Source: Escherichia phage JES2013. Taken from it: a DNA stretch of 64,000 nt. Within the stretch, counting starts at the first letter, position 1. Each line of letters begins with the position of its first letter. The DNA lies in the sequence record KC690136. The stretch is one strand, 5' to 3'. A program made the position numbers and the translations under genes. Below are positions 1 through 64,000 of this stretch, in pieces. Under the pieces are notes generated by a model, which worked only from the letters and a program-made list of their open reading frames with translations, did not search any database and had not been told where the DNA came from.

Positions 1-247
1 CCCACACATGTTAACAGACCTGCATGTATGCACTTCTGTTATTGTGTGCACTATGGAGGCCCGGCATCTCGCCCCTCGTAGGCGAGTGCCAATGAAGGGC
101 CGACACTACCCATAGTAAGTAATAAATTTAAAACATGGTACTTAGGATCTAATATATTCTACATAAGTTAAGTATATGTACTTTAGTACCATAAGTACTA
201 GATCTTTTATTTTTTATTATTCAGTTATTTTAGTTATATTCTTTATG

Positions 248-307
248 TGTCCGTATCACGGACAGTTAGTGTCCGTATTACGGGCAGTAGTGTCCGTATC
301 ACGGACA
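248..307. repeat. Three phased copies of a 17-bp palindrome TGTCCGTATCACGGACA (middle copy imperfect), operator-like
   Basis: Copies at about 248-264, 270-286, 291-307, spaced 21-22 bp (two helical turns); perfect inverted symmetry in copies 1 and 3. Confidence 0.6.
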
Positions 308-382
308 GTTAGTGGACTCTGTTCCAGAGCGAACATAAAACATACGAATCCTTATAGTACAGATATTTAAGTTTTTACTGGT

Positions 383-733
383 CTAACCAGTTGTTGACAT
401 CCGAATAACCTCTTCTGGTGGCAAAACTTTGGAAAATGTGCATCTTTTACCTCTCCCTTGTGTGGATGTTTCAACCACCCCCGCACACTCTAAAGTTTTA
501 ACGCACGCTGCTGCTTTTGTTTTCTTTATCCCAACATCTGCTGCAATTTTCCTTGTGCTTGGTGTGAAGCGTGAATTTCCTCCAAGCTTATACCAGTTGT
601 GCAGGTAGCAGTATACAATCTTGTCATACAAGTCAAGAACAACAACCTCTCCAGTTGTGTCATTCAAAACTTTTGACATAGACAGTATTTCAAGGGGGAC
701 TTTAAGATATAGCAGCTTATCCCCATCTTTCAT
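383..733 (-). CDS. Hypothetical protein, possible helix-turn-helix DNA-binding protein
   Basis: 116-aa ORF; segment TRKIAADVGIKKTKAAACVKTLECAGVV looks HTH-like; no firm motif. Confidence 0.4.
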   Translation of the reverse strand: MKDGDKLLYLKVPLEILSMSKVLNDTTGEVVVLDLYDKIVYCYLHNWYKLGGNSRFTPSTRKIAADVGIKKTKAAACVKTLECAGVVETSTQGRGKRCTFSKVLPPEEVIRMSTTG

Positions 734-780
734 ATCTCCTGATTCTCCTTGTGTGGCAATTTTCTTTAAAATAGCAGGGA

Positions 781-1335
781 TTACTCCCCGCTGTCAATAG
801 CAAAACTCATTGCAATACGGTATGCTTCTTCTAATGGTAAGAGTCTCCCCCACACATCCCAACCGACATCAAGCTGCCTGCCAAACAACTGTTGTGTGGT
901 TCCGTGAGCATGACCGAACAGTTGGACTGATCCATGAGGCTTTCTGTTCCACTTTGCAAACTGGTAATGGCTCATACAGATCAAATTCTTGTTGTGGCGA
1001 AGCTCGTAATAATCTACAACCTCGTGATAGAACTCTTTCATAATTCTGACAGTCGTCCTTGTGTCATGGTTGCCACGAACAAGAATAATATGTCCGTTCA
1101 ACATATTTAGAATATCCGGGAGTAAGTTGTTGATATTCTTATCATTAGTGCACGCAATATCTCCCAAGTGGAACACAGTGTCTGCAGGTGACACAACAGA
1201 GTTCCACTCGGCGATGATTCCTGCATTCATACTGTCAAGATTGTGATCATACTGAGATCTGTGTTTTTGACATGAATCAAACTCCATGACCCGCTGGTGG
1301 AGAAAGTGTGTGTCGCTTGTTACAAAGTATTTCAT
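781..1335 (-). CDS. Calcineurin-like metallophosphoesterase (putative 2',3'-phosphatase partner of kinase)
   Basis: Motifs SDTHF, GDIA, GNHD, GHAHG; start refined to internal ATG (MKYFVTSDTHF) with GAGGAA SD; 7 nt downstream of kinase stop. Confidence 0.7.
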   Translation of the reverse strand: MKYFVTSDTHFLHQRVMEFDSCQKHRSQYDHNLDSMNAGIIAEWNSVVSPADTVFHLGDIACTNDKNINNLLPDILNMLNGHIILVRGNHDTRTTVRIMKEFYHEVVDYYELRHNKNLICMSHYQFAKWNRKPHGSVQLFGHAHGTTQQLFGRQLDVGWDVWGRLLPLEEAYRIAMSFAIDSGE

Positions 1336-1342
1336 ACATTCC

Positions 1343-1753
1343 TCATTTAAGTTTAATGCAGTTTTTAAGCTGGCGTTCCATACGATCCACAACCCTGTCT
1401 GGAACATCATGAATGCTTTTATTACCGTGGCGGTTTTCAACCACGATCACGGTATAACTATACCCATGACTGATTGCCATGTCAACATATTCCTGCACAT
1501 GTTTTTCTTTTGTAAACGTATTACTTACCACGATACGGTCGTATCCCATACGCATCATATCTTCTACGTTATCTTTGCACCATTTTGCTGCGAGTGTTAC
1601 TTTACTTGCATCCCAGTTGTAATTGCCGTCATCGTCATACCAGAACATGTCGTTCTCAAAATGTGGATACAGACCTTCTAAAGATAGCGCATTTGCCAGT
1701 GTTGATTTGCCAGACCCTGGCAGACCACGCACGATATATAGCATTTTAGACAT
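1343..1753 (-). CDS. P-loop polynucleotide kinase-like protein
   Basis: Walker A GLPGSGKST near N-terminus; start refined to ATG preceded by GGAGG; adjacent to phosphoesterase. Confidence 0.65.
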   Translation of the reverse strand: MSKMLYIVRGLPGSGKSTLANALSLEGLYPHFENDMFWYDDDGNYNWDASKVTLAAKWCKDNVEDMMRMGYDRIVVSNTFTKEKHVQEYVDMAISHGYSYTVIVVENRHGNKSIHDVPDRVVDRMERQLKNCIKLK

Positions 1754-1853
1754 AGCAATCCTCCGTTTTAATTTTAATGATAGTATACCTAACTGTTTTG
1801 TTAATTTCAAGTGTTGACACTAGGTTATTTGTGTGGCAGGATAGACTGACAAA

Positions 1854-2789
1854 ATGACAAATGAGGAACGTATGATGAAGTATTTTAATGCAGACGATCT
1901 AGTTGACAAAGGTCTTGTAACCAGCAGATATTACCCAGATCTTGGATTAAAGATTTATAAATATGCCAGAAAAGTATTTTACAACAATTTATGGCATTTG
2001 TCCCCTCGTTTGCTGGAGTGCCGAGGCATTGTTGTCGGTAATGAAGGAAATGTTGTGGCATGGCCCTTCACAAAAGTGTTTAACTTGGGAGAAAATCACA
2101 CCAACCTGCCTGACAATAAGCTTGTGACGGCGGTAGAGAAAAAGAACGGATTCCTCGGTGTGGTGTCATCTCATAAAGGTGAACTATTGTTCTCAACAAC
2201 CGGATCTCTTGATTCCCCATATTGTAACCTCGCAAAGGAAACCATCCGGGAGCAATGTGGTAATTTAGATCTTATCAAGAAGGTTATGGGCAATGAAAAC
2301 ATGACATTCATGTTTGAAATTTGTCACCCTTCAGATCCGCATATTGTTCAGGAAGATCATGGCGCATATTTGATAGGTTGCAGATATAATGATTCTGGAA
2401 TAATGCTACCAGAAGCAGCTTTAGATGGGATTGCCAAATACCTTGGCGCAAAACGTCCTCACACTGTGCGTGAAATTCCGTTCAGCTATGCAAAAGAATT
2501 GGCTGCAGAAACAAGAGGTGAAGGGTATATGATTCGTAAGCCTTACTACCCTTATGATCTGCAGCTGAAGATCAAGTCTCCATACTATCTGGCACGGAAG
2601 GCCGTAATGAGGGGTAAAGCTTGGAAGATTTGGGATGATGATATCTTTAAACGTGTTGACGAAGAGTTTTACGGCATGGTAAACTTCATTCGTAGCAATT
2701 ACACAGAAGATGTGTGGAACTGCCTACTGGAGCAGGAACGCAGGGAGATACTCGACCACTATTTCCACAACGAGGACTATATGCAATGA
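1854..2789 (+). CDS. rnlA: RNA ligase 1 (T4 RnlA-like)
   Basis: LECRGIVV and VFNLGEN match T4 RnlA LECRGIMF/FFNLNEN; nucleotidyltransferase motif I EKKNG; FMFEIC motif. Confidence 0.8.
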   Translation: MTNEERMMKYFNADDLVDKGLVTSRYYPDLGLKIYKYARKVFYNNLWHLSPRLLECRGIVVGNEGNVVAWPFTKVFNLGENHTNLPDNKLVTAVEKKNGFLGVVSSHKGELLFSTTGSLDSPYCNLAKETIREQCGNLDLIKKVMGNENMTFMFEICHPSDPHIVQEDHGAYLIGCRYNDSGIMLPEAALDGIAKYLGAKRPHTVREIPFSYAKELAAETRGEGYMIRKPYYPYDLQLKIKSPYYLARKAVMRGKAWKIWDDDIFKRVDEEFYGMVNFIRSNYTEDVWNCLLEQERREILDHYFHNEDYMQ

Positions 2790-3136
2790 AGAAGTTGATT
2801 GTGTGGCTGGATGATTTGAGAGATCCGTCAAATTATGGACTCCCAGACGCTGTTTGGCTGAAGAATTCCTCCGAGTTTATGGATTTTATTAACGATAAGG
2901 GAAAGCTCTACAGACGCGTTTCTGAGTGGCATATGGACAACGACCTAGGAGAAGTATTCGAAGGATATGATTGCCTATCCATGTTGGAGGAAAAATTTGT
3001 ATTCGGTAAGCCTCCCGTGGTTGACAACGTGAAGATTTTCGTACATACTTCTAATCCATCAGCGGCTCGTAAATTCATGCTTGCAGCTGACTCGTTTAAA
3101 AAGTTTGGAATAGAGATTAAACAAAACATCTACTGA
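2786..3136 (+). CDS. Hypothetical protein
   Basis: ATG overlaps rnlA stop (ATGA); 116 aa; no recognised motif. Confidence 0.45.
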   Translation: MKKLIVWLDDLRDPSNYGLPDAVWLKNSSEFMDFINDKGKLYRRVSEWHMDNDLGEVFEGYDCLSMLEEKFVFGKPPVVDNVKIFVHTSNPSAARKFMLAADSFKKFGIEIKQNIY

Positions 3137-3144
3137 GGACACTT

Positions 3145-3906
3145 ATGCGACGACTGATTATTATCTCCGGTGCTGGTTTGAGCGCTGAATCTGGTATTCC
3201 CACTTTCCGATCTGGTAGCACTGCAATGTGGGAGAATTTCAGCATCGATGAGGTGTGCAACATCCACACCTTTGCCAAGAACTACTATAAGGTGCATGAC
3301 TTTTACAATGCACGTCGCGTAGCTCTGGGCAGTGTTGATCCTAACCTTGCACATCTTCGGATCGCTGAGTGGTATTCCCGCTGGTCTGGTCGTGTGATCA
3401 ACCTTACCACCAATGTAGATGATTTGCTGGAGCGTGCTGGTGTAAAACATGAAGATATTTTACATGTCCACGGGTATTTGCCTGAAATCACCTACGAAGA
3501 TGCTGAAGGTAATGATGTAATTAAAAATATCGGATACACGGAGGTAGATACAGGCAAGTATACCTGGGTTAAGCCCAATGTAGTGTTCTTCGGTGAGGTT
3601 GCTCCTAAGTATACAGACATGTATGACCTGTTGACATCTCTCACAAGCAATGATATGGTGATCCTGGTAGGTTGTTCTAACACAGTTATTAATTTTAACT
3701 GGGAATTGTTTCCTGCTACTTGTAAAGGCACAAAACTGCTGATTGTAAACAAGTATGATTCGCAGAGTGCAGATGGAAGTGGCATTTCACGTAGCGACCT
3801 TTATCAATATGAGGATCGCGGGATCCCTGTATGGTTTAACGGTGCTGTTGACGCTTTCTCTGATAAAGTATTTATTGAAACTGTAGAAAACTTTATGGAA
3901 CTTTAA
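3145..3906 (+). CDS. Sir2 family (sirtuin-like) NAD-dependent protein
   Basis: GAGLSAESGIPTFR matches sirtuin GAGxS..GIPxFR NAD-binding signature; TTNVDDL matches TQNID motif. Confidence 0.75.
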   Translation: MRRLIIISGAGLSAESGIPTFRSGSTAMWENFSIDEVCNIHTFAKNYYKVHDFYNARRVALGSVDPNLAHLRIAEWYSRWSGRVINLTTNVDDLLERAGVKHEDILHVHGYLPEITYEDAEGNDVIKNIGYTEVDTGKYTWVKPNVVFFGEVAPKYTDMYDLLTSLTSNDMVILVGCSNTVINFNWELFPATCKGTKLLIVNKYDSQSADGSGISRSDLYQYEDRGIPVWFNGAVDAFSDKVFIETVENFMEL

Positions 3907-3919
3907 AAGGAGACCTTTA

Positions 3920-4633
3920 ATGCTGAATACTAAACTGATCGACAACCTGGAAAAACTGTCTCAGCCTGAAAACTACCTTTGGTCTGCCAACTGGGTGGAA
4001 AACTGGAACCGTGTGGCAGCTAAGGTGAAAAAATCATACACACCATTCGAATTACAGCTTAGCTTCATTGAGGAAGAGTTCAATGAAGTTTTGGAAGAGC
4101 TGGAGAAAGGTGATGGTGGAGATCACTTGCTAAAAGAGGCCTGCGATCTTCATGTTGTCACAAGTTATGCCGCTTATCTTGTTAATGACAATCACGAAAA
4201 GTGGTCAAACCTGTTTGATAATCCACGAGGTATTAAGTTCAAGATTGGTGAGTTCTATGATACACTGATCGCTGCGAAAAACACCTCTAAGCAAAGAGCG
4301 TCTGCTTACCGCTTAGCAGAGTTGTCAACAGCTTTGCTGTTCCAGCTTCGCGGCGATGTGTGCGGGATGATGCGTAAGGTTCTCAAATCGAATGACAGCA
4401 AGTTTGCACGGGTCAACCATCTACGGTATTCACACGGTGCCAGTGCAGATATGCCTGCTGAACAACTCATCGAGTTGGAGATTAAAGATCTTGAGCGACG
4501 CTTTGATGGTCGATATGAAGGTTTTGTTGCTAAGGAAGAATTCTACAACGGTAATAAAGTTATCATATTCCTTGACAGTAAAGGTAAGATCATGAAGCCT
4601 TCAAGCTTCAAGGATGTAACAGAGTATATTTAA
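3920..4633 (+). CDS. MazG-like nucleoside triphosphate pyrophosphohydrolase domain protein
   Basis: EEEFNEVLEELEKGDGGDHLLKEACDL resembles MazG EExxE...E.GD...DL metal-binding helices. Confidence 0.5.
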   Translation: MLNTKLIDNLEKLSQPENYLWSANWVENWNRVAAKVKKSYTPFELQLSFIEEEFNEVLEELEKGDGGDHLLKEACDLHVVTSYAAYLVNDNHEKWSNLFDNPRGIKFKIGEFYDTLIAAKNTSKQRASAYRLAELSTALLFQLRGDVCGMMRKVLKSNDSKFARVNHLRYSHGASADMPAEQLIELEIKDLERRFDGRYEGFVAKEEFYNGNKVIIFLDSKGKIMKPSSFKDVTEYI

Positions 4634-4638
4634 CAACA

Positions 4639-4656
4639 TAGCCGGGATCACCCGGC
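4639..4656 (+). terminator. Stem-loop AGCCGGG-atca-CCCGGCT after gene stop
   Basis: 7-bp perfect stem directly after stop of 3920..4633; weak T tract. Confidence 0.4.
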
Positions 4657-4666
4657 TTTACTTGTT

Positions 4667-5005
4667 GTGGAAAGTATGCAAGTGAGGCAGATAGTTATGT
4701 ACAAGCACTCTAGAGATCTTGAAAACGATGCTGTGTTTGGGGATCAGATGAAAGAGTTGGTTAAACTCATAGGCAGGATAGAGGATAAGTTTGACACTAA
4801 GATCTACATCGACAGCAAAGTATTCAACCACAAAATATGGACAAATCTGTGTGTTGGACTACATGGAGATAAAGATGTTGTAAATTTAGTTGTAATTAGG
4901 TTCATAGTGTGGCAGAATAAAACTATAAATTATTACGATCCACACCTGCTTGTTTACCCGATAAAAGACCTATTAGATAAGGAGGACTGCAATGCCGTTA
5001 TTTAA
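4667..5005 (+). CDS. Hypothetical protein
   Basis: ORF in co-oriented block; start uncertain. Confidence 0.35.
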   Translation: MESMQVRQIVMYKHSRDLENDAVFGDQMKELVKLIGRIEDKFDTKIYIDSKVFNHKIWTNLCVGLHGDKDVVNLVVIRFIVWQNKTINYYDPHLLVYPIKDLLDKEDCNAVI

Positions 5006-5261
5006 TCTTGCTAAACCTGTAGAAGCACACCAGTTTGACGGAAGCTCTTCATCAGTATCTGATCTGCAACGGTGGATTGATACAGGTGTGTTTACATCGT
5101 CACCTGTTCGGACCAGAGATCTTCGTCGTATGTGTGAGCTTGTAGAGCCGTTTGGTAACCTAGTCTTGTACCAGGGTGATTGGCTTGTTGATTTTATGGG
5201 GGACTGGTTGGTAATGAGTAAAGAAGAGATGTTTAAAATTTTTAAGGAAGAGGTAGAGTAA
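4992..5261 (+). CDS. Hypothetical protein
   Basis: 89-aa ORF ending at ligase start. Confidence 0.4.
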   Translation: MPLFNLAKPVEAHQFDGSSSSVSDLQRWIDTGVFTSSPVRTRDLRRMCELVEPFGNLVLYQGDWLVDFMGDWLVMSKEEMFKIFKEEVE

Positions 5262-6544
5262 TGCATCAAATCAAAACAACACTGTACGCACTGAACAAAG
5301 ATGGCAGCTACCAACAGTGGAAAGTATTCACGGATGGTGATAAGGTTATCGTAGAGTTTGGCAAGCTTGATGGTAAACTGCAATACAAAGAGACGATCTG
5401 CACACCTAAGAACGTAGGTCGTGCCAACGAGACTACAGCTGAGCAACAGGCCGAGCTTGAGGCTATCAGTAAGTGGGAAAAACAAGTCCGTCTGGGGTAT
5501 GTTGAAAACATGGAAGATTGCGAGCAGGGTGTTGACCTTTTACCCATGCTGGTGCATGACTATCTGAAGCGTGGCAAGGCACTTAAATTACCTTGCTGGA
5601 TCTTGCGTAAGTTAGATGGCCTTCGTCTGCTTGTTGTTTTCCAAAATGGTGAGCCTAAATTTATTTCCCGTGGTAATAAGTCCTACCCTATTCAAGGAAA
5701 GCTTTTAGAGCAACTTCGTTCTTTCCATTCTACCACTGGGATTAAACAACTTGATGGGGAACTATACATTCATGGTCTTCCTTTGCAGAAAATAGTGTCT
5801 CTTGCTAAACGGTGGCGCACACAGGAAGAGATTCAGGCCGAGATCGATAAAGACTATGAGGCAGATAAAAAACGCCGTCATGCCGCAATTAAGGCAGGCT
5901 TATCAACATACAAAAACTTCAACAAGGTAGATATTCCTGTCGATGTTGATCCTGTTCGTGATGATTTGCGTTACGGTGGGTACTGTAGCTACGATCTGGA
6001 GTATCACATTTTTGATATTCCTAGCGACAAGGTGTGGTGGGATCCAGAAACAGAGTCTGGACGCTGCAAGGATCTTATGGATGCAGAGGATACCGTTACC
6101 ACTCTGATGCTTGACCATATCAAGGTTGTTGACGCAGAGCTTGCGTACACAGTTGATCATTGCGAAGAATCTGTTGGTATATTCATGTCCGAAGGATATG
6201 AAGGTACCATTATGCGTAACTTCTGTGGTAAATATGAGTACGGTCAGCGAACATCTGAAGCATTGAAATGGAAAAAGTTCAACGACGCAGAGGTGAAAGT
6301 TATTGACGTTGAGAAAGATAAGAATGATGAAGGTGTTCTTATCTGTGTTGACAAGGAAGGTATTGTTGTTAAAATGAAGATGAAAGGTACGCACGAGGAG
6401 CGTAGCTATGACAGAATGCAGGAAATGATCGGCAAGTTTGTCACCTTCAAATATCAAGCAAGGACAGAAGACAACAACTACCAATTCCCTGTCGGTATCT
6501 GCGTCCGAAATGTTAACCCAGACACTTGGGAGGTGCTGGAATAA
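5261..6544 (+). CDS. ATP-dependent DNA ligase
   Basis: Motif I KLDGLR (KxDG), EGTIMR (motif IV-like), WKKF (motif V-like). Confidence 0.8.
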   Translation: MHQIKTTLYALNKDGSYQQWKVFTDGDKVIVEFGKLDGKLQYKETICTPKNVGRANETTAEQQAELEAISKWEKQVRLGYVENMEDCEQGVDLLPMLVHDYLKRGKALKLPCWILRKLDGLRLLVVFQNGEPKFISRGNKSYPIQGKLLEQLRSFHSTTGIKQLDGELYIHGLPLQKIVSLAKRWRTQEEIQAEIDKDYEADKKRRHAAIKAGLSTYKNFNKVDIPVDVDPVRDDLRYGGYCSYDLEYHIFDIPSDKVWWDPETESGRCKDLMDAEDTVTTLMLDHIKVVDAELAYTVDHCEESVGIFMSEGYEGTIMRNFCGKYEYGQRTSEALKWKKFNDAEVKVIDVEKDKNDEGVLICVDKEGIVVKMKMKGTHEERSYDRMQEMIGKFVTFKYQARTEDNNYQFPVGICVRNVNPDTWEVLE

Positions 6545-6686
6545 TTTAGGTATGTTTAGTAGCCAATTGAATAAGTGTTTTCAATTTGCACCTACATATG
6601 CCCTGATGTATGAACTGTGCAACCTAGCCACACCACACAGTGGTGCTGATCGGGGCTCGTTATGAGTGAACTGGAGAGTATGAAAA

Positions 6687-7157
6687 ATGAAACTTGATAA
6701 AAATGTTCAACGAAAGGCTTTCTTGGATATGATCGCATATTCGGAAGGCACAGATAATGGTAGACAACCTACCAAGGATCGGGGATACGATGTCATAGTC
6801 GGAGGCAAGCTGTTCAGCGATTACAGCAAGCATCCCGGTGTTTACGTTAAGCTAAATGCTAAACTTACCTCCTCCGCTGCTGGGCGTTACCAGGTTTTGG
6901 AGAAGTTTGCTAAACACTACATGGAACAGTTAGGATTGCCAGATTTTGGCCCTGCCAGTCAGGACAAGATTGCGTTGCAACTGATCCGTGAGTGCAAGGC
7001 TCTCGCCGACATTGACGAAGGGCGTATCCACGAGGCTATCCATAAATGCCGTTCCCGCTGGGCTTCGTTACCTGGTGCTGGATATGGTCAGCATGAACAG
7101 AAGATCGAGAAGTTGATCGAGGTGTTTAAAAAGGCAGGCGGTGTTGTCCTTGATTGA
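6687..7157 (+). CDS. Endolysin, lambda R-type lytic transglycosylase/lysozyme
   Basis: Near full-length similarity to lambda R: QRKAFLDMIAYSEGTDNGRQ, GYDVIVGG, AAGRYQ, WASLPGAGYGQ. Confidence 0.9.
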   Translation: MKLDKNVQRKAFLDMIAYSEGTDNGRQPTKDRGYDVIVGGKLFSDYSKHPGVYVKLNAKLTSSAAGRYQVLEKFAKHYMEQLGLPDFGPASQDKIALQLIRECKALADIDEGRIHEAIHKCRSRWASLPGAGYGQHEQKIEKLIEVFKKAGGVVLD

Positions 7158-7160
7158 TCA

Positions 7161-7189
7161 TTGACATAACCACACGGACGTGGTATTGT
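7161..7189 (+). promoter_or_regulatory. Sigma70-like promoter TTGACA-N17-TATTGT with palindrome CCACACGGACGTGG in spacer
   Basis: Consensus -35, 17-nt spacer; upstream of 7221 ORF. Confidence 0.5.
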
Positions 7190-7220
7190 TACCTCATAAA
7201 ATGTTTAGGAGGGTTTAACC

Positions 7221-7427
7221 ATGAAAGATTTTCTGTTGGCAATTTTGTTCATGGCCGCATGTCTGGCCTGTGGTGTCGTGTTTGCAGGTGAAACAGCGTA
7301 TCTTGTCGATGTATACCGGGACAATGGTAAACGTATTTGCCTTTATGAGACAAGCCAAGGTGAGCTCTACGAGCTTGTGAAACAAGGTGAGGCAGGTTCC
7401 TGCCCTCGCACCCATTTCTTTGAATGA
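7221..7427 (+). CDS. Small membrane or secreted protein
   Basis: N-terminal hydrophobic segment FLLAILFMAACLACGVVFAG; directly downstream of endolysin. Confidence 0.5.
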   Translation: MKDFLLAILFMAACLACGVVFAGETAYLVDVYRDNGKRICLYETSQGELYELVKQGEAGSCPRTHFFE

Positions 7428-7437
7428 GGGAGAACAC

Positions 7438-7902
7438 GTGGAAGACGGACGTTTAATGAAGTCTGAACGCAGGCTTATTGTGCAACTGATCCCAGAAACA
7501 GCTTGGTATAATAACCTCCGAAACGCTGTGAAGAAGGGTGAGTGGGATAAGATCCGCAAGAAGTGCTATAGAGAAGCCAACTACACCTGTGAGGTGTGCG
7601 GCGGTAAAGGCAGCAAACACCCAGTGGAGTGTCATGAACTTTACACTTTCGAAGAGGGAGTGATCCGGCTTGTCGGACTGATAGCGTTGTGCCCAGATTG
7701 TCACACATCGGTGCATCCTGGGTTAGCAAATATCCGTGGAAAGTATGCTCAGGCAGTTAATCAGTTGGCTAAGGTGAATAAGATCACCAAAGGTATGGCA
7801 GAGGCGTATTACCGAGACTGCTTTGCAGAGTGGCGTGAGCTTAGTAAAGTTCCAGAATGGAAGACTGACTTTTCGTGGATAGAGGGTTACCTTGATGGCT
7901 AA
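7438..7902 (+). CDS. HNH endonuclease-like protein
   Basis: CEVCGG...ECHE...CPDCH...H cysteine/histidine pattern; GTG start after GAGGGAG. Confidence 0.5.
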   Translation: MEDGRLMKSERRLIVQLIPETAWYNNLRNAVKKGEWDKIRKKCYREANYTCEVCGGKGSKHPVECHELYTFEEGVIRLVGLIALCPDCHTSVHPGLANIRGKYAQAVNQLAKVNKITKGMAEAYYRDCFAEWRELSKVPEWKTDFSWIEGYLDG

Positions 7903-8185
7903 GAGACCTGTAAAAGAGAAATTTGATAAGACAGCTTTTGTATTCGATACACCTTTGGACGATATCATCAGAGGTATGCAAGCTTTGTATCGGAAGGCTG
8001 AATCGGAGCAGCTGTCAGAATCAGAGCTTTACTGGTTGGGTTGGTGGGAGCTTAATCTACCTAAAGCTGAAAGATCTGATCTAAAAACCGTTAAAACGTG
8101 TGCCCAAGAAAATGCTGCACTTGGAATTTACCACAAAAGAAAAAGATCAACAAAAAGCTCTCCAAGAAAGACTAAAAAGTCTTGA
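7892..8185 (+). CDS. Hypothetical protein
   Basis: 97-aa ORF, basic C-terminus. Confidence 0.4.
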   Translation: MMAKRPVKEKFDKTAFVFDTPLDDIIRGMQALYRKAESEQLSESELYWLGWWELNLPKAERSDLKTVKTCAQENAALGIYHKRKRSTKSSPRKTKKS

Positions 8186-8211
8186 CAAATGAGTCTCTGA
8201 TCTGATATTAT
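8182..8211 (+). promoter_or_regulatory. Sigma70-like promoter TTGACA-N18-TATTAT; -10 inside palindrome CTGATATTATCAG
   Basis: Consensus hexamers upstream of 8245 ORF. Confidence 0.5.
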
Positions 8212-8244
8212 CAGTTAACTATTTATTAACTAGGAGAACTAGGT

Positions 8245-8553
8245 ATGCTTAAAATTTTCATTGTTGAAGATAAAGATATCGTCCAGTTGTATGCAAATGA
8301 GAATCACAAAGGTATGATTCTGAAGAAGGCAAAAAACCTTCATGAAAACACAATTCAACCGGGCGATGTAATTAAGATCTGTGGTTATATGATACCAGAC
8401 TCCTTGATGAAAATAACCTACCACTGGGGGTCTAATCCGTTCCTTTTTGAAAAGTATTGGGATGTTGAGTCACTTATTGCAGAGAGTGATGATGCATTCC
8501 ATTACAGCATCCAACCATCTTGCAGAATAACTAACAGGAGGGTCTTTGAGTAG
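8245..8553 (+). CDS. Hypothetical protein
   Basis: 102-aa ORF with AGGAG SD. Confidence 0.45.
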   Translation: MLKIFIVEDKDIVQLYANENHKGMILKKAKNLHENTIQPGDVIKICGYMIPDSLMKITYHWGSNPFLFEKYWDVESLIAESDDAFHYSIQPSCRITNRRVFE

Positions 8554-9685
8554 AGAATATCCACTTATTGAGTCCATAGATTGTCTGGCTGATCTTCTTG
8601 AACCTGACGCTATAGTTTATTATGACTTCGATCAGGTTGCATATCAAGCTGCAGCAAGTTGTGAAAAAAGGACAATTGAGGTAACACACAAAGCCTCCGG
8701 ACGTAAGAAGATGTTTAAAACACGAACAGAGTTCTGGGGGCGGCAGAAGAACACCGTTGGTGGTTGGTTAAAAGCTGAGAATACCAACCGTGAAGCTGCA
8801 TGTAAAAAGGCTGGCAAGGAGTTTATTCCGTGGACACGGGAAGATTTCGATGTCTTGGATATCCAAACCCCTGATCCTGTAGAGAACTGCTTGCACACAA
8901 TTAAGTGTAAAGCTAATGCAGTCCTTAATTATCTCGGTATTCCGGAAGATCGGTGCGTGGGGGTACTTGGAGGCACAGGTAATTTCAGACTAGATCTTCC
9001 CATGCCGGAAAGATATAAAGCCAACCGTAACAATACTCTTCGACCACTGCTGCTTGGAGATGCAAGACAGTATCTCCAAAAGCAGTATAATGCTCAAGTG
9101 ATCAACGGTATCGAGGCTGATGACTGGTTAGCTATCCAGCAATTTGAAGGTTGGAACCACTACCAAAAAACAGGTAAGTTCAACAAGTTTATTATCTCTA
9201 TTGATAAGGACCAAAGAACACTACCGGGGCTTGTGTTCGATCCCATGCGAAACGATAAGGGAGATTTTGTAAGGGAAACCCCTATGCTGATCGATAACGG
9301 TATGGGTAACATCTTCATGAAGCCTAATGGAGAGGTTGGTGGTTACGGAATGCTGTTCTTCGGATACCAAATGCTGTGTGGTGACTCTGCTGACAACATC
9401 AAGCCGTATCAAGGACTTATCGGTAAGGGTAAGTTCGGGGATGCCTCAGCATTCTACCTGCTGTCTCAGTGCAGCACTCCAAAGGAGATGTGGGTGGCTA
9501 TTATTGATCAGTACAAGAAGTGGTTCCCGAAAGGTGTTGTTAAGTATACTGATTTCAATGGTATTGATCGTAGAATTTCCGTAGGTCAGTGGATGAGTAT
9601 AATTTTTGACTGTTTGTATATGAAGCGAACATTCAATGATCAAACAAAACTTGTTAACGTTCTTAGAAATGTTGGAGCAATTTGA
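8546..9685 (+). CDS. 5'-3' exonuclease / flap endonuclease (FEN, RNase H-like)
   Basis: GIEADDWLA (EADD motif as in T4 RNase H) and CGDSADNIKPYQG (GDxxDNIPG-like motif). Confidence 0.7.
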   Translation: MSREYPLIESIDCLADLLEPDAIVYYDFDQVAYQAAASCEKRTIEVTHKASGRKKMFKTRTEFWGRQKNTVGGWLKAENTNREAACKKAGKEFIPWTREDFDVLDIQTPDPVENCLHTIKCKANAVLNYLGIPEDRCVGVLGGTGNFRLDLPMPERYKANRNNTLRPLLLGDARQYLQKQYNAQVINGIEADDWLAIQQFEGWNHYQKTGKFNKFIISIDKDQRTLPGLVFDPMRNDKGDFVRETPMLIDNGMGNIFMKPNGEVGGYGMLFFGYQMLCGDSADNIKPYQGLIGKGKFGDASAFYLLSQCSTPKEMWVAIIDQYKKWFPKGVVKYTDFNGIDRRISVGQWMSIIFDCLYMKRTFNDQTKLVNVLRNVGAI

Positions 9686-10017
9686 TGACTAAAAACTCTG
9701 TAGATAGTGCAATTATGGAAGCTGTTTTTGAGGATGATCATACAACAGGGGCCCTTAAAACAAAAAATACATTCGTTGTTGCCACAGGTATGTGGCGGTT
9801 GTATGAAGATGACACCATTTCATACATCCTGTACACAGATGATTACGCAGATGACCGTGTATGGTCTGCTGTTTTAAAAGAGGATTGTGAGTTGATTGAG
9901 GGCGAGCGGTTATGCATGTTCACCAGTGTGGAAACAGATGTTAAGCTTTGCTCTCTCGTCTTGTTCAAAGATAAGGCTTATGCTCCTGATGAAGGAGAGG
10001 AGGATGAGGAAGCATGA
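9682..10017 (+). CDS. Hypothetical acidic protein
   Basis: 111-aa ORF, acidic C-terminus. Confidence 0.45.
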   Translation: MMTKNSVDSAIMEAVFEDDHTTGALKTKNTFVVATGMWRLYEDDTISYILYTDDYADDRVWSAVLKEDCELIEGERLCMFTSVETDVKLCSLVLFKDKAYAPDEGEEDEEA

Positions 10018-10643
10018 GAGAGCGTCTATTATCCATAGACCAGTCGTTGACACACACAGCTTGCGTTGTATGGGACGATGGAAAGCCTGTTCACAAGGTT
10101 GTGTTACGAACTCAAAGCTCATCTGCAAAAGAGAAGAAACCAGGGACGGTTTCTTTTGCAACAGCTGCTGAGCGTATTGACTGGATCTGCAAACAGGTCA
10201 GATATTATATCCACACGCACGGCGTTGACACCGTGGTTATGGAAGGGCTTTCCTTTGGATCACGCGGGGATGCCACACGTGAACTGGCTGGGTTGTTTTA
10301 CGGTCTTGAAGTTATGCTTTGGGATGCTTTGGCTGATTGTGAAAATGACGGCCTGTTTAAGGTCCACACAGTGACACCAACAACTGCCAAAAAGTTTGCT
10401 CGTAGTCATCTTCCTGAGGAACTTGCTTTTGAGGAGAAGAAAAAGCTTGACAAAAAGACAGGTAAAGAGCATACTGTGAAGAAACCTGTTACGATGGATA
10501 AAAAGTTGATGGTTAAGGCCTGCGAAGTATCTGAACCTGGGTTCCTAGACGGGATCAATTTGGTACAAGGTAAGGCCGATCTCGCAGATGCTTATTGGAT
10601 AGGCAGGGCGCATCTGGAGGGATTATCGCAAAGCGTAAAATAA
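10014..10643 (+). CDS. RuvC-like (RNase H fold) nuclease, putative resolvase
   Basis: LSIDQSLTHTACVV and VVMEGLSF resemble RuvC LGIDPG...AIEQVFM; weak. Confidence 0.4.
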   Translation: MRERLLSIDQSLTHTACVVWDDGKPVHKVVLRTQSSSAKEKKPGTVSFATAAERIDWICKQVRYYIHTHGVDTVVMEGLSFGSRGDATRELAGLFYGLEVMLWDALADCENDGLFKVHTVTPTTAKKFARSHLPEELAFEEKKKLDKKTGKEHTVKKPVTMDKKLMVKACEVSEPGFLDGINLVQGKADLADAYWIGRAHLEGLSQSVK

Positions 10644-11200
10644 GAAAGAAAGCTGTCAAAGCACCCGTTCATAACGGGTGGCTAAAAGATTCTAAGGACA
10701 TAGCCAACTTTCGAAAAGAATTGTCAGAGGAGCAGGATGGTCTTGATCCGATCTTGTGCGAGCCACTTCGTAAGCCTTGTTTAGATCATGATCATCTGAC
10801 TGGTCGTTGCAGGGGTGTTTTGTCTCAGTGCACTAATACCTTTGAGGGGTATGTGCTTAAATACTGGATGAAATACTGTAACGAGTATACAGATTGCAGT
10901 TTATCAGAGGCGTTGCGCCGGATGGCTGACTATTTGGAGAAAGACTACAGCGACTTCCCGCTCCACAAAAACTACAGAGATGATATGACAAAGTTCTTGA
11001 GGAGATGCTCTAAAGCTACGATCATTGCACGAGCAGAATCAGATCTCAATCTTGTCATTAATCCAGAGTGCACCAAGCATGAGGCTATTGAGCTCTACAT
11101 GCAGGAGTTTATAAAGAAAACTGAGGAGAGAGATTTCTATGGGGATGAAAAAGGTATTCAATCCTTGCGACTCAGTCCTGATCAGGATGAAATACCGTAA
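10595..11200 (+). CDS. Endonuclease VII-like recombination endonuclease
   Basis: LCEP..CLDHDHLTGRCRGVLSQCTNTFEG matches T4 gp49 CxxC...LDHDH...RGLLC..CN..EG; 5' end overlaps upstream ORF, true start uncertain. Confidence 0.65.
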   Translation: MDRQGASGGIIAKRKIRKKAVKAPVHNGWLKDSKDIANFRKELSEEQDGLDPILCEPLRKPCLDHDHLTGRCRGVLSQCTNTFEGYVLKYWMKYCNEYTDCSLSEALRRMADYLEKDYSDFPLHKNYRDDMTKFLRRCSKATIIARAESDLNLVINPECTKHEAIELYMQEFIKKTEERDFYGDEKGIQSLRLSPDQDEIP

Positions 11201-11360
11201 CTGGAAAGGTGTTGTTGCAGATCGCTGCGTTACTGAGCCCAATTTATGGTTTGGCTCTACAGAGTATCATAAAGAAGAGCAGTGGTTGATGCGTGCCTTC
11301 GATGTAGACAAGGGCGAATATCGTGACTTCGCTTTAAAAGACATTCTTCAGTTTTACTAA
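11139..11360 (+). CDS. Hypothetical protein
   Basis: 73-aa ORF overlapping end of endonuclease VII gene. Confidence 0.3.
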   Translation: MGMKKVFNPCDSVLIRMKYRNWKGVVADRCVTEPNLWFGSTEYHKEEQWLMRAFDVDKGEYRDFALKDILQFY

Positions 11361-11372
11361 GGAATCTTAACG

Positions 11373-12356
11373 ATGATGACAAAGTTAACTCTTGAGCAAA
11401 TTTTAACACTAAAGCAACAAGGATACACTAATAGACAAATTGCTCGTGAATTTTTAGGCCGTGAGTCACGTGAGAGCTGGATCCGACTACAGCTTAAACG
11501 TGCACAAGAGAATATGTCAGAGATTGTAGGAGAAGCAACGGAGCGCTTCCTTGAAGAGCACAAAGGTGCTAAAGTTTGGGTGTATGATACAGAGACATCC
11601 CCAACAAACGGCTGGTTCTTTGGGCACTATAAGACCAACATTCAAACCTGTGGTATTGAAGTTATGCCCTATATGCTAACTTTCGCAGGTAAGTGGTTAG
11701 ACAGCCCTAGTGTGGTTGACTGCGCTCTTCCAGATTACAAAATGTGGGATGAGGATATTCACAATGATCTCGAATTGATTCAGGATTTGTGGTATTATCT
11801 GGATAAATGCGATGTCGCAGTAGCCCACAATTCAGGTTTTGACTGCGGGTGGGCCAACCAACGATTTGCATTTCACGGGTTGCCTCCAACAAGCCCCTAC
11901 AAAGATGTTGACACCCTTAAAATGATCAAAAAGGCATTCCGTTTGAATGCAAACACTTTGGAGTATGCATGCAAATACTTCCAACTGGCCCGACAGAAAC
12001 TTATTGATCACACATTTGAAATGTGGATCAAGTGTGTCCATGGTGATCTTGAGGCATTTAAACAGATGCGGGAGTATAATGTTGGTGATATCCTGTCTCT
12101 GGAAGGACTGTATTTGCTGGCTCGCCCGTTTGCTAAGCAGCACCCAAACATGTCATTGTACTACCAGGACGAGGAGCCAAAGGTTCGTTGCCCACGCTGT
12201 GGTGGAGAACACCTTCACGAGGAAGAAGCTTTGGCATATACTCAGCTGAGTGCATTTAAAACATACCGCTGTGAAGGTTGTGGATCTGTTGTTCGTGATC
12301 GTAACAACATCCGTACCCGAGAAGAGATGAAAAACACCCTGATTCAGATAATCTAA
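11373..12356 (+). CDS. DnaQ-like 3'-5' exonuclease with N-terminal HTH and C-terminal zinc ribbons
   Basis: Exo I VWVYDTETS, Exo II VAHNSGFDCGW, Exo III YNVGDILSLEGLY; CPRCGG and CEGCGS. Confidence 0.65.
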   Translation: MMTKLTLEQILTLKQQGYTNRQIAREFLGRESRESWIRLQLKRAQENMSEIVGEATERFLEEHKGAKVWVYDTETSPTNGWFFGHYKTNIQTCGIEVMPYMLTFAGKWLDSPSVVDCALPDYKMWDEDIHNDLELIQDLWYYLDKCDVAVAHNSGFDCGWANQRFAFHGLPPTSPYKDVDTLKMIKKAFRLNANTLEYACKYFQLARQKLIDHTFEMWIKCVHGDLEAFKQMREYNVGDILSLEGLYLLARPFAKQHPNMSLYYQDEEPKVRCPRCGGEHLHEEEALAYTQLSAFKTYRCEGCGSVVRDRNNIRTREEMKNTLIQII

Positions 12357-12363
12357 CAAGTAT

Positions 12364-12386
12364 AGGGAGGCGCAAGCCTCCCTTTT
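12364..12386 (+). terminator. Rho-independent terminator GGGAGGC-gcaa-GCCTCCC + TTTT
   Basis: 7-bp GC stem, tetraloop, T tract, directly after exonuclease stop. Confidence 0.6.
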
Positions 12387-12401
12387 CCTTTTGGAGGCAC
12401 T

Positions 12402-13220
12402 TTGAGTAAGAAAGAGTCCAACGACAAATATTACACAAACCCTGAGTATGCAGAATATCTTGTTGGTAAAGTAAAAGATAAGTATGGGAATTGTGCATAC
12501 GTTGAGCCTTCTGCTGGAAGAGGTTCTTTTTCAAAACTATTTTCAGAGATACTGTCGTACGATTTAGTACCAGATCCTGAATTTGAAGGACCAACACCGT
12601 GCATTCAGGCAAACTTCTTGGAGGTGCACCCCAAGGCAGATGTCTTCATAGGTAACCCACCGTTTGGTAAGAATTCATCTTTAGCTTGCAAATTCTTTAA
12701 CCATTGTGCATCATTGCTAGAGCTTGGCGGGGCTATAGCCTTCATCTTGCCACGGACATTTGAAAAAATATTTTTTTCAAACAAACTGGACATGTCTATG
12801 CACCTTGTCTACAGCGAAAGGTGCCCTAAGAACTCGTTTTTACTTAATGGCAAACCTTATGACGTGCCATGTGTTTTCCAAATTTGGGAGAAAAAGGCGT
12901 GCAATAGGGATCCTGTAGATATTGGAGAGAATAAGTTATTTTCTTTTAGCACACCGGATGACTACGACTTCTGTGTAAGACGTGTTGGGTATAACGCTGG
13001 AAAAGTATTGGGTGATGATGATCCAAAATCTGAAGAATCTACATATTTCATAAAATCTTTAGTTGACGGTGTTGACAGAGTGTTTGCTGAATGCTATTCT
13101 TCTTTTCAAGAAGAAGCAGGTAAGACTGCTGGAATGAAGAGTATAGGCAAGAAAGAACTACAATACATTTTGGAGACCCGGTATGATCAAAAGCATAGAC
13201 TTGACCAAAGAACTTACTGA
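12402..13220 (+). CDS. DNA N6-adenine methyltransferase-like
   Basis: Motif I VEPSAGRGSF and motif IV NPPF; TTG start after GGAGG. Confidence 0.7.
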   Translation: MSKKESNDKYYTNPEYAEYLVGKVKDKYGNCAYVEPSAGRGSFSKLFSEILSYDLVPDPEFEGPTPCIQANFLEVHPKADVFIGNPPFGKNSSLACKFFNHCASLLELGGAIAFILPRTFEKIFFSNKLDMSMHLVYSERCPKNSFLLNGKPYDVPCVFQIWEKKACNRDPVDIGENKLFSFSTPDDYDFCVRRVGYNAGKVLGDDDPKSEESTYFIKSLVDGVDRVFAECYSSFQEEAGKTAGMKSIGKKELQYILETRYDQKHRLDQRTY

Positions 13221-13641
13221 TGCAAAAGCTTTTGGTGAGACAGCGGTACAAAGAGGCCAGGCTATGGGACTGGCACTACCTTTCGTCTTAAAAGAGCACT
13301 TTACAGATTTTCAACTTATCAAGGGTGATAAGGGAATTCTTATCCTGGAGCATAAGTTGAGTAAGAAACGCTATAAAGTTGTTTTTAATTCTAAAGCTCC
13401 AACAAAACTGGGATTCAGAACTTACAATCTTAACCCATCCTACACTAAGGGTGTAGGAAGAGTAGAACAACAGCATTTCAGTGCTAGAGCTTCTTTAGCT
13501 CCCTTGATGCTAAATTTTTCAGGGGTGGCTTTAGGATACCTTGACAAGAAAAGAGTTCTTCATGTCCGTTTCACAGACTTTGTAACGCTTTTAGCTAACA
13601 ATGAGGTAGATGAAAAGGGACGTGTAAAAACAAACTTCTAA
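13183..13641 (+). CDS. Hypothetical protein
   Basis: 152-aa ORF. Confidence 0.4.
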   Translation: MIKSIDLTKELTDAKAFGETAVQRGQAMGLALPFVLKEHFTDFQLIKGDKGILILEHKLSKKRYKVVFNSKAPTKLGFRTYNLNPSYTKGVGRVEQQHFSARASLAPLMLNFSGVALGYLDKKRVLHVRFTDFVTLLANNEVDEKGRVKTNF

Positions 13642-13656
13642 TAACGCATAGTATGA

Positions 13657-13860
13657 TTGGAGACCGCAATGACACTAAAGTTAACAGTTCCAGACAGCTT
13701 TTCAGAAAACTTTATCCCAGAAATGATGGATAAGATGCGATCATTGCTTGATCAGATTGAAGAGGCTGTTTGGGAAGACGATGCTGTAGTGGCTAACGAG
13801 CTGGTAGATAAGTGTAAAAGTATTATTGATGCAGTTGAAGAATACCACGGAGGTTTTTGA
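13657..13860 (+). CDS. Hypothetical acidic protein
   Basis: 67-aa ORF. Confidence 0.4.
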   Translation: METAMTLKLTVPDSFSENFIPEMMDKMRSLLDQIEEAVWEDDAVVANELVDKCKSIIDAVEEYHGGF

Positions 13861-14474
13861 TGGATATTATTGTTCTTAACGCCCCACCTAGTAGTGGTAA
13901 GGATCACATTGCAGATCTCTTGTTGGAAGCTATTCCTAACTCACACCATCGTGAGGTTAAGGAGATGCTCTTCAGCGTGGCAATTAAGGCAGCTGGTGTA
14001 ACTCCTCAACTCTGGAATGCACTTTATGACCGCCACTACAAAGAAGAGCCTTGCCCTTTCTTAATGATAGACGGTAAGCATGTTTCTCCGCGAGAGTGGA
14101 TGATCCATTGTAGTGAAAATCTGATTAAACCTATCTTTGGTGAAGATGCTTTCGGTAAGGCCGCAGTCACATCCTTGAAGAAAGATTTCCCTAAAGGTAA
14201 AGGGGTTGTTGTTTACTCCGATGGTGGATTCAAAGAGGAGCTGGCATGCCTTAGTGAGTACGCATACAGCACAGGTGGAGATCTGTTGTTGTTCCGTATT
14301 CACCGTGTTGGATATGACTGGGGAAATGATTCCAGAACCTATCTAAGTCTGGAAAAGAACGGAATAAAAGGGATTGAGTTCGATGTTGTAAATCCTGAAG
14401 GTGCACCTTGGGAATGTGCATCGGAGATTGTGTGCAAGTATATTGATGCTAAAGAGGCCCAAGAAGAATGTTAA
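13857..14474 (+). CDS. dNMP kinase-like P-loop protein
   Basis: IIVLNAPPSSGKDHIADLL resembles T4 gp1 LSGVKRSGKDTTADFI. Confidence 0.5.
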   Translation: MMDIIVLNAPPSSGKDHIADLLLEAIPNSHHREVKEMLFSVAIKAAGVTPQLWNALYDRHYKEEPCPFLMIDGKHVSPREWMIHCSENLIKPIFGEDAFGKAAVTSLKKDFPKGKGVVVYSDGGFKEELACLSEYAYSTGGDLLLFRIHRVGYDWGNDSRTYLSLEKNGIKGIEFDVVNPEGAPWECASEIVCKYIDAKEAQEEC

Positions 14475-15062
14475 TCGGAATTGATGTAGATTTGACACTG
14501 GTAGATTCAGGAACAGCATGGTGGGAGTGGTTGGAGCGTTTGTATGGTCCAGCCAGTAAGACAGTCGTTAAACCTTCTAATGGGCTGATGTATTACGATC
14601 TGTCAAAGTATTGGCCTGATCGCCCCAAAGAAAACATCATAGGACCTTTTGATTTCTGGAGTGATCCGTTCCTCTACGACTTTCTTAAGCCTGAAGAGGG
14701 GGGCTATTGAGGTTATGAAAGATTTGGTGGCTCGCGGTCACAAGCTCGCATTTATCTCGGTATGCAAGAAAGGTCACCTTGCATCTAAATCAAGGTTCTT
14801 AAAGCGTTGGACCAGTGATTTTATGGATCTGGATGATCACACCCAGGGTCACGGCTTCTACGCCACACATTTTAAAGGAAATGTGGCTGTAGATGTTATA
14901 ATTGACGACAGGCATGAATACCTGAACCAATTCGCTTCACGACCTGAAGTTATTAAAATCCTAAAAGATACGCCTTATGAGCAATTTGAGGAGTTAAAGG
15001 TCAGTGTTGACTATACCGCTGATAGCTGGTATAAAATAGGAAAGTTTTTAGAAGGTATTTGA
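14468..15062 (+). pseudogene. HAD-family phosphatase (nucleotidase-like) split between two frames at a poly-G tract
   Basis: ORF 14468-14710 has HAD motif I IDVDLTLVD; ORF from 14649 has HAD core and IIDD motif; frames join at GAGGGGGG near 14693-14701. Confidence 0.45.
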
Positions 15063-15063
15063 A

Positions 15064-15264
15064 ATGGGCAGATGTTCTAAAGGTGGCGATCCTGTAGTCA
15101 GATACGGTGACTGGCTAGAGGTGTATGATCTGGGAGGTAAGCTAGTGTATGCCTCCAGGATCACCCAAGATATGTGCTCTGACATGTTTAACAGATACCT
15201 TGCATTTAAGGCCAACATAAACCCAGACGAAATTTCCAAAATTAAAACAAGGAGAGCTAAATAA
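15064..15264 (+). CDS. Hypothetical protein
   Basis: 66-aa ORF. Confidence 0.4.
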   Translation: MGRCSKGGDPVVRYGDWLEVYDLGGKLVYASRITQDMCSDMFNRYLAFKANINPDEISKIKTRRAK

Positions 15265-16247
15265 TGCTAAAACTGTGCACTGCAAAGATTATTGCTGACA
15301 GCATTTCCGAGAAAGGTAAGCGTATCACCACTTTTGAACTAGAGTATCCTCGAATTATTCACTCAGAGCTTATGACGCACCGAGTGTTCAGCCGAAACGC
15401 CATGTCTTCCCGTGCAGTGCCTGTCGGCAAGATGCTGCAACAGATTGTGGAGAATCCGGCAATGCCAGTTCGCTTCGGTGTAAATAAGCGAGGGATGGAA
15501 GATGGTGGGGAACACGATCAAAAGATCCGTGTAGAGTACACTGACATGGAGTTAACTCCTGAAGAGTTTTGGAAAGAAGCTGCAAAAAACGCCGCTTGGC
15601 ATGCAGAGAAGTTCGCCCTTGCTGGTTACCATAAGCAAGTATGTAACCGTTTAGTGGAGCCGTTTCAGCGCATGAAAACAGTTGTAACAAGCACAGAGTG
15701 GAATAATTTCTTCCATCTCCGTTGCTGGCACGATGCTGACCCTACTATTCAGATGTTAGCGAATTGCATGTGGGAGGCTCTTATGAATAGCACTCCTGAA
15801 ATCCTTAAACCTGGTCAATGGCACACACCATATGTAGAGCACGTTTATTTGGACGGCGAGTTTAACTATGCTGTACGTGACACAGAAGGAAAGCTTTGCA
15901 TTCTCGATACTGGAGAAGCTCTGTCTATTAGTGCTAGTTGCTGTGCACAAGTATCTTATCGAAATATTGACAGCACGTTTGAAAAGGCAGACAGTGTGGC
16001 TAAAAAACTAATTGGTGGGGATCGTATTCATGCAAGCCCTTACGAGCACCAGGCAACACCTATGGATCATGATAACGCAATGGAACGTTTAAACTACTAC
16101 CTGTCTTCATGTGAAATCACACAAGACATTAGTACTTGGCAGGAAGGTGTAACCCATCAAGACCGTGATGGTAAATTCTGGTCTGCCAACTTTTGTGGGT
16201 GGGTTCAGCACAGACAGCTGCTTAATAACCACTTCGTGAAAGGTTAA
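15264..16247 (+). CDS. thyX: Flavin-dependent thymidylate synthase ThyX
   Basis: ThyX signature RHR-x7-S present as THRVFSRNAMSSRA. Confidence 0.8.
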   Translation: MLKLCTAKIIADSISEKGKRITTFELEYPRIIHSELMTHRVFSRNAMSSRAVPVGKMLQQIVENPAMPVRFGVNKRGMEDGGEHDQKIRVEYTDMELTPEEFWKEAAKNAAWHAEKFALAGYHKQVCNRLVEPFQRMKTVVTSTEWNNFFHLRCWHDADPTIQMLANCMWEALMNSTPEILKPGQWHTPYVEHVYLDGEFNYAVRDTEGKLCILDTGEALSISASCCAQVSYRNIDSTFEKADSVAKKLIGGDRIHASPYEHQATPMDHDNAMERLNYYLSSCEITQDISTWQEGVTHQDRDGKFWSANFCGWVQHRQLLNNHFVKG

Positions 16248-16250
16248 TCC

Positions 16251-16267
16251 TATCACAGCGATAGGTA
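16251..16267 (+). terminator. Stem-loop CCTATC-acagc-GATAGG after thyX
   Basis: 6-bp stem directly after stop; followed by TAACTTTT. Confidence 0.4.
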
Positions 16268-16276
16268 ACTTTTGTG

Positions 16277-16305
16277 TTGACTAATAGTATCAGATAATCT
16301 ATAAT
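16277..16305 (+). promoter_or_regulatory. Sigma70-like promoter TTGACT-N17-TATAAT
   Basis: Near-consensus hexamers about 40 nt upstream of 16307 ORF. Confidence 0.55.
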
Positions 16306-16306
16306 A

Positions 16307-16807
16307 ATGGCTCACTTTGTTAGTGAGCCAGAAATGGAGACAGATATGAGTAATGTTATGATTCCTAAAAAGACATTTATTTCAGTTACTTTGGATTTCC
16401 TATCTACCGTTCCCGGGTTTAACGTTCGCACACGAAACGGTCTCCGAGCTGCACTCTTTGCCGTAGGGTTTGATTTAAAAAGTATTGATGTTCTTCGTGG
16501 AAAAAACGTTCGATGCAAAAATAAGCCAACACATTATCGAAAGGCAGATGTATTTGCTGGTGTCATGCGTGCAGACTTTAGATACCCGCAAATGTATAAC
16601 GGTGTAGATATTTTAGATGTAGATAAAGCACCCGGTGAGGCAATGCTTGTTCAAGATCTTCCGTATGATATCCCTGTGGAGGATCGTGTTAATGTAAGAA
16701 AGTATACAAAACAATCTGAAAAGGCTGAAGATATTCATATTGTTGATGAACCTTTCAATTTTGAAGATCTGCATCGCCTGGAAAAATTATTCGGTATTGA
16801 AAGCTAA
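16307..16807 (+). CDS. Hypothetical protein
   Basis: 166-aa ORF downstream of promoter. Confidence 0.45.
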   Translation: MAHFVSEPEMETDMSNVMIPKKTFISVTLDFLSTVPGFNVRTRNGLRAALFAVGFDLKSIDVLRGKNVRCKNKPTHYRKADVFAGVMRADFRYPQMYNGVDILDVDKAPGEAMLVQDLPYDIPVEDRVNVRKYTKQSEKAEDIHIVDEPFNFEDLHRLEKLFGIES

Positions 16808-16817
16808 GGTGGTGAAG

Positions 16818-17048
16818 ATGAGTCATAACTCCAAGTGGAAGGATCTTGGTTTTGCAAGTCGGGCAGAGTATGTTGGTTGGCTTTGGTTCAATGGCCTGAC
16901 AAACGATATTAAAATGTATGATGATGTCTATTATGACGAGTATACAGGTAAAATTATAAATATCTCTGTAGAAGAGGATACTTTTATCCAGCAAGATACT
17001 GATACCTGCCTTGATAAATACGTTAGTGAAGTGGAGGAAGCAAATTGA
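16818..17048 (+). CDS. Hypothetical protein
   Basis: Start refined to ATG after AAGGTGGTG (MSHNSKWKD). Confidence 0.4.
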   Translation: MSHNSKWKDLGFASRAEYVGWLWFNGLTNDIKMYDDVYYDEYTGKIINISVEEDTFIQQDTDTCLDKYVSEVEEAN

Positions 17049-19360
17049 TCACCAAGGTAATTAAAAGCAACGGATGTGAAGTGGCATTCGATCCAGAACG
17101 TTTAAATAAGGCAGCTATTTTCGGTGACGACGGTAACGGCAATTGGTCACACATTGCACTGGATGCATACAAACGACTGTATGATGGATGTACAACCAAA
17201 GAAGTTAACCAAGCTATCATAGACTCCTGTGTTAGCCGTAAAGACGAAGCACATTCCCGTATGGCTGGTCGTGTTCTTATTGGTCAGATTTATAAAGAGG
17301 CTTTTGGAGGGTTTACAAAGATCCCTTCCTTACCATCATTTTACAATACCATGGTTGAGAAAGGGTATTGGGAGGATATGGGATATAGCTTTACCGAGCT
17401 AAACACTTTAGACGCTGTTATTGACCACAGTAAAGATCTCGGTTATGGCTATGCAGTCCTTAAACAGTTTCGCGACAAATACGGGATCAAGGATACTCTT
17501 AAAGACACCTTGTTTGAATCTCCCCAGATGATGTTTATGGGGATAGCAATGGCTGTCATGAAGAATATGCCGAAAGAACGTCGTATCAACGATGTTGTAA
17601 AATTATACACTTATCTGTCCGACTTAAAGATCAATGCCCCAACACCGTACTTAAACGGGCTGCGCACAGGTAAGACAGGGTATGCATCTTGTTGTGTAAT
17701 AAAAGCTGACGATACAGCAAAATCTATTGGTGTGGCACGTGAAGTTGCGTACACAATGACGGTTAACCAAGCAGGTATCGGCTACTATTTATCATCAAGA
17801 TCTGCAGGCGATGGTGTTCGTGGTAACACTATTAAACACATGGGTAAGATTCCATATTATCGAGGTATTGATGCTGGGGTTAAGGAGAACAGACAACAAT
17901 CACGTGGCGGTTCTGCAACAGTATCATTCCTTGCACTAGACCCACAGATTGATGAGCTAATCCGTTTGAGAAACCCTATGACTGTTGCTTCAAAAAGAAT
18001 CAACACCATGGACTACTCTATAGGTATTAACAGGTCGTTTATCAACCGTGTGGCTAAGAATTTAGATTGGATGCTTGTTTCTTATAAGCACGCGCCTCAA
18101 CTGCATGAAGGTATCTTCACCATGTCTATGGAGGAGTTTGATGCAGAGGTTGATCGTATCGCTAAAGATGACAGTATTCCTAAAACATGGATCCGAGCTA
18201 GAGATCTTGCTGTTGAGCTGATCACGCAGCGTACCGAAGTGGGAAGGCTGTACGTATACTGGACAGATGAGATGAATAGACATACACCTTTTAAAGATGT
18301 GATCTATTCAAGTAACCTGTGTGCAGAAATAGCCCTCCCGACAAAAGGCTATTCAGATATGCGTAATATCTTCAAGTACGATGTTGATGATGGTGAGGTT
18401 GCATTGTGCTTCCTGTCATCTCTTGTAGCTGGAAGGGTTACCCCAGAGGAGTATGAGGATGTTGCATACTATACGGTGCTTATGATTGACAATGTTATGG
18501 AAATCATGACATATCCATATGAAAATATGGAGAGCACTGTTAAAAAACGCAGATCCATCGGGGTTGGCCTTACCAATGTTGCACATTTTATTGCCAGCCA
18601 CAAGGTTACTTACGGATCTCCTGAAAGTAAACAGCTTGTTCACGATCTTGCAGAACTTCACAGCTACAGCTTGCATAAGGCAAGTTTACGGTTGGCAAAA
18701 GAGCGTGGTGTCTGCGAGTGGATGCATAAAACAAAATATCCAGAAGGTTGGTTACCAATCGACACCTATAACAAAGAGGTAGATAGCGTGGTGAAAGATC
18801 CTTCTCTTAAACAGGATTGGGAAGGGTTACGTAAAGAAATCATTGAAAATGGTGGGCTACGTAATAGCGTTCTTGAAGCATATATGCCTAATGAAAGCTC
18901 TTCGCTGGCAACAAACACCACTAATGGGGTTTATCCTGTCCGTGAGCACATCATCTTTAAAAAATCGCCACAAGGGCAGGTGCTGTTTATCGTTCCTGAC
19001 TATGATGAGTTGAAAGAGTATTACACCTCGGCTTGGGACGTTGATACTAACGACATGATCGATATGTATGCTGTGATTCAAAAATTCACAGGTCAGGCAA
19101 TCAGCGCGGATTTATACATAGACTACACCAAGTTGAAAGATGGTAAAATTTCAATGAAGGAGCAGCTAGGGTACCTTATCCGTGCCACTAAATTTGGGAT
19201 GAAGACATGGTATTATTTAAACTCTAGGGTTGGTGCTGGTGACTCCTTGGCAGAGGAACTTCATGCCAAGAAACAGGCTGAAGATGAAACCAGAAAGAAC
19301 TACCCTTTGATTGCAGATAGTTCAGTTGAAGATCCGTATTGCGAAAGCTGTGCACTATAA
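17045..19360 (+). CDS. nrdA: Ribonucleoside-diphosphate reductase class Ia alpha subunit
   Basis: 771 aa; ATP-cone-like N-terminus; NLCAEI active-site region; C-terminal CESC; followed by nrdB. Confidence 0.9.
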   Translation: MITKVIKSNGCEVAFDPERLNKAAIFGDDGNGNWSHIALDAYKRLYDGCTTKEVNQAIIDSCVSRKDEAHSRMAGRVLIGQIYKEAFGGFTKIPSLPSFYNTMVEKGYWEDMGYSFTELNTLDAVIDHSKDLGYGYAVLKQFRDKYGIKDTLKDTLFESPQMMFMGIAMAVMKNMPKERRINDVVKLYTYLSDLKINAPTPYLNGLRTGKTGYASCCVIKADDTAKSIGVAREVAYTMTVNQAGIGYYLSSRSAGDGVRGNTIKHMGKIPYYRGIDAGVKENRQQSRGGSATVSFLALDPQIDELIRLRNPMTVASKRINTMDYSIGINRSFINRVAKNLDWMLVSYKHAPQLHEGIFTMSMEEFDAEVDRIAKDDSIPKTWIRARDLAVELITQRTEVGRLYVYWTDEMNRHTPFKDVIYSSNLCAEIALPTKGYSDMRNIFKYDVDDGEVALCFLSSLVAGRVTPEEYEDVAYYTVLMIDNVMEIMTYPYENMESTVKKRRSIGVGLTNVAHFIASHKVTYGSPESKQLVHDLAELHSYSLHKASLRLAKERGVCEWMHKTKYPEGWLPIDTYNKEVDSVVKDPSLKQDWEGLRKEIIENGGLRNSVLEAYMPNESSSLATNTTNGVYPVREHIIFKKSPQGQVLFIVPDYDELKEYYTSAWDVDTNDMIDMYAVIQKFTGQAISADLYIDYTKLKDGKISMKEQLGYLIRATKFGMKTWYYLNSRVGAGDSLAEELHAKKQAEDETRKNYPLIADSSVEDPYCESCAL

Positions 19361-19398
19361 TTTTAAAGGGGCTTCGGCCCCATTTTAGAGGTAGAATA

Positions 19399-20487
19399 AT
19401 GGCTGTATTTAATGCTGAGAACACCGCTCATAAAACTGGTGACTATCCGCTGTTTCTGGGACAGCAAATGGGTATGTACGACTCTATCAACAAAAAATAT
19501 CCACAACTGTTCGAACTGTACAAAAAACAAAAAGAACAAGACTGGGCAGAGGATGAAGTGGATTTGTCGCAATCTATTTCAGATTTTGTAACATGCTCCA
19601 AGTCAACTTATGATGTGATGGTGCAGACCTTGATGTGGCAATGGGAGGCTGATAGCGTTGCGGCAAGATCGATCATCTGCCTCTTTTCACCATTCATCAC
19701 TAATAGTGAGCTTTTCACTCTATTGATGAAACAGTCAGAGATTGAAGTTCTTCACGCACTAACTTACTCAGAGATTGTTAGACAATGCCTCCCCAATGCC
19801 CGTGAGATTATAGAAGAGATTCAGGAAAACCAAAACGTTCTGAGCAGATCTGGCGTTATTGTCAAATACATGCAAGAGCTTGAGGTTATTGGTGCAAAAT
19901 ACCGACTGGATCCTTCTAGTGTTGAAGAAGATATTGTGCGGAAATGCATTCTTAGAGCGCTTTTTGCACTTTTAGCCCTGGAAAGTATTGAGTTTATTGC
20001 AAGTTTTGCATGCACTTTCGCAGTAGCTGAACAGGGTATTTTTGTTCAGGTGGCGCAGCTTGTTCAAAAAATCATGCTTGACGAAATGCTACATTCGAAA
20101 GGTGATTTTGCCATCATTGATATCCTGCTTAATGATCCGGCATGGGAGAAAAGCTTCCTTGAGATAAAAGGGGAGTTAAAAGAGATTCTTGATGAAGTAC
20201 GAACCAAAGAGTACGGTTGGAGTGACTATATTTTCAGCGAAGGAAGAGCGATTATAGGTCTTAACTCACCGTTGCTTAAAGAATGGGTTGACTATAACTG
20301 CTCACCGATTTATGATTACTACGGCATCGACAAAGACTTTGTGCCGCCAACAAAGGACCCTCTACCGTTTATGCAGGTGTGGATGAAACCTTCATTGCAA
20401 CAGACGGCGAACCAAGAAATGTCGAACACTGACTACCGCGTCAACACAACTGTTAATGACGCTGAAGAAGAAATTTGGGAGTTTTAA
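19399..20487 (+). CDS. nrdB: Ribonucleoside-diphosphate reductase class Ia beta subunit
   Basis: Ferritin-like di-iron helices; start refined to ATG after stem-loop GGGGC-ttcg-GCCCC and GAGG SD. Confidence 0.85.
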   Translation: MAVFNAENTAHKTGDYPLFLGQQMGMYDSINKKYPQLFELYKKQKEQDWAEDEVDLSQSISDFVTCSKSTYDVMVQTLMWQWEADSVAARSIICLFSPFITNSELFTLLMKQSEIEVLHALTYSEIVRQCLPNAREIIEEIQENQNVLSRSGVIVKYMQELEVIGAKYRLDPSSVEEDIVRKCILRALFALLALESIEFIASFACTFAVAEQGIFVQVAQLVQKIMLDEMLHSKGDFAIIDILLNDPAWEKSFLEIKGELKEILDEVRTKEYGWSDYIFSEGRAIIGLNSPLLKEWVDYNCSPIYDYYGIDKDFVPPTKDPLPFMQVWMKPSLQQTANQEMSNTDYRVNTTVNDAEEEIWEF

Positions 20488-20490
20488 TAC

Positions 20491-20769
20491 ATGAGCTGTG
20501 AAAAATCTTTTTTCTTTATTATTTACGGTAAAGATAACTGCCCACATTGTGTAAGAGCAAAAGAATTTGCAGTCAGTAAAGGTCTGCCTTTTGTATATAA
20601 GACACTTGGCGAGGGTTACACAAAAGAAGAGCTTATCGAGAAGTGCAGTCCAATCGTACCCAGAACGTTGCCGCAGATCTTCTTAGAAAGCAATCTTGAA
20701 AGTGTCCATATAGGCGGTGCCGACGATTTCATCTCTTTTGTTAAGAATGGTTTTGGAGAGAAAAAGTGA
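20491..20769 (+). CDS. Glutaredoxin/NrdH-like redoxin
   Basis: CPHC active site in IIYGKDNCPHCVRAKEF; sits between aerobic and anaerobic RNR genes. Confidence 0.7.
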   Translation: MSCEKSFFFIIYGKDNCPHCVRAKEFAVSKGLPFVYKTLGEGYTKEELIEKCSPIVPRTLPQIFLESNLESVHIGGADDFISFVKNGFGEKK

Positions 20770-22889
20770 AAGTTGTAAAACGGGACGGTAGAGAAGAGGT
20801 CTATAACGGAATTAAGGTGATCAAGGCGGCAGAGTCCGCCTTACTTGAGTCTGGACATACTGAAGAAGAAGCTTACCGGATCGCCTGCGCGGTTAATGAA
20901 GTTGTTGCTAACAATCTACCAACCGACCAGTGCACGATCTCTGTAAAAAATATCCATATCCTTGTTGAAGACGCTCTTATGGATATGGGTTTAAAATGTG
21001 CAGCCAGAGAATACATCCAGTATAGGCAGACAAGAGATAATAACAGAGAGGCAGGTGGAAAACTGCTTGCAGATATTAGTGGCTTCTTGGATCGCACTTG
21101 TGATGAATTTACAAAAGAAAACGCAAATAAGCCTACCAATCATGTACACACTCATCGTGACCTGCTTGCAGGCATCCTTAGCAAACACCTTGCATCAACA
21201 CAGATCCTGCCAGACCGTGTCTCAGAAGAGCACAATAAAGGCTTCATCCATGTGCATGATCTTGACTACTTGATCAGTCCGTTAACAAACTGTTGTTTGG
21301 TAAATTATCCAGATATGTTGGAAAACGGATTCAACATTGGCAACGCCCATGTCAGTAAGCCGAAGTCAATAGGGGTTGCAACAACAATCCTTAGCCAAAT
21401 CTCTAGTGCAGTAGCTAGTGCTCAATATGGAGGTCAGACTATGAGCCATATTGATCATTATCTGGCACAGTATGCTGAGGCGACCTATGAGAAGAATCTT
21501 AAATTTTGCCAGGAACACTGGTTGCCAGATGCTGAGACTGTTGCAATGCAAATGACAGATAAAGACGTATTTGACAGCATGCAGACTTTGCTCTATCAAA
21601 TCAATACGTTAACCTCTGTCAACGGGCAAACTCCATTCATCACATTAAGTTTAGGACTGGATACCTCGGTCTTTGGTAGAATGATTACCAAAAACTACTT
21701 GAAAGTCCACAAAATGGGTCTTGGTGAAGAACGTATCACACCTGTGTTCCCTAAAGTGCTGTTCTTCCTAGAAGAGGGTGTCAACATGAGCCCTGGAGAT
21801 CCCAACTATGATTTGAAACGATTAGCTCTGGAATGCTCTGCAGAGCGGATTTATCCTGACTTTGTTTCTGTTCCACTAAATCGTAAAGTGACAGGCTCGA
21901 CAGATGGCAAAGTAACGAGCATGGGTTGCCGGAGTTTTCTTAGCAAATACAATGACTTGGAAACAGGCGAGGAGAAATACCTTGGTAGATTTAACTTAGG
22001 CGTTGTTAGCCTTAACCTGCCAATGATTGCGGCAAAAGCTAAAACGGAAGGTGTTGATTTCTTTGCAGTTCTTGACGAATACCTGGATCTTGCATACGAG
22101 GCTCACCTTGTAAGGGTTAACCGTCTAAAAGGAACAAAGGCAGGGCAGAACCCTATCATGTGGTGTGAAGGCGCTCTTGCTCGCCTGGATCCTGAAGAGA
22201 GTATTGATAAACTCTTCTATGACGGGTACGCTTCCATCAGTATTGGGTATATTGGTGTGTATGAAACCTGTCAGATTTTGGGCAGGGAGGGTGACAAGGC
22301 TTTAGCTCTTGGAATACTCCAGCACATGAGAGATGCTTGTGAGCGATACAAGAAGGAAAGTAGACTAGCGTTTAGCTTGTACGGCACCCCTTCTGAGAGT
22401 CTATGCTATAAAGCTGCAACCTGTCTGGATCGTGAATATCCTGAAGTGTTGAAGCATGAGCATGAATACCTCACCAACAGTTTCCATCAGCCAGTATGGA
22501 TAAATAGCTCTCCTTTTGATAAGTGGGAATACGAGGAAGGTTTTGCTATGATCTCCTCTGGTGGCAACATCGGATACGTAGAGACACCAAATCTGAAAAA
22601 CAACTTAGATGCTTTAGAGGCTCTTGTTGACTTCGGGTATAAACACATTATGTATTTTGGTATCAACCAGCCTGTGGATAAATGTCTTAAGTGTGGTTTC
22701 TCTGGTGAGTTCAGTGCAACAGCTAAGGGATTCGTATGCCCGGAGTGTGGAAACCATGAAGAGGGAACGATCAGTGTGATCAGACGTGTATCCGGGTACC
22801 TGTCTAGTCCAAACTCCCGTCCTTACAATAAAGGTAAGCAAGCGGAAGTTATAGAACGGGTTAAGCACTACGGAAGTTGTGGTTGCTGA
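20766..22889 (+). CDS. nrdD: Anaerobic ribonucleoside-triphosphate reductase
   Basis: 707 aa; C-terminal glycyl-radical-like RRVSGYL and zinc ribbon CLKCGF...CPECGN; followed by activase. Confidence 0.85.
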   Translation: MKVVKRDGREEVYNGIKVIKAAESALLESGHTEEEAYRIACAVNEVVANNLPTDQCTISVKNIHILVEDALMDMGLKCAAREYIQYRQTRDNNREAGGKLLADISGFLDRTCDEFTKENANKPTNHVHTHRDLLAGILSKHLASTQILPDRVSEEHNKGFIHVHDLDYLISPLTNCCLVNYPDMLENGFNIGNAHVSKPKSIGVATTILSQISSAVASAQYGGQTMSHIDHYLAQYAEATYEKNLKFCQEHWLPDAETVAMQMTDKDVFDSMQTLLYQINTLTSVNGQTPFITLSLGLDTSVFGRMITKNYLKVHKMGLGEERITPVFPKVLFFLEEGVNMSPGDPNYDLKRLALECSAERIYPDFVSVPLNRKVTGSTDGKVTSMGCRSFLSKYNDLETGEEKYLGRFNLGVVSLNLPMIAAKAKTEGVDFFAVLDEYLDLAYEAHLVRVNRLKGTKAGQNPIMWCEGALARLDPEESIDKLFYDGYASISIGYIGVYETCQILGREGDKALALGILQHMRDACERYKKESRLAFSLYGTPSESLCYKAATCLDREYPEVLKHEHEYLTNSFHQPVWINSSPFDKWEYEEGFAMISSGGNIGYVETPNLKNNLDALEALVDFGYKHIMYFGINQPVDKCLKCGFSGEFSATAKGFVCPECGNHEEGTISVIRRVSGYLSSPNSRPYNKGKQAEVIERVKHYGSCGC

Positions 22890-22893
22890 TACT

Positions 22894-22925
22894 TGACAAA
22901 AGCCACAAGGATGTGGCATATTATT
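22894..22925 (+). promoter_or_regulatory. Promoter-like TTGACA followed by hairpin GCCACA-agga-TGTGGC and TATTAT
   Basis: Consensus -35; spacer about 19 nt; palindrome shared with element at 29863-29879. Confidence 0.4.
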
Positions 22926-22949
22926 GACACACAGTGAGCTAGGAGGTAC

Positions 22950-23069
22950 AGTATGTCTACAGGTATTTATAAAATTTGCAAGTGTGGTTGTCGTTGCAAT
23001 CTTCGTTGGTGCAAGGCACTGGACGATTTTATTTGGCATTGCCCTAAATGTGATGCGGAGTATCTATGA
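22950..23069 (+). CDS. Small cysteine-rich (zinc-ribbon-like) protein
   Basis: 39-aa ORF MSTGIYKICKCGCRCNLRWCKALDDFIWHCPKCDAEYL; AGGAGG SD; stop overlaps nrdG start. Confidence 0.35.
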   Translation, partial: SMSTGIYKICKCGCRCNLRWCKALDDFIWHCPKCDAEYL

Positions 23070-23539
23070 ATATTGCCGGATACACAGAAATATCTTACAC
23101 CGAAGGGCCAGGTATTAGAACTGCCTTATGGGTATCTGGGTGCCCACACGCTTGCCCTGGTTGCTTTAATCAGGCATTTTGGTCAAAAGATAAGGGGAGA
23201 GAGTTTACTGAAGAAGACTTGCAAAAAATCTTGTCAGATTTAGATAACCCGTCTGTGTGCGGTATCTCTCTGCTGGGTGGAGAACCCTTAGCATACTATA
23301 ATGAGCCAGATATTATTAGCCTGATGGAGAAAATTAAGGAAAAATTTGGTGACAAGAAAACTATTCTTGTATATACTGGGTTCACATTTGACCATATCTC
23401 TAGTGATGTTCTTAAACTGGCTGATATCATCATTGACGGTAAGTATGTAAAAGATTTACCAACCAAGAAACCGTTCCGAGGCAGTGATAACCAAAGAATG
23501 TTTAAAAAAGTATCAGGCGGTTGGGTCCAGGTAGACTAG
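23066..23539 (+). CDS. nrdG: Anaerobic RNR activating protein (radical SAM)
   Basis: CPHACPGC matches radical-SAM CxxxCxxC; directly downstream of nrdD. Confidence 0.85.
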   Translation: MNIAGYTEISYTEGPGIRTALWVSGCPHACPGCFNQAFWSKDKGREFTEEDLQKILSDLDNPSVCGISLLGGEPLAYYNEPDIISLMEKIKEKFGDKKTILVYTGFTFDHISSDVLKLADIIIDGKYVKDLPTKKPFRGSDNQRMFKKVSGGWVQVD

Positions 23540-23543
23540 CTGT

Positions 23544-23572
23544 TGACAAAGCTTTGTTTAGATAGGTATAAT
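23544..23572 (+). promoter_or_regulatory. Sigma70-like promoter TTGACA-N17-TATAAT
   Basis: Consensus -35 and -10. Confidence 0.6.
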
Positions 23573-23603
23573 TATCGTAAAATGAAAGCAGAGGAGGTGC
23601 CAA

Positions 23604-23717
23604 ATGGCTAAAAAAGCCTTGAAGAAGGCGTACAAAAAAGAAATTGCGCTTGAGCTCAAGAAAAAACACAAGCGTGAAAAGAAACATCATGAGGATGAAG
23701 AGGGGGTGCAACAGTGA
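23604..23717 (+). CDS. Small lysine-rich protein
   Basis: 37-aa ORF MAKKALKKAYKKEIALELKKKHKREKKHHEDEEGVQQ; GAGGAGG SD; stop overlaps next GTG start. Confidence 0.3.
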   Translation: MAKKALKKAYKKEIALELKKKHKREKKHHEDEEGVQQ

Positions 23718-24064
23718 CACAAGAACGTATCGATTTGGCTAATAAGTTTGTAGATCTCATTTTGCCACGGTTAGTTACTCAACATGCAGACGCTATTTCT
23801 ACTAATCTTGATGGCTTACGCCTAATGCTGAATCGCACAGATGACCCTCGTATTCGGGCTGATTTAGAAGCCTCTGCCAACAAACTGGAAAAGTTCTTGC
23901 AAGTAGACACGCAAGAAGCCTTACACAAGATTATGGTGGAAGGTTTCTCTAAAGAATTTACCATTAAAGAGCTTAAGGAGCTGATCCACCAAGAAGAGAT
24001 GAATATCCGAGTTCAGGCTGTTGCAAGCAGCATGGAAGCGGCTATTGAAAAACTGTTGCAGTAA
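23714..24064 (+). CDS. Hypothetical protein
   Basis: 116-aa ORF, GTG start. Confidence 0.45.
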   Translation: MTQERIDLANKFVDLILPRLVTQHADAISTNLDGLRLMLNRTDDPRIRADLEASANKLEKFLQVDTQEALHKIMVEGFSKEFTIKELKELIHQEEMNIRVQAVASSMEAAIEKLLQ

Positions 24065-24102
24065 AAGTACTTGGCACATCTCAATCTGAAAGGAGTCCCA
24101 AC

Positions 24103-24891
24103 ATGGGTCGAGCTAAAGAAACAAAACGCATGCGTGATGAAGCTAGAGAGGCTCGCAAATCTGATCGCCTGCGTAAGGCTGCTGAGAAATTTGCTGACGA
24201 AAGAGAGCACACCGCTCCAGCTCTCCGACCAATGAATAAGAAGCAGCAAAAGTATCTTGATTATCTAGGGTCACGTAAGATTATCATTGTAAACGGTGTG
24301 TTTGGATCTGGTAAGACATTCATGGCATCTGCCTATGCAGGTGATCTTCTGCGTAAGAACGAGATTGATAAGATCATTGTTGCACGTCCTTACGTTCAGA
24401 CAGGAAAGACTTCAGGATTTAAACCTGGAAATGCAATGCAGAAACTGTGGCCCTATCTTCGAAGCATGATGGACACGATTTGTCGTCGTGTTGGCAAAGG
24501 TGCTTTTGCCGCAATGCTGGGAGACGGTCAGAACAGCCGTATCGAGATTTGTGAGGTTGAAAGCATTCGTGGTCGTAGTTTCGATGAGCGATGCTTTGTC
24601 CTGATTGACGAGGCACAGCAAACTAACCCTGAAGAAATGTTGTCAATTATCACAAGGATCTCTGATCAGGCCACCCTTGTAATTATGGGCGATAATAGCC
24701 AACGTGACATCCCTGGTAAATCTGGCCTTGCATGGGTGACGGATTTCTTTACTCGTCATCCAGATCCTGAGGTTGGAATGATCAGCTTTGATAGTCCAGA
24801 CGATGTTGTTCGTTCCGGGTTGGGTCGTCAGATTGCACTCAATCTTATTGAGGATCGTGCAAATCATATTTGGACCCCTGTTTCCGAGTAA
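24103..24891 (+). CDS. phoH: PhoH-like ATPase
   Basis: Walker A GVFGSGKT, Walker B-like VLIDEAQ, PhoH-like length. Confidence 0.85.
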   Translation: MGRAKETKRMRDEAREARKSDRLRKAAEKFADEREHTAPALRPMNKKQQKYLDYLGSRKIIIVNGVFGSGKTFMASAYAGDLLRKNEIDKIIVARPYVQTGKTSGFKPGNAMQKLWPYLRSMMDTICRRVGKGAFAAMLGDGQNSRIEICEVESIRGRSFDERCFVLIDEAQQTNPEEMLSIITRISDQATLVIMGDNSQRDIPGKSGLAWVTDFFTRHPDPEVGMISFDSPDDVVRSGLGRQIALNLIEDRANHIWTPVSE

Positions 24892-24935
24892 TACAGAAGG
24901 GTGGTTATTCCACCCTTAGATATCTAAAACAGTTG

Positions 24936-24964
24936 TTGACAAACAGGTAAGATTTAGATATTAT
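24936..24964 (+). promoter_or_regulatory. Sigma70-like promoter TTGACA-N17-TATTAT
   Basis: Consensus hexamers; preceded by hairpin AGGGTGG-ttatt-CCACCCT after phoH stop. Confidence 0.6.
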
Positions 24965-24994
24965 TACCGGACAAGACAAGGAGAAGGAGATAGT

Positions 24995-25306
24995 ATGGCT
25001 ACAATACAAGAGAGACTGAATAAAATATACTGCCTGTTTGTCTATAACGGCGAGACAATTTTGGCAAATAAAGGATCCAAGAATGTGTGGATCAAGGACA
25101 GGGGTGGTAATATAATCAACTTAGCGTTGCTACGTGAGCGCCGACACAGATTCTTTATCGAGTCTCGGATTATTGAAAGCAGCACCTGCTACAGAACAGG
25201 CGATAAAGTAATTGTTGACAATGATACGTGGTATGTGGTAGACTGGCAATCATTGAGCTGTGATGCTTCTGACAATCGTAAGTATTCCCTAGTGATTGCT
25301 AAATAA
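24995..25306 (+). CDS. Hypothetical protein
   Basis: 103-aa ORF. Confidence 0.5.
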   Translation: MATIQERLNKIYCLFVYNGETILANKGSKNVWIKDRGGNIINLALLRERRHRFFIESRIIESSTCYRTGDKVIVDNDTWYVVDWQSLSCDASDNRKYSLVIAK

Positions 25307-25366
25307 AGGTAAATGTGAATCAGGTTTAAATAAATAGCTTTCAACTTCCAATATTAAGGATTTCTC

Positions 25367-26416
25367 ATGAATTTAACACCTCGCAGCACCATGGTACACG
25401 GCATGAAAGAAAAACAGAACGGTTTCGAACCTATGAGTAATAAAATGTTTGGTATGCCGGGTGGTATTATGGAAACATACAGCTACCCAACACCTGTTGT
25501 TGACCACGTTCTTTATATCGACGATTTGGAAGACTTACAAGATCATATGTCTCGTCTGCAGACGATCCGTATGGCTCAGCCGGAAGAAAGCATTCGGGTG
25601 ATCATCAATAGCCCTGGGGGTTGCGTGCACATTGCAATGGCTTATCTGCAGGCATTCCGCGAGTCTCAGGCAAGCGTTGTTGCACATGCTGAAGGGATGT
25701 GCTGCTCTGCTGGAACAATCTTATGGCTTGGTTGTAAAGAACGTACTGTGGCTCCGGACACAGAGTTTATGTTCCACTACTATCAAGGTGGCACTTATGG
25801 TAACGGTGTGAACATGAATACTCAGGTCAGCTACTGGAAAAAACGTTTTGAACGCCTGATCGAAAAATACTACGGTGGGGTGCTGACAGAAGATGAGATC
25901 GCATCCATCACAGCTGGTGGCGAAGTGTGGTTGGACGGAGAAGAGCTGGCAGCACGCACTGGAGCTATTATTCTGGATGAAGGCAACATACAACGCATCC
26001 AGAACGGACAAAAACCGAAAAAGCTTCTGGCAAAAGGTGATGAAGAAGGCGTGTTAGGTGAAGCAGGTCTTCCGGAGATTCACCAGTGCACATCTTTAGA
26101 TGAGTTAGTTCATGCTGTTGAATCTGCAAAAGCGGGTGGTTCGAAAGGTGATGTTCACACTGTGTTCCTGAATCTGCAGATGGAAAGTGGCGAGACCGTC
26201 AGAATTGCCCTGGGTGAGATTACTTCAGAAGATCTGCAGAGATTCTCTGTCGTTGAACTTCAGGATATTCTGTCTCAATTGAAGACTACTCTGAACGGCG
26301 GTGAAGAGGTTAAGGTGAAAGATAAGACGCGCAAGCGTCTGGTGGACAATATTATTAAAACAGCAAAAGAGCTCAATGAAAAAATCCTGGGTGCAGGAAT
26401 TGTCGAAGAAGCTTAA
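25367..26416 (+). CDS. ClpP/S14-family serine peptidase-like protein with C-terminal extension
   Basis: INSPGG, GMCCSAGTIL (active-site Ser region) and MFHYYQGG (His region) parallel ClpP. Confidence 0.6.
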   Translation: MNLTPRSTMVHGMKEKQNGFEPMSNKMFGMPGGIMETYSYPTPVVDHVLYIDDLEDLQDHMSRLQTIRMAQPEESIRVIINSPGGCVHIAMAYLQAFRESQASVVAHAEGMCCSAGTILWLGCKERTVAPDTEFMFHYYQGGTYGNGVNMNTQVSYWKKRFERLIEKYYGGVLTEDEIASITAGGEVWLDGEELAARTGAIILDEGNIQRIQNGQKPKKLLAKGDEEGVLGEAGLPEIHQCTSLDELVHAVESAKAGGSKGDVHTVFLNLQMESGETVRIALGEITSEDLQRFSVVELQDILSQLKTTLNGGEEVKVKDKTRKRLVDNIIKTAKELNEKILGAGIVEEA

Positions 26417-26427
26417 ACATTAATTCT

Positions 26428-26450
26428 AAAGCCCTCTTCGGAGGGCTTTT
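26428..26450 (+). terminator. Rho-independent terminator AAAGCCCTC-ttcg-GAGGGCTTTT
   Basis: Perfect stem with tetraloop and T tract after peptidase stop. Confidence 0.7.
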
Positions 26451-26467
26451 ATGATCTGGAGATTTGC

Positions 26468-27001
26468 ATGACTTGTGCTAGAAAACCTGATGAACAACGT
26501 AACGCCTACGATGAGTATGTGACACCGGAGTGGTGTGCAGAAGGGCTGTATGACCTTATTCCGTTCCCAGAAGACTGGACCTACTTAGAGCCTTGCAGGA
26601 ATAGTGCCTCAGGTGTGTTCTACTCCCGTATGCCGTTAGGATCTGCATGGGGAGAAATCCAAGAAGGTGTTGACTATCTGAATACAGAATACAACCATGT
26701 TGACTGTATTATCACCAACCCGCCGTACAGCCTGGCTCGTGAGTTTGTGGACAAGGCGTTGAAAGATGCCGACGTAGTTATTATGCTTTTGCGTCTTAAT
26801 TTTCTGGAAAGCAAGGCCAGATTTGAATGGTGGCTTGATAATGCACCTACCACTGTGATCACAATATCTAAGCGCCCGTCATTCCAATCCAATGGTAGAA
26901 CGGATGGGCAGGCATATGCATATTTTGTATGGGACAAGAAAAACCGTCTAGACTTGCCGCCATTTATGTGGTTGGCACCACCAGAGGCAGATTTGAAATG
27001 A
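26468..27001 (+). CDS. DNA methyltransferase-like (NPPY motif)
   Basis: ITNPPYS catalytic motif IV of N6-adenine/N4-cytosine methyltransferases; short, 177 aa. Confidence 0.55.
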   Translation: MTCARKPDEQRNAYDEYVTPEWCAEGLYDLIPFPEDWTYLEPCRNSASGVFYSRMPLGSAWGEIQEGVDYLNTEYNHVDCIITNPPYSLAREFVDKALKDADVVIMLLRLNFLESKARFEWWLDNAPTTVITISKRPSFQSNGRTDGQAYAYFVWDKKNRLDLPPFMWLAPPEADLK

Positions 27002-27282
27002 AAATGAGTGCTAAGGACAAGTTGCACCAGTTAGCGCTAAAACGTCCTGTAACGCTCCCTGACGAGCTTAACTCCATTTATGATGCGATTGTAGGGGAGA
27101 TACAAAATAAAGCGTTAGCAGGCTTTCTGGGATGCGGATTTTCGATAAATCTACCCTCACATCTCTCAGATTACTTCCCGCATATTGTTGGGGATTTGAG
27201 GGCAGGAGGTCTGCAGGTAGATGTTGTTGGCATCTCTCCAGAGAAAAATAACACGGTTGCCTACTTGACAGTAACCTGGTAG
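26998..27282 (+). CDS. Hypothetical protein
   Basis: ATG overlaps upstream stop (ATGA). Confidence 0.45.
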   Translation: MKMSAKDKLHQLALKRPVTLPDELNSIYDAIVGEIQNKALAGFLGCGFSINLPSHLSDYFPHIVGDLRAGGLQVDVVGISPEKNNTVAYLTVTW

Positions 27283-27317
27283 TTATGTATTGTTGTTCTC
27301 AACAAGGGGGGTCATTT

Positions 27318-27557
27318 ATGTACAAGTCATTTTCAATTTACTCAAGACAGGCGAAACACTACACAGAGATCCTGATTACTCAGAAAAAATCTGTAGAAGG
27401 TGAGTGGGAATATCACCATAAAATGTTGCGTCCAGATTGGGTTTTTGATAGACTTATTGCTATGATCCCTCTTGGAGAAGTATACCCTCTGACAGGTCAT
27501 AGGGATGCTTGGGATTTAATTGATTACATAGATTCATTTAAGGAGCCCAGTGTATGA
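27318..27557 (+). CDS. Hypothetical protein
   Basis: Start refined to ATG after AAGGGGGG. Confidence 0.4.
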   Translation: MYKSFSIYSRQAKHYTEILITQKKSVEGEWEYHHKMLRPDWVFDRLIAMIPLGEVYPLTGHRDAWDLIDYIDSFKEPSV

Positions 27558-27952
27558 AGATTGAGATCACTAAAGAAGGTAAGAAAGTGTCTGGAGACTA
27601 TGCAACAGTAATTCGAGATTTAATGTTTGAAACCACCAAGTTCGGCACATCTAAAGTTGGTCAAACGGTGAGTGTGCAAGGTAATATCACCTCAGGAGAG
27701 AAGATAATCATCGTGATCAAAGGACAAGATCCTGTGGAAGGAACAGTGGGCCGAGGAGGCTACCTGTGCATTTCTGAAGAACCGCGCATGCTGGTTGCTG
27801 ATGACTCCACAGGTAAAAAGCGGGTATGTAACACTGACGAGGTGATGATTATCTATCCAGTCAACCCAGATGATCCTGCAACATGGATTGTGGGGAATGA
27901 AATCTTCTCTTTAGAAGAGTTATCATTCCCAGCTCCGCGCTCTGTTCAGTAA
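27554..27952 (+). CDS. Hypothetical protein
   Basis: 132 aa, begins MKIEITKEG. Confidence 0.5.
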   Translation: MKIEITKEGKKVSGDYATVIRDLMFETTKFGTSKVGQTVSVQGNITSGEKIIIVIKGQDPVEGTVGRGGYLCISEEPRMLVADDSTGKKRVCNTDEVMIIYPVNPDDPATWIVGNEIFSLEELSFPAPRSVQ

Positions 27953-27991
27953 TAATTTATCTTACCAGGGACGGTAGAAGTAGGAGGTAGC

Positions 27992-28225
27992 ATGAAAGTT
28001 AAATTTCTTACAGATTTAGGGTACCCTTCCTTGGTTGACTGCGTTGGTAAAATTGTGGAAGCAAAACGACTATCTGCAAACGATAATGTTGTCATGGTTA
28101 AGGGAAAAGATTTACTATCTGCAGGTGCAGAGTCTGGCAGGATCTCTCCTGACTATACGTATTACCTGTCTTTAAGTAATCTACCAGAACGAGGCGGCAA
28201 AGGCCTTGAAGTTGTGGAGGAGTGA
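27992..28225 (+). CDS. Small acidic protein, paralog family A
   Basis: MKVKFLTDLGYP...VKGKDLLSAGAESG...GLEVVEE; shares motifs with 31616, 31827, 33709, 33950 ORFs. Confidence 0.5.
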   Translation: MKVKFLTDLGYPSLVDCVGKIVEAKRLSANDNVVMVKGKDLLSAGAESGRISPDYTYYLSLSNLPERGGKGLEVVEE

Positions 28226-28230
28226 CAGGT

Positions 28231-28749
28231 ATGCTACTGGTTGATTGGAAAGATTTTTATGGCGATAAAGACCCGAAAGCATTTATATATAAGCCTTGGA
28301 GATACTCAGAGAGTCAAATTGCTGCAATAAACCTTACAGCAAAGCGCCGAAAAATTATTGAAAGTAAATATAGATACGCCCAGCTAGTGGCTGGTGTTTC
28401 TCCACAGGTAGAGGGTTTTGTACTTAAACTGTACGAAAAGTTTATGAATTACGATTTGTCATTCGTGAAGGTGGGCGAGGATTTATCCCCTGGTAACAAC
28501 GTAACTCGTTGGAAAGTTTCGTGTGACAAAAAACTCCCGATCAGTATTGAGGTGTGTCGATACTGGGGGTATCATGATTGTGGATTGTATGACTACCATG
28601 ATGTGGAAATAAAGCCACGCAATCATCTAAGCGACACAGAAAAAGATTACTTGAAGCATGTGATTCTTTCCATGTTTGGAGGGTATATCACAGAGAAAAA
28701 TAGCGAAGACAGAGTATCCTTTCTTAACAGTTTGAACCAGGAGATGTAA
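28231..28749 (+). CDS. Hypothetical protein
   Basis: Start refined to ATG after GGAGGAG. Confidence 0.5.
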   Translation: MLLVDWKDFYGDKDPKAFIYKPWRYSESQIAAINLTAKRRKIIESKYRYAQLVAGVSPQVEGFVLKLYEKFMNYDLSFVKVGEDLSPGNNVTRWKVSCDKKLPISIEVCRYWGYHDCGLYDYHDVEIKPRNHLSDTEKDYLKHVILSMFGGYITEKNSEDRVSFLNSLNQEM

Positions 28750-28750
28750 T

Positions 28751-28987
28751 ATGGCCATAGATACTGTGTTGGTTTGGTATTGCGCATTGACCTTTCTGAC
28801 AATGGTTGTTTTAGCAACTCTTTGCATCATATCTTGTAGAAAAATTAAGTTTGACGACTTTATAACTATAATCACTGCCGCACCTTTTTGGCCTGTCGTT
28901 CTCTTCATTGTTGTTATGTGCTTGGTAGATCACTGTAAAACCGTCAGAAAAATGAAGGAGGCAGATAAGAATGGTAACAGTGACTGA
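28751..28987 (+). CDS. Small membrane protein (two predicted TM helices)
   Basis: Two hydrophobic segments: LVWYCALTFLTMVVLATLCIISC and IITAAPFWPVVLFIVVMCLV. Confidence 0.5.
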   Translation: MAIDTVLVWYCALTFLTMVVLATLCIISCRKIKFDDFITIITAAPFWPVVLFIVVMCLVDHCKTVRKMKEADKNGNSD

Positions 28988-29101
28988 AACTGTTTATACT
29001 GTTCTTAGGGAGATTGCATTCTATACAGACCTTAGTTCAGTATCTTCATGGGAAAAGAGTGTGTATTTAAAATGGTGCGTGAAATTAGAGGGGACCTTCT
29101 A

Positions 29102-29221
29102 ATGTTTCAAGCCATGTTTATTGAAATGCTCTCCGGAGTATTACTGCTGGTAGCCATTTTGGGTGGTGCGGCACTAATGTATAATTATCTTGAAAAAGGA
29201 GACAGCAATGGTAAAAAATAA
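29102..29221 (+). CDS. Small membrane peptide (39 aa)
   Basis: sORF MFQAMFIEMLSGVLLLVAILGGAALMYNYLEKGDSNGKK; GAGGGGA SD; below ORF-track size cut-off. Confidence 0.3.
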   Translation: MFQAMFIEMLSGVLLLVAILGGAALMYNYLEKGDSNGKK

Positions 29222-29393
29222 ATCTTTAGAGCAGGCTGAAAACCTTCTCCACGAGCTGGTAAAGGAGTGGAAAGTTGAATACTCAGATTTTAATGCACGA
29301 GAGGGTGAAGATTATTGGCCTACGGAGCGCTCAGAGGGTGAATGGTATCAAGATTTTATAGAGTGGTTATATCAGACGTGCGATGAGGGGTGA
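29208..29393 (+). CDS. Hypothetical protein
   Basis: Start refined to ATG after AAAGGAG. Confidence 0.4.
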   Translation: MVKNKSLEQAENLLHELVKEWKVEYSDFNAREGEDYWPTERSEGEWYQDFIEWLYQTCDEG

Positions 29394-29851
29394 CGATGTT
29401 TGTTAAATATGTAAAAACGTGCCTCAACAGCCTTGGCAGAGAGCATTGGTACACCTTGCTTGAAAAAGGAGAGATTTTAACAAAATCTGGAAAGATAACT
29501 TTGATACCTCTTGACAGTAAAGACCCGTCACTACTTGTTATAGATGATTACGTTACAGGTGTGACGTTCGAGGTCTCTGTGGAGAGGTTAATACGCAGAG
29601 CTGGCGGCCCTTGTGATCAAAGAGAGTATGTTTTCGATTCCGTTACAGAGAGGGATCATCCGTCTTTAATGTTCAGGATGGTAATCAGAGATATGAGGTC
29701 ATCTATAGATAGGATCGTAAAGGACATTAAGGAACCTTTTAGAGTAAAAGTTAAGAAGTTTTTTGATTCTAAGATTAACATACTTGCCGTTGTGCTAGGC
29801 GTAATTCAACTTCTGTTAATTTTGCACTATTTTGAACTGTTGTCTAAGTAG
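29390..29851 (+). CDS. Hypothetical protein with C-terminal TM segment
   Basis: C-terminal hydrophobic LAVVLGVIQLLLILHYF. Confidence 0.5.
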   Translation: MTMFVKYVKTCLNSLGREHWYTLLEKGEILTKSGKITLIPLDSKDPSLLVIDDYVTGVTFEVSVERLIRRAGGPCDQREYVFDSVTERDHPSLMFRMVIRDMRSSIDRIVKDIKEPFRVKVKKFFDSKINILAVVLGVIQLLLILHYFELLSK

Positions 29852-29911
29852 TGTGCAACAAGGCACAAAGGATGTGCCATAATTAAACAAATTAAGAAAG
29901 AGGTAGAGAGA

Positions 29912-30259
29912 ATGTCAAAGATTAAATCGATATTAATGTGGGTAGCTGTTGTGGCTTTTATAGGGTACTGGGTTTGGGAAACTGAATTAAAAGATATCGG
30001 ATATACCAGTCTTGAGAGCAAGGCGTGCATTGGCATAACCGATGCGTTCAGGCAAAACGCTATGGATCACGAATGTGTTGATGCAGATATAGATGAGAAA
30101 CTGTCTAAGGACAAAGATTTTTACCATGGGCATGCTTTGCTTGATAGTGGTGACACTGTAGAGTTCTGGTCGTGGTTCCGTGAAGATGGAACAATAAAAA
30201 CAGCAGTAAAGATCTCTAACAAAGAGTTAATGCTGTTGCAGCAGAAGGAGGCTCAATGA
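29912..30259 (+). CDS. Membrane-anchored protein
   Basis: N-terminal hydrophobic segment ILMWVAVVAFIGYWVW. Confidence 0.5.
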   Translation: MSKIKSILMWVAVVAFIGYWVWETELKDIGYTSLESKACIGITDAFRQNAMDHECVDADIDEKLSKDKDFYHGHALLDSGDTVEFWSWFREDGTIKTAVKISNKELMLLQQKEAQ

Positions 30260-30543
30260 TCTGGATATCCTATACTGATGGCACCATGCTGTATACTGCA
30301 GGTACCCGATATGAGGTTCAGGAGGACGATAAAAAATTTATCGTAAAAACATTTGACAAGGACGACAACCTTTTGCTAGAATTGACTTACAAGGTTGGAG
30401 AGGTATCCGATATCCAATTGGATTGTGGTCATAAAGATAATCCACTCAAAAAACCTGGAATAGGCAAGGCTTCAGAAGAACGTTTGTCTCGTATTGCAGA
30501 AAGCGTTTCTCCCCAAAAATCTAAGAAGAGGAGTAGAAAATGA
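30256..30543 (+). CDS. Hypothetical protein
   Basis: 95-aa ORF with overlapping start/stop. Confidence 0.5.
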   Translation: MIWISYTDGTMLYTAGTRYEVQEDDKKFIVKTFDKDDNLLLELTYKVGEVSDIQLDCGHKDNPLKKPGIGKASEERLSRIAESVSPQKSKKRSRK

Positions 30544-30740
30544 GTGACAAAATTCTTAAATTTAATACCTACTATGAGAATGATTTGAACGATCTGTATT
30601 ATATAGTGCGTAGCGAAAACCCGAATGTAGTACTGTTTTGCCGAGAACCTTTCAAAGGAGAGGAGATTGAATCTACCATGAATGTGGATCAGATTTCACA
30701 CCTGCTGCTCCTTGGATCATTAAAAGAGGCTGTATTCTAA
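30540..30740 (+). CDS. Hypothetical protein
   Basis: 66-aa ORF. Confidence 0.45.
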   Translation: MSDKILKFNTYYENDLNDLYYIVRSENPNVVLFCREPFKGEEIESTMNVDQISHLLLLGSLKEAVF

Positions 30741-30759
30741 ACCAGGGTGGAGGGTTTTT

Positions 30760-30945
30760 ATGAAGCACTATTGTCTGTCTGGTAGAATGGGTGCAGATTG
30801 TGATTGGGTTTTCTTAAAACTTGTCAGTATTCGAGAGTTCATTCCAGAGGAAGAGCAAGAAAGTGAGCTGATGTCATGGATCAACCATTACGGTAACACT
30901 TTTCGGCATGTTAAGGTGGAAGAGTTGCCAAGCGAGGCTGATTGA
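30760..30945 (+). CDS. Hypothetical protein
   Basis: 61-aa ORF. Confidence 0.4.
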   Translation: MKHYCLSGRMGADCDWVFLKLVSIREFIPEEEQESELMSWINHYGNTFRHVKVEELPSEAD

Positions 30946-30947
30946 CT

Positions 30948-31037
30948 ATGATTGCATCAATATTAACGTTTATGGGTGGCGTGGCATTCGGATTCATTGT
31001 TTGCCTGTTTATAGTGATTATGTCTATGCGAGGCTGA
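30948..31037 (+). CDS. Small hydrophobic peptide (29 aa)
   Basis: sORF MIASILTFMGGVAFGFIVCLFIVIMSMRG fills gap between flanking ORFs. Confidence 0.3.
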   Translation: MIASILTFMGGVAFGFIVCLFIVIMSMRG

Positions 31038-31040
31038 ATT

Positions 31041-31334
31041 ATGAAACTTTTTGAGTGGTTTAAAAAGTTTAAATATAAAGCTGTAGCCATCGTGCCGTGG
31101 TCCATTCAGTGGGTGGACGATGAGGGATTACCAATTCCAGGTGATAAAGACACGGGATACTGGATCATGCTTGAGAACGGGTTCGGTAAACGGAAATATT
31201 CCTGCACGGATACCTCAGGAGCATCTTTTAGGAGAATTCCTGGGTATAAATGTATGATTGTGTGGAAGATGTCTGGTGTACCTCCGGCCAATGCACAATA
31301 TCTTACTACCAATCCAACCACAGAAGAGGACTAA
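31041..31334 (+). CDS. Hypothetical protein
   Basis: 97-aa ORF. Confidence 0.5.
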   Translation: MKLFEWFKKFKYKAVAIVPWSIQWVDDEGLPIPGDKDTGYWIMLENGFGKRKYSCTDTSGASFRRIPGYKCMIVWKMSGVPPANAQYLTTNPTTEED

Positions 31335-31337
31335 GTA

Positions 31338-31619
31338 ATGAAAAAGATTTGCGATACAGATGTGGAGTTCAAGGTGTGTAGTAAGGAGACCTATTGGGAA
31401 GTGAGACAAAAGGTATATTTGTTTGGACTTATCCCATATTGGTCTAAATTCTACTGGGGAGCAGATGAATTAGGGAGATATGCCACCAAAGCTATGGCGC
31501 TTATAGGTATAGCTGAATATATTGCTGCTAGGGACAGGGCTGGAAAAACCTGCTACTACACTGCTGACGAGATTCGTAACAGTGTTTACGTCCCCCAACC
31601 ACCTGAAGGAGACCGTTGA
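31338..31619 (+). CDS. Hypothetical protein
   Basis: 93-aa ORF. Confidence 0.5.
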   Translation: MKKICDTDVEFKVCSKETYWEVRQKVYLFGLIPYWSKFYWGADELGRYATKAMALIGIAEYIAARDRAGKTCYYTADEIRNSVYVPQPPEGDR

Positions 31620-31843
31620 TGAAAGTTAAAGTTTTAGATTCAAGCTTCTATATTGGTCAGGAGCCTTTAGTGGGTAAAGTGTTTACCGCTGTCCCTAACG
31701 AAGATTATCCTGATCTTTTAAAAATAAAGGGCGCAGATCTTATTGCCGCTGGTGCATCTCAGGACTGCTTTGACAGCCAGTGGACCTACAACTTTGCCCT
31801 AGGTGAGGATGTAGAGATAGTGGAGGATGATCATGAAGGTTAA
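31616..31843 (+). CDS. Small acidic protein, paralog family A
   Basis: MMKVKVLDSSFYIGQEPLVGKV...IKGADLIAAGASQD. Confidence 0.5.
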   Translation: MMKVKVLDSSFYIGQEPLVGKVFTAVPNEDYPDLLKIKGADLIAAGASQDCFDSQWTYNFALGEDVEIVEDDHEG

Positions 31844-32087
31844 AATTCTTGACTCTAACGTCTACTTGGGGCAATCCTTCCTGAAAGGAAAGGTCATCCC
31901 TGCGGTATACTTTGAAGGGTTGCCGTGGGATGATCCTGTGCGGCAACATCACAGTTATGTAGGCCACAACGTGGTGTTTATCTTAGGATCAGACCTGATC
32001 ACCGCTGGTGCACCTGAATATTATTTCGGGGAAGAGTCCTATTATGCCTTTGGGGTAGGGTCAGATGCAGATATTGTAGAGCTGTGA
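31827..32087 (+). CDS. Small acidic protein, paralog family A
   Basis: MKVKILDSNVYLGQSFLKGKV...ILGSDLITAGAPEY; tandem to 31616 ORF. Confidence 0.5.
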   Translation: MIMKVKILDSNVYLGQSFLKGKVIPAVYFEGLPWDDPVRQHHSYVGHNVVFILGSDLITAGAPEYYFGEESYYAFGVGSDADIVEL

Positions 32088-32099
32088 TGGGTAACCGTT

Positions 32100-32498
32100 G
32101 TGAAAAATAAACTGTTCAAAGTTACAATGAAAATTCGCGGAGCTTGGAGCGTAAAGCAAGGGCGTATCCCAGAATTTGAGAAAGATTTCTACGTAGTCTC
32201 CACCTCGGAGGAGGCTGCATGCTGGCAGGCTGGCTATGCCTATGCAAGAACCTGGTACGAAGGATACCAGACTGGGGGCTATGACGGAGAAATTATCAGC
32301 AAGGGTGTAGAAGAAATTAATGTGTTGACAAGTGAAAAAGTTTTTGTTATAGTGCATCCAGATTCCAGAGTGAAGCATTACTGGAATGCCAGAACAAAAA
32401 CTTGGACACCGTTTGCAGATTCTGCTACGCCACTTTTAAACCAGAAAGCTCTTGACTCTGCCCCAAGTTATGGGGTTGTTGAAGAAAAGCTAAACTGA
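32100..32498 (+). CDS. Hypothetical protein, paralog family B
   Basis: HPDSRVKHYWNARTKTWTP parallels HPHSNIAYYWDVLNNEWTP in 34309 ORF. Confidence 0.5.
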   Translation: MKNKLFKVTMKIRGAWSVKQGRIPEFEKDFYVVSTSEEAACWQAGYAYARTWYEGYQTGGYDGEIISKGVEEINVLTSEKVFVIVHPDSRVKHYWNARTKTWTPFADSATPLLNQKALDSAPSYGVVEEKLN

Positions 32499-32515
32499 AA
32501 CAGTGAGGTGTCACC

Positions 32516-32806
32516 ATGATGGATTTAATTCTAAATATTGATAACGCAGAAGAATTTAAAGACGATGGTGTAACAAGCATGGGCAAACCATGCTCTGCTA
32601 AGGTTGACTCAAAATGGACCTACAAGTTTGACGGAGAGATCTTCGCAAATGATGAGAAGGTTGTAGATGCTGCAGCCATTTTAAACGCTCTAGGGTACGA
32701 CCCTGTGAATTCTTTGATCAAGGATCCTGTTGAGTTTGCAGAGTATGTTCGAAAAATGGCAGATCTTGCTGTGGATATTTTAAAAACTATCGACAACAAG
32801 CTGTAA
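32516..32806 (+). CDS. Hypothetical protein
   Basis: 96-aa acidic ORF. Confidence 0.5.
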   Translation: MMDLILNIDNAEEFKDDGVTSMGKPCSAKVDSKWTYKFDGEIFANDEKVVDAAAILNALGYDPVNSLIKDPVEFAEYVRKMADLAVDILKTIDNKL

Positions 32807-32812
32807 AAACTG

Positions 32813-32841
32813 TTGACACAACGCTTCAGATTTAGTATCAT
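32813..32841 (+). promoter_or_regulatory. Sigma70-like promoter TTGACA-N17-TATCAT
   Basis: Consensus -35, 17-nt spacer; about 50 nt upstream of the hibernation factor gene. Confidence 0.55.
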
Positions 32842-32888
32842 TGTTTTCAAAGAGGGTTTGGTTCCCTCTTCTTTAAAAGGAACATGTT

Positions 32889-33206
32889 GTGCAAATTGAA
32901 ATCACTGGCAACGTAGAGATCACTGAAGGTATGGTGTCTTTCATTTCCCACAAAATGTCTAAGCTGGAGCGTTTGCACCCCTCTGCCAACTATGCACGTG
33001 TGAGTGTAAAAGTTGAAAATGATCACCAGGAAGTCATGGCGTTCATTTTTGACACTTCCGGAAAAGAAGTTATTGCCAAAGCTAAAGGCAGTAACGCTTA
33101 CGAGGCAACTGACCGTATGGTAGATGTTGCAGCACGTCAGTTGGCTAAATGCGGTGGAAAGAAAGGTAAAGGGAAAGGCAAAGTAAAGATTGACTTTGGA
33201 GAATGA
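32889..33206 (+). CDS. hpf: Ribosome hibernation promoting factor / RaiA (YfiA) family protein
   Basis: MQIEITGNVEITEGM...KLE...VSVKVE...AKAKGSNAYEATDRMVDVAARQL parallels E. coli HPF MQLNITGNNVEITEAL...; GTG start; lysine/glycine-rich tail. Confidence 0.8.
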   Translation: MQIEITGNVEITEGMVSFISHKMSKLERLHPSANYARVSVKVENDHQEVMAFIFDTSGKEVIAKAKGSNAYEATDRMVDVAARQLAKCGGKKGKGKGKVKIDFGE

Positions 33207-33215
33207 GGTGCTACA

Positions 33216-33317
33216 ATGGGCGTGATTAAGAAATTAGTCCCAAATGTAGAGATTGCATGCTTTGAAATTATGTTTGCAATCGCAGTTGTAGTTAATGTGT
33301 TAGGTTACGGCTATTAA
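33216..33317 (+). CDS. Small membrane peptide (33 aa)
   Basis: sORF MGVIKKLVPNVEIACFEIMFAIAVVVNVLGYGY; GGTG SD 5 nt upstream; just after hpf. Confidence 0.3.
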   Translation: MGVIKKLVPNVEIACFEIMFAIAVVVNVLGYGY

Positions 33318-33343
33318 TATCAAATAATTGAGGAGACCTCTAA

Positions 33344-33613
33344 ATGAAAATTAAATTATTCAAAACTGAGCTGGCAGACAAAAACTGTGGACTGGTTGAA
33401 GGCATGATCGTTGAAGCACAACCAGTGGACTACATGAAGGTAGTTCGTGATGCCTTGGGTGAAGGCTTTGATCTGATGGAGCCAGCTCTGCGAGAAGATG
33501 TTATCGAGATGGCTAAAAAGCACACACCTGAAGGCTTGGTGGTGTTTGTTGCACCGGGTAACGGAGAAGAGTTGATTGTAACTCCTGATGTGTATGAGAT
33601 TGTAGAAGAGTAA
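33344..33613 (+). CDS. Small acidic protein (possible diverged family A member)
   Basis: MKIKLFKTELADKNCGLVEGMIVEA...YEIVEE; acidic C-terminal YE[IV]VEE tail. Confidence 0.5.
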   Translation: MKIKLFKTELADKNCGLVEGMIVEAQPVDYMKVVRDALGEGFDLMEPALREDVIEMAKKHTPEGLVVFVAPGNGEELIVTPDVYEIVEE

Positions 33614-33708
33614 TCCTGCTCGGATTAGCATACTTCTCTCAATAAAAAGAAAAGTTTGTAATTATTTGTGGGAAAGGAATCCCCATCTCTTGCCAGAGGT
33701 GATACTAT

Positions 33709-33972
33709 ATGATTGTTTATTTTAAAACTTCAGGTGGATACCCTGATTCTCAAAGCTTGATCGGAAAAACGTGCACAGCATACTCACCTCTTGATGAGGA
33801 GGTAAGCGATATTCTACGAGATATGTATCGGATTGATCCCCAAAAAGCTTTTGATCAAAACCTTGTATTTGTCAAGGGCTCAGACATGAAGTCTTTGGGA
33901 GCATTCCCTGAAGCAGATGATGATGCCGTTTATTCGTTCATGACTCCTTTTGAAGCTATGGTTGTTGGGTGA
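33709..33972 (+). CDS. Small acidic protein, paralog family A
   Basis: GYPDSQSLIGKTCTA...VKGSDMKSLGAFPE. Confidence 0.5.
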   Translation: MIVYFKTSGGYPDSQSLIGKTCTAYSPLDEEVSDILRDMYRIDPQKAFDQNLVFVKGSDMKSLGAFPEADDDAVYSFMTPFEAMVVG

Positions 33973-34309
33973 GAATATGAAAGTACGATTTATTGGTGAA
34001 ACAATTCCTGTGCATCTCCGGTCGCCTGAAGATTCTGCAGATCTTGCATCTCAGAAGGCGAGAGGTTATGATAAGAAAGTAATCTCAAACGCTGTAGAAC
34101 TTGAGGCTACTAGTTTACCTGACCCTGCCGCATTCTTTAATCATTATGGATACTATTTCAGCAATCTGATGAATATCGGTGAGCTTGTGTTTATTAGTGG
34201 TGGAGAAATTGTTAGCAAGCTTGGCGGCGATCCGGATGTCTTTCATGAAACCTGTCCTTTTGCATTTGTGGTAGGTTCAGATGTGGAAGTTATTGAGGAG
34301 GTGCGGTAA
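33950..34309 (+). CDS. Small acidic protein, paralog family A-like
   Basis: FISGGEIVSKLGGDPD...VEVIEEVR; probable true start at internal MKVRFIG. Confidence 0.5.
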   Translation: MKLWLLGENMKVRFIGETIPVHLRSPEDSADLASQKARGYDKKVISNAVELEATSLPDPAAFFNHYGYYFSNLMNIGELVFISGGEIVSKLGGDPDVFHETCPFAFVVGSDVEVIEEVR

Positions 34310-34704
34310 TGGTAAGACTATACCGTGTTGAGTATAGCTCAGATACTGTATACAACGTAAGAAGCAAAGATCGCAGCGACAGAGTGCAAGAAATGTATGT
34401 TCTTGCCGACAGTCCGTTATCTGCAGCGTTCAAGGCAGGGTCTCTTGCATCTCGTTGGAAATTTGAAGGTGGATCTTTCTATGAAGAAACCCTTGAAGAT
34501 TCTGTTGTTATTTCTTCTGCAGAGGTTTCAGATGACTACGAAGGGAAAAAGTTCGTAATGCGGCACCCACACAGCAACATTGCGTACTACTGGGATGTTC
34601 TGAACAACGAGTGGACCCCAGATCTTCAGAAGGCCACTGTGCTAACACCGTTTTTGGCAGATAAGTTTCCACCAGAAGGTAATTTATCCGCACTGTTTCA
34701 GTAA
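34309..34704 (+). CDS. Hypothetical protein, paralog family B
   Basis: Shares HP.S...YW......WTP motif with 32100 ORF. Confidence 0.5.
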   Translation: MVRLYRVEYSSDTVYNVRSKDRSDRVQEMYVLADSPLSAAFKAGSLASRWKFEGGSFYEETLEDSVVISSAEVSDDYEGKKFVMRHPHSNIAYYWDVLNNEWTPDLQKATVLTPFLADKFPPEGNLSALFQ

Positions 34705-34722
34705 TTTTCTTGCACACAGGTG

Positions 34723-34751
34723 TTGACAACGCCAACCCTGTGTGAAATAAT
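34723..34751 (+). promoter_or_regulatory. Sigma70-like promoter TTGACA-N17-AATAAT within palindrome CACAGG...CCTGTG
   Basis: Consensus -35; inverted repeat spans the -35 and spacer. Confidence 0.5.
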
Positions 34752-34780
34752 ACCTTCATCTTAACAAGACAGGAGACCGA

Positions 34781-35041
34781 TTGATGAAGATTAAATTGAA
34801 AAACCTTGAAACGGCAGAGATTCAGGACGGTGTGGATTTCCGTTCTAAAGATGGTGACATCTTAGAGGTAAATATTCCAACCTACGAGCTGATCAAAGGT
34901 TTTGGCAACGTCCCCGAGGAAGGTATCGCAGACGTTCTTATAATGTTAATCGTTAGTGGGACAGTGTTCTTGGGGGAAGGTGAGAACGCTATTGCAATCC
35001 CAAGCCATTTTTATGAAGTAGTTGACGAAGAGGCGCTGTAA
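34781..35041 (+). CDS. Small acidic protein
   Basis: MMKIKLKNLETAEI...FYEVVDEEAL. Confidence 0.5.
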   Translation: MMKIKLKNLETAEIQDGVDFRSKDGDILEVNIPTYELIKGFGNVPEEGIADVLIMLIVSGTVFLGEGENAIAIPSHFYEVVDEEAL

Positions 35042-35392
35042 ATGAAAGTAGAAATTACTGGTTTTGATGTGAATGTGGTTCCGGAAGATATTTTAGCTAA
35101 ACTCCCGGAAGGTTTTGGTAACGGTGTTGTGGTGGATGCTGTTCCTCCTACCAAAGACATTCTGCTGCAGTATGGTGTAGCAGAGGAAGATGTTGATAAA
35201 GTTCTTACAATGATGGCAATCGATCGTGTTGTCGTTGTTAAAGGTCTCGATAATTTTGAGAGTGATCCTCTGATTATTCGTGGAGATGACTACAAAATCA
35301 TCGATAATGAAGGCCAAGAGTTCTATGAGCCTTGTGCAGAAGATATTCTTAACTTATTACTGGAAGCAGGCACCGAAGAGGAGGACGAATAA
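35042..35392 (+). CDS. Small acidic protein
   Basis: MKVEITGFDVNVVPED...; acidic C-terminus. Confidence 0.5.
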   Translation: MKVEITGFDVNVVPEDILAKLPEGFGNGVVVDAVPPTKDILLQYGVAEEDVDKVLTMMAIDRVVVVKGLDNFESDPLIIRGDDYKIIDNEGQEFYEPCAEDILNLLLEAGTEEEDE

Positions 35393-35721
35393 TGAAGATT
35401 GACCCGTTACTGAAGGCTCGTGCAGAAAAAGCGTACACCATTAAGCTGACCAACCTGGTTCCTACTTGTCATCCAGATGTAGGTTGGCCCGAAGGTTTGG
35501 TGGAGGGAACTGTAACAGCTGCATACCTTCCTAACATCAAATACCTCATGGAGATCTTAGAGATGGATGAGGAAACTGCAGAACAGTTCCAGTTGGATAT
35601 GAAACAGAGTGGGACTCTGGTTATTCACGGGTGGTATAATACTAAAGATGCAGAAGACCCTCTGGTAACTTCTAATCTGGCATATGAAATCTTAGGGCCT
35701 TTGAACCTGGAGGAAGACTAA
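35392..35721 (+). CDS. Small acidic protein
   Basis: 109-aa ORF, overlapping start/stop with neighbours. Confidence 0.5.
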   Translation: MKIDPLLKARAEKAYTIKLTNLVPTCHPDVGWPEGLVEGTVTAAYLPNIKYLMEILEMDEETAEQFQLDMKQSGTLVIHGWYNTKDAEDPLVTSNLAYEILGPLNLEED

Positions 35722-36008
35722 TGAAAGATCTGGTTAAGATTAAGATTAAAGATACCAATGGGGAGCTCAGCCATTTTGGAATTAATGATGGTGACGAGCT
35801 GATCGCACACCTGCCTACCAAGGAGGTTGTAAGCAAAGCAGTTGCCGGAGAAGAAGCTGCAATGCAGGCTGCAGGTGTGGATGAAAACTATGTAGCTATG
35901 TGCATGTGCCGAGATCAGGTTGTTCTGTATAAAGCGTATCGACCAAACGGAGCCACGGAGTGGCTTGTATTCCGACCCGAAGGATATGAAATCTTAGAGG
36001 CACTATGA
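35721..36008 (+). CDS. Small acidic protein
   Basis: MKDLVKIKIKDTNGE...GYEILEAL. Confidence 0.5.
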   Translation: MKDLVKIKIKDTNGELSHFGINDGDELIAHLPTKEVVSKAVAGEEAAMQAAGVDENYVAMCMCRDQVVLYKAYRPNGATEWLVFRPEGYEILEAL

Positions 36009-36088
36009 TAAATCTTGCCAAGGTTGCAACGGCACTGTTAATTATTTGCTGGTCAGTAACCTTAACACTGTGTCTTGTATTTCAGTGA
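36005..36088 (+). CDS. Small hydrophobic peptide (27 aa)
   Basis: sORF MINLAKVATALLIICWSVTLTLCLVFQ; ATG overlaps upstream stop. Confidence 0.3.
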   Translation: MINLAKVATALLIICWSVTLTLCLVFQ

Positions 36089-36097
36089 GGTGCTTGT

Positions 36098-36361
36098 ATG
36101 AACATCCTGATGTGGGTTATAGCAGTGGCGTTTGTTGCATGTTTTTGCTGCTGGGTTGCGGTGAGGATTTCTGTAGCTACCCTTCGGAAGTTGGGGTTCT
36201 CAGAATGGGATATTAATATCCTTTCTTTTCGCAATGAGACAATATCAGCCGCCCTGCTTTGTAAGAAATTCAAGTGGGAACCTTGTGAGGTCATGAACTA
36301 TCTAAGAACGGGAGATATCCCTGAAAGATTTAAAAAAGTTCTTGACGGTAAGGATAAATGA
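36098..36361 (+). CDS. Membrane-anchored protein
   Basis: N-terminal TM MNILMWVIAVAFVACFCCWVAV. Confidence 0.5.
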   Translation: MNILMWVIAVAFVACFCCWVAVRISVATLRKLGFSEWDINILSFRNETISAALLCKKFKWEPCEVMNYLRTGDIPERFKKVLDGKDK

Positions 36362-36389
36362 TAGTATAGTGACTAACAAGAGGTGAGGA

Positions 36390-36530
36390 ATGACAGATTT
36401 TACTGAAGCTTTAATGATGGCCTTGTCTGTTTTAGCGCTATCGGTGTGTTTTGGGGCGTTATTCACATCTCTGGTTAAAGTTTTACATACAGTATTATTA
36501 CCCAAGGAGCGCAGTAATGACGAAGATTGA
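36390..36530 (+). CDS. Small membrane peptide (46 aa)
   Basis: sORF MTDFTEALMMALSVLALSVCFGALFTSLVKVLHTVLL...; GGTGAGG SD. Confidence 0.3.
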   Translation: MTDFTEALMMALSVLALSVCFGALFTSLVKVLHTVLLPKERSNDED

Positions 36531-36768
36531 CTTGAATGCTGGCGACCATGTTGTTGTCAAATGCATCGGAGATTATCTTGGATTCACAATCGGCAATACT
36601 TACGAGGCGGTAGTGGCGAAGGTTTATCATGATAAAGTCCTCAGTCTTGTATTTGACTGCGATGATGATGGGGATGACCGATACGTCTGTGAGGTGCTGG
36701 CACGAGACGATAGTGAAGACCAGAAATTCCTGGTTATTGAACTGAACGGTATTTTTGTAGAACGTTAA
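36517..36768 (+). CDS. Hypothetical protein
   Basis: Start refined to ATG after AAGGAG (MTKIDLNAGDHVV). Confidence 0.45.
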   Translation: MTKIDLNAGDHVVVKCIGDYLGFTIGNTYEAVVAKVYHDKVLSLVFDCDDDGDDRYVCEVLARDDSEDQKFLVIELNGIFVER

Positions 36769-36796
36769 TTTAAAACAACATAAGGAGACTCTTACT

Positions 36797-37102
36797 ATGG
36801 CTAAATCTAAAGTTGAACTGTTCACCTCTCTTCCTTCTGACACTGCAGAGCGTGATCGCCTTCGCAAAACAATCGAAGAACTGGTGGAACTCCAACTTCA
36901 GATTAAAGATCTGAAAGATGCCATCAAGGATATCATTCTTGTTGAGAAGCAGGATCATCTGTATTCTCCTAAATTCATCAAATCTCTGGTGGCTACCGAG
37001 TTCGATATTCGATATGAGGCTGAAAAACGTCGAGCTAAAATCGAAGAAGAGGTTGAGCACATGTCCGAGGCAGACATTCTGTTCAAACGCTCTGTAGAAT
37101 AA
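36797..37102 (+). CDS. Hypothetical coiled-coil protein
   Basis: Charged heptad-like sequence; AAGGAG SD. Confidence 0.55.
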   Translation: MAKSKVELFTSLPSDTAERDRLRKTIEELVELQLQIKDLKDAIKDIILVEKQDHLYSPKFIKSLVATEFDIRYEAEKRRAKIEEEVEHMSEADILFKRSVE

Positions 37103-37110
37103 TGACAAAG

Positions 37111-37135
37111 AGAGGGGCTTGGGCCCCTCTTTTTA
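37111..37135 (+). terminator. Rho-independent terminator GAGGGGC-ttgg-GCCCCTC + TTTTT
   Basis: Perfect 7-bp GC stem and T tract after stop. Confidence 0.7.
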
Positions 37136-37157
37136 CTATCTATGAAGGAGATTTGAG

Positions 37158-37484
37158 ATGGGTATACCGATCACTGTAAAAGAATTGAATGAACGTGATG
37201 CAGGTGGTCTATGGCCTGCACGAAAAATACGCTGCGTCTACATGAAAGAGAACCTTGAACATCTTGATCAACAGATCAAGGTCGGTGATATTTTCGAGGT
37301 CTTCTATTCCAATCGTCGCAACTGGGAAACCATTCAGCCTTCTGGTTTTGTTCTTGCCAAACTTGACACTGGAGAAGTGATTATCCCAGGGTTGGATATT
37401 GTCTTCGAAATTATCCAGGAGTGGGATCCGGATAAGATTAGATATGAAGAGTTATTCGGTGAAGGTATTATCAAACCTGTGTGA
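37158..37484 (+). CDS. Hypothetical protein
   Basis: 108-aa ORF. Confidence 0.5.
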   Translation: MGIPITVKELNERDAGGLWPARKIRCVYMKENLEHLDQQIKVGDIFEVFYSNRRNWETIQPSGFVLAKLDTGEVIIPGLDIVFEIIQEWDPDKIRYEELFGEGIIKPV

Positions 37485-37792
37485 GGTGGATTATGTCTAC
37501 AAAGACGGCTAAATACTCCTACATGCCATCAACCTCTGCAGAGGTAGATTTTAGTTTCGATGTGTTTCCACTGTTTGAGGTGGTTCTGGCATACCCAACA
37601 ATACTATCTACTCCGGAATCACTTGTGCCTGTTAAGTTGCAGAACGCCATGCATTCTATGCACTACAACAATAAATGCAGGCACAGATGGTGTCAGGACG
37701 AGGAAAAAGATCTGGATAGTTTGAGAGATTTTGACAGTCACCTTTTGACACCTTTCAGCTACTCCAACCTTGATAAGCCATCATGGGTATAG
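37481..37792 (+). CDS. Hypothetical protein
   Basis: 103-aa ORF. Confidence 0.45.
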   Translation: MRWIMSTKTAKYSYMPSTSAEVDFSFDVFPLFEVVLAYPTILSTPESLVPVKLQNAMHSMHYNNKCRHRWCQDEEKDLDSLRDFDSHLLTPFSYSNLDKPSWV

Positions 37793-37816
37793 CAAAATAT
37801 CAAATTTAAGACACCT

Positions 37817-37844
37817 AGGACGCTCTGTGGCGTCCTTTTCTTTA
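37817..37844 (+). terminator. Rho-independent terminator AGGACGC-tctgtg-GCGTCCT + TTTCTTT
   Basis: 7-bp stem, T-rich tail, just after 37792 stop. Confidence 0.7.
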
Positions 37845-38005
37845 TCTGGTGCACGATTGCATACCTTGGACAGATAATCTCCTTACAGAGCGTTTAAGAG
37901 CTTCCTACAAACAACTCTCTTTTTCGAGCGTAGCGAGAACGCACGTCCGTTTTGACCAAAATCACCATACGCTCGGATTTTAACCAAACCCTCGCGGCGT
38001 TTCTG

Positions 38006-38034
38006 TTGACACATTGCCGCTCCAGTGATAATAT
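38006..38034 (+). promoter_or_regulatory. Sigma70-like promoter TTGACA-N17-TAATAT
   Basis: Consensus hexamers; lies inside track ORF 37952..38365, so that ORF's 5' part is unlikely to be coding. Confidence 0.6.
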
Positions 38035-38054
38035 CCACACATCATTTGGAGAAT

Positions 38055-38156
38055 ATGGAATACACAATGAAAACATTGTCCGAAGTTTTAGTGGTGATCC
38101 TGATGATCATTACGTCCATAGCGGCTGTTGCCGGAATACTCACGGGTGGAACATGA
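38055..38156 (+). CDS. Small membrane peptide (33 aa)
   Basis: sORF MEYTMKTLSEVLVVILMIITSIAAVAGILTGGT; GGAG SD; stop overlaps next ATG (ATGA). Confidence 0.35.
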   Translation: MEYTMKTLSEVLVVILMIITSIAAVAGILTGGT

Positions 38157-38365
38157 TCAACACACATGCATCTGAAGAGACATCAAAAGGAGTGACTATA
38201 TGTCCCTTGGCTGAGCCAGTGAAAGAGGAAAACTTCGATTCTGAAGATTCTCCATCTTCGCTCCAGGTAGACCCTGAGGCTGATGACCTAACGTGGGAAG
38301 ACATCGTAGATATCTGGTTCTCTGTTATGCCTGAGCACGAAGAGTTCAGGGGTGGTAGACTATGA
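38153..38365 (+). CDS. Hypothetical acidic protein
   Basis: 70-aa ORF translationally coupled to upstream peptide. Confidence 0.4.
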   Translation: MINTHASEETSKGVTICPLAEPVKEENFDSEDSPSSLQVDPEADDLTWEDIVDIWFSVMPEHEEFRGGRL

Positions 38366-38486
38366 AGCACCGAGCCCACACAAGTTCCTCATGCTAAAGC
38401 ATGGCCTGAAGAGGCAAACGTGCATAATTCCTGTGCATCGGAACGTATGAAACCTTGTTCACACTCTCATTTCCAGAGGAGATTTT

Positions 38487-38702
38487 ATGAAGATAGAAAT
38501 ATTTGGTGGAGCTGACAACACTCGTGGCCTGATTTACCTTGAATTCGATGAATCATACCTACCAGAGGTGTTAAATATAGACTCTGTTGCGGAGGCTTTG
38601 GGAGTAAACCCTAAAGAACTCCACTCTTGTGCTGAGATCGATGGTTGGGAAGAGACCATGAACATTGATTTCAGTGAAGTAGAGGATGAACCGCTGGACT
38701 GA
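38487..38702 (+). CDS. Small acidic protein
   Basis: MKIEIFGGADNTRGLIYLEFDE...; last gene of rightward block. Confidence 0.5.
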   Translation: MKIEIFGGADNTRGLIYLEFDESYLPEVLNIDSVAEALGVNPKELHSCAEIDGWEETMNIDFSEVEDEPLD

Positions 38703-39541
38703 CACACAATTAGCTGCCCGGCTAAAGTGCTGGAAGCACCTATAACACATCTTTCAACTAAATTTCCCACCACAACAATCACTTACCTCCCATACATGAC
38801 TGTTTGCTTGTTTAGTGAGCAGTCATGCCTTGACATTCTTGCCTATCCTGATAAAATTAAGTTCTTCTCTTTTCTTTTACCGAGTAATTCGGGTTTTCTG
38901 TTCTCTTCGGTTTGAAGGGGTATGGAGATACACCTGAGTGAACAGGGTGAACAACCGAACATTTGGCTATGGCATTAGCATGGCGAAGCGGACGGGTGAC
39001 GAAAGAGGGGCCGGAGGACACCAGTCACTGCCATATGGTATATGGGTGATAACCTGAAGAGTCTGAATAAGTGTTTAAGTACCAGTCAGAGGAAAAGGTG
39101 AATGGTAGCCGAAGGGGGAGGGGGGTTTCTTGTATCTTTAATTTGTATATTATGTATACACTTGTAAACCAATCTCATTTGAATTTGTTTACCACACAAA
39201 GTGGATAGAGACAAATATTACCTATTAAACTTGAATTATTTATAGAAAATACCACAACACTACTTAAGTCTTTGATTTTACACACAAATCCTGCAGATAT
39301 TCACCCTCCATATTTAACATACTTGTAACATATTCCATACTCTACCTGCCCGATCAATTCACCCAACTACATCCCCATATTTTCCCTGTCTGTACTACCC
39401 CTGCCCCGCCGGGAGTCCCGTCATATCTGGCTTTCCAGCAAATATCACACCCACAAATATCATTGCCTGAAGAGGGTTTCGTCCCATAATACATGCCTTA
39501 CCTGAAGAGCGCTTCATATACCCCGTAAATTTTTTAATTGA

Positions 39542-39574
39542 CCCCCTCCCCGCCGCCGGAGGGGTCGGCTTTTC
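39542..39574 (+). terminator. Terminator-like hairpin CCCCTCC-ccgccgcc-GGAGGGG + TCGGCTTTT
   Basis: GC-rich stem followed by T tract in gene-free region. Confidence 0.5.
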
Positions 39575-40120
39575 CCACACAGACCTGAAGAGTCAGCCAG
39601 AAATATCTGAATGGACCCAATTCTGCCCTGTTATGAGCCGTAGCGACTGGAGTGCTGCCAGGCGGACGAAATGGGAATACTTCTCATTCTTATAACAATT
39701 CTCAAATATCGAGGCAGTGAGGCAAATTAATAGGTAAGGCCGTTCACATAGTGGCACAACATTTGCAGTCTATCTGATGTGGTTGAATGAGAATACCTAT
39801 CATTGTGAGAATAGTTATCATTACGGGCAATTTAACATAATACCCATTATGCGCACCACTGGCGATACATACAGGGATTGATAACATGAGTTACTGTTTA
39901 CGCATATAACAATTATATTTCTTATCATTTGTGTGGGATATAGTTAGCAGCCGATAGATTAGATATTGACCTGCGGACTTCTGACCGTCTAGACGTCTAA
40001 ACGCCCACACAACAAGGCTTATACATACATCGCTGAATGTAAACATGGCCGCAAAAATGCTACCATACAAGATTGTAAATTTTTCATGCAGCACTTGACA
40101 AAGAGGAGAAAAACTTGTCT

Positions 40121-40162
40121 GACACTTTAGACATACTGGTGACACAATATGACACTTTAGAC
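40121..40162. repeat. Direct repeat GACACTTTAGAC (two copies, 30 bp apart), followed by iterated TGTTTAC/TGTTCAC motifs to about 40360
   Basis: Exact 12-mers at 40121 and 40151; at least eight (A)CTGTTTAC-like motifs in the next 200 bp. Confidence 0.55.
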
Positions 40163-40449
40163 TTAATTGACATGCCTGACTGTTTACGCTGTCACTATTC
40201 GCGCTATTACTATTCACTCCCTTTACTGTTCACGCTCTTACTGTTTACATGCTTAATGGTTTACATGCTTAATAGACTGCATGTCTAATAGTTTACATAG
40301 CTAACTGTTCACATACTTATCATTTACATGATTGACTGTTTACACAGAGATGATAAGCCATGACATTCGTTTGCATGACAATAATTAACAAGATAACAAT
40401 TGACAAGCTAACAGCCAACAAGCTGACAATTAACTTGTTTACAATAGAT

Positions 40450-40615
40450 GACATAATATAAAAGCAGGGCAACTATTAGAAGATCTATAGTTGCCTTGCT
40501 TGTTATGTCATGATTAACTAAATACAAGGCAACTATGATCTGATTAATAGTTTGCAAACAAACTATCACGGGGGTGATGGTTACTGCTTTTATATTATGT
40601 CGCGACTCCGTCGCG
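40450..40615. repeat. Nested inverted repeats: 18-bp arms GACATAATATAAAAGCAG / CTGCTTTTATATTATGTC around palindrome GGCAACTAT-N10-ATAGTTGCC, plus CGCGAC-tcc-GTCGCG
   Basis: Arms at 40450-40467 and 40584-40601 are exact reverse complements; inner palindrome 40468-40495; GGCAACTAT also recurs at about 40517 and 40634. Confidence 0.6.
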
Positions 40616-41295
40616 CCATGCCATTCGTTTGCATAGTTGCCTTATTGTTACAGATAAAATAATTGTATTGTTAATTATTTCTTATCTTTCTATTAGTCAT
40701 CTAATGATTCCAGTCAATATAGTAATGTACAGTAAACATTAGACGACTAAAGATTTATCTGCTTATAATAACTTACCGTGACAATTTCGGACTGTTTACG
40801 AAAAATGTTGGCACCTAAGCTGATTTATGTTATGCAGTTTACACGAATAATTATTTTATGCAGGTATTGACTATTCCATTATTCTATGGTTGGAATAAAT
40901 ACTTAGCAGACTATAGAATGGTGAGCGTACGTAAATTCTGAGATCTGGCGGCTATAGTTATACTCGATTTTTCACGTAGAGCACGCTTTTGTGGTTATGT
41001 AAGTGTATGACTTATAAAGATTTTTAGTTGTTGACAAGACACTGAAGATATGCATCAGGTTAAATTTTGTGCAATAGCTGCATTACGTGCAATTTTGGAA
41101 GGAAAAACGGGTAAAAATAGCCCTGCTACCACACAATGAAAAGTTATGCAATAGTTATTTTACATGTATATTTGTACAGTGTGTGGGGTTGATGGCTCGT
41201 CAATTATTCCACTTGCCAGGTAGGGCCGTTTATGGTAGGGGGAAGATCAGACAAAAAGAAAGGGGCCTAAGCCCCTTGATAATTCAGTTAAAAAA

Positions 41296-41715
41296 TTATA
41301 ATGATTCGTATATTTCAAAAATCCGATTTGCCAGGTCGTTACGGTACCGGAATTTTTCATCACGTTTGATCATAAGATCTTTATAGCCGTACTCTTTAAG
41401 CACTTCATTAACTTTATGGCGGCACACCTTCATATTATCCTGAGCGTCACCAATAAACCTGTTGCTATGGTGCATGGCTTTAATTTCTTCTTCCAGGACC
41501 AGGGCAACTATGCGGACCGGATCAAGCTGATAGGCGGTAACATCAATGCGGCATTGTAAACGGCTTTTTACGTCTGCCACCGGATATACTGCAACCTCTT
41601 CCCCGTCAACATTGACAATAATTAGTTTACCATCGATTTCGAATCCTTTCGCCGCCGGACCGTGACAAAAAGCGTTATCAAAGCTATATGCCGGATTATT
41701 AGATTTAATGTTCAT
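41296..41715 (-). CDS. Hypothetical protein
   Basis: 139-aa ORF; last gene of leftward block. Confidence 0.5.
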   Translation of the reverse strand: MNIKSNNPAYSFDNAFCHGPAAKGFEIDGKLIIVNVDGEEVAVYPVADVKSRLQCRIDVTAYQLDPVRIVALVLEEEIKAMHHSNRFIGDAQDNMKVCRHKVNEVLKEYGYKDLMIKRDEKFRYRNDLANRIFEIYESL

Positions 41716-41860
41716 GGTGTTTTTACCTCTTAGTTAATTTTCTTACAACTTCCCTTTAAAAAAGAATATAGCAAAACTGCCGATCCTTGTCAATAAGGAT
41801 AGCATAATTTTTATGTGATCAAGGGGCTTTATTGCCCCCCTGACCATGTAACTTGTTGTA

Positions 41861-42124
41861 TTATTTGTTATTCATCCAGTTTTCCCAAGCTGCCTGATAA
41901 TCTGCTTCACTGCGGCGGATCTCTTCTTGCTCTTCAAGTCGGATCTCTTCTTCCAGGTACCCCAGGATATCGGCTTTTTTGGTCTGGCGTAACATCCAAT
42001 CATCTTTTTTACGGGTAAAGATCTTATATGCTTTCTCGCAAACCTCTTTTTTGCTACCTTTTTGGACTTCAAGAACTTTGTAGGCCATGTACTGAACTAG
42101 TTTGAGCTGATCAAGACGTTTCAT
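41861..42124 (-). CDS. Hypothetical protein
   Basis: 87-aa charged ORF. Confidence 0.45.
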   Translation of the reverse strand: MKRLDQLKLVQYMAYKVLEVQKGSKKEVCEKAYKIFTRKKDDWMLRQTKKADILGYLEEEIRLEEQEEIRRSEADYQAAWENWMNNK

Positions 42125-42184
42125 GATGTTTACCTCTTTATGCGGTTCTGATTAGTGGGCCTTTTGGCCCGTGTCATTATCTTA

Positions 42185-42457
42185 TTACTTATGGCGGCAG
42201 AATTCAAGCGTTTTTAATTGATAATCTTCCTCAGCCTGGAGTACGACCGCCTCGATCATTTCGTTGGCATTGTTAAAGCCATAACCTTTAGCGAAATCAT
42301 CCGCGCCACCTTCGTGATCATGTTCTGCGTTCATCGCTTCCACAAAATGGAATTCCAAATTGTTGAGGTAGGGGCTTGATGTTCCGTCCTCTTTTTCGAT
42401 GAGATCCCAAATAGCATTAAAACGTGATTCTACTTCTTGATTAATCCAGCTTGACAC
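42185..42457 (-). CDS. Hypothetical acidic protein
   Basis: 90-aa ORF. Confidence 0.5.
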   Translation of the reverse strand: MSSWINQEVESRFNAIWDLIEKEDGTSSPYLNNLEFHFVEAMNAEHDHEGGADDFAKGYGFNNANEMIEAVVLQAEEDYQLKTLEFCRHK

Positions 42458-42668
42458 AGTGTTTTCCTCTCTTCTGGTTGTTGTGTGGGCACTTTTGCCC
42501 CTTCAAGATAAATGTTACCCCACCCCATGGCAGATGTCAACGGTTTTTATAGTTCTTATATGACAGGCAGGCCCGGTGATTGTCTCCCCCCGTCGCCAGG
42601 TGCCTGCCGTGAAACAAGTATAACAAAAAACAGGACCATTGCAAGCCCTGTTTTGTAGTTTATAAATA

Positions 42669-42860
42669 TTATATTTTTTCGCCTATGTAGTCCGGTCGGT
42701 TTTTCTCTGTCATGCGCTTTAGCAATTCTTGCATGTTGCTTATGGCTTGTAGTGTATCCCCTTCCAGGCTTGAATCGACATAATCAGGATCGTCTATGAC
42801 CTTTCTATGATTATGATAACGCAGTACCGCCAATACCTTTCTGACTTGTTCGATATTCAT
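42669..42860 (-). CDS. Hypothetical protein
   Basis: 63-aa ORF. Confidence 0.45.
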   Translation of the reverse strand: MNIEQVRKVLAVLRYHNHRKVIDDPDYVDSSLEGDTLQAISNMQELLKRMTEKNRPDYIGEKI

Positions 42861-43009
42861 TTTTACCGCTCTTTAAAACAAGGTGCCAACCGTTTCCAAT
42901 AGATCACTGACTGCCAGGACAATACCGATCAGCACATATCTAACCATAAGGGGAAAGAGCGCCAATATTGCCACCACAATCCCCAAGGTGATAATTATCT
43001 TTCTCATGG

Positions 43010-43294
43010 TTAACGGTTCACGTAAGTTTTCCCGTTCACGGTTATGGGCAGATCCTCCAGGTCTGGATCTTCCTTAAGGTCGCGAGCAAGCTCACCGCAC
43101 CGGATACCCTCGAATCCGTAGTACTCTGTTGTGCCGTCCTTAAAAGTTTTAGCGGCAAGGCATAAGCGATAAGTAACCCCGATTTGATTGACGGCATGAA
43201 TATCCGTTAGATTAACCTCTTTTGCCAGCTCTTTAGCCATTACAGGCGCATTAAGTCCAACAACCAGGGCAACCACTGCGATCATCTTTTTCAT
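43010..43294 (-). CDS. Secreted/periplasmic small protein with signal peptide
   Basis: MKKMIAVVALVVGLNAPVMA-KE resembles a Sec signal peptide with AxA-like cleavage site; start refined to ATG after GAGG. Confidence 0.5.
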   Translation of the reverse strand: MKKMIAVVALVVGLNAPVMAKELAKEVNLTDIHAVNQIGVTYRLCLAAKTFKDGTTEYYGFEGIRCGELARDLKEDPDLEDLPITVNGKTYVNR

Positions 43295-43385
43295 TGTGTC
43301 CATCCTCTTTCTGCTACGTTTAAGGCGGCGGTAACCGCCTGTTTATGCTTTGTTGGTTAATTTTCGGGTATAGGTATAAATTAAA

Positions 43386-43601
43386 CTATGCTGTACGCTC
43401 AACTATAACAACGGCTTGAGGGATCTCACCTTCAACCACTATCAAGGCTTTTTTCTGCGTGATAGATATCTTTACCCGCTTCAGCGTGGCGGTAAAATCT
43501 TTCATTTCGTCACGTGGTGTTTTAGTGCAATACCAGATCTCAGGCTTGCCGATCTGTAAGTTGCGTAAAAATTCTGTTTTGCCTGTTTTGTTAGTGATCA
43601 T
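43386..43601 (-). CDS. Hypothetical protein
   Basis: 71-aa ORF. Confidence 0.45.
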   Translation of the reverse strand: MITNKTGKTEFLRNLQIGKPEIWYCTKTPRDEMKDFTATLKRVKISITQKKALIVVEGEIPQAVVIVERTA

Positions 43602-43610
43602 TTGGCAACC

Positions 43611-43715
43611 TCACCCGATACCGTTGGAAGACAAGATCGCATTAGCCATGGTTGCAATCAGGCCAATACCCAGGGCAATAACCAAGATCACTGCATCGAT
43701 TAATTTCTGTTTCAT
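43611..43715 (-). CDS. Small membrane peptide (34 aa)
   Basis: sORF MKQKLIDAVILVIALGIGLIATMANAILSSNGIG in gap between listed ORFs. Confidence 0.3.
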   Translation of the reverse strand: MKQKLIDAVILVIALGIGLIATMANAILSSNGIG

Positions 43716-43792
43716 GGTGTTTATTCTCTTCTGTTAGTAACCTTATTCATGGGGCCGCTACCACAGCCCCAAGGTAAGGCAGCTATGTGCTT

Positions 43793-44038
43793 TTAGTGTT
43801 TCATTCCAACCATCGCGGCACGGATCGCCGTAGTGCTGTACTTGAAGCCGTCCGGGGTCTTATCTTGTCCGGTTAGCTCCAGAAAAAGCATCATATCCCG
43901 CGCCGCATCATTACGATTAGCATTGGCGTTAATAAAGCCTTGGGCCAACCGGTACAATGACTCATCGTTATTAATCCAAAGGCTTACATTCCAATGAGTT
44001 TTGTTTTTGTAACCGTTATAACCTTTATTGCTTTTCAT
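43793..44038 (-). CDS. Hypothetical protein
   Basis: 81-aa ORF. Confidence 0.45.
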   Translation of the reverse strand: MKSNKGYNGYKNKTHWNVSLWINNDESLYRLAQGFINANANRNDAARDMMLFLELTGQDKTPDGFKYSTTAIRAAMVGMKH

Positions 44039-44385
44039 GGTGTTTACCTCTTCTTTGTTCCAGGTGGCGGATCATTCTACCACCTTATGTATTATGCTTT
44101 GTTAGATGGTTGTTTGTTGTCAAACTATTTTACCGATAATCATCATATGCTTTATTTACCTGGCGAATATAACATTCAAAAGCCAAATCAATAGATTTAT
44201 ATTCACGGATATACTCACCATAGGAAACCACATACATTTCTATAGCTTCCTCATATGCGAGGAGAATAGAATCTAAGCCTACGATCTCAGTCTTTGCAAT
44301 AATAGCCATGATTTTTTATCCTCTTTGTGGTTGGTGGGGTTCGTTGCCCCCTTTGATTTATATATTACAGTCTTATATGGTCATG

Positions 44386-44619
44386 TCAACTATTTTCAAA
44401 AAATTTTTCTGCTGTGATATTCTTCCCGGTAGGGTTCGCTACTTTCAAAATTTTATCATGCACTGGACGCCCAAAAGAATAAGCGCCGTACACAGTAAAC
44501 CAATAATCGCCGTCAGGTTGTACTATTACTGCCGCATATGGTACGCCTTTTTCGTTTTTGCTGACAAAATAGATCACGTTGCCATTAATAGCCTCGGCGC
44601 GTTTAATTTGTTCCATCAT
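44386..44619 (-). CDS. Hypothetical protein
   Basis: 77-aa ORF. Confidence 0.45.
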   Translation of the reverse strand: MMEQIKRAEAINGNVIYFVSKNEKGVPYAAVIVQPDGDYWFTVYGAYSFGRPVHDKILKVANPTGKNITAEKFFENS

Positions 44620-44675
44620 GATGATTTGCCTCTCTTTATTTTCATAATTGGGGGGCCTTTTCGGCCCCGCCAGGT

Positions 44676-44960
44676 TTATTTATTGATAGCGTGCAGCGGG
44701 AAAGGTACGCCAGGTTGATAGATAACCTTTACAACCTCATCAGGACAAAAGAAGTTGCAGAACTCACCGCAATAGGCCTCATCCTCTTTCAACTCTTCAT
44801 CAACATACTCAAAAAAGTAGTCGATGCTTGGATAATCTTGACCAGGGTTATAATCAACCATAGTGAGGACCAGTTCAAGATCATTGCGGATGATATGCAT
44901 ACCAGCTTTTAAATACTTCGCTTCCATTTTTACTACATCGCCAGCGGTAACAATAGCCAT
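44676..44960 (-). CDS. Hypothetical acidic protein
   Basis: Start refined to ATG after AGGAG (MAIVTAGD). Confidence 0.45.
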   Translation of the reverse strand: MAIVTAGDVVKMEAKYLKAGMHIIRNDLELVLTMVDYNPGQDYPSIDYFFEYVDEELKEDEAYCGEFCNFFCPDEVVKVIYQPGVPFPLHAINK

Positions 44961-45185
44961 GGTTTTAACTCCTGTTTCTGTTAATGATTGGAGGCATAAC
45001 CCCCCTCGACAACTCTTATTATCCATATTGTAGGGCTTGATGCAAGTACTTCTTTAAAAAATTTTTAAGTGCCTTGGAGGCCGCTGTAACGCCAAAATAA
45101 TAAAGGCCATGCAACCGCATAGCCTTTATGTGATTATATCGCTGCAGGCCCTGCTAGGGGCCTTATTTTGCATCATTTGCCGGAA

Positions 45186-45494
45186 CTATACAGAGAAAAC
45201 ATCGTTCACAATAGCGATCACAATGCCGCCCACCTTGTCACGGTCAACAATGCACAAATCACCATAGATCATGTGGTAGTCTGGATGATCTTTCACGGAA
45301 TAGTCAATGAGCGTTTTCTTGTCGTCCAGCTTTGTAACTTCCATTCTCATAACGATATGAGAATCATCAAAGGCATTATTCCGAAAAGTCATAGCCTGAC
45401 CACCAGGGCACCCAGTGATCTCCACTTCCACACCGTCTACGATCTGACCATCAAAGAAATAAAGATTATTAGCCAGGATAAACATGTTTATCAC
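45186..45494 (-). CDS. Hypothetical protein
   Basis: 102-aa ORF; AAGGAG SD. Confidence 0.5.
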   Translation of the reverse strand: MINMFILANNLYFFDGQIVDGVEVEITGCPGGQAMTFRNNAFDDSHIVMRMEVTKLDDKKTLIDYSVKDHPDYHMIYGDLCIVDRDKVGGIVIAIVNDVFSV

Positions 45495-45534
45495 TCCTTG
45501 TTAACTGCGTGTTATTTTACCACGATTAAAATTT

Positions 45535-45578
45535 ACTTTACTGATGGCCCTGGCGTCAAGGCCATCTAAAAATAAATT
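45535..45578 (-). promoter_or_regulatory. Conserved 45-bp module, copy 1: palindrome GATGGCC-N10-GGCCATC enclosing TTGACG, then TAAATT
   Basis: Near-identical to copies at 49277-49321 and 49898-49942; abuts upstream stop codon; read on minus strand. Confidence 0.5.
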
Positions 45579-45778
45579 TACAGGCCTACAATCTCTTTGA
45601 TTCGTTTAACTGCTGCCTCAGCGCCTTGGGGGTAGAAATTATGGTAACCGATCACGCGAGTGATACTAATCGCAGTTTGATGATCTTCATAATAGCCCTT
45701 GAAGATTTCTTGACCGTCAATCAGCACGGCAATTTTTTCTTCTTTTTTGAAGTTAATAACGCGGATATTGTTGCTCAT
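45578..45778 (-). CDS. Hypothetical protein
   Basis: 66-aa ORF. Confidence 0.45.
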   Translation of the reverse strand: MSNNIRVINFKKEEKIAVLIDGQEIFKGYYEDHQTAISITRVIGYHNFYPQGAEAAVKRIKEIVGL

Positions 45779-45919
45779 TTTGTTTCTCCTTTCTGGTTTT
45801 TGTGTTGGTGGGGATTAGCTCCCCGTTGATTATTATTATCCATATTTCGGACCGGATTGCAACACCCCGGAAGAAAAATTTTTTGAAAAAGTTAGGCCCC
45901 CAGGGATCGGGGGCCGTTA

Positions 45920-46039
45920 TCAGTTACTTACAGCGATAAAATACATCCCTACGCCTAACAATATTTCAAGGGCGATGATCTCAAGCCATACCATAACCCG
46001 GCGCACCTTATCGGTGCGGGGCTTATCCTTGGTTGTCAT
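45920..46039 (-). CDS. Small membrane peptide (39 aa)
   Basis: sORF MTTKDKPRTDKVRRVMVWLEIIALEILLGVGMYFIAVSN; strong SD AGGGGGAG. Confidence 0.3.
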   Translation of the reverse strand: MTTKDKPRTDKVRRVMVWLEIIALEILLGVGMYFIAVSN

Positions 46040-46281
46040 CGTCTCCCCCTTTCATCCTGGTAGTAGTGACGTGGTTTACAATGGCCCCCAGGAGTACCAT
46101 CACCACGCACATCACAAGAAAAATTATCTCTGTCGTTGTTCGATCCATTGTTATAAAATTCCTTAAGATCAGGCCTGAAAATAAAGCGTTCGTTATTGAA
46201 TCCATCACGCCAGGCGGCTGGCTTCAAATCTTCATCAAAGGGATTAATTAACGTGGTATTATTTAAACGGCTGGCCCACAT
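46036..46281 (-). CDS. Hypothetical Asn-rich protein (uncertain frame)
   Basis: One of two overlapping candidate frames between 46040 and 46258; no motif support. Confidence 0.25.
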   Translation of the reverse strand: MWASRLNNTTLINPFDEDLKPAAWRDGFNNERFIFRPDLKEFYNNGSNNDRDNFSCDVRGDGTPGGHCKPRHYYQDERGRR

Positions 46282-46630
46282 ATTTTCTATTCCTCTCAAA
46301 TAGGCGATCCGCCTCAGTTAAACAAATCTCATGGGCGTGATCTCTGGTTTTAGCTTCATCGAAAACCTGTTGTGCAAGGCTGCAGCGTAGGGAGACTGGA
46401 AGATCACTATAATAGGCGTTGACAAATGTTTGCGCGTCATACAGGTCGGAAAATACTTTACCCTTTCTATTATCGCCTTTGTCAACAATTGCAAGGATAA
46501 CAAGTACAATAGTTGCAACCACCCCCAGGAAAATAGATATAATAAACCATAAAAAGGCGGATCTACCCATCTTGCCAGCGATCCAGGCGTTAAACAAGGC
46601 AACTAATACGGCCAAAATAATAAATTCCAT
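46259..46630 (-). CDS. Membrane protein (two predicted TM helices)
   Basis: FIILAVLVALFNAWIAG and FLWFIISIFLGVVATIVLVILAIV; start refined to ATG after GAGGT. Confidence 0.5.
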   Translation of the reverse strand: MEFIILAVLVALFNAWIAGKMGRSAFLWFIISIFLGVVATIVLVILAIVDKGDNRKGKVFSDLYDAQTFVNAYYSDLPVSLRCSLAQQVFDEAKTRDHAHEICLTEADRLFERNRKYVGQPFK

Positions 46631-46694
46631 TCTATGTACCTCTTTTGCAGTTCTGTTTAACAATAAGGCGGCAAATATGCCGCCTGTTACCTGA

Positions 46695-47075
46695 TTAAAA
46701 ATTATCGCCGTAAATCTTTCCGCTTTCTGCCCACACCACCACGCGGGGCATACTATCCCACACGTCTTGTTTTAGATTGAGCGCGTGCAATTCTTCGGTG
46801 GTGCCCATACCAGGCACGGGCTGATTGTATACTGCAAAACGACCACCTGCATAATCATAGGCCAGGGTTAAATCACACTGAATCATCTTTTTGATCATGG
46901 CGTTGAGCATAGCGTTAGCCGCATACTGGTCACGTTTTAAAGGCAACTCTTTGATTAGTTTGCGATAGTTTTCAATGTGATCGCACACTGTTTCACGTGG
47001 AAGATCTTTCATATCCTCGCGAAAGGTAACCAGGTTAAACATAACGGTGTCAATAGCTTTAGTAGTGTTTTTCAT
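46695..47075 (-). CDS. Hypothetical protein
   Basis: 126-aa ORF. Confidence 0.5.
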   Translation of the reverse strand: MKNTTKAIDTVMFNLVTFREDMKDLPRETVCDHIENYRKLIKELPLKRDQYAANAMLNAMIKKMIQCDLTLAYDYAGGRFAVYNQPVPGMGTTEELHALNLKQDVWDSMPRVVVWAESGKIYGDNF

Positions 47076-47166
47076 AATGTTTTCCTCTTTGTTTTGTGTG
47101 GGGCAAACGTCTTGCCCCCCCTTGAGTTTTAATATAGCAAGTTTTTAGATTATTGCAACACTTTAT

Positions 47167-47790
47167 TTATGAAAAACTCATCTCTCCATATTCATCCACA
47201 TCAAACCGCCAATCATTGGCCTCAATAAGGCCGATCAGGTTTTCGGTAGTGAACTGTTCTAGATAGGCCTCCTCCAGGTCTACGTAAACCTTGCGGGATA
47301 GCTCCCGTACCGTCTCGGTGATCAGCTCTTCCAGGTCTTCCACTTTGTTTTCTTGTTTGGCGGTCAGATCTAGCCAGGTGGTATCAATGTATCCGCTTAC
47401 AGTGTTTTCATGGCTGTAATGGCTGTACTTGTCGCGTTCAATACTGGCTGATAACTCGCCATCGTGCATTGTGCCAAACAAGTGACGAATTGATCGGAAC
47501 TTGGTCAGGGCCTTTACTTTACGCAAGAATTTTTCTAAATCCACGTTTTCAGCACTGATTGACGCGCCGTCACCCTGGCACCAAAAGCCGGACCAATGTA
47601 CATCGGTATCTTCAAGGCCGTACTCTGGAAAAACTTGCTCTTTATAATATTCAATTACACTTTCTGCGAAAAAATCCTCTCCGCTGTGTTCTTCTCTTTC
47701 GCGGACCATTTCAATAGCTTTTTCTTTTTGTTCGTCGGTCAGCACGTCGAAAGATAAATTGCAACCTGTGGTAATGTTAACGGTGGTCAT
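47167..47790 (-). CDS. Hypothetical acidic protein
   Basis: 207-aa ORF; no recognised motif. Confidence 0.5.
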   Translation of the reverse strand: MTTVNITTGCNLSFDVLTDEQKEKAIEMVREREEHSGEDFFAESVIEYYKEQVFPEYGLEDTDVHWSGFWCQGDGASISAENVDLEKFLRKVKALTKFRSIRHLFGTMHDGELSASIERDKYSHYSHENTVSGYIDTTWLDLTAKQENKVEDLEELITETVRELSRKVYVDLEEAYLEQFTTENLIGLIEANDWRFDVDEYGEMSFS

Positions 47791-47819
47791 GATATTTTCT
47801 CCTGTTTTCTTTGTTAGTG

Positions 47820-47838
47820 GCGGGAAGTTTTCCCGCCT
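47820..47838 (-). promoter_or_regulatory. 5'-UTR stem-loop GGCGGGAA-aac-TTCCCGCC between promoter and RBS
   Basis: Perfect 8-bp stem; same architecture upstream of 49664 and 50339 genes. Confidence 0.5.
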
Positions 47839-47847
47839 GTGTTTTTA

Positions 47848-47875
47848 ATTATACTTATTGAGATTTACTTGTCAA
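47848..47875 (-). promoter_or_regulatory. Sigma70-like promoter TTGACA-N16-TATAAT (minus strand)
   Basis: Consensus hexamers on the reverse complement, upstream of 47790 start. Confidence 0.5.
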
Positions 47876-48125
47876 CACTATTTTTTAAATTATTGTGGCG
47901 CAAAATGTTTAAAATCTCTTCAACGTCATCAACACGGCGGCAATTTTTAAACGCTACCAATTGCCCCATGATTTTAATCACTGGGCGGCCTTGCCAGTGC
48001 CCCTGGAGAAAGCGCGCCTTGACTTTATCAGTGGAACTATCACGCCACCAAACGGCCTTGTTATTGCAGTAGTAAAAATTATTCAGGACAATATCAACTT
48101 TATCAAAATTTTTTAATTTACGCAT
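47865..48125 (-). CDS. Hypothetical protein
   Basis: 86-aa ORF. Confidence 0.45.
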   Translation of the reverse strand: MRKLKNFDKVDIVLNNFYYCNNKAVWWRDSSTDKVKARFLQGHWQGRPVIKIMGQLVAFKNCRRVDDVEEILNILRHNNLKNSVDK

Positions 48126-48370
48126 AGTGTTTACTCCTTCCTTCTTGCTTTGATGTGGTTAGTATATCCGGACTATTCCAAGGTGTCAAGCTTTAAATAA
48201 AATCACTGTCAATGATATTTTTAACACCATAAAACGGCCCTGGGTGATGTTTTCAGGCTAAGAAAGGGGATTGCATAGGTAGGGGCTTTTGTGGCGTTTG
48301 TGGGGCCAACCAGGGGCGCTATTCGTAGGATAGAAATAAAAAGCCCCGCACAATGGCGGGGCGTTGGTTG

Positions 48371-48568
48371 TTATTTGTCTTTATGGCGGTATCGTTCCGC
48401 TTGTCGTTCACGTTCCAAAAGTAGGCCCGGCAATTTACGATCATAATGATTCCGCCAGATCTTCCCAAATCTTTTTGGCTTATTCAGTTTATTGTTGCGC
48501 TGGCGGCGTTCCGGCAACTCTTCGGAATCATGAGATCGCTTTACAATTTTCTCAAAATTAATCTTCAT
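48371..48568 (-). CDS. Hypothetical basic protein
   Basis: 65-aa Arg/Lys-rich ORF. Confidence 0.4.
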   Translation of the reverse strand: MKINFEKIVKRSHDSEELPERRQRNNKLNKPKRFGKIWRNHYDRKLPGLLLERERQAERYRHKDK

Positions 48569-48930
48569 ATATTCCCACCCTTGCTAACTTCAATATTGGC
48601 CTGAATCGCCCGGATACGGCGTTTTATAACCTCCTGATCCGTGCAATCGTATCCCCAAAAGTCTACAATTTTCGCGCCGCCAGCTTTTAAGCGGTATAAT
48701 GTTTCTTGCATTTTGTAAGCTGGGATCGGTCGCGGTGTTACCTGGTCGCCTTTTTCATCCTTGTACTTGATTATGTAGTCCTCGTTGTCGTTGAATACCC
48801 AAAAAGGGTACTCTGTAAGGGCGTTGCTTTCTTTTTCGTTTTTAGATTGGATCTTGTTTACAATTAAAGCCGTAGCAATAGCGCCAATAATAAAACTAGC
48901 CCCGCTGATCATGTTACTTTCTCCTTTCAT
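48565..48930 (-). CDS. Membrane-anchored protein
   Basis: N-terminal TM ISGASFIIGAIATALIV. Confidence 0.45.
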   Translation of the reverse strand: MKGESNMISGASFIIGAIATALIVNKIQSKNEKESNALTEYPFWVFNDNEDYIIKYKDEKGDQVTPRPIPAYKMQETLYRLKAGGAKIVDFWGYDCTDQEVIKRRIRAIQANIEVSKGGNI

Positions 48931-48987
48931 TGTGTTGATAAACTATCTTTATAGATGGCCCTGTTACCAGGACCACCGAAAAAATAA

Positions 48988-49233
48988 CTATTTCACAATG
49001 CCTACAAAACAGATCCCGCCTTCACCTATATAGGCAATATCGGTAATTTTATAATTTGTCAAGATCCGCGTGTTCAGATCATTAATAAAATCGGTCATCG
49101 CGTTGGTGTAGTTGTCTTCCGTGTCTAAGGCATAATCCCAGGTGTAAACCTTTTTACGTCCGAAGCCTTTTACCATGATACGGGCGCTTTTGGTGTTGGT
49201 AGGGGCATAATATTTGGTGATTAGTGCTGCCAT
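48988..49233 (-). CDS. Hypothetical protein
   Basis: 81-aa ORF; GGAG SD. Confidence 0.45.
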   Translation of the reverse strand: MAALITKYYAPTNTKSARIMVKGFGRKKVYTWDYALDTEDNYTNAMTDFINDLNTRILTNYKITDIAYIGEGGICFVGIVK

Positions 49234-49276
49234 GGTTTTAACTCCTCTGAATTAGTTCAGTGTTAACAGTATAAAG

Positions 49277-49321
49277 TTTACTTTATTGATGGCCCTGAAG
49301 TCAAGGCCATCTAAAAATAAA
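49277..49321 (-). promoter_or_regulatory. Conserved 45-bp module, copy 2: GATGGCC-N10-GGCCATC around TTGACT, then TAAACT
   Basis: Same element as 45535-45578; abuts stop of 49323..49664. Confidence 0.5.
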
Positions 49322-49322
49322 C

Positions 49323-49664
49323 TTACTCGTTTTCTTCCAGCTCCGCAAGCTCTTCTTTTGCTTCTTCTAACTCTGTCTGTAGTTCCTGGTATTCTTCATC
49401 GTCCTCAATATCCAGGCTGTCGATGTAGTCGCTAAATCCGCAGCGGTAAGCGATAGGATCTAGCTCCTTGAGGATACGCGACGGAAGAAAAGAAATGTTT
49501 CCGATCATAATTTCGCCGTAGATCTCGTCTAACCATTCATCATAGTTTTCGTCGTACTTGTCCTCGTCGATTTCAAAGTTATCGATCTTGTTCTCAAGGT
49601 CTGCGATCTGTTTTTTCAGCGCGGCGATCTGCATAGCTTTTTCTGCGGCGGTCATAGTAGTCAT
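49323..49664 (-). CDS. Hypothetical acidic coiled-coil protein
   Basis: 113-aa ORF; preceded by promoter TTGACA-N16-TATACT and hairpin GGGAA-aac-TTCCC. Confidence 0.5.
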   Translation of the reverse strand: MTTMTAAEKAMQIAALKKQIADLENKIDNFEIDEDKYDENYDEWLDEIYGEIMIGNISFLPSRILKELDPIAYRCGFSDYIDSLDIEDDEEYQELQTELEEAKEELAELEENE

Positions 49665-49743
49665 GGTGTTTTCTCCTTTTGTGTGCTCTGGGAAGTTTTC
49701 CCGTTTACGTGTTTAAGTATAGCGATCTAAGTTAGTTTGTCAA

Positions 49744-49863
49744 TTAAAAATTTAAGAAAAATTTTGCAAAACTGTTAGCGCTACTCATTAACATTTGCGC
49801 CAGGATGTAACCAATGATGCAAACGATAATAGTTACCTTTGTGTGCTGGCGTGTAGTACTCAT
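49744..49863 (-). CDS. Small membrane peptide (39 aa)
   Basis: sORF MSTTRQHTKVTIIVCIIGYILAQMLMSSANSFAKFFLNF; SD GAAAGGGGGG. Confidence 0.3.
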   Translation of the reverse strand: MSTTRQHTKVTIIVCIIGYILAQMLMSSANSFAKFFLNF

Positions 49864-49897
49864 CTTTAAGCCCCCCTTTCCGCTCAACTGTGGTTAG

Positions 49898-49942
49898 TTT
49901 ACTTTATTGATGGCCCTGGAGTCAAGGCCATCTAAAAATAAA
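49898..49942 (-). promoter_or_regulatory. Conserved 45-bp module, copy 3: GATGGCC-N10-GGCCATC around TTGACT, then TAAACT
   Basis: Same element; abuts stop of 49944..50339. Confidence 0.5.
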
Positions 49943-49943
49943 C

Positions 49944-50339
49944 TCAGTACGTTTTCAGTACTTTCCCGTCCAACCTGTCTAACTGAATCTCAATAGCTGC
50001 AGAAAACCTATTGTAAACCACATCGCCCAAGGAGTCCAGCCAATCTATAACGTTATACACCTGCTCTTTATTCTTGCAAGTCCGGATCCGTTTCATTACG
50101 TAAGACGGATCAATATTAGTACTCCCGTTGTTGTGGTCATGCGCCTGGCCTGCTGCACTGGTTATAGATTTTACAACCACCTGAAAGGGCTTTAAGGTGC
50201 CTTTTGCGTTCATCTCACGCGCTTTTGCGGCGCGGTTGTTATATGTTACACAACGGCGGCAAATGTTGAATAAATGCATGTCAATAATTTTTTCATCGTT
50301 TGCCAGTTCGTTCATGATGCGGCGTACGTTCTTATTCAT
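49944..50339 (-). CDS. Hypothetical protein
   Basis: 131-aa ORF; upstream promoter TTGACA-N16-TAAACT and hairpin GGCGGGA-aaca-TCCCGCC. Confidence 0.5.
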   Translation of the reverse strand: MNKNVRRIMNELANDEKIIDMHLFNICRRCVTYNNRAAKAREMNAKGTLKPFQVVVKSITSAAGQAHDHNNGSTNIDPSYVMKRIRTCKNKEQVYNVIDWLDSLGDVVYNRFSAAIEIQLDRLDGKVLKTY

Positions 50340-50422
50340 AGCTTTTCCTCTGTGTTGGCGGGATGTTTCCCGCCTTTTGTGTCTAGTTTACTTGAATTTT
50401 GCAGCGTGTCAATAATTTTTTT

Positions 50423-50821
50423 TTATTCGTGGGCACATGTTACAATGTGCTTTTTATAGCCCAGGTGGGCAGCAAGTGCCGCCAAAAACTCATCTTCATA
50501 GATCCAGCCGTTGGCAGTGATCCCCATAGCATTTAATGCGCTCTCAAGTGCTGCGTTAGCTTTATCATAACCGTGACCGCTCGCCTTGCCGCCAGTATAA
50601 CCGTACTTATTGTTCTTGTTGTCGTGTATCCAAAAAACGCAGTAGTTAGTGTTACCGCTGGCGGCGGCATAGTACCGGATCTCCGCTACTTCGTGCAAAT
50701 TATTATCATCGTCCAGGCCAACCAGATTATAAGCCTTGTAAAATCCACGATCACGGCGGCAGTTCTTGACATCAGAAAAAGAGAAGTCGGCATTGTCAAA
50801 ATTAAAGGTTGTGGTTTTCAT
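50423..50821 (-). CDS. Hypothetical protein
   Basis: 132-aa ORF; upstream TTGACA-N17-TATACT. Confidence 0.5.
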   Translation of the reverse strand: MKTTTFNFDNADFSFSDVKNCRRDRGFYKAYNLVGLDDDNNLHEVAEIRYYAAASGNTNYCVFWIHDNKNNKYGYTGGKASGHGYDKANAALESALNAMGITANGWIYEDEFLAALAAHLGYKKHIVTCAHE

Positions 50822-50885
50822 GATTTTATCCTCTTAGTGTCTTTTGTGATTTCAGTATATTTTGTGTCGGGGCGTATGTCAATAC

Positions 50886-51083
50886 TTATTTTTTATTAAA
50901 CCAGTGATTGATCTGACCTTTTGTCAGGGCGCAACGATTAAGCTGTTGCAGGGTATAGCTATGACCGCGACGAAATTTATAAAGGCCTTGCCCGTTGTTG
51001 ATGGTTACATCCACCAGGCAAACCACTTGATCGGTGACCACCTGGCGAGTGTTGCGACGTACTTTGATTCCGTATGCGTTCAT
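50886..51083 (-). CDS. Hypothetical protein
   Basis: 65-aa ORF. Confidence 0.4.
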   Translation of the reverse strand: MNAYGIKVRRNTRQVVTDQVVCLVDVTINNGQGLYKFRRGHSYTLQQLNRCALTKGQINHWFNKK

Positions 51084-51161
51084 GATTTTTTATCCTCTCT
51101 GTTAATTAGTGTGGTGTTGTTCACCTTGCGAGGATAAGAATAACAAGAACTGTCCGAGCTG

Positions 51162-51323
51162 TCAACCATTAGTTAAAATTATTTTTGCCCCTGCCAGGTT
51201 AACCATCATTTTTTCGTACTCTTCTTTATGTTCCAACGCTCCCGCCATAGCCTTTTCAACCAGGGCGATAGCCTCAGCGTCATTAATAGCTACATTTTCC
51301 AGGGGGATCATATTACCTTTCAT
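51162..51323 (-). CDS. Hypothetical small protein (53 aa)
   Basis: sORF MKGNMIPLENVAINDAEAIALVEKAMAGALEHKEEYEKMMVNLAGAKIILTNG; strong SD GGGGAGG; preferred over antisense track ORF 51109..51360. Confidence 0.4.
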   Translation of the reverse strand: MKGNMIPLENVAINDAEAIALVEKAMAGALEHKEEYEKMMVNLAGAKIILTNG

Positions 51324-51590
51324 TTTTGTACCTCCCCTTCAATTGTTACCTATCCTATAGCATAGGCCCACCAGGTTTACAAGCCTTCATTCTCTCCTGC
51401 CTGGTCAGTTAGGTCCTGCCAGGCTGGCCCCGCCAGGTTGCAGCGGTTAGCGCATCAGGTTAGAAAAATTTTTTGAAAAGTGTTGACAGCGGCCCCGCCA
51501 GGTGGCACAATATACCTATCGAAAGGACGGCAGGCACCGGTGACGGGGGAGGCAACCACCGGGGATGGACGCTGCATAAAATGAGAACGG

Positions 51591-51601
51591 TTATCATTAT
51601 C
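51591..51601. promoter_or_regulatory. Fur-box-like motif TTATCATTATC (module 1)
   Basis: Exact 11-mer of the reverse complement of E. coli Fur consensus GATAATGATAATCATTATC. Confidence 0.3.
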
Positions 51602-51718
51602 ATTTAAAAATTTATGCAAAAAATCCTTGCTTTCTTTGTCCTGTGTGATACTATAATAACAAGCCGGGGCAACAGGGGCCGGGAGACAATCACCGGGCCT
51701 GCCCGTTATTCTGCAAAC

Positions 51719-51735
51719 GAGAATGATTATCATTC
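51719..51735. promoter_or_regulatory. Fur-box-like 7-1-7 palindrome GAGAATGATTATCATTC (module 2)
   Basis: GAATGAT-T-ATCATTC perfect inverted repeat; contains AATGATTATCATT, an exact 13-mer of the Fur consensus reverse complement. Confidence 0.3.
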
Positions 51736-51864
51736 AAAATTCTAAATGAGAACTCCTCGCATTTAATAAATTTAATTAGCATGCTAATTACCCTCCGTAA
51801 CAATTTCCTATAAAACAGTATCCCATAAAATATTTCCATATAGAAATTTTAAAAATCCATTTCT

Positions 51865-52027
51865 GAAAACGAAAAATCGATTTCGTCCCCAAAAATTTCA
51901 GGTCGAGATCCGGAACGATTTCCAGAAAATCCGATTTAGAAAACGAAAAACAGATCGAGTACTGAGAAATTTATCGAGAAAAATTTTCAGAAAATTCAAT
52001 CTTTGAAACGAAAAACAGATCGAGTAC
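51865..52027. repeat. Direct repeats GAAA(A)CGAAAAACAGATCGAGTAC (two near-exact copies plus one degenerate)
   Basis: Copies at 51939-51962 and 52005-52027; degenerate copy 51865-51880; AAATCCATTTTAG also repeated nearby. Confidence 0.55.
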
Positions 52028-52339
52028 CTGGAAAGCTGCACTGCAACTTCAAGATAGTGGTTAGATTATTACCATAAAAGGTCAAGGGTAAGTGGAGGAA
52101 GTTCTAGTAGAAGGATGTGAGCATGTGTGGGAAATCTATAATGGTGGCCTGGAATATGGTGCAAACGATAGGATGAGTTATTCAGCTTGTCGCGCCTACT
52201 CTGAAAAATCCATTTTAGTTTTCGATCCATTTTCTGATTTTCTAAGAATTTTAAAATATCCAGCCCGGTGAAATATCAAAAGGAGGAAATCCATTTTAGA
52301 AATCCCCCTTATACTTGATATGCCAGGAATTTTCAAGTA

Positions 52340-52669
52340 TCAGTTGTCTTTGTTTTTAGGTTTGTACATGCGCAGAGGTATGGTCTTTGTAACATTCCAT
52401 TTCCTCAACCCTTCCCAGCTCCAGTTGTGGGCGTGGTATCCGGTTATGCATGCACTACTGGAGTGATCGTAAGCATAAGAGAACGCTAAGCGCACCAGGT
52501 GGGGCCAGTCCTTCCATGGTTGTGGACCGTAAGCTTTTCTCCAACACCGACACAAACTAAATGTCTCAAGGATAGGAAGGATAACAAACCCATACACTGT
52601 CACCAAAATAGTCAGTGCAATGATTGTCAGGAACACATACCCTGCAGTTGAAATGATGATCTCTGTCAT
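52340..52669 (-). CDS. Membrane protein
   Basis: N-terminal hydrophobic stretch TAGYVFLTIIALTILVTVYGFVILPIL. Confidence 0.45.
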   Translation of the reverse strand: MTEIIISTAGYVFLTIIALTILVTVYGFVILPILETFSLCRCWRKAYGPQPWKDWPHLVRLAFSYAYDHSSSACITGYHAHNWSWEGLRKWNVTKTIPLRMYKPKNKDN

Positions 52670-52869
52670 TTGTCGTCCCCTTTCTTACGGATATAGATGT
52701 GAGAACCTGCCTGTATATAAATTTCTCGACCATCTTCTGCGAAGATGTGGAATACACGGTCACCTTCGTACTCAATACGAGATATCTTCATAATGGTCTT
52801 TCCACCTGGGATACGGATCTCGTCCCCCACAGCGATGTTCCATGCAGATTTAAGCTTAAACATCTGCAC
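52666..52869 (-). CDS. Hypothetical protein
   Basis: 67-aa ORF. Confidence 0.4.
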   Translation of the reverse strand: MQMFKLKSAWNIAVGDEIRIPGGKTIMKISRIEYEGDRVFHIFAEDGREIYIQAGSHIYIRKKGDDK

Positions 52870-53101
52870 CCTCCTTTGGGAACTTGAACTCTGGCATAGC
52901 CATATACGCTACAACAGGGTTGTGATCAAAGTAGAACTGACCGTTAATTATCCCGGTTTTACTCACATAGTTACCAGATCCTGCAAGAACAACCTCGCAA
53001 GCTCCGAAATCTACATTGCCATCCTCATCAGCCATGGCTACGATATACTTTCCTAGAGGCATGTTTTTAACGCCGTCTACAAATGTCCACCCTTTGTTCA
53101 T
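52856..53101 (-). CDS. Hypothetical protein
   Basis: 81-aa ORF. Confidence 0.45.
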   Translation of the reverse strand: MNKGWTFVDGVKNMPLGKYIVAMADEDGNVDFGACEVVLAGSGNYVSKTGIINGQFYFDHNPVVAYMAMPEFKFPKEGADV

Positions 53102-53121
53102 ACTTTATCTCCTGCACTTTC

Positions 53122-53454
53122 TTAAGGTAACCAGTAAACAATCTCGCCTTTCAGCTTCATGTCGTTTCCAACATAAATTTCCCAGCCATCCATCTTAGCA
53201 ACTGTAGGCCCAAAGTCATCCGCACCCCTTACCTCTTTCCAGGCTCCGTAGTCAGGTTGCCAGATATAGAATCCACCTTCTTTGTCCCATGCTCCGTACA
53301 CTACGTTTAACAGGTTTCCCATTGCAACAATGGTGGGCCGTGGGAATAATACATCTACAGATGCGCCACAATTTCGGGTATCTTTTAAGTTGCAATCCCA
53401 AAAGATGTCTGCCAGTGTGGCGGCGATAGCTTTACGTCTTTCCAATGTTACCAT
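53122..53454 (-). CDS. Hypothetical protein
   Basis: 110-aa ORF. Confidence 0.45.
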   Translation of the reverse strand: MVTLERRKAIAATLADIFWDCNLKDTRNCGASVDVLFPRPTIVAMGNLLNVVYGAWDKEGGFYIWQPDYGAWKEVRGADDFGPTVAKMDGWEIYVGNDMKLKGEIVYWLP

Positions 53455-53464
53455 GGCACGATAC

Positions 53465-53656
53465 TCACTTGTTGTTAATAAGTTCTAAAACTTTCTGTCT
53501 TACTTTGTCAAGGTCTGTTGATTCAAAAACTGTGCGATATCCCCAACTTTGCCCATAGGAGTGACTGCAATCTCCGTAGCACCATTGCTCAATTTGATAG
53601 TATTCAAGGAAGGGGTGCTGTCTAACTATGATGCCATCCCGGTTAAAAATTACCAT
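53465..53656 (-). CDS. Hypothetical protein
   Basis: 63-aa ORF. Confidence 0.4.
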   Translation of the reverse strand: MVIFNRDGIIVRQHPFLEYYQIEQWCYGDCSHSYGQSWGYRTVFESTDLDKVRQKVLELINNK

Positions 53657-53719
53657 AATACGTCGCTCTCTGTTAGTCTGTGCGTATATTATACACTGTA
53701 GTTTTCAGATGTCAATCTT

Positions 53720-53914
53720 TTACAGGTTACTCCAGTATACTCGGCATTTACATTTCGGGCAATGAGGCTCTTTTATGTAATAACCATCAGTCTTTGGAAC
53801 ACTTTTTGGTGCAGTTTTAAGATTGTACCGAGTAAAACACCGGAAGCAGGTTACCTCTCCAACCTGTTGATCGTTTATCCACTCGCCAGAGTAAAGCTCT
53901 CTCTTGTTTCTCAT
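53720..53914 (-). CDS. Small zinc-ribbon-like protein
   Basis: CFRCF...CPKCKC pattern; start refined to ATG after GGGAGAG. Confidence 0.45.
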   Translation of the reverse strand: MRNKRELYSGEWINDQQVGEVTCFRCFTRYNLKTAPKSVPKTDGYYIKEPHCPKCKCRVYWSNL

Positions 53915-53940
53915 AATTCTCTCCCAAATCCTCTGCAATC

Positions 53941-54111
53941 TTATACCAAAATCTCCAGCCAGAAAGCACACGGGAACACTTTGATGATTGAATCTTTACC
54001 TGGTTCAGCAGTTCTTTTTCCGTAGGGTAGGTAGAAATACCCTCCTGCAGATTCGAACACAGCCCCTTCGGTTGTATCTATCACAGCCAGAATTAAGATT
54101 TTAGTCTCCAT
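53941..54111 (-). CDS. Hypothetical small protein (56 aa)
   Basis: sORF METKILILAVIDTTEGAVFESAGG...; SD GAGGGAG; below ORF-track cut-off. Confidence 0.3.
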   Translation of the reverse strand: METKILILAVIDTTEGAVFESAGGYFYLPYGKRTAEPGKDSIIKVFPCAFWLEILV

Positions 54112-54164
54112 AGTGCTCCCTCTCTCAATCGTTGTGGTGACTATACCATCTCAAAAACCCGCTG

Positions 54165-54662
54165 TCAACACTTTTTGTACTCCACCACGATAATATTCAT
54201 ATCAAAAGTGGCAAGGTTAATAACGTCCTCTACGTGCTCCCACTTCAAACCGCCTATGCCGCACCCGATCTTAGGGATGTAGAATGGTAAAGTCGATCCA
54301 CTGAATACCTCATTGACTAGCTCAAAGCCTTTCAGGATTGAGAAATATTCAGCATTAGGTCCTGGGTAGAACTGAGTATACAGATTGATTCCGTAGACAA
54401 TACCTCTCGGAGATAAGTGCTCCCATCGGGAGAACGCACCCAGTTTACTTAGGCAACCGTGTCTGGTCTCTTTGTCAGCTGCCAATGCTTGAGGGAACTC
54501 ACGGGCAATCTGTTTTGCTATCCCCTTGCCCATTGTGTGGAAGCAGTTACAACCGTGGATCAGGTGACCAGCACCGCTCTTAAAAAGGGAGATTAAATCT
54601 CCCTCTACAGTATCAATAATCACGGTATGCCAGCTCCTCTTCCGCAATTTCAAAAAACTCAT
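54165..54662 (-). CDS. Macro domain protein (ADP-ribose binding/processing)
   Basis: VIIDTVEGDL...GHLIHGCNCFHTMGKGIAKQI and IPKIGCGIGGL match macro-domain motifs; start uncertain. Confidence 0.65.
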   Translation of the reverse strand: MSFLKLRKRSWHTVIIDTVEGDLISLFKSGAGHLIHGCNCFHTMGKGIAKQIAREFPQALAADKETRHGCLSKLGAFSRWEHLSPRGIVYGINLYTQFYPGPNAEYFSILKGFELVNEVFSGSTLPFYIPKIGCGIGGLKWEHVEDVINLATFDMNIIVVEYKKC

Positions 54663-55038
54663 CCCAACCTTGTGGCATATTTGAGTTGCCGAAGTGGCTT
54701 TCATAGTAAAGGTTCTCACCACTTGGGAGATAGAAATCTGTTACCTCGTAGAATCCACAATCGTCGCACTCGCCTTCTTCAAACTTGGCCTCAACCTTAA
54801 TACCGAGGAAGGTGAAAAGTTTATGAATATCTTCAGTTTCGAACTCCCAGTGAATGTTGTTTTCCGCATCGGTGTAGAACTGGATCAGCAGACCATTGTC
54901 CAGTTTACCAAAATACTCTGTGAAGTAACTTCCTTCCCAGAAATCTCTATGACAAATAATATCCATGCGTTTGCCCATAATAATGGTGTGAGCGTTTTGG
55001 GCATCGTCGCGAATCAGTTTTGGCATTTCATAGATCAT
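54613..55038 (-). CDS. Hypothetical acidic protein
   Basis: 141-aa ORF; 3' end overlaps macro-domain gene. Confidence 0.45.
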   Translation of the reverse strand: MIYEMPKLIRDDAQNAHTIIMGKRMDIICHRDFWEGSYFTEYFGKLDNGLLIQFYTDAENNIHWEFETEDIHKLFTFLGIKVEAKFEEGECDDCGFYEVTDFYLPSGENLYYESHFGNSNMPQGWDEFFEIAEEELAYRDY

Positions 55039-55106
55039 CTTAGTTCTCCGGGTTCAACAGGTGGTGGTGCTACAGGAAGATCATAAAACATAGCTATCAC
55101 AGTCTC

Positions 55107-55304
55107 TTACACAGGAATTGCTTCAAACAGGCCGTTATCTATACCGTCCTTCAGATAGAGATTATATTCTATATCGGTATCTGTATAAAGGGCAGCATCC
55201 AGCATTCTATCTGTGAGTCCATCCATTGGGTGGAGAAACCACCACCCACGCCAGTCAAAGTAACAGCCTGGTGCATCTTCTCTTACACGGATTCGATAAA
55301 TCAT
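55107..55304 (-). CDS. Hypothetical protein
   Basis: 65-aa ORF; AGGAGG SD. Confidence 0.4.
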   Translation of the reverse strand: MIYRIRVREDAPGCYFDWRGWWFLHPMDGLTDRMLDAALYTDTDIEYNLYLKDGIDNGLFEAIPV

Positions 55305-55400
55305 GGGCAGTGGCCTCCTGTTAGTTATACATCCCAGTTTTCTTCGTTCATCGCGTCCTCCCGTTATATGAAGTTATAATTGCACACCTTTCAACCTGTG

Positions 55401-55817
55401 TCAACAGAAAACTTCAACAAATTCTTCCACAGTTTTAATGTCGTGGGAAAAAGGTTTACGGCTATAACGGGCAATAGCACTATCAACCACCGCCCGGTAC
55501 TCCAAATCTTCAGAATATTTCATGAAGCATTGCAGCGTCTCTGGGCAGATAGCTAAATAGCTCCACCACCCCTCTTCAGATTGGTAGTCGAATCCCATAC
55601 TCTCCAACCATGAAGCATATACTCCTGCACCCTCTAGCCAGTGGGTATTTTCATCAAGAAATTTATTCACCGACATGTGTGCTTCCAGGCACTCGTCAAG
55701 CTCTTTTCCGTTAACCAGCCATGCACTGACTGTGGCGCATCCGAGGTCTACAGATTGAGTTGACAGGTTGTATTGGTCATAGTTCTCAGGTTTAACAATG
55801 ATATCTTCTAATGTCAT
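55401..55817 (-). CDS. Hypothetical acidic protein
   Basis: 138-aa ORF. Confidence 0.45.
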   Translation of the reverse strand: MTLEDIIVKPENYDQYNLSTQSVDLGCATVSAWLVNGKELDECLEAHMSVNKFLDENTHWLEGAGVYASWLESMGFDYQSEEGWWSYLAICPETLQCFMKYSEDLEYRAVVDSAIARYSRKPFSHDIKTVEEFVEVFC

Positions 55818-55879
55818 TTTTCAGATCTCCTTATACAAAAATGCCCCACCCTTTCGGGCAGGGCTATGTCAGTTAGGTG

Positions 55880-56503
55880 CTAAAAGTATTCATAGAGGTA
55901 TCCATCGGGAGCTGGAATTTTTTCATGAATGTAGTAATCAACACATATTCCGGTTTCTCTTCTACAAGAATTGTGGGATACCCATTCTTTAAGAACGTTG
56001 CCATTCATGTCCAGCCTCCTTACATTTTTACACCGTCTACCGCTGGTGCTTCTATGCAACAGAATATCCTCCGTCTGCTTGTCTTTATTTTCTCCCCAGG
56101 TCGTTAAACGGATATTATCAAAAGAGTACCCTTTGAAATCATCTATCCTGTCACAAGAAGGCTTTTTCCTTTTGTCGTATCCGCTGGCTACCCACTGGTC
56201 ATACAACTCTTTGTAACCGTTCAGGTATAGCCACTCCTTAAACTCTTTTTTGGTGTAAGTCGGAGGAGGGTGACCTCTTTGCTTGCTGTTGCACTTTTGA
56301 GCCTTGTACAACACGCGTATTACACCTTTTTCTGAAGAGTCGTGGGAAAACTGGTCAGCCTCCCTACTGGCCTTCTTACAACACTCTTTGCACTTATTAA
56401 GATGACCGTCAGACATCTTTGGGTGTTTGTAGAACTCGGAGAGGTTTTTCACCTCTCCGCACTTGATGCATCTCTTACAATGCGTAGATTCTACTTTTGC
56501 CAT
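55880..56503 (-). CDS. Putative free-standing homing endonuclease (HNH-like)
   Basis: N-terminal CKRCIKCG...CKEC; [23 protein letters not shown] resembles HNH_3-type motif; overlaps 3' end of SSB-like gene. Confidence 0.45.
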
Positions 56504-57746
56504 ATTGCAGACCTACCGGAGCGAAAGGAATGTCATCACAGAAGTCATACTGTGCTGGATTCTGATCCATCGGGTCATCTTCCTCATCATTTACAGGAGG
56601 AGCGTCTACAGTGTTTTGCTGTGGAGCTGTTTCCTGTTTGGCAGCCTGAGGTTCTTGATGGTCAGTTGACCCAGCACCGTTCTTGATCCAATCGTACAAC
56701 GGCTCAGCCAGATTAGTCAAGACATCTTTTGCTTCTGCAGTAATTGCCGCTGCAAAATCATCAACTTTCGTTTTCTTGTCAATACGGCGACAAGCGTTCA
56801 ACACCGCATTACCGACACTGGCACCTACTTCATCTTCAGTTCGGTTGGTGGCTTGAGCATACTCTTTCTTAAGCTCAATGGTGACTACGTGCAGTGTTTT
56901 AGCCACGCCCAGTGGGTCGTCTACCTTAAACCCGCGATCCAGGATGATCTGCAACGCATTGATGCTATGCCCCGTTTCCACACCGATAGGGTCGTAAGAG
57001 GATTTACGCTTGCCACCAGAGCCTTGAGTGCCGTTCTCTGCCTTAGGAGGATAGGCCTTGAAACCACTGATAATGTTTCCGGTGTCTTTGTCAACAATGG
57101 CTGCAACACGACCACCTACCACCAGGTCTTTAAGCTGCTCATCAGTTACAACCATAGCACCTTCGCCAATCTTGTGGTCATTAACAGTAACCACGTTGCC
57201 AACAATCTGAGTCACATCACCATAGATGCGTAAAACGTCCTGATTGGCATTCTGCTGAGGTTTCTGCTTCTGGCCTTGTGATTGTGCACCTTGTTGCTGT
57301 TTTTGCTGCTGAGTCGCTGCTGGAGCCTCTCCTGCACCCAGCTTAACCATCTTAGCCAGTGAGCCCTTGTAATAGGTCTTACCGTTATGCTCGTTTGCCT
57401 TCAAAGGGATATTTACGATCCATCCTGGCGTTACGGTTTCCCACTTGTCATCAATCTTAACAGAGACAGAGTCTTGATGACCTGGTTTAAGCAGCTTATC
57501 ACCCATGCTGATCCAGACTTCTTCACCACCTTGAAGCAGGTTATCAGAGGAATCCAGTTCAGAAATCAGTAAAGAGATGGTGTGGCTGGATTCAATTTTC
57601 TTACCTTGCCACACAGTGGTTTTAATACCTGTTGTAGGATCAGCACCTTTGATAGGCTTGATGCTAACACGTTTAATCATGCCGTGAGCCAGTAAAACAG
57701 TTTCACGCGGATTCATTGGGTTAGCGAATTGTTGAATAACGCTCAT
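56475..57746 (-). CDS. Putative single-stranded DNA-binding protein
   Basis: Gln-rich linker [20 protein letters not shown]; acidic DEEDDP...YDFCDDIPF like the SSB C-terminal DDDIPF tip; neighbourhood of DNA polymerase. Confidence 0.4.
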
Positions 57747-58111
57747 TATTTGTCTCCTTGTTCTTCGTTAGTGCTTGCCGTGTGTGCGAACCCTGCTTGA
57801 ATTAATTTGTCCTGAACTTGAGCCAACAGGCCCATTGCAAAACTTGTGGTCCCAGAGAGGGCCATCAGCATATCCCGTTGTTGAGCTACCCAACCTAAGG
57901 CATAGTCCAAACGACGATATTTTTCTTCTTCACGCAAAGCTTGGAATAATTGTTCAGCCTCTGGCTGTTGTGTGAGCTCCTGAAGTCTTCCCATGAAAGA
58001 AGAAAGCACTAGCAAAAGAGACACTTGATCTTTACTTAACCCTAAGAAAAATTCTTGAGGTTGTTCTTGCTCGTTCATCGCAACCGACTCTTGATCGTTC
58101 ATTTGTTCCAT
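57746..58111 (-). CDS. Hypothetical protein
   Basis: 121-aa ORF. Confidence 0.45.
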   Translation of the reverse strand: MEQMNDQESVAMNEQEQPQEFFLGLSKDQVSLLLVLSSFMGRLQELTQQPEAEQLFQALREEEKYRRLDYALGWVAQQRDMLMALSGTTSFAMGLLAQVQDKLIQAGFAHTASTNEEQGDK

Positions 58112-58194
58112 TATGGAATCTCCGATTTTATTTGAACAACATAGAAGGAGACACTATTTTAGCATCCCCTTCTGTAAATTACAATAGGTATTTG

Positions 58195-58440
58195 TTAGCC
58201 AATCACTTCGAAAGTTCCCCAATTCCCGTCCAGCAGGCAGGTGATCGGATCCCCATCGTCGTCAAAGATTTCAAAGTTTTCAGCATCCAGGATGTGGCCC
58301 TCGAACACAATACTTTCGTCGCCACCACCAGAGATAACAGCGTATTCCTTACCTTGAGTCAAGTTTTGACACCCTTTGCCACCAAAACCTACTTCAACAC
58401 AACGTACTTTCTGTCCTGCGCGAGCAACTACTTCAGTCAT
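58195..58440 (-). CDS. Hypothetical protein
   Basis: 81-aa ORF. Confidence 0.45.
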   Translation of the reverse strand: MTEVVARAGQKVRCVEVGFGGKGCQNLTQGKEYAVISGGGDESIVFEGHILDAENFEIFDDDGDPITCLLDGNWGTFEVIG

Positions 58441-58457
58441 CTTAAGGTCTCCTGATA

Positions 58458-58778
58458 TTAATCGTCAAGTTCAAAATAGATTTTAACAGCTTCATCGAAG
58501 ATTGGAATCCCGATGTTGTTGATAAGCTGCCAAACTACCATATCTTTACCTGGATCTGGGAGAATGTCAACCTTTCTCCATGCGCTGTATACCCAGTTCG
58601 GACCGCCTTCTGCACTAACTGGCAGATTTTCACCAGCCTCCTGTAGATACTTATACAGCAAAAGATATTCTGGATACTCCAGAACACTGTCCTCTGTAGT
58701 ATATAGCAGTTCACGGTATACTTTTAAGAACCCTGCTGGGGTGATGTTTTCAGTCTTCATTTGCTGCTTCTCCTGCAT
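58458..58778 (-). CDS. Hypothetical protein
   Basis: 106-aa ORF. Confidence 0.45.
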   Translation of the reverse strand: MQEKQQMKTENITPAGFLKVYRELLYTTEDSVLEYPEYLLLYKYLQEAGENLPVSAEGGPNWVYSAWRKVDILPDPGKDMVVWQLINNIGIPIFDEAVKIYFELDD

Positions 58779-59139
58779 TCATCAGATCTGCCATAGCGTC
58801 ACCCACGAAGAGAACAACCACATCGTTTACCGCGTCAGCATCATCTTTGTTGACGTTGCTGAATTTAGGACACACAGCAATAATCATATAGACACCGTTA
58901 CCCACCTGAACTGTCCGTGTGGTGCACATCATGGCGGTATTTGTGCCTTCTTTGAAGGCGAAGCCTTGAAGACGCTCCTCTAGAGTGTTACCGGTAGACT
59001 TCAGAAGCGCCAGCTCGTCCAAGGCATAGATGATATCTCCGGAAGTTAGTGTTGCCTTGCCATCAGACACCATAATCACTTCATCAGCACCGTCAAGCTT
59101 AGAGGCTTCAAAGATATCAATATCCCAAATATTTTTCAT
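58750..59139 (-). CDS. Hypothetical protein
   Basis: 129-aa ORF. Confidence 0.45.
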   Translation of the reverse strand: MKNIWDIDIFEASKLDGADEVIMVSDGKATLTSGDIIYALDELALLKSTGNTLEERLQGFAFKEGTNTAMMCTTRTVQVGNGVYMIIAVCPKFSNVNKDDADAVNDVVVLFVGDAMADLMNAGEAANED

Positions 59140-59411
59140 TACGCTTCCTCGTCGTCTAAGTAATCATCAAGAGAGGTGAAGATTTCACCGAAGTATTCTA
59201 AGATTTCTAGCTCACGTGTGGTGCAGCAAACATAATCGCCTTGGTCGTCCTTAATAGTGGCCTCTTTACCCAGAATATCTACTTCAAGTTCATCGTTCAA
59301 CAGGACGGCCCCTGTGTAAACTTTGTCAGCTGTGCAGTCCCGAAAAGCAGAGTCCTTCTCCAGATAGTCTGGCTTAACCTTGGCTTTAATTCGTTGGTAT
59401 TGTTTGGTCAT
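59139..59411 (-). CDS. Hypothetical protein, paralog family C
   Basis: KPDYLEKDSAFRDCT...KDDQGDYVCCTTRE parallels 59475 ORF; start refined to ATG. Confidence 0.45.
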   Translation of the reverse strand: MTKQYQRIKAKVKPDYLEKDSAFRDCTADKVYTGAVLLNDELEVDILGKEATIKDDQGDYVCCTTRELEILEYFGEIFTSLDDYLDDEEA

Positions 59412-59474
59412 TGTTGTGGTCCCCTTTCGTTTTGATAGGACCATTGTATTAGGTCCTATCGCTGTTGTCAAGTA

Positions 59475-59729
59475 TTAATGTTCAGGTTTTACAAAAACGA
59501 CTTCATTAACAGTGCACCAGACAGAGTCTCCTTCATCATCTTTAAAGGTAAGGCACTGTGCTGAGTTTTCCAGCTCATCGATCTCTTCTTGTGATAAAGG
59601 GGCCCCTTCTTCCAGAAGGGCTTTTACCAGAGGGTTCTCACAAAACTCTGCTTCATAAATTGCACCGACTGTGCAATCTTTAAAAGCTCGGTCATTTGCA
59701 ACGCATTCTGGCTTCAAAGTAATTTTCAT
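59475..59729 (-). CDS. Hypothetical protein, paralog family C
   Basis: KPECVANDRAFKDCT...KDDEGDSVWCTVNE; tandem to 59139 ORF. Confidence 0.45.
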   Translation of the reverse strand: MKITLKPECVANDRAFKDCTVGAIYEAEFCENPLVKALLEEGAPLSQEEIDELENSAQCLTFKDDEGDSVWCTVNEVVFVKPEH

Positions 59730-59805
59730 CTTGGCAGTCTCCTTAGTTATTTAAAAATCACCGATCTGTTTGTGTGAAGCATCTTATATCTAATCTTACT
59801 TCTTG

Positions 59806-60204
59806 TCAATGGCTATTTTCAATCAGCCACACAGGGTCGAGGTAAATTTGTTGGCGTGTTGCCCAATGACAAACTTCATTGTACATCTGAATCTCTTTGT
59901 CCGTCAGTTCACGAATAGGCTCATCTATACCCTCATTTTTGTGGTAATCCCAGTCGGCATCGATTTCCCACAGCCATGACTTGTTGTCACCACGCTTACG
60001 CACACAGAAGTCACCGGGACGGCCTGCCAATGCATTTAAGAACTCGTTCTCCGCTCGCTCTTGGAGAATACTAAGGAGCAAAACGTTAGAACATGACCGT
60101 AGAATATGCTTCAGCTCACAATCATCAATCTCAACTTCAATACGTTGTTTGACTGTGTGGGTACCTTTTACTAACATCCTACCTCCTCTAAACGAACTCT
60201 GCAA
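59806..60204 (-). CDS. Hypothetical protein
   Basis: 132-aa ORF. Confidence 0.5.
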   Translation of the reverse strand: MQSSFRGGRMLVKGTHTVKQRIEVEIDDCELKHILRSCSNVLLLSILQERAENEFLNALAGRPGDFCVRKRGDNKSWLWEIDADWDYHKNEGIDEPIRELTDKEIQMYNEVCHWATRQQIYLDPVWLIENSH

Positions 60205-60382
60205 GGGTTGTGTTGTTCACTGCACCGCAGTAAATGGAGTATCCCAGCCCATTAGAGTGCAGAAACCACGGCGTGCCGAAATTATCTTTCACGTAGACAT
60301 CACCGTTGCTTGTAAAGGGCCAATATTCTTCACCAAGGGTGAAATACCTACTCATACCCTCAGCCAGATACTTTACTTTCAT
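60188..60382 (-). CDS. Hypothetical protein, paralog family D
   Basis: WFLHSNGLGYSIYCGAV...LAEFV parallels 60379 ORF. Confidence 0.45.
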   Translation of the reverse strand: MKVKYLAEGMSRYFTLGEEYWPFTSNGDVYVKDNFGTPWFLHSNGLGYSIYCGAVNNTTLAEFV

Positions 60383-60606
60383 AGGCCCTCTTCAACAGCT
60401 ACAAACTTGGCAAGCAGGGTGGTTCCGTAGATATGATACTCACCGTTTGCCAGATGGGAGATAAACCAGGCAATCCCTTCCTCGTCTTTAATCATCTTGT
60501 TTGCACGATTTTTATCGTAATAAACCTCGTAGGTCTTTCCTTCTTTAAAGAATGACAGGTCTGTCATCTTTTCTTCTACAAAAGTAGCTTTAACCAAAGT
60601 TGTCAT
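60379..60606 (-). CDS. Hypothetical protein, paralog family D
   Basis: WFISHLANGEYHIYGTTLLAKFV. Confidence 0.45.
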   Translation of the reverse strand: MTTLVKATFVEEKMTDLSFFKEGKTYEVYYDKNRANKMIKDEEGIAWFISHLANGEYHIYGTTLLAKFVAVEEGL

Positions 60607-60977
60607 TGATCGGTCTCCTTCTTGTTAAGTCTGAATACTGCAATAATAGCATTCCCAAGGTGCAGTGTCAAATCATTTCCAAGATACCACAACATTCCAC
60701 GGTCATCTTTAATGAAAGGGTAACAATCTGGTGCCTTCCAGACATTGTACACTTTCCCAACCTGAAAGAAATCAGGCCCTGTTGGGATTTTGGTGCCAGG
60801 CCACACTTGGGATACCTGAACACACTCCACCTGCATAATAACAGGAATAGTCATGGATGTAAATGTTTTTGTTGGTTCTACTACCATAAAAGTCTCCTCT
60901 TTGCTTAACAGCACCTCCCTGTGCTGATAGTTTACATTAGTGACAATCACCCCAGTTACGACCACACAAGTATTCAC
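60603..60977 (-). CDS. Hypothetical protein (possible family D relative)
   Basis: DDRGMLWYLGNDLTLHLGNAI; 3' of DNA polymerase gene. Confidence 0.45.
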   Translation of the reverse strand: MNTCVVVTGVIVTNVNYQHREVLLSKEETFMVVEPTKTFTSMTIPVIMQVECVQVSQVWPGTKIPTGPDFFQVGKVYNVWKAPDCYPFIKDDRGMLWYLGNDLTLHLGNAIIAVFRLNKKETDQ

Positions 60978-63714
60978 CTGTGATCTGGAACGGGACTCCC
61001 ATCATTTTAGAAGCTTGCCAGAAGCAATGTACCACCATCTCGCCCACAGGGCTCCAGATAAGTTCAAGCTTTCCGTCATCGTTCAGGATAGGATCGTACA
61101 CCGTGTTTCCGTCTCTGTCAACCACTTCGTTTCCGTTTTCATCCTTGCGTGCCTTTTTGTACTTATGACCGTCGAACACATGAAGTTTGGCCTCCTGCTC
61201 TGCCTTAAATGCTTCCAATTCTTCAATTGTGTCGAAGGTGTACACAGTCTTATACTTCGGTGTGTCAGGTACTTGAAGCTGATATTCGTCATGGTAATAG
61301 ATAATACGACGAACACCTTCATCGTACCACCCACGCTTCACCATTTGGTGGTGCATAAGTATCCCAACTAAGTCACACAGCGATGCACCACCATTCTGTT
61401 GGTATGCATTAAGTAAAGAGTGTTTAGATCGGGTCCAGATGGCATGACCATCAAAAGAGTAGATAAACTTCTTACCCGTTGCTTCCCAGAATTTCTCCAG
61501 ATCCTCTTTACGCCCCTTAAGACCAGGGTTGGCATCCCAAAGTGCATCGATCACCCTTTGTCCCAACTCTGGAGAGATGTCCAGCATATCTGCAACTTTA
61601 TCTTTTTGTGCCCCGTACATAACCCCATACGTGATAGGTTTACCGTCGTTACGAGACACCTCTCTGCCTGCTACTTTTGTATATGCCTCAGCATTGTTTT
61701 GGTGTGCGTCCCCGTTACTTACAACATCATAATACAAGCCGTTGTCGAACTCAAAGGCACCCCAAGCCCCGATAAGCTGCTCTAAGTTGGACCCGTCAAT
61801 ACCGATCTCAAAGTATCCTGGAGGAACACCCCACAAGCTACGCATCTCTTTACCCATAACCACTTTAGGAGAGGGTTTAGGCATGTTTGCACAAATACTG
61901 TGTTTCTGTCTGGAAGTGTTTGTTAATCCAGAGCTTTTAGCAGGAAGCTTATGGTCAATCTTCAAACGTGGGTGATTAAGAAGACCAGTGTCAACCTTAT
62001 CCTCCTTGATTGGATCAAGTACCGATCTGCGGTTTCGCAATGATAACCATAAGACGATATCTTTAGCCATCTCTCCGTTCAATTTTTCAAGATTCGGACA
62101 CAGGTGTCCAAACGTATCTTTCAGTTGCGGAGAAGTAATAAGTGCCCTAGCTTTTCTACGTATTTTCCCGAATACTTCCTTTTTAATCCTTTCGGAGTTA
62201 GGAAAGCTTCGGAACTTGTGCACGGTTGTCTGGAACTTAGCATCAGTTTTGTTCCAGAAGTTGATAATTAGGTCACAATACTCTGACTCTAAAAGCTCGT
62301 CCATATATGCATATACTCGTGCATCAACATCTGCATCAGGTAGAGCTTTCTTCTTGCTGTCTTTAGTTACATCCTTAGTTCTCCACATTGTCGGAAGCCA
62401 ACCAGCACTGATCAGGTATCGCTTAATGTCGTCCTGATTGCTGATTTTCATAGGTATCTTGCAGTCCGGCATTCGCTTCTGCTGTAGATCACTTATTGCC
62501 TGATCCATTAGCTCTTTAGGTAAAGGTTGTGGTGTGGAGGTGCCCTTAATATAACCTCTCAAGAAATCAGCCATCTTGTCGGGGTCTTTGCAGCCCATCT
62601 CTTCGCACCATTTTATCCCCATCTTGCTGACATCTCCTGTGGAGGTAAATGCTCGCTTAGGCGGGGCTTTGAACTCTAAAGCGCTCATGTCTACAGGATA
62701 GCCAAGCTTATCTTTTAACCATTTCCAACCATTATTGGAGATTGTCCCATCTTGGTTAAACGGCTTTTCAGGGAACTTGGGCCGCTGAGACATTGACAGC
62801 TCTTTTAAAGGTAGTTGTGGTTCAACACGATCAGCTATTTCTTTCATCCACGCATCACAACGGTCACGTAAAGCAATAGCTCCATCTATGTCAAAATACA
62901 CACCCTGACGGGCCTGCAGCTCCATCAGGAAGTGCTGCAGCATGCCTCGGCGTAGTGCGTTCTTCCAGGTGATCTTCTTGAACCCTTTCGGCTTCTCTTT
63001 GGCAGGATCGTACATAAAGTTCTGCATGTCAGATTTGCCGTAGAATACACCTTTTGATTCCGCTACCAGCTCTTTCCAGAGCAGCTCCTGGATGATAACG
63101 TCCTCGAATACACGATCCACATACTTCCACAATGGAAGATCGCGCCAGTCATCAATTTGAACTTTCTGGTTACCAAGGGCGTAGCCCCATGCCATAAGGC
63201 CGTGAGGACCAACAGGCTGCATTTTCTTAGTAACCGGGTTGAATACAGAGTCCGGACAACCTTTTGGTAAAGGGCGATCAGGCCACAAGATTCGGCTCAT
63301 CGCCAACGTATCAAACAGATTAACCTGGTGGTCGTTGATAGTCCCCATGCATTTAGGATCACGGAACATATCAAAATGAATACCGGATAATCTTTCCATC
63401 AGCATAAAGTCATAACTGTAGCAGTTATGGCAGTTCAAAGCTGTTGGTGACCAGTCGGAATTTCCTGTAAGCCAACCTTCCAACTCCGAAAAATCTGCTA
63501 TGCGAACTTCAAAATCTTTATAAAGAGTTTTCTTTGCCAGAATAAAGTTCTTAGCCTTCTCTATATCCTCCTCGGAGTAGTGTGTGCGGTCATTTAGAGG
63601 AAGGAACAGCATAAAACGGTTCTTATTCAGCTCTTTAAACAGGCCGCAATGATAATAAAGATCTGGGTCTTCCAAGAGCCCGGAGGCCTCCAGATCGAAG
63701 CACCAATTACTCAT
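60937..63714 (-). CDS. DNA polymerase, family A (T7 gp5-like) with N-terminal 3'-5' exonuclease
   Basis: N-terminus CFDLEASGLLE...HCG parallels T7 gp5; motif B-like KPITYGVMYGAQ; motif C-like YYHDEYQ; C-terminus GRNWGDCH vs T7 GPNWAICH. Confidence 0.9.
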   Translation of the reverse strand: MSNWCFDLEASGLLEDPDLYYHCGLFKELNKNRFMLFLPLNDRTHYSEEDIEKAKNFILAKKTLYKDFEVRIADFSELEGWLTGNSDWSPTALNCHNCYSYDFMLMERLSGIHFDMFRDPKCMGTINDHQVNLFDTLAMSRILWPDRPLPKGCPDSVFNPVTKKMQPVGPHGLMAWGYALGNQKVQIDDWRDLPLWKYVDRVFEDVIIQELLWKELVAESKGVFYGKSDMQNFMYDPAKEKPKGFKKITWKNALRRGMLQHFLMELQARQGVYFDIDGAIALRDRCDAWMKEIADRVEPQLPLKELSMSQRPKFPEKPFNQDGTISNNGWKWLKDKLGYPVDMSALEFKAPPKRAFTSTGDVSKMGIKWCEEMGCKDPDKMADFLRGYIKGTSTPQPLPKELMDQAISDLQQKRMPDCKIPMKISNQDDIKRYLISAGWLPTMWRTKDVTKDSKKKALPDADVDARVYAYMDELLESEYCDLIINFWNKTDAKFQTTVHKFRSFPNSERIKKEVFGKIRRKARALITSPQLKDTFGHLCPNLEKLNGEMAKDIVLWLSLRNRRSVLDPIKEDKVDTGLLNHPRLKIDHKLPAKSSGLTNTSRQKHSICANMPKPSPKVVMGKEMRSLWGVPPGYFEIGIDGSNLEQLIGAWGAFEFDNGLYYDVVSNGDAHQNNAEAYTKVAGREVSRNDGKPITYGVMYGAQKDKVADMLDISPELGQRVIDALWDANPGLKGRKEDLEKFWEATGKKFIYSFDGHAIWTRSKHSLLNAYQQNGGASLCDLVGILMHHQMVKRGWYDEGVRRIIYYHDEYQLQVPDTPKYKTVYTFDTIEELEAFKAEQEAKLHVFDGHKYKKARKDENGNEVVDRDGNTVYDPILNDDGKLELIWSPVGEMVVHCFWQASKMMGVPFQITGEYLCGRNWGDCH

Positions 63715-64000
63715 ACTGTCTCCTCCTGTGTCTTCTCAGCATTCTTTCTTGCAGCTATTGCATCGTCCCTGTTCTTGAAATACCCAAGGCATTTCCTTTT
63801 ACCATCTACATAAATTCTGGCTACCCATCTTTCATGGGTTTTATCCCAATTCACCCCTGAGCAACCGCTGGTGTTATTATACTGCACGGCTCTTCCACTC
63901 TTGTGCGAAAAACCATTATCTTCGAAGAACTTTCTTGCCCACTCTGCCTCTTCAAAAGTTCTGTACTGGCCTAGCCAGACCCTTTCACCTACAGAGTCTG
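63711..64000 (-). CDS. Homing endonuclease C-terminal fragment with AP2 DNA-binding domain (5' end outside window)
   Basis: SGCSGVNWDKTHERWVARIYVDGKRKCLGYFKNRDDAIAARKNA matches AP2-domain pattern; stop overlaps polymerase ATG (ATGA). Confidence 0.5.
   Translation of the reverse strand, partial: DSVGERVWLGQYRTFEEAEWARKFFEDNGFSHKSGRAVQYNNTSGCSGVNWDKTHERWVARIYVDGKRKCLGYFKNRDDAIAARKNAEKTQEETV

Follow-up and report, generated by a model that had tools for sequence, protein, structure and literature searches.

The hpf locus of phage JES2013

The window analyzed here, a 64,000-nucleotide stretch of DNA from Escherichia phage JES2013 (record KC690136), contains a gene of the ribosome hibernation promoting factor (HPF) family, hpf, within a same-strand run of small open reading frames (ORFs). 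The features of the locus are listed in Table 1. Because an in-frame TAA stands five codons 5' of GTG 32889, this GTG is the sole possible in-frame start, and the product begins with MQIEITGN, compared with MQLNITGN in E. coli HPF. The start codon (32889-32891) is GTG in the JES2013 allele and ATG in six of six rV5-like relatives as well as in a sister lineage described below. The ribosome-binding sequence AAAAGGA is unchanged in all six relatives, and the JES2013 allele carries the N56T and D69N substitutions compared with rV5.

Table 1. Features of the hpf locus, numbered from the first nucleotide of the window
Feature	Position	Strand	Description
Sigma-70-type promoter-like site	32813-32841	+	TTGACA-17 nt-TATCAT; consensus scan, 11/12
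Hairpin	32850-32870	+	AAGAGGG-TTTGGTT-CCCTCTT; perfect 7-bp stem, 7-nt loop; read from sequence
Shine-Dalgarno-like AAGGA	32877-32881	+	7 nt before GTG; read from sequence
hpf ORF	32889-33206	+	105 aa, GTG start; read from sequence
HPF core domain	32889-33158	+	Residues 1-90; PF02482, AlphaFold2, Foldseek
Lys/Gly-rich tail (KKGKGKGKVKIDFGE)	33159-33203	+	Residues 91-105, predicted disordered
Stop codon TGA	33204-33206	+	

A sequence-only reading of this DNA had given the gene its own consensus promoter. The site is indeed present, but it agrees with the consensus at 11 of 12 positions and is not perfect. This site is also annotated in the rV5 RefSeq record (NC_011041) as 'Sigma70-type promoter; P144', and Kropinski et al. 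(2013, PMC3606486) described rV5 as having 33 promoters of the sigma-70 type and 88 mostly small ORFs in a block, hpf among them. Among six relatives, the -35 hexamer was invariant, the -10 hexamer was either TATCAT or TATTAT, and the spacer was variable; the -35 hexamer was also present in the sister lineage (L002), whose HPF is 63% identical. Promoter-like sites in the region showed no excess over shuffled sequence (12 found vs 11.5 expected). Thus, the case for the predicted promoter rests on its conservation and on the quality of the match.

Located after the predicted promoter and ahead of the hpf ribosome-binding site, the hairpin would form the extreme 5' end of the transcript if this promoter fires. 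In rV5-like phages most of its stem is retained, two of them having a single mismatch. The hairpin is missing from the L002 lineage, whose GAGGG ribosome-binding site aligns with the 5' arm. We rejected the hairpin as a significant structure, since its stability was not unusual against shuffled sequence (z=0.45; 133 of 200 shuffles folded equally well) and no compensatory changes were seen.

A Pfam scan of the 33 neighboring ORFs gave no informative hits, with one weak methylase-like match and no match to RMF or another translation factor. No tRNA genes were found within the window, and rpoN and ptsN are absent from the hpf gene block. Two paralogous families, both without a Pfam match, flank hpf: four acidic proteins of ~75-120 aa (27992-28222, 31616-31840, 31827-32084 and 33950-34306; pairwise BLASTP E-values from 2e-4 to 6e-15), and a pair of ~131 aa (32100-32495 and 34309-34701; 28% identity, E=2e-10). 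The order of these genes suggests that a module was tandemly duplicated on both sides of hpf. A 33-codon ORF (33216-33317; MGVIKKLVPNVEIACFEIMFAIAVVVNVLGYGY) with a hydrophobic C-terminal half begins 10 nt past the hpf stop, and its GAGGTG overlaps this stop. Phage records carry it as a hypothetical gene (ORF 145 in rV5), and the sister lineage has no gene call at the corresponding place. Farther downstream, the stretch ~39200-41100 is ORF-poor, with gaps of 907 and 799 nt that hold no + strand ORF of at least 45 aa; by its offset from hpf, it corresponds to the rV5 'non-coding' region 104013-106618 (PMC3606486).

The identification of this gene as an HPF-family member is already known, as the gene has long been annotated and was described in print in 2019. 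Over 4 kb (positions 31500-35500), the window shows 100% identity with Escherichia coli O157 typing phage 4 (KP869102.1), a member of Vequintavirus (the rV5-like myoviruses), in which gene ECTP4_00611 is annotated as 'hpf: ribosome hibernation promoting factor'. The HPF of rV5, FV3, FFH2, 2 JES-2013 and O157 typing phage 14 was listed by Mizuno et al. (2019, Nat Commun, PMC6375957), and the gene was also mentioned by Mathieu et al. (2020). Names vary among records and include sigma 54 modulation factor, RaiA, ribosome hibernation factor, hypothetical protein and 'ATP-dependent protease La'. The 'sigma-54 modulation' name stems from the position of bacterial hpf next to rpoN and is not known to reflect a demonstrated activity, and 'ATP-dependent protease La type I', found in several public records, is a wrong name for hpf.

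Family membership and predicted fold

The product of the ORF is almost certainly a member of the HPF/RaiA (S30AE) family. First, profile searches gave significant matches above the curated cut-offs: Pfam PF02482 (Ribosomal_S30AE) matched residues 3-88 (E=7e-12; 46.4 bits vs a gathering cut-off of 23.7), and the NCBIfam HPF/YfiA family model TIGR00741 scored 45.1 bits (cut-off 40.9). Second, BLASTP against E. coli HPF aligned the two proteins from residue 1, with 37 identities in 92 positions (40%, E=1e-16). The motifs that the sequence-only reading had aligned by eye are real, the resemblance goes far beyond chance, and its claim of an HPF/RaiA homologue is borne out by both family models and by the identity to E. 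coli HPF. Third, a phmmer search of PDB sequences placed E. coli HPF (2RQL, 6H4N) at the top (E ~4e-11, residues 1-89), and E. coli RaiA was not among the PDB matches. The more specific equivalog models scored far below their cut-offs, with 53.2 bits (cut-off 125) for gammaproteobacterial short HPF (NF007780) and 16.3 bits (cut-off 158) for RaiA/YfiA (NF007654). Judging by these NCBIfam scores (53 vs 16 bits), the phage protein is nearer to HPF than to RaiA.

Structure prediction likewise gave an HPF fold. In the AlphaFold2 model, built from a 12-sequence alignment (pLDDT 82), the core blocks had pLDDT values of 79-93, and the predicted elements were beta1 (residues 2-7), alpha1 (13-29), beta2 (33-42), beta3 (47-55), beta4 (60-67) and alpha2 (70-90). 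The best 37 Foldseek matches in the PDB were all HPF, RaiA or protein Y structures, with TM scores of 0.92 for V. cholerae HPF and 0.90 for E. coli HPF (rmsd 1.2 A for both). The homology claim thus survived the two refutations named along with the sequence-only reading, a missing profile match and a deviating fold. Within the HPF/RaiA family, the phage protein is a diverged representative of the short-HPF branch.

Distribution, origin and selection

Orthologues are present in related phage genomes, namely in 117 phage records of the phage genome collection (at least 90% protein identity) and in the sister lineage. The rV5 protein (ABI79209) is 98% identical to JES2013 HPF. When this collection was queried with the phage protein, only Vequintavirus records and host-like sequences were returned. 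The same collection queried with E. coli HPF yielded 128 records, of which ~117 were the Vequintavirus set and the remainder were a few unrelated ones, among them Xanthomonas phage XaC1 and short contigs. A scan of IMG/VR for phage-clade relatives of greater divergence recovered only two close copies, and a word-indexed homologue search with the single protein recovered close phage copies only. Eighteen 'Campylobacter phage' records, of which the one inspected (A141) is marked UNVERIFIED, are classed as Vequintavirus and are ~95-97% identical to E. coli phages, so that their host label is doubtful.

The sister lineage, which is absent from the phage genome collection searched, was represented by an orthologue (P0004) with 63% identity on phage-sized contigs of ~125-137 kb from metagenomes and read-set assemblies. 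Its gene occupies a colinear, syntenic position among homologous small genes, and hpf is therefore older than the split of the two lineages. The loci concerned (L002-L005; Logan/ENA contigs of 16-125 kb) represent a Vequintavirus-like lineage that seems to be undescribed and is colinear with the window.

When 1.84 billion representative proteins were searched exhaustively with phmmer, only 12 hits at E<=1e-3 were obtained, owing to the size of the library. The nearest cellular homologue was an enterobacterial-type HPF (P0007) with ~42% identity. Since no cellular homologue was closer than this, the 'relatively recent' transfer of phage HPF inferred by Mizuno et al. in 2019 (PMC6375957) is unsupported and, as far as sequence divergence indicates, hpf is not a recent capture from cells. 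The second-best phmmer match (P0006, 1160 aa) was rejected as an HPF relative and regarded as a chance or compositional match; it is a repeat protein whose 'DVDLYLYDESGNEISRS' units match query residues 35-81 nine times.

Pairwise Nei-Gojobori analysis of full-length rV5-like alleles gave dN/dS values of 0.03-0.07 with dS up to 0.72, and in the comparison with the sister lineage synonymous sites were saturated while 63% of residues were kept. The gene is under strong purifying selection and is functional, and it is vertically inherited in rV5-like Vequintavirus phages.

A remodeled ribosome-contact surface and a basic tail

The phage protein, E. coli HPF and 119 short HPFs from cells were aligned, and we examined the residues listed as ribosome contacts in recent cryo-EM work (bioRxiv 10.1101/2025.10.07.680626). 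Contact residues K22, K25, R28, E43, D75, R83, K87 and K91/92 are kept and are invariant between both phage lineages; among them, R83 contacts m4C1402 (bioRxiv 10.1101/2025.10.07.680626). The beta1 strand, which touches the ribosome in HPF according to the same work, is nearly identical in the phage protein (MQIEITGNVEITEGM). In the basic track of alpha2 (K80, R83, K87, K89 and K91), R83, K87 and K91/92 are present and two lysines are replaced: K80 (a lysine in 117 of the 119 cellular sequences) by V, or T in the sister lineage, and K89 (K in 116 of 119) by G. On beta3, T53 and H55, at the m2G966 platform and the uS9 contact, are both changed to F, the exposed aromatics F52 and F54 of the phage protein standing in for them, and H/Y30 is changed to L. 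Near-invariant alpha2 positions M70, A72, I74, L81 and D82 are also altered.

Altogether, only 19 of 31 near-invariant family columns are kept; among cellular sequences, the median is 31 and the 5th percentile 24. Most of the substitutions are common to both phage lineages and therefore represent a selected signature of the clade. Contact positions showed no preferential conservation between the phage lineages (~12 of 19 vs a background of 62%). The phage protein has a pI of 9.0, compared with 6.5 for E. coli HPF.

The Lys/Gly tail (GGKKGKGKGKVK) is real. Residues 91-105 had pLDDT values below 50 in the AlphaFold2 model, and residues 89-105 carry a net charge of +4. Its description in the sequence-only reading as unlike the bacterial proteins held up, in that the Lys/Gly run, (GK)x3, was absent from all 124 other short HPF-family proteins compared. 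The amino-acid sequence of the tail is preserved across relatives through synonymous changes. In phage APECc02, the tail is frameshifted, still basic, and the product has 101 aa; thus, the tail is not essential in every isolate. The FV3 tail ends in IDFWD, and that of the sister lineage is KYSKSKGIDKRTAKWDY. The variants share a basic stretch that leads into an aromatic-acidic end (IDFGE, IDFWD or WDY). The extra tail lysines may compensate for the lost K80 and K89.

Possible roles of the phage protein

The only experiments on this protein that we found in the literature searched are those of 2019, with no later functional study of an rV5-type HPF. Mizuno et al. proposed that viral HPF might compete with cellular HPF and prevent dimers (PMC6375957). 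When rV5 HPF was expressed in E. coli, its peptides were detected in the crude extract and not in the 70S and 100S fractions isolated at high salt, and the level of 100S was unchanged (PMC6375957). The authors, who noted that the test had used high-salt washing and exponentially growing cells, offered growth phase, a true loss of binding and dissociation during the salt wash as candidate reasons, and treated the ribosome-fraction result as inconclusive (PMC6375957).

The model that we tentatively favor, as a leading candidate that still falls a little short of probable, is that the phage protein occupies the HPF/RaiA site of idle ribosomes weakly and in a salt-sensitive manner, and acts as a RaiA-like competitor. 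It would dock in the HPF/RaiA pocket of vacant 30S or 70S particles (A/P-site channel, head-body) through a core interface that would be weakened, electrostatically dominated and salt-sensitive, the weakening being attributed to the replacement of K80, K89, T53, H55 and H/Y30. The flexible polycationic tail, extending from the C-terminal end of alpha2, would supplement binding; by analogy, it may depart where RaiA's C-terminal tail does and take its path on the ribosome from there. The RaiA tail inhibits RMF binding (PMC7764885). If the analogy extends to function, idle ribosomes would be held as readily reactivated 70S monomers and not as 100S dimers, the phage protein would compete with host RMF, HPF and RaiA, and the ribosome pool would stay intact for phage mRNAs in starved or stressed hosts. 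The retained contact residues, the nearly unchanged beta1 strand and the basic character of the protein and its tail speak for such docking. A weak and salt-sensitive interface would explain why the protein was present in the lysate and absent from high-salt-washed ribosomes (Mizuno et al., PMC6375957). However, the lack of rV5 HPF in 70S and 100S fractions and the unchanged 100S level would be expected just as much if ribosome binding had truly been lost, and the alignment provides evidence against this model, in that five strongly conserved contact positions, including K80 and K89, are gone. The low count of near-invariant columns kept, the contact positions being no better conserved between the phage lineages than the remaining residues, and the frameshifted APECc02 tail also weigh against it.

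A bolder proposal, which we place somewhat on the unlikely side, is that the rV5-type HPF has turned into an anti-hibernation or ribosome-protecting factor, or else has left the ribosome for a new RNA or protein target. In the first case, it would occupy the HPF/RaiA/RMF region transiently by means of its remodeled surface and polycationic tail. Were this true, host factors and ribosome-targeting defense would be kept from parking or damaging ribosomes, and phage replication could become possible in stationary-phase gut E. coli.

It is also conceivable, but unlikely, that the HPF fold has been fully neofunctionalized, so that the protein would stay off the decoding channel and bind some other RNA or protein (mRNA, tRNA, or a host defense or stress factor), the new binding being provided by the remodeled beta-sheet/alpha2 surface together with the basic tail. 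The absence from washed ribosomes and the unaffected 100S level (PMC6375957) would fit this idea, as would the loss of K80, K89, T53, H55, H/Y30, D82, M70, A72, I74 and L81, mostly in both phage lineages, and the exposed F52 and F54 on beta3; in addition, the conserved aromatic-acidic end of the tail (IDFGE, IDFWD or WDY) could be a short docking motif. Yet the protein keeps eight residues of the canonical contacts as well as the beta1 strand, the closest structures are all ribosome-bound hibernation factors, and the published negative came from exponential cells after a high-salt wash. Nor was an alternative partner indicated by the 33 neighboring ORFs, which gave no informative Pfam hit.

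The sequence-only reading took the gene to suggest direct manipulation of host translation, and this is still only a suggestion. As a canonical hibernation promoter, the protein would inactivate host ribosomes or dimerize them to 100S as a weapon of host takeover. We consider this role improbable. Family membership and fold are in its favor, the best match is the 100S-promoting short HPF and not RaiA, and a sigma-70 promoter fits expression by unmodified host RNA polymerase. However, a ribosome occupied by an HPF-type factor has its A and P sites blocked (bioRxiv 10.1101/2025.10.07.680626), and since this would apply to any ribosome, phage translation would be silenced as well. Moreover, 100S formation in E. 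coli requires RMF (PMC7764885), for which the 33 neighboring ORFs gave no Pfam match; the 100S and 70S profiles were unchanged on expression in E. coli (PMC6375957); and the key basic contacts K80 and K89 are lost.

Finally, it is hardly credible that hpf is a decaying passenger without function or a 'sigma-54 modulation factor': although the protein is diverged from cellular HPFs, one isolate (APECc02) has a frameshifted tail and the legacy name persists in many records, dN/dS is 0.03-0.07 with dS up to 0.72, the gene is intact in 117 records and in a sister lineage with saturated synonymous sites, and rpoN and ptsN are absent from the gene block.

Phage genes that touch the ribosome directly are rare. 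In the phage genome collection searched, 128 records carried an HPF-family gene of any kind, and ~117 of them came from rV5-like phages. Such phages have been isolated widely and are discussed in the literature as candidates for therapy and biocontrol, and the function of hpf therefore has practical relevance. If hpf keeps ribosomes usable in starved or stationary hosts, as the favored model of a weak competitor would have it, this would help to explain growth on slow-growing gut E. coli, and the protein would offer a natural tool to probe ribosome hibernation. Our results add a concrete candidate explanation of the published negative binding result and a set of testable differences from host HPF, namely K80V, K89G, the beta3 aromatics and the Lys/Gly tail.

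Comparison with known hibernation factors

The short HPF of E. coli (YhbH; PDB 2RQL, 6H4N and 6Y69) is the best match of the phage protein in sequence and structure (40% over 92 residues; TM 0.90). Equivalents of its K23, K26, E44, D75, R83, K87 and K91 are retained, whereas K80V, K89G, T53F, H55F and Y30L (H in most other short HPFs), together with D82A, M70A, A72E, I74T and L81A, distinguish the phage protein. The E. coli protein ends in KDKLKQH and the phage protein in the Lys/Gly-rich tail, and E. coli hpf belongs to the rpoN operon whereas phage hpf lies in a block of small genes. In contrast with E. coli HPF, the rV5 protein was not found on ribosomes washed at high salt and left 100S unaffected (PMC6375957). 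The long HPF of Gram-positive bacteria shares the fold of its N-terminal domain with the phage protein, which is without the C-terminal dimerization domain.

HPF-family (S30AE) domains are also found in the large myovirus genomes of Cronobacter phage GAP32 and Xanthomonas phage XaC1 (PHROG 8990). JES2013 hpf belongs to phrog_12469 (E=6e-70) and matches phrog_8990 weakly (E=2e-5), and the XaC1 gene was missed by tblastn with the phage protein but found with E. coli HPF. The assignment to different PHROGs and the detection of XaC1 only by the E. coli query mark these genes as independent acquisitions.

With RaiA (YfiA, protein Y) of E. coli, the phage protein shares the fold and a C-terminal extension past alpha2. 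In RefSeq the phage gene is called 'RaiA', a label used generically for the family, and the match to RaiA is weak (16 bits vs 158); the disordered 15-residue phage tail is shorter than that of RaiA and unrelated to it in sequence. The RaiA tail favors inactive 70S monomers over 100S (PMC7764885), and it is this property for which we propose a functional analogy in the phage protein.

Follow-up and report, generated by a model that had tools for sequence, protein, structure and literature searches.

Does the short open reading frame that follows a near-consensus promoter in the genome of Escherichia phage JES2013 encode a protein, and what might that protein do? The locus (38055-38365) lies in a 64,000-nucleotide stretch of record KC690136, the whole of which we refer to as the window; features are on the plus strand unless noted. 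An earlier note, made from the letters alone, had singled out a 33-residue frame here as one of ten small membrane peptides missing from the list of open reading frames and often coupled in translation to their neighbours. That reading, as genuine small membrane-peptide genes often translationally coupled, is supported for this example by the sequence comparisons below. They confirm 38067-38156 as a conserved Vequintavirus gene under purifying selection, one that has already been catalogued, and we put the probability that it is a real, translated membrane microprotein gene at roughly 0.7.

The phage of the window is a Vequintavirus, an rV5-like E. coli myophage. Over positions 37000-38937 the sequence matches that of Escherichia coli O157 typing phage 4 (KP869102, species Vequintavirus JES2013) at 100% identity, and those of about 115 further rV5-like myophages at 90-98%. 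The 530 bp surrounding the small ORF are present in 116 phage records, all of them Vequintavirus, and some of these were deposited as "Campylobacter phage". Genes in the window run on the plus strand until about 39000 and on the minus strand thereafter. In the rV5 genome paper the corresponding part is said to contain "88 mainly small ORFs", after which come 2.6 kb without ORFs (PMC3606486). A literature search on these Vequintavirus genes yielded no functional, transcriptomic or Ribo-seq work, and neither ribosome profiling nor infected-cell proteomics for the genus; a PNAS 2026 paper that mentions Vequintavirus has T5-like pre-early genes as its subject.

From the ATG at 38055 an in-frame reading to the TGA at 38154-38156 would give 33 residues, MEYTMKTLSEVLVVILMIITSIAAVAGILTGGT, and the frame is present behind the promoter just as the earlier note had described it. 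The second ATG, at 38067, gives a 29-residue peptide, MKTLSEVLVVILMIITSIAAVAGILTGGT (38067-38156), the first cistron after the promoter. This is most likely the true start, and not 38055 as had been proposed, because the upstream MEYT segment varies freely, a divergent lineage lacks the upstream ATG and the matching PHROG profile has 29 positions. The ATG and three codons at 38055-38066 show no codon phase: their variable sites fall 3/2/1 by codon position, and the replacements are radical (E to G or K, Y to C or R, and T to A). ATG 38055 is absent from the divergent lineage (L017 and L022, from IMG/VR and Logan contigs), where an AGAGGAG Shine-Dalgarno (SD) sequence stands 8 nt before the ATG equivalent to 38067. 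The phrog_34195 profile aligns only to residues 5-33 of the 33-residue form, and the JES2013 and Murica records annotate the start equivalent to 38067. By this comparison the segment 38055-38066 most likely belongs to the 5' UTR or extends the frame without constraint, and does not supply the functional start.

The SD sequence that had been assigned to the small ORF exists, as GGAG at 38048-38051, separated from ATG 38055 by 3 nt and from ATG 38067 by 15 nt. With that spacing, and with its loss in 4 of 11 relatives, the SD is weak in the window. For ATG 38067 there is a GGA 7 nt upstream; in FV3 no recognisable SD precedes the ORF. The peptide itself has the size and the single predicted transmembrane helix (fewer than about 50-60 residues, one helix) by which small membrane proteins are recognised. 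For residues V7-L25 of the 29-residue form the Hessa scale sums to -3.56 kcal/mol and the Kyte-Doolittle mean over 19 residues is 2.95, so the transmembrane prediction that had been suggested as a check bears the reading out.

Conservation in related genomes, the other check that could be made on sequence, gives evidence for coding. The alignment comprised 12 genomes, 11 of which entered the codon-position counts and pN/pS values. The frame is intact in 11 of the 12, and in 15 of 16 sequences once three IMG/VR contigs are added, with the frame-specific signal still there; among the relatives compared it is broken only in B9-1 and one other sequence. Counted from ATG 38067 in 11 genomes, first, second and third codon positions account for 2/3/13 of the variable sites (binomial P=0.00085). 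In the small frame pN/pS is 0.16, against 0.58 in frame +2, that of a longer ORF considered below, and 1.52 in frame +1. The divergent lineage retains a 28-residue peptide, MKTSSEVLIVILMII(V/I)AIAAVAEILYTL, which over the first 25 codons differs from the window at 7 codons without a change of residue and at 5 by mostly conservative replacements. Searched against phages with tblastn, the peptide is found in 112 of about 116 Vequintavirus records at 80% coverage or more and 83-100% identity, and in none outside the genus, while DNA identity of the region drops to 77%.

The peptide is not unlisted, as had been supposed: an exact cluster look-up finds the 29-residue sequence identical to JES2013 gp152 (YP_008530397.1), and the phrog_34195 profile HMM matches it over its full length (E=4.6e-21, 75 bits, profile positions 1-29 of 29). 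The first-stage ORF track most likely passed it over because of a length cut-off. The exact peptide shares a 90% cluster with annotated Vequintavirus proteins, among them Murica gp132 (YP_009593991.1) and BASEL phage proteins such as bas56_0133; the 33-residue form is the one annotated in BASEL phages and MiataMamis. These entries are the same gene in the same place, between the promoter known in rV5 as P162 and a 70-residue gene, and JES2013 gp152, Murica gp132 and the BASEL entries differ from the gene of the window only in the annotated start (29 or 33 residues). The gene is missing from the annotation of KP869102, Mangalyan, rV5, FV3, WM and V18. All matching entries carry the label "unknown function" or "hypothetical protein". 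When 1.84 billion representative proteins were searched exhaustively with phmmer, the only match was the peptide's own cluster, and a Pfam search gave no match at E<=1; phmmer, PHROG and Pfam searches found no homology to any characterised protein.

In B9-1 the 5' two-thirds of the small ORF are replaced by unrelated sequence, and the promoter and the downstream gene are retained. At least one natural isolate can thus do without the peptide, and the 70-residue gene is not strictly dependent on it.

The promoter (38006-38034) is of the sigma-70 type, with TTGACA at 38006-38011, a 17-nt spacer, TAATAT at 38029-38034 and the TG of an extended -10 element at 38026-38027. It matches the consensus at 10 of 12 positions, is kept in all relatives aligned and corresponds to P162, a promoter predicted independently in rV5 (Table S4, PMC3606486). 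About 170 nt further upstream sits a terminator-like hairpin of the Rho-independent type (37817-37845; stem AGGACGC...GCGTCCT, then TTTCTTT), which is unchanged across 11 genomes and is annotated as a terminator in the Murica record. It lies 3' of the gene at 37481-37792 and is a putative end of the upstream transcription unit. Directly 5' of the -35 element stands an 84-nt non-coding block (37922-38005) that is invariant or near-invariant in 11 genomes, including the divergent IMG/VR lineage, between variable flanks. It occurs once within the window, an Rfam search gives no match to it, neither strand has a significant RNA fold, and the overlapping ORF at 37849-37983 lacks a coding signature. 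The block probably acts at the DNA level in regulating the promoter.

Downstream, the stop of the small ORF (TGA 38154-38156) overlaps the ATG at 38153 of the second cistron, as had been noted, in an ATGA junction that is retained throughout the main lineage. This cistron (38153-38365; ECTP4_00627, phrog_16356) encodes a 70-residue acidic protein. A search for its homologues gave 43, which are 66-96% identical to it; those with a named source all come from Vequintavirus, and none of the 43 carries a Pfam domain. Its N-terminal half is variable, with in-frame indels, and its C-terminal 31 residues (DPEADDLTWEDIVDIWFSIMPEHEEFRGGRL) are invariant. A search against PDB sequences gave no match, and an AlphaFold2 model (mean pLDDT 63) has two short C-terminal helices and low confidence elsewhere. 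An SD-like GGGTGGA for this gene (38143-38149) lies inside the last codons of the small ORF; it is near-invariant in the alignment, and the Murica record annotates a ribosome-binding site (RBS) here. Conservation of the C-terminal TGGT codons of the peptide may stem from this embedded site rather than from the peptide. A third gene of the same strand unit (38487-38702; ECTP4_00628, phrog_12108; SD GGAG 38478-38481) encodes a 71-residue acidic protein.

An arrangement of this kind raises the question of whether the peptide matters at all. The small ORF could be a leader whose translation counts and whose product does not, delivering ribosomes to a weakly initiating next gene or regulating it; its place directly after the promoter with a short 5' UTR, the ATGA overlap, the RBS within its last codons and the nucleotide conservation of these codons, the strongest in the ORF, are all as such a leader would have them. 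However, the hydrophobic core is under purifying selection and is kept in two lineages that differ at many synonymous sites. A pure ribosome-delivery ORF needs no such constraint on its peptide, which makes this role unlikely, and the same observations (pN/pS 0.16, a core kept across two diverged lineages) do not fit a regulatory leader peptide that is free to vary. B9-1, moreover, keeps the downstream gene without the small ORF, and the divergent lineage has an 8-nt spacer and an SD of its own in place of the overlap. Nor is the downstream start masked by significant mRNA structure (fold of 38041-38200, z=-0.26 against shuffles).

Another reading makes the product a toxic peptide that depolarises the membrane, either a type I toxin or a holin-like protein serving host shutdown or permeabilisation, and its size, its one helix and its very short tails agree with the description of type I toxins as peptides of fewer than 60 residues (PMC12648545). 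In this respect it resembles IbsC, TisB and the Hok family, small hydrophobic one-helix peptides with short extensions; the promoter is strong, and in the main lineage the helix carries an AxxxGxxxG pattern (A19, G23, G27). Against this, G23 is replaced by E in the divergent lineage, and beyond peptide size and helix the locus lacks the other three of the four features looked for in a type I toxin-antitoxin system, namely a conserved antisense promoter, a structured leader and a monocistronic gene. The sole antisense promoter-like site (38223-38195, minus strand, 9 of 12 matches) lies where FV3, WM, B9-1 and Aya have a deletion, and an Rfam search gives no match. The predicted 5' UTR is about 13-25 nt, the mRNA has no significant structure, and, in contrast to IbsC, TisB and the Hok family, the phage gene comes with neither a conserved antisense RNA gene nor a long structured 5' UTR and belongs to an operon with translational overlap. 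A holin or antiholin is hard to reconcile with neighbours that are small acidic ORFan proteins and with an early-type sigma-70 promoter. As putative holin rV5 has a 78-residue protein with two transmembrane domains at 28751-28987, and the lysin, too, lies elsewhere, so that the small ORF adjoins neither. We consider a toxin or holin improbable.

Far less credible is a reading in which the small ORF is no gene and the downstream frame extends 5' through this region to encode a longer protein. The window does leave that frame open, as a 137-residue ORF with a TTG start (37952-38365), and parts of it have been annotated as rV5 gp157 (101 residues), JEP1_131 and phiWec191 (119 residues). In Murica, FV3 and V18, however, it contains in-frame stops inside the small-ORF segment, and the long-ORF annotation is therefore wrong. 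Its pN/pS is 0.58 against 0.16, substitutions are phased to the small frame, and its start would fall upstream of or within the promoter. Least credible of all is a cleavable signal peptide that releases an exported signalling peptide of 6-7 residues (GILTGGT or EILYTL): every variant has AVA or VVA, with small residues at -3 and -1, before the tail, and the tail differs between the two lineages, but a hydrophobic stretch of about 19-20 residues suits a membrane anchor better than an h-region, the N-region (K2, E6) has no net positive charge, the tail codons are accounted for by the overlapping RBS and next start, and we know of no precedent for a secreted signalling peptide of this kind in lytic coliphages.

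We propose a model where the microprotein gene at 38067-38156 heads a short transcription unit under a near-consensus host sigma-70 promoter. Since the promoter is of the host type, unmodified host RNA polymerase would probably transcribe the gene, and the peptide would probably appear early in infection. The 29-mer would then probably insert into the E. coli inner membrane with an N-terminal tail of about 6 residues in the cytoplasm and a tail of 3-4 residues in the periplasm. Ribosomes ending at its UGA would sit on the AUG of the next gene and, together with GGGTGGA, this would probably couple synthesis of the two products. The tails being so short, any activity must reside in helix-helix contacts inside the membrane, and by analogy the peptide may act through such contacts on larger membrane proteins, in the manner of KdpF, AcrZ or MgrB.

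KdpF (29 residues), AcrZ (49) and MgrB (47) are single-helix modulators of larger membrane proteins or complexes (PMC12648545). The phage peptide shares with them its size, its single transmembrane helix and its very short tails, and differs in having no sequence homology to them, in belonging to a lytic phage and in having a partner that is small, acidic and soluble rather than a membrane complex. The gene kdpF is the first of kdpFABC and is co-transcribed with its partner genes; co-transcription with a partner gene is thus common to KdpF and the phage peptide. T4 Imm and Sp, small early membrane proteins of about 80-100 residues that act in superinfection exclusion, offer a second comparison, Imm having two helices. 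Like them, the Vequintavirus peptide is probably a phage-encoded small inner-membrane protein under an early host-type promoter; they are much larger and not homologous to it. Its most likely role would be that of a small inner-membrane protein made early in infection. It might also bring its acidic 70-residue partner to the membrane. It is tempting to speculate further that the helix peptide and the acidic protein form a two-part module specific to Vequintavirus. The acidic protein, with an indel-rich, disordered N-terminal half and a helical motif in its 31 invariant C-terminal residues, would be anchored or gated by the peptide at the inner membrane to neutralise a host envelope or membrane-associated defence protein, with the unit switched by a factor that binds the 84-nt block; as a whole, we hold this proposal to be rather unlikely.

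The example does not stand alone. The earlier note had counted ten small ORFs, nine with a single helix; our census, which agrees approximately, found ten sense-strand candidates with one hydrophobic helix (38067-38156 among them), eight consistent with coding and two that fail. A conserved 56-residue ORF without a membrane helix (53941-54111, minus strand; variable sites 7/0/11, pN/pS 0.17) is probably the one non-hydrophobic case in the earlier count. In the eight, the frame is intact in the relatives compared, with the exceptions already given for 38067-38156, and pN/pS is lowest in the ORF's own frame (0.08-0.45). Third-position excess is significant (P<0.05) for the ORFs at 29102, 30948, 38067, 45920 and 49744, marginal for that at 43611 (P=0.07) and not significant for those at 36005 and 36390. 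Seven of the other nine candidates thus appear consistent with coding by these measures.

That the pattern is too regular to be chance stands up to a stricter count. With a 4-mer SD, an ATG or GTG start and a hydrophobic helix required, the sense strand has 5 small ORFs and the antisense strand 1, against a mean of 0.08 and a maximum of 1 in 100 dinucleotide-preserving block shuffles. Among small ORFs in sense-strand gaps 13 of 66 have single-helix products, whereas all the other classes together have 26 of 688 (Fisher P=7e-6). Frequent translational coupling is suggested by tight junctions, with ATGA overlaps at 36005, 38153 and 46039, a TAATG overlap at 29102 and spacings of 2 and 3 nt on either side of 30948-31037.

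Four more of the supported ORFs lie on the plus strand. The 39-residue ORF at 29102-29221 (rv5_gp126, ECTP4_00598, phrog_15251; variable sites 4/2/15, pN/pS 0.08, intact in 6 of 6) is joined by its TAATG overlap to a 43-residue ORF, which in turn overlaps the putative holin; as 29102-29221 is thus the second coupled ORF downstream of that gene, a link to lysis is possible. The 29-residue ORF at 30948-31037 (variable sites 4/0/7, pN/pS 0.22, intact in 6 of 6) starts 2 nt after the upstream stop and ends 3 nt before the next ATG; it is annotated in BASEL phages and has homologues in E. coli prophages. At 36005-36088 a 27-residue ORF (intact in 10 of 10, pN/pS 0.37, variable sites 3/3/7, P=0.10) has its ATG in an ATGA overlap with the stop of the gene at 35721-36008; its exact sequence is not in the protein collection searched, and the other seven supported ORFs are in public collections. 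The 46-residue ORF at 36390-36530 (ECTP4_00622, rv5_gp151, phrog_16755; intact in 10 of 10, pN/pS 0.45, variable sites 4/3/6, P=0.24) is the first cistron after a promoter at 36342-36370 (P156) and overlaps the next gene by 14 nt. It and 38067-38156 are the two small ORFs that directly follow a sigma-70 promoter in this way.

The remaining three are on the minus strand. The 34-residue ORF at 43611-43715 (JES2013 gp163, phrog_14631; intact in 7 of 7, pN/pS 0.39) exists in two divergent allelic forms, both of which retain its length and hydrophobicity. A 39-residue ORF at 45920-46039 (phrog_13629; intact in 8 of 8, pN/pS 0.24) is joined to the upstream gene by ATGA and has a terminator-like hairpin after its end. 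Another of 39 residues, at 49744-49863 (phrog_16391; variable sites 6/1/12, pN/pS 0.15, intact in 6 of 6), is named "putative membrane protein" in phage A51.2. Besides 38067-38156, five of the small ORFs possess a PHROG family of their own, and most are annotated in rV5, JES2013, BASEL phages or KP869102. The functions of the eight need not be alike.

Two candidates were rejected: the 33-residue ORF at 33216-33317 is interrupted by a stop codon in Mangalyan and begins with ATA in phage D#, and that at 42873-42974 has a GTG start absent in all relatives and no codon phase. The ORFs taken from non-coding stretches as negative controls, at 37849-37983, 38352-38450 and 38938-39057, lack a coding signature.

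These results bear on the annotation of the genus. The records of rV5 gp157, JEP1_131 and the 119-residue phiWec191 protein need correction, as each fuses the peptide region in the wrong frame to the next gene, and the peptide should be added where KP869102, Mangalyan and others omit it. The 32-residue ORF at 38352-38450 and the 33-residue one at 33216-33317 are annotated in some relatives and do not behave as coding.

In itself, 38067-38156 is an ordinary phage microprotein gene and no new kind of element; small hydrophobic ORFs are common in the early regions of phages, and this is one more such case. In a broader context, at least eight single-helix microproteins appear to be encoded in the accessory, probably early, region of one lytic coliphage. 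With the BASEL phages Bas48-59 available, they would form a tractable set for asking what the membrane microproteins of phages do.

Directly 5' of the sigma-70 promoter of the 29-aa membrane peptide gene (38067-38156, +) lies a non-coding block of about 84 nt on the plus strand (37922-38005), which runs on into the -35 element at 38006-38011. The block does not vary at all across 10 aligned genomes and varies almost not at all in the divergent IMG/VR lineage, whose members keep a diverged form of the peptide gene. Its conservation exceeds that of the adjacent coding sequence. It occurs once in the 64-kb window and contains an 8-bp inverted repeat, CGAGCGTA (37926) and TACGCTCG (37968). An Rfam search of the block returned no match and RNA folding gave nothing significant. 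We suggest that this putative platform may be bound by a regulator.

Phage B9-1 is a natural loss-of-peptide variant. Unrelated sequence stands in place of its -10 region, its 5' UTR and the peptide gene up to about codon 20 (compared loci L008 and L016, homologous to window positions ~38030-38125), and the -35 element, the final peptide-gene codons and the downstream gene are all retained. There are also 18 unannotated GenBank records, flagged UNVERIFIED and titled "Campylobacter phage" (MG0656xx; loci L013 and L014). They are 86-98% identical across the region to this E. coli Vequintavirus, and their Campylobacter host label is probably wrong.

rV5 gp157 (101 aa), JEP1_131 and a phiWec191 protein (119 aa) are mis-annotations in which the 70-aa gene has been prolonged upstream, in the wrong frame, across the peptide gene (window 37952-38365; 711-1016 in locus L005 and 657-1016 in locus L011, both from relatives); in Murica, FV3 and V18 the wrong-frame extension is interrupted by stop codons. 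Some relatives (MiataMamis, BASEL phages, WM and B9-1) list the small ORFs 38352-38450 and 33216-33317 (both +) as proteins, but neither behaves like a coding sequence: several genomes have frameshifts or stop codons in them, and substitutions show no excess at third positions.

Two other small ORFs were observed elsewhere in the window. The 34-aa membrane sORF at 43611-43715 (-) exists as two strongly diverged alleles, MKQKLIDAVILVIALGIGLIATMAN... versus MLEKIFTVVVVGLALLVGLVATMAN..., of the same length and with a conserved C-terminal half. ORF 23604-23717 (+), 37 aa and very rich in lysine (MAKKALKKAYKKEIALELKKKHKREKKHHEDEEGVQQ), is preceded by a perfect AGGAGG Shine-Dalgarno sequence; each of the four genomes compared has it intact.

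The ORF-poor stretch at ~38900-41300, equivalent to the "non-coding" region named in the rV5 paper, is where the direction of transcription switches and where GC content falls to 33-36%. The motif ACTGTTYACR has seven exact copies in the 64-kb window; every one falls within 39893-40800 and is on the plus strand. The stretch also holds two 18-nt arms (40450-40467 / 40584-40601) that form a perfect inverted repeat, and a strong promoter at 38830-38857 (TTGACA-16-TAAAAT with TG) is directed into it. Searches of the stretch for tRNAs and Rfam families found neither. Overall it resembles an iteron-type replication origin or a multi-site regulatory region.

In the 28751-29221 region (+), two small overlapping ORFs come after the putative rV5 holin (78 aa, with two transmembrane domains and a K/R-rich tail). 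The first, at 28971-29102, has 43 aa; the second, at 29102-29221, has 39 aa, encodes one helix and has a pN/pS of 0.08. Instead of serving early host takeover, the two may have an accessory role in lysis.

The sORF 30948-31037 is for another 29-aa membrane peptide. Of 5426 complete E. coli genomes, 10 have chromosomal nucleotide matches of 77-89% to this sORF together with its Shine-Dalgarno sequence (window 30930-31043 was compared with 4001-4109 of locus L020, from another genome). The match in strain PAR sits in a prophage, flanked on one side by a holin-lysozyme-lysis protein cassette and on the other by DNA-packaging genes. From these chromosomal and prophage matches it follows that the microprotein gene is a tiny module moving between lytic and temperate phages.

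Follow-up and report, generated by a model that had tools for sequence, protein, structure and literature searches.

The 64,000-nucleotide stretch of DNA analysed here (the window) comes from Escherichia phage JES2013 (sequence record KC690136), a Vequintavirus, or rV5-like myophage, with a genome of 136 kb. Two blocks of genes converge within it: the + strand genes end at position 38702, the − strand genes begin at 41296, and the 2.6 kb between them (38703-41295) had been characterised in a preliminary description as devoid of convincing ORFs, dense in repeats and suggestive of a replication origin, a packaging site or a non-coding RNA locus. The absence of coding content is borne out by a comparative test of codon position and intactness in 19 aligned genomes. 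Substitutions at codon positions 1/2/3 number 8/6/30 and 1/3/16 in the two flanking genes, and the ORFs inside the region show neither a third-position bias nor a synonymous excess, most of them being broken in relatives; protein coding was ruled out by these two tests for every ORF of the region. The small flanking proteins have no match in Pfam, and a tRNA/tmRNA scan found none.

Comparison with related genomes shows the region to be a constant part of these phages. It is 99.8% identical to its counterpart in E. coli O157 typing phage 4 and is retained in all 120 related Vequintavirus records at about 88-95% identity. IMG/VR yielded three loci only, including one Phapecoctavirus; nothing similar to the region turned up in 5,426 E. 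coli genomes; and among plasmids the sole substantial match was a 137.6-kb record resembling a whole phage genome, next to one 40-nt match at chance level. Every motif in the preliminary list is present in its place and enriched by comparison with the rest of the window, the expectations given below being each motif's density in that remaining sequence on both strands. One reading would be that all this is functionless spacer, made up of decayed genes and the terminators of two convergent operons. Terminator-like hairpins are present and the region has hypervariable parts, but its persistence in all 120 relatives, the blocks whose conservation exceeds that of the genes next to them, an architecture conserved across genera and a homologous locus in phage Bas54 that took no transposon insertions make this reading highly improbable.

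The region consists of a central 459-bp segment, discussed below as a direct terminal repeat (DTR), with a non-coding arm on either side. The right-end arm (38703-39660, 958 bp) contains a predicted sigma-70 promoter on the + strand (38830-38857, TTGACA-16 nt-TGaTAAAAT) that has an extended −10, points toward the DTR and agrees with the consensus at 11 of 12 positions in addition to the TG extension. Neither hexamer changes in any of 18 relatives while the spacer varies, being rewritten and 2 nt longer in one case (L006). Downstream lies a nearly invariant 264-nt element (38864-39127, + strand), a candidate non-coding RNA or pre-primer, whose invariance runs from the predicted +1 to the G5AG6 run at its end (39113-39124) and which also holds a small hairpin (38880-38892) and one CCTGAAGAG (39053). 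Identity is 0.97-1.00 per 50-nt bin, exceeding that of the flanking gene and also that of the DTR. Among the matches listed the element is confined to Vequintavirus and is at least 97.5% identical in every carrier, with 117 records at 95% or above; the indels that occur are of 1-2 nt, in G-runs, and a coding signal is absent.

These properties raise the possibility that the core of the region is a non-coding RNA gene, namely an RNA of about 264 nt, possibly extending to a hairpin at 39575, that would be made by the host RNA polymerase from the 38830 promoter and have a cis or trans role such as that of a regulator, a decoy or a primer. The constancy of the hexamers around a changing spacer, the conserved span that opens at the predicted +1 and closes at the G-run, the higher conservation relative to both the adjacent protein gene and the DTR, and the short indels without coding signal all point this way, and the variable positions fall mostly in predicted loops, with one G-U to A-U change. 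Against it, Rfam at permissive thresholds returned only chance-level matches for 37000-43000 and 38800-39660, and folding was not significant either for the element (z = −1.48 on the + strand, −0.23 on the − strand) or for the 718-nt span from promoter to hairpin (z = +0.41). Covariation was seen in 0 of 84 pairs, in a block too invariant to inform; the block ends without a clear intrinsic terminator, its T-rich tail not being conserved in one haplotype; a literature search for Vequintavirus transcriptomic or transcription-start data found nothing relevant; and the constraint on its nucleotides could equally reflect a signal in the DNA, for instance one recognised by the terminase. An RNA gene at this place would be compatible with the interpretation in terms of genome ends developed below, and we offer it tentatively, at somewhat less than even chances.

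Directly after the G-run comes an AT-rich block (39128-39340, 62-75% A+T), of which 39128-39230 varies among relatives and 39237-39290 is conserved. The conserved part carries a single match to the IHF consensus (39265-39277, − strand; 0.25 expected), adjoined by a single match to the DnaA-box consensus TTTTACACA (39276-39284; 0.21 expected). A conserved C-rich block follows (39341-39609, + strand) with three CCTGAAGAG, the direct repeats ACCCCTGCCCCGCCG (39397 and 39541) and a terminator-like hairpin with a T-run (39541-39575), which reaches −16.1 kcal/mol here and is represented in relatives by a weak, variable stem only. All four copies of CCTGAAGAG attributed to the region are found, at 39053, 39466, 39501 and 39584, all on the + strand, with 0.17 expected; a fifth copy stands at 38405, and three others in the window lie inside genes, reading Pro-Glu-Glu. 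The right arm of Seunavirus SSE-121 is filled with repeats of the form CCTRAAGWG, on the + strand only, and that of KPP-1 has one copy. The arm closes with a hypervariable hotspot of indels (39610-39648), where relatives have insertions of up to about 50 nt.

Just beyond this hotspot begins the central segment. The GenBank record of phage HdK5 starts at the homologue of 39661, ends at the homologue of 40119 and has an identical 458 bp at each terminus; in the window the homologous 459 bp occur once. Korf et al. reported 458-bp terminal redundancies in HdK5 and EdH4, a second laboratory described in the same genus a 459-bp terminal repeat with one fixed start, and published DTR lengths for Vequintavirinae and Phapecoctavirus include 459 bp (Gotham), 514 bp (KPP-1, of another genus, classed T7-type by PhageTerm) and 328 bp (Schickermooser). 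At least five further records begin at the HdK5 start base, including bov11CS3, bov25_3, ECP2309 and YN3, and two stop at the same right end as HdK5. In Bas54 the same anchor sequences enclose 459 bp, and Phapecoctavirus Mt1B1_P17 has a 328-bp DTR at both ends of its record in a related cut context. Two genome announcements that used PhageTerm described vequintaviruses as circularly permuted or headful-packaged; despite them, the bov records in their current versions start exactly at the left end of the DTR.

It is therefore very probable, judging from these homologies, that 39661-40119 represents a 459-bp DTR in single copy and that the region around it is a concatemer junction. The contexts of the two cuts (marked here by a slash) are consistent with this. 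The left one, at 39649-39675, reads GGAGTGCTGCCA/GGCGGACGAAATGGG and would make base 39661 the left end of virion DNA, as in the HdK5 record; its homologue GTGCTA/GACGGAC stands at the published start of the KPP-1 DTR and also occurs in SSE-121, and the counterpart in Phapecoctavirus is GTGCTT/AACGCGA. The right one, CTTGACAAAGAGGAGAAAAACTTGTC/, closes the DTR at 40119. The published KPP-1 DTR falls on cut sequences homologous to those here, and conservation of the cut-site motifs across three to four genera would fit sequence-specific cutting. No terminase was found among the eight window ORFs of at least 330 aa that were scanned against Pfam. A metagenome contig (L011) containing a 20-mer of the DTR left end proved to match by chance, within a glycine-rich gene of bacterial origin, and was set aside.

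Within the DTR lie a tandem box, TGAGAATAnnTATCATT twice (39788-39822), a core at about 39830-39880 that is conserved in the subfamily and gives short matches in other Vequintavirinae genera, a palindrome (39986-40003) and a leftward promoter-like site on the − strand (TTGTCA-18-TACAAT, 40101 to 40072). By our own comparison with the Fur consensus, the DTRs of three genera contain a Fur-box-like palindromic box. We do not take the tandem box for a true Fur site; the spacing of its half-sites is unlike that of the Fur box, and the likeness is a resemblance only.

The left-end arm (40120-41295, 1176 bp) starts with two phased arrays. The first, of TGACAY / GACAY units with a phase of about 10 bp (40120-40176, + strand), begins at the first base after the DTR, with GACAY at 40121, 40130, 40141, 40151 and 40169 and the two listed copies of GACACTTTAGAC at 40121 and 40151 (0 expected by density); every relative has an array here, though its sequence and number of copies differ. 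The second (40177-40346, + strand) consists of about 11 iterons, (A)CTGTTYAC / TTTACA, spaced at 15-16 bp. The iterations of TGTT[TC]AC noted earlier number 9 on the + strand and 4 on the − strand (0.93 expected), and the longer CTGTT[TC]AC occurs 7 times on the + strand (0.13 expected). Among relatives the CTGTTYAC iterons range from 1 to 11 copies, differ freely in number and sequence between phages about 92% identical, and are the most variable part of the region. Repeat arrays adjoin the DTR in all relatives.

Next comes a module bounded by 20-bp direct repeats, GCCATGMCATTCGTTTGCAT (40357-40634); the two CATTCGTTTGCAT copies stand at 40364 and 40622. The module includes a variable 15-bp tandem repeat (40383-40434), four GGCAACTAT sites, two on each strand (0.04 expected), and the nested inverted repeats that had been described, here a conserved block with an 18-bp perfect pair (40450-40467 and 40584-40601). 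One hairpin reads as a − strand terminator (40462-40501) and another as a + strand terminator (40561-40582); the Murica annotation places a − strand terminator at about the position of the module, by an estimated mapping of coordinates. Phage FV3 is without the entire module, through a deletion between its direct repeats. The remainder of the arm is an AT-rich non-coding stretch, 90-96% conserved, with several weak + strand sigma-70-like sites (40635-41259), and then the intrinsic terminator (41260-41277, − strand) of the 139-aa gene at 41296-41715 (− strand), a terminator that is annotated in Murica and HdK5.

The position of the arrays could also be taken to mean that they act in DNA entry, as a pause or stop in ejection or as sites for end-protecting or host proteins; the terminal repeat of T5, for instance, has a repeat-rich injection-stop region. 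The arrays do follow the repeat without a gap, close to a genome end, and the Fur-box-like box and the DnaA-box consensus would be in keeping with bound host proteins. Two-step entry is not known in these phages, however, the arrays are highly variable, and a role of this kind, suggested by analogy, seems to us improbable.

A replication origin, the first of the functions originally proposed, could take two forms. One is of the iteron type and would comprise the CTGTTYAC array and the neighbouring AT-rich DNA. The other is primed by transcription and would comprise the 38830 promoter, a structured pre-primer RNA reaching to G5AG6, and the AT-rich block with its DnaA box and IHF site; the T7 primary origin, ColE1 RNA II and the G-run CSBII of mitochondrial DNA are comparable. 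Some 11 iterons at 15-16 bp, flanked on either side by AT-rich DNA, are what the first form calls for, and a conserved promoter followed by 264 invariant nucleotides, a G-run and immediately AT-rich DNA what the second does; side-by-side DnaA-box and IHF consensus sites in a conserved stretch, T7-like replisome genes and the insertion-free locus of Bas54 fit either. Yet the DnaA and IHF sites amount to one match each, nothing in the region is less conserved than the number and sequence of the iterons, and no initiator gene borders it, the flanking proteins being without a Pfam match. T7, too, has arrays adjoining its terminal repeat, and these are not known to serve as its primary origin. The cumulative GC skew has its peak here, with positive values on the left and negative ones on the right, as at a terminus or where transcription converges and opposite to an origin; this is a weak argument, confounded by gene orientation, and the authors of the rV5 genome ascribed the change of skew at this place to the orientation of transcription. 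An origin inside the region is compatible with its being the junction of genome ends, but we regard it as rather doubtful.

Overall, the interpretation that we prefer is that the genome is, with high probability, a linear molecule packaged with fixed ends and a short DTR, as in T7. The convergence of the two gene blocks is an effect of circularising or permuting a linear genome in assembly, the ends of the virion DNA being joined here. Virion DNA would begin at 39661 and run rightward, and would arrive from the left to end at 40119, so that the 459 bp are present at both ends. The terminase would recognise conserved sequences at or near both cut sites, candidate elements being the + strand CCTGAAGAG repeats of the right arm, the DTR core and the TGACAY and CTGTTYAC arrays of the left arm, and would cut at GTGCTGCCA/GG and at CTTGTC/TG; the DTR would be duplicated by replication, as in T7. 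Convergent terminators may shield the junction from transcription coming out of both arms, while the 38830 promoter, in the position of T7 phiOR, would send a transcript toward the DTR; the invariant first 264 nt of this transcript may work in replication or in duplicating the ends, either as an RNA or by forming a primer. The packaging site of the preliminary description is upheld to this extent, with physical ends and a 459-bp DTR inside the region and repeat arrays beside it, and its non-coding RNA locus is plausible and unproven.

A more specific version of the last step is that the 264-nt element specifies a new, genus-specific RNA, made by the host RNA polymerase, that primes synthesis toward the DTR. 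Through its G5AG6 3′ end this RNA would hybridise stably with DNA where the AT-rich block begins and act as a primer in the manner of ColE1 or mitochondrial CSBII, serving duplication of the DTR or the start of replication at the genome end. We consider this version unlikely; if true, it would help to explain why the locus does not tolerate insertions.

That intolerance comes from a genome-wide transposon screen of Bas54. The HIDEN-SEQ preprint (bioRxiv 10.1101/2025.11.20.689424) reports a Bas54 intergenic region of about 2 kb without insertions and suggests "an important functional role"; its main text gives no explanation and does not use the term "terminal repeat". The insertion-free locus is the homologue of the region described here, lying between orthologues of the same two flanking genes, with 2512 bp and 224 TA sites. 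Its identity as the genome ends is likely to be the reason why insertions are absent from this one large locus. The variation among relatives complicates the picture, since iteron copy numbers from 1 to 11 and the loss of the module in FV3 mean that not every element is essential; natural indels and the FV3 deletion show parts of the region to be dispensable, in tension with zero insertions in Bas54. Spacing, transposon-borne transcription or technical bias could account for part of that zero.

Phages of the rV5-like group are widely isolated and have been used in E. coli typing, biocontrol and therapy, and many of their deposited genomes have been opened at arbitrary points, some being described as circularly permuted. 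Ends at 39661 and 40119 would give the genus a natural start coordinate. The region also assembles a set of candidate cis elements for packaging, end duplication or replication, namely two cut-site motifs, the CCTGAAGAG repeats, two phased arrays and a promoter-driven invariant element, and for phage engineering the junction marks where cargo should not go.

The repeats reported for HdK5, EdH4, Gotham, KPP-1 and Schickermooser are the same element as the one described here. The DTR itself has thus been published, in reports that give only its length or coordinates, without the flanking arrays, the cut motifs shared across genera, the invariant element or the link to a gene-free zone of convergence; we did not find the anatomy of the region or the invariant element described in the literature searched. 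With plasmid iteron origins and transcription-primed origins (T7 primary, ColE1 RNA II) the region shares regularly iterated 8-mers, AT-rich DNA and an upstream promoter, but it differs from them in having no adjacent initiator gene, the opposite skew and poorly conserved iterons.

The closest comparison is with T7, whose 160-bp repeat is likewise short and exact, at fixed ends, with several hundred non-coding bases on each side. There are clear differences: T7 is a 40-kb podovirus with genes that all point rightward, whereas this is a 136-kb myovirus with a 459-bp repeat, a junction of 2.6 kb as against about 1.3 kb, and genes that point to the ends on both arms. Its cut-site sequences are unrelated to those of T7, the 264-nt element has no T7 counterpart, and it has two different arrays and a nested inverted-repeat module. 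The promoters here are of the host sigma-70 type, unlike those of T7, and we know of no phage RNA polymerase in the rV5-like group. In both phages, nonetheless, a right-arm promoter is aimed at the repeat and a leftward host-type promoter lies near the left end (the named T7 promoters are phiOL, phiOR and A0), and T7-like replication genes are present, with a family A polymerase encoded in the window and, in rV5, a primase-helicase resembling gp4. T7 has an array of CCTAAAG directly after its repeat, spaced at about 13 bp, where the arrays here are of TGACAY (about 10 bp) and CTGTTYAC (15-16 bp), and the right-arm CCTGAAGAG (CCTAAAGAG in SSE-121) resembles that same T7 heptamer.

The region at window 38703-41295 is real and functionally important, and its main identity is that of the genome ends of vequintaviruses, which carry a short direct terminal repeat (DTR) of a known kind that has already been partly published. 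What is new is the placement of the DTR ends in a gene-free zone, their connection to an insertion-free locus in phage Bas54, cut-site motifs common to several genera, the repeat anatomy around the DTR, and an invariant, promoter-driven 264-nt element. In a sensitive BLAST listing, several GenBank records start or stop within the region, at query positions 959 and 1417, 458 bases apart. The HdK5 record opens with GGCGGACGAAATGGG (window 39661) and closes with GAGAAAAACTTGTC (window 40119), both of its ends carrying the identical 458 bases; that first base is also where bov11CS3, bov25_3, ECP2309 and YN3 begin, and the right end is shared by ECP2303 and Pr121LW. For KPP-1, a phage of another genus, the published coordinates of a 514-bp DTR, assigned to the T7 type by PhageTerm, land on homologous sequences (left GTGCTA/GACGGAC, right CTTGACAAGGAGAGAGAATTGTGTT/, the slash marking the cut). 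Both cut-site motifs are present at comparable spacing in the Seunavirus SSE-121, and in the Phapecoctavirus Mt1B1_P17 a 328-bp repeat stands at each end of the record, with a related left cut (GTGCTT/AACGCGA); Korf et al. gave the same repeat length for Schickermooser. Two announcements using PhageTerm described vequintaviruses as permuted or headful; we give these less weight, and in their current versions the bov records nonetheless begin at the left end of the DTR.

Judged from these homologous record ends, we conclude that window 39661-40119 would be the single-copy form of a 459-bp DTR, which places genome ends inside the region and bears out the packaging site that the preliminary description had listed beside a replication origin and a non-coding RNA locus. 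The convergence of two gene blocks that it described is present: the + strand genes (DNA ligase, NrdAB, NrdD and many small genes) stop at 38702, and the - strand genes run from 41296, small genes through to a family A DNA polymerase. We read it as the probable point where a linear genome's right end is joined to its left end, with both arms transcribed toward the ends.

Across its 2,593 bases the region shares 99.8% identity with E. coli O157 typing phage 4, and 120 phage records, all Vequintavirus (rV5-like myophages), match at 88-95% identity over nearly the full length, so that the region is kept in related phages. Nineteen of the 120 are labelled "Campylobacter phage" (MG0656xx, host C. 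jejuni); since the three examined are marked UNVERIFIED and classified as Vequintavirus, the probable explanation is that E. coli phages were carried over in the preparations. An E. coli "plasmid" record (CP057073.1 in PLSDB) holds the region at 4496-6981, with 92% of its length aligned at 91% identity, and the record's size of 137,565 bp suggests a complete vequintavirus genome. In the typing phage 4 record (KP869102), large - strand genes (recD2-like helicase) are annotated immediately upstream, at 1-2110 against window 35703-37812; the matching stretch has small + strand genes in naswa, Murica and rV5 and small + strand ORFs in the window, and 1-2110 may be a rearranged or misassembled part of this "partial genome" record. 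The counterpart in rV5 (104014-106617) is without annotation, and the rV5 paper notes a GC/AT-skew change at 104425-105475, attributed to a switch in transcription direction, and nothing further on the region.

Coding capacity was tested on a 19-genome alignment. The flanking genes show the expected third-position excess (substitutions at codon positions 1/2/3 of 8/6/30 and 1/3/16), an excess found in no ORF of the region, where most ORFs are broken in relatives. The earlier claim that no convincing ORF exists thus holds by both codon-position and intactness tests across the 19 genomes, and the ORFs annotated here in some records are over-calls. All the motifs first noticed were found where described, strongly enriched over their density in the rest of the window, and repeat and tandem-repeat finders recovered the nested inverted repeats and arrays. 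The 139-aa gene adjoining the left arm (41296-41715, - strand) shares 85-90% identity with its counterpart in Phapecoctavirus, which belongs to a different subfamily, and is missing from slur16, HMD-6, FV3 and VB-EcoM-WM, a distribution suggesting that phage groups have exchanged the terminal module; in Phapecoctavirus it also lies ~1 kb from the genome end.

In Bas54, also known as phage MaxBurger, bas54_0135 and bas54_0134 are orthologues of the two genes flanking the region, and the homologous locus (2,512 bp, 224 TA target sites) shares both the 459-bp repeat and the anchor sequences between which it lies. Passages of the HIDEN-SEQ preprint (bioRxiv 10.1101/2025.11.20.689424) report no transposon insertion recovered anywhere in this locus and offer no mechanism for it, and the term "terminal repeat" is absent from the main text. 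Genome-end identity likely explains the insertion-free locus. Three natural insertion hotspots (up to ~70 nt at 39541, ~50 nt at 39625 and 33 nt at 40503) tolerate extra DNA, whereas no transposon insertion came back from the homologous Bas54 locus.

The right arm (38703-39660) carries a strong sigma-70 promoter aimed at the DTR (TTGACA-16-TGaTAAAAT, 38830-38857). The promoter's hexamers show no variation, whereas the most divergent relative has a rewritten spacer that is 2 nt longer. The nearly invariant 264-nt element, the most experiment-worthy part of the region, starts at the predicted +1 (38864) and stops where a G5AG6 run ends (~39127): identity per 50-nt bin is 0.97-1.00, above the adjacent protein gene, and reaches at least 97.5% in every listed carrier record and at least 95% in 117 records, with no genus other than Vequintavirus among the matches listed. 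The DTR is less conserved, mostly at 90-95%. The element may function as RNA, given the upstream promoter, the exact coincidence of its invariance with the predicted transcript start, its small indels and its absent coding signal; against this, it matches no Rfam family, its folding energy is not significant, and it shows no covariation, a test without power because the block hardly varies. The G5AG6 run (39113-39124) resembles the G-run (CSBII) where mitochondrial primer transcripts end, and is complementary to a C-run, CCCCCTCCCC (39543-39552), in the left arm of a hairpin 420 nt downstream. After the element, an AT-rich block carries IHF and DnaA-box consensus sites next to each other, and a C-rich block has three further CCTGAAGAG copies. 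The hairpin just mentioned follows with its T-run, strong in the window and weak in most relatives, and an indel hotspot lies directly before the left cut site.

Within the DTR (39661-40119) lie a tandem palindromic box, TGAGAATAnnTATCATT (39788-39822), which is present as well in the KPP-1 and Mt1B1_P17 DTRs, a conserved core (39830-39859) with short matches in several other Vequintavirinae genera, and a conserved leftward promoter-like site at the right edge. The palindromic box AATGAGAATAnnTATCATT occurs twice per terminal repeat in three genera (window 39788-39822; compared records L012, 56-75 and 235-254, and L028, 2414-2467), and the Phapecoctavirus version agrees with the Fur-box consensus of E. 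coli at 14 of 16 positions, with different half-site spacing.

In the left arm (40120-41295), a TGACAY array with ~10-bp phasing starts at the very first base and is followed by a CTGTTYAC/TTTACA array of ~11 units 15-16 bp apart; such arrays occur in every relative, with 1 to 11 copies and module swaps, and no other part of the region is so poorly conserved. These iterons, the AT-rich DNA and the succession of promoter, G-run and AT-rich block are suggestive of a replication origin, but the iterons are evolutionarily labile, the skew polarity is of the terminus type, and no neighbouring initiator gene was found. Beyond the arrays, a module between 20-bp direct repeats, GCCATGMCATTCGTTTGCAT (40357-40634), has an 18-bp perfect inverted repeat that encloses two terminator-like hairpins facing each other. 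In FV3 (JQ031132) the exact stretch between the two GCCATGMCATTCGTTTGCAT repeats is gone, so that the nested inverted-repeat/GGCAACTAT module is missing in full. Either a viable phage has lost it through natural recombination, making the module dispensable, or the assembly collapsed at this place. Some 600 conserved AT-rich bases and the terminator of the first - strand gene complete the arm.

The layout is the same in kind as that of T7, in whose record a 160-bp repeat is followed immediately by a CCTAAAG array at ~13-bp spacing, the left end has 924 non-coding bases with a leftward host promoter (A0), phiOL and A1-A3, and the right arm has phiOR pointed at the right repeat. The right-arm repeat CCTGAAGAG, on the + strand only (38405, 39053, 39466, 39501 and 39584), is one base off the T7 heptamer CCTAAAG flanking its terminal repeat, and SSE-121 (1434-1814) has CCTAAAGAG and CCTGAAGTG in five copies, all on the + strand and at most 550 nt from the cut. 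The resemblance may be chance, or it may reflect a common recognition element of T7-type packaging; by analogy, the roles of individual repeats in terminase recognition are putative. The two systems differ in genome type and size, and here the repeat is 459 bp, the promoters are host-type, the genes on both arms face outward, and there are two distinct arrays, an inverted-repeat module and the invariant 264-nt element.
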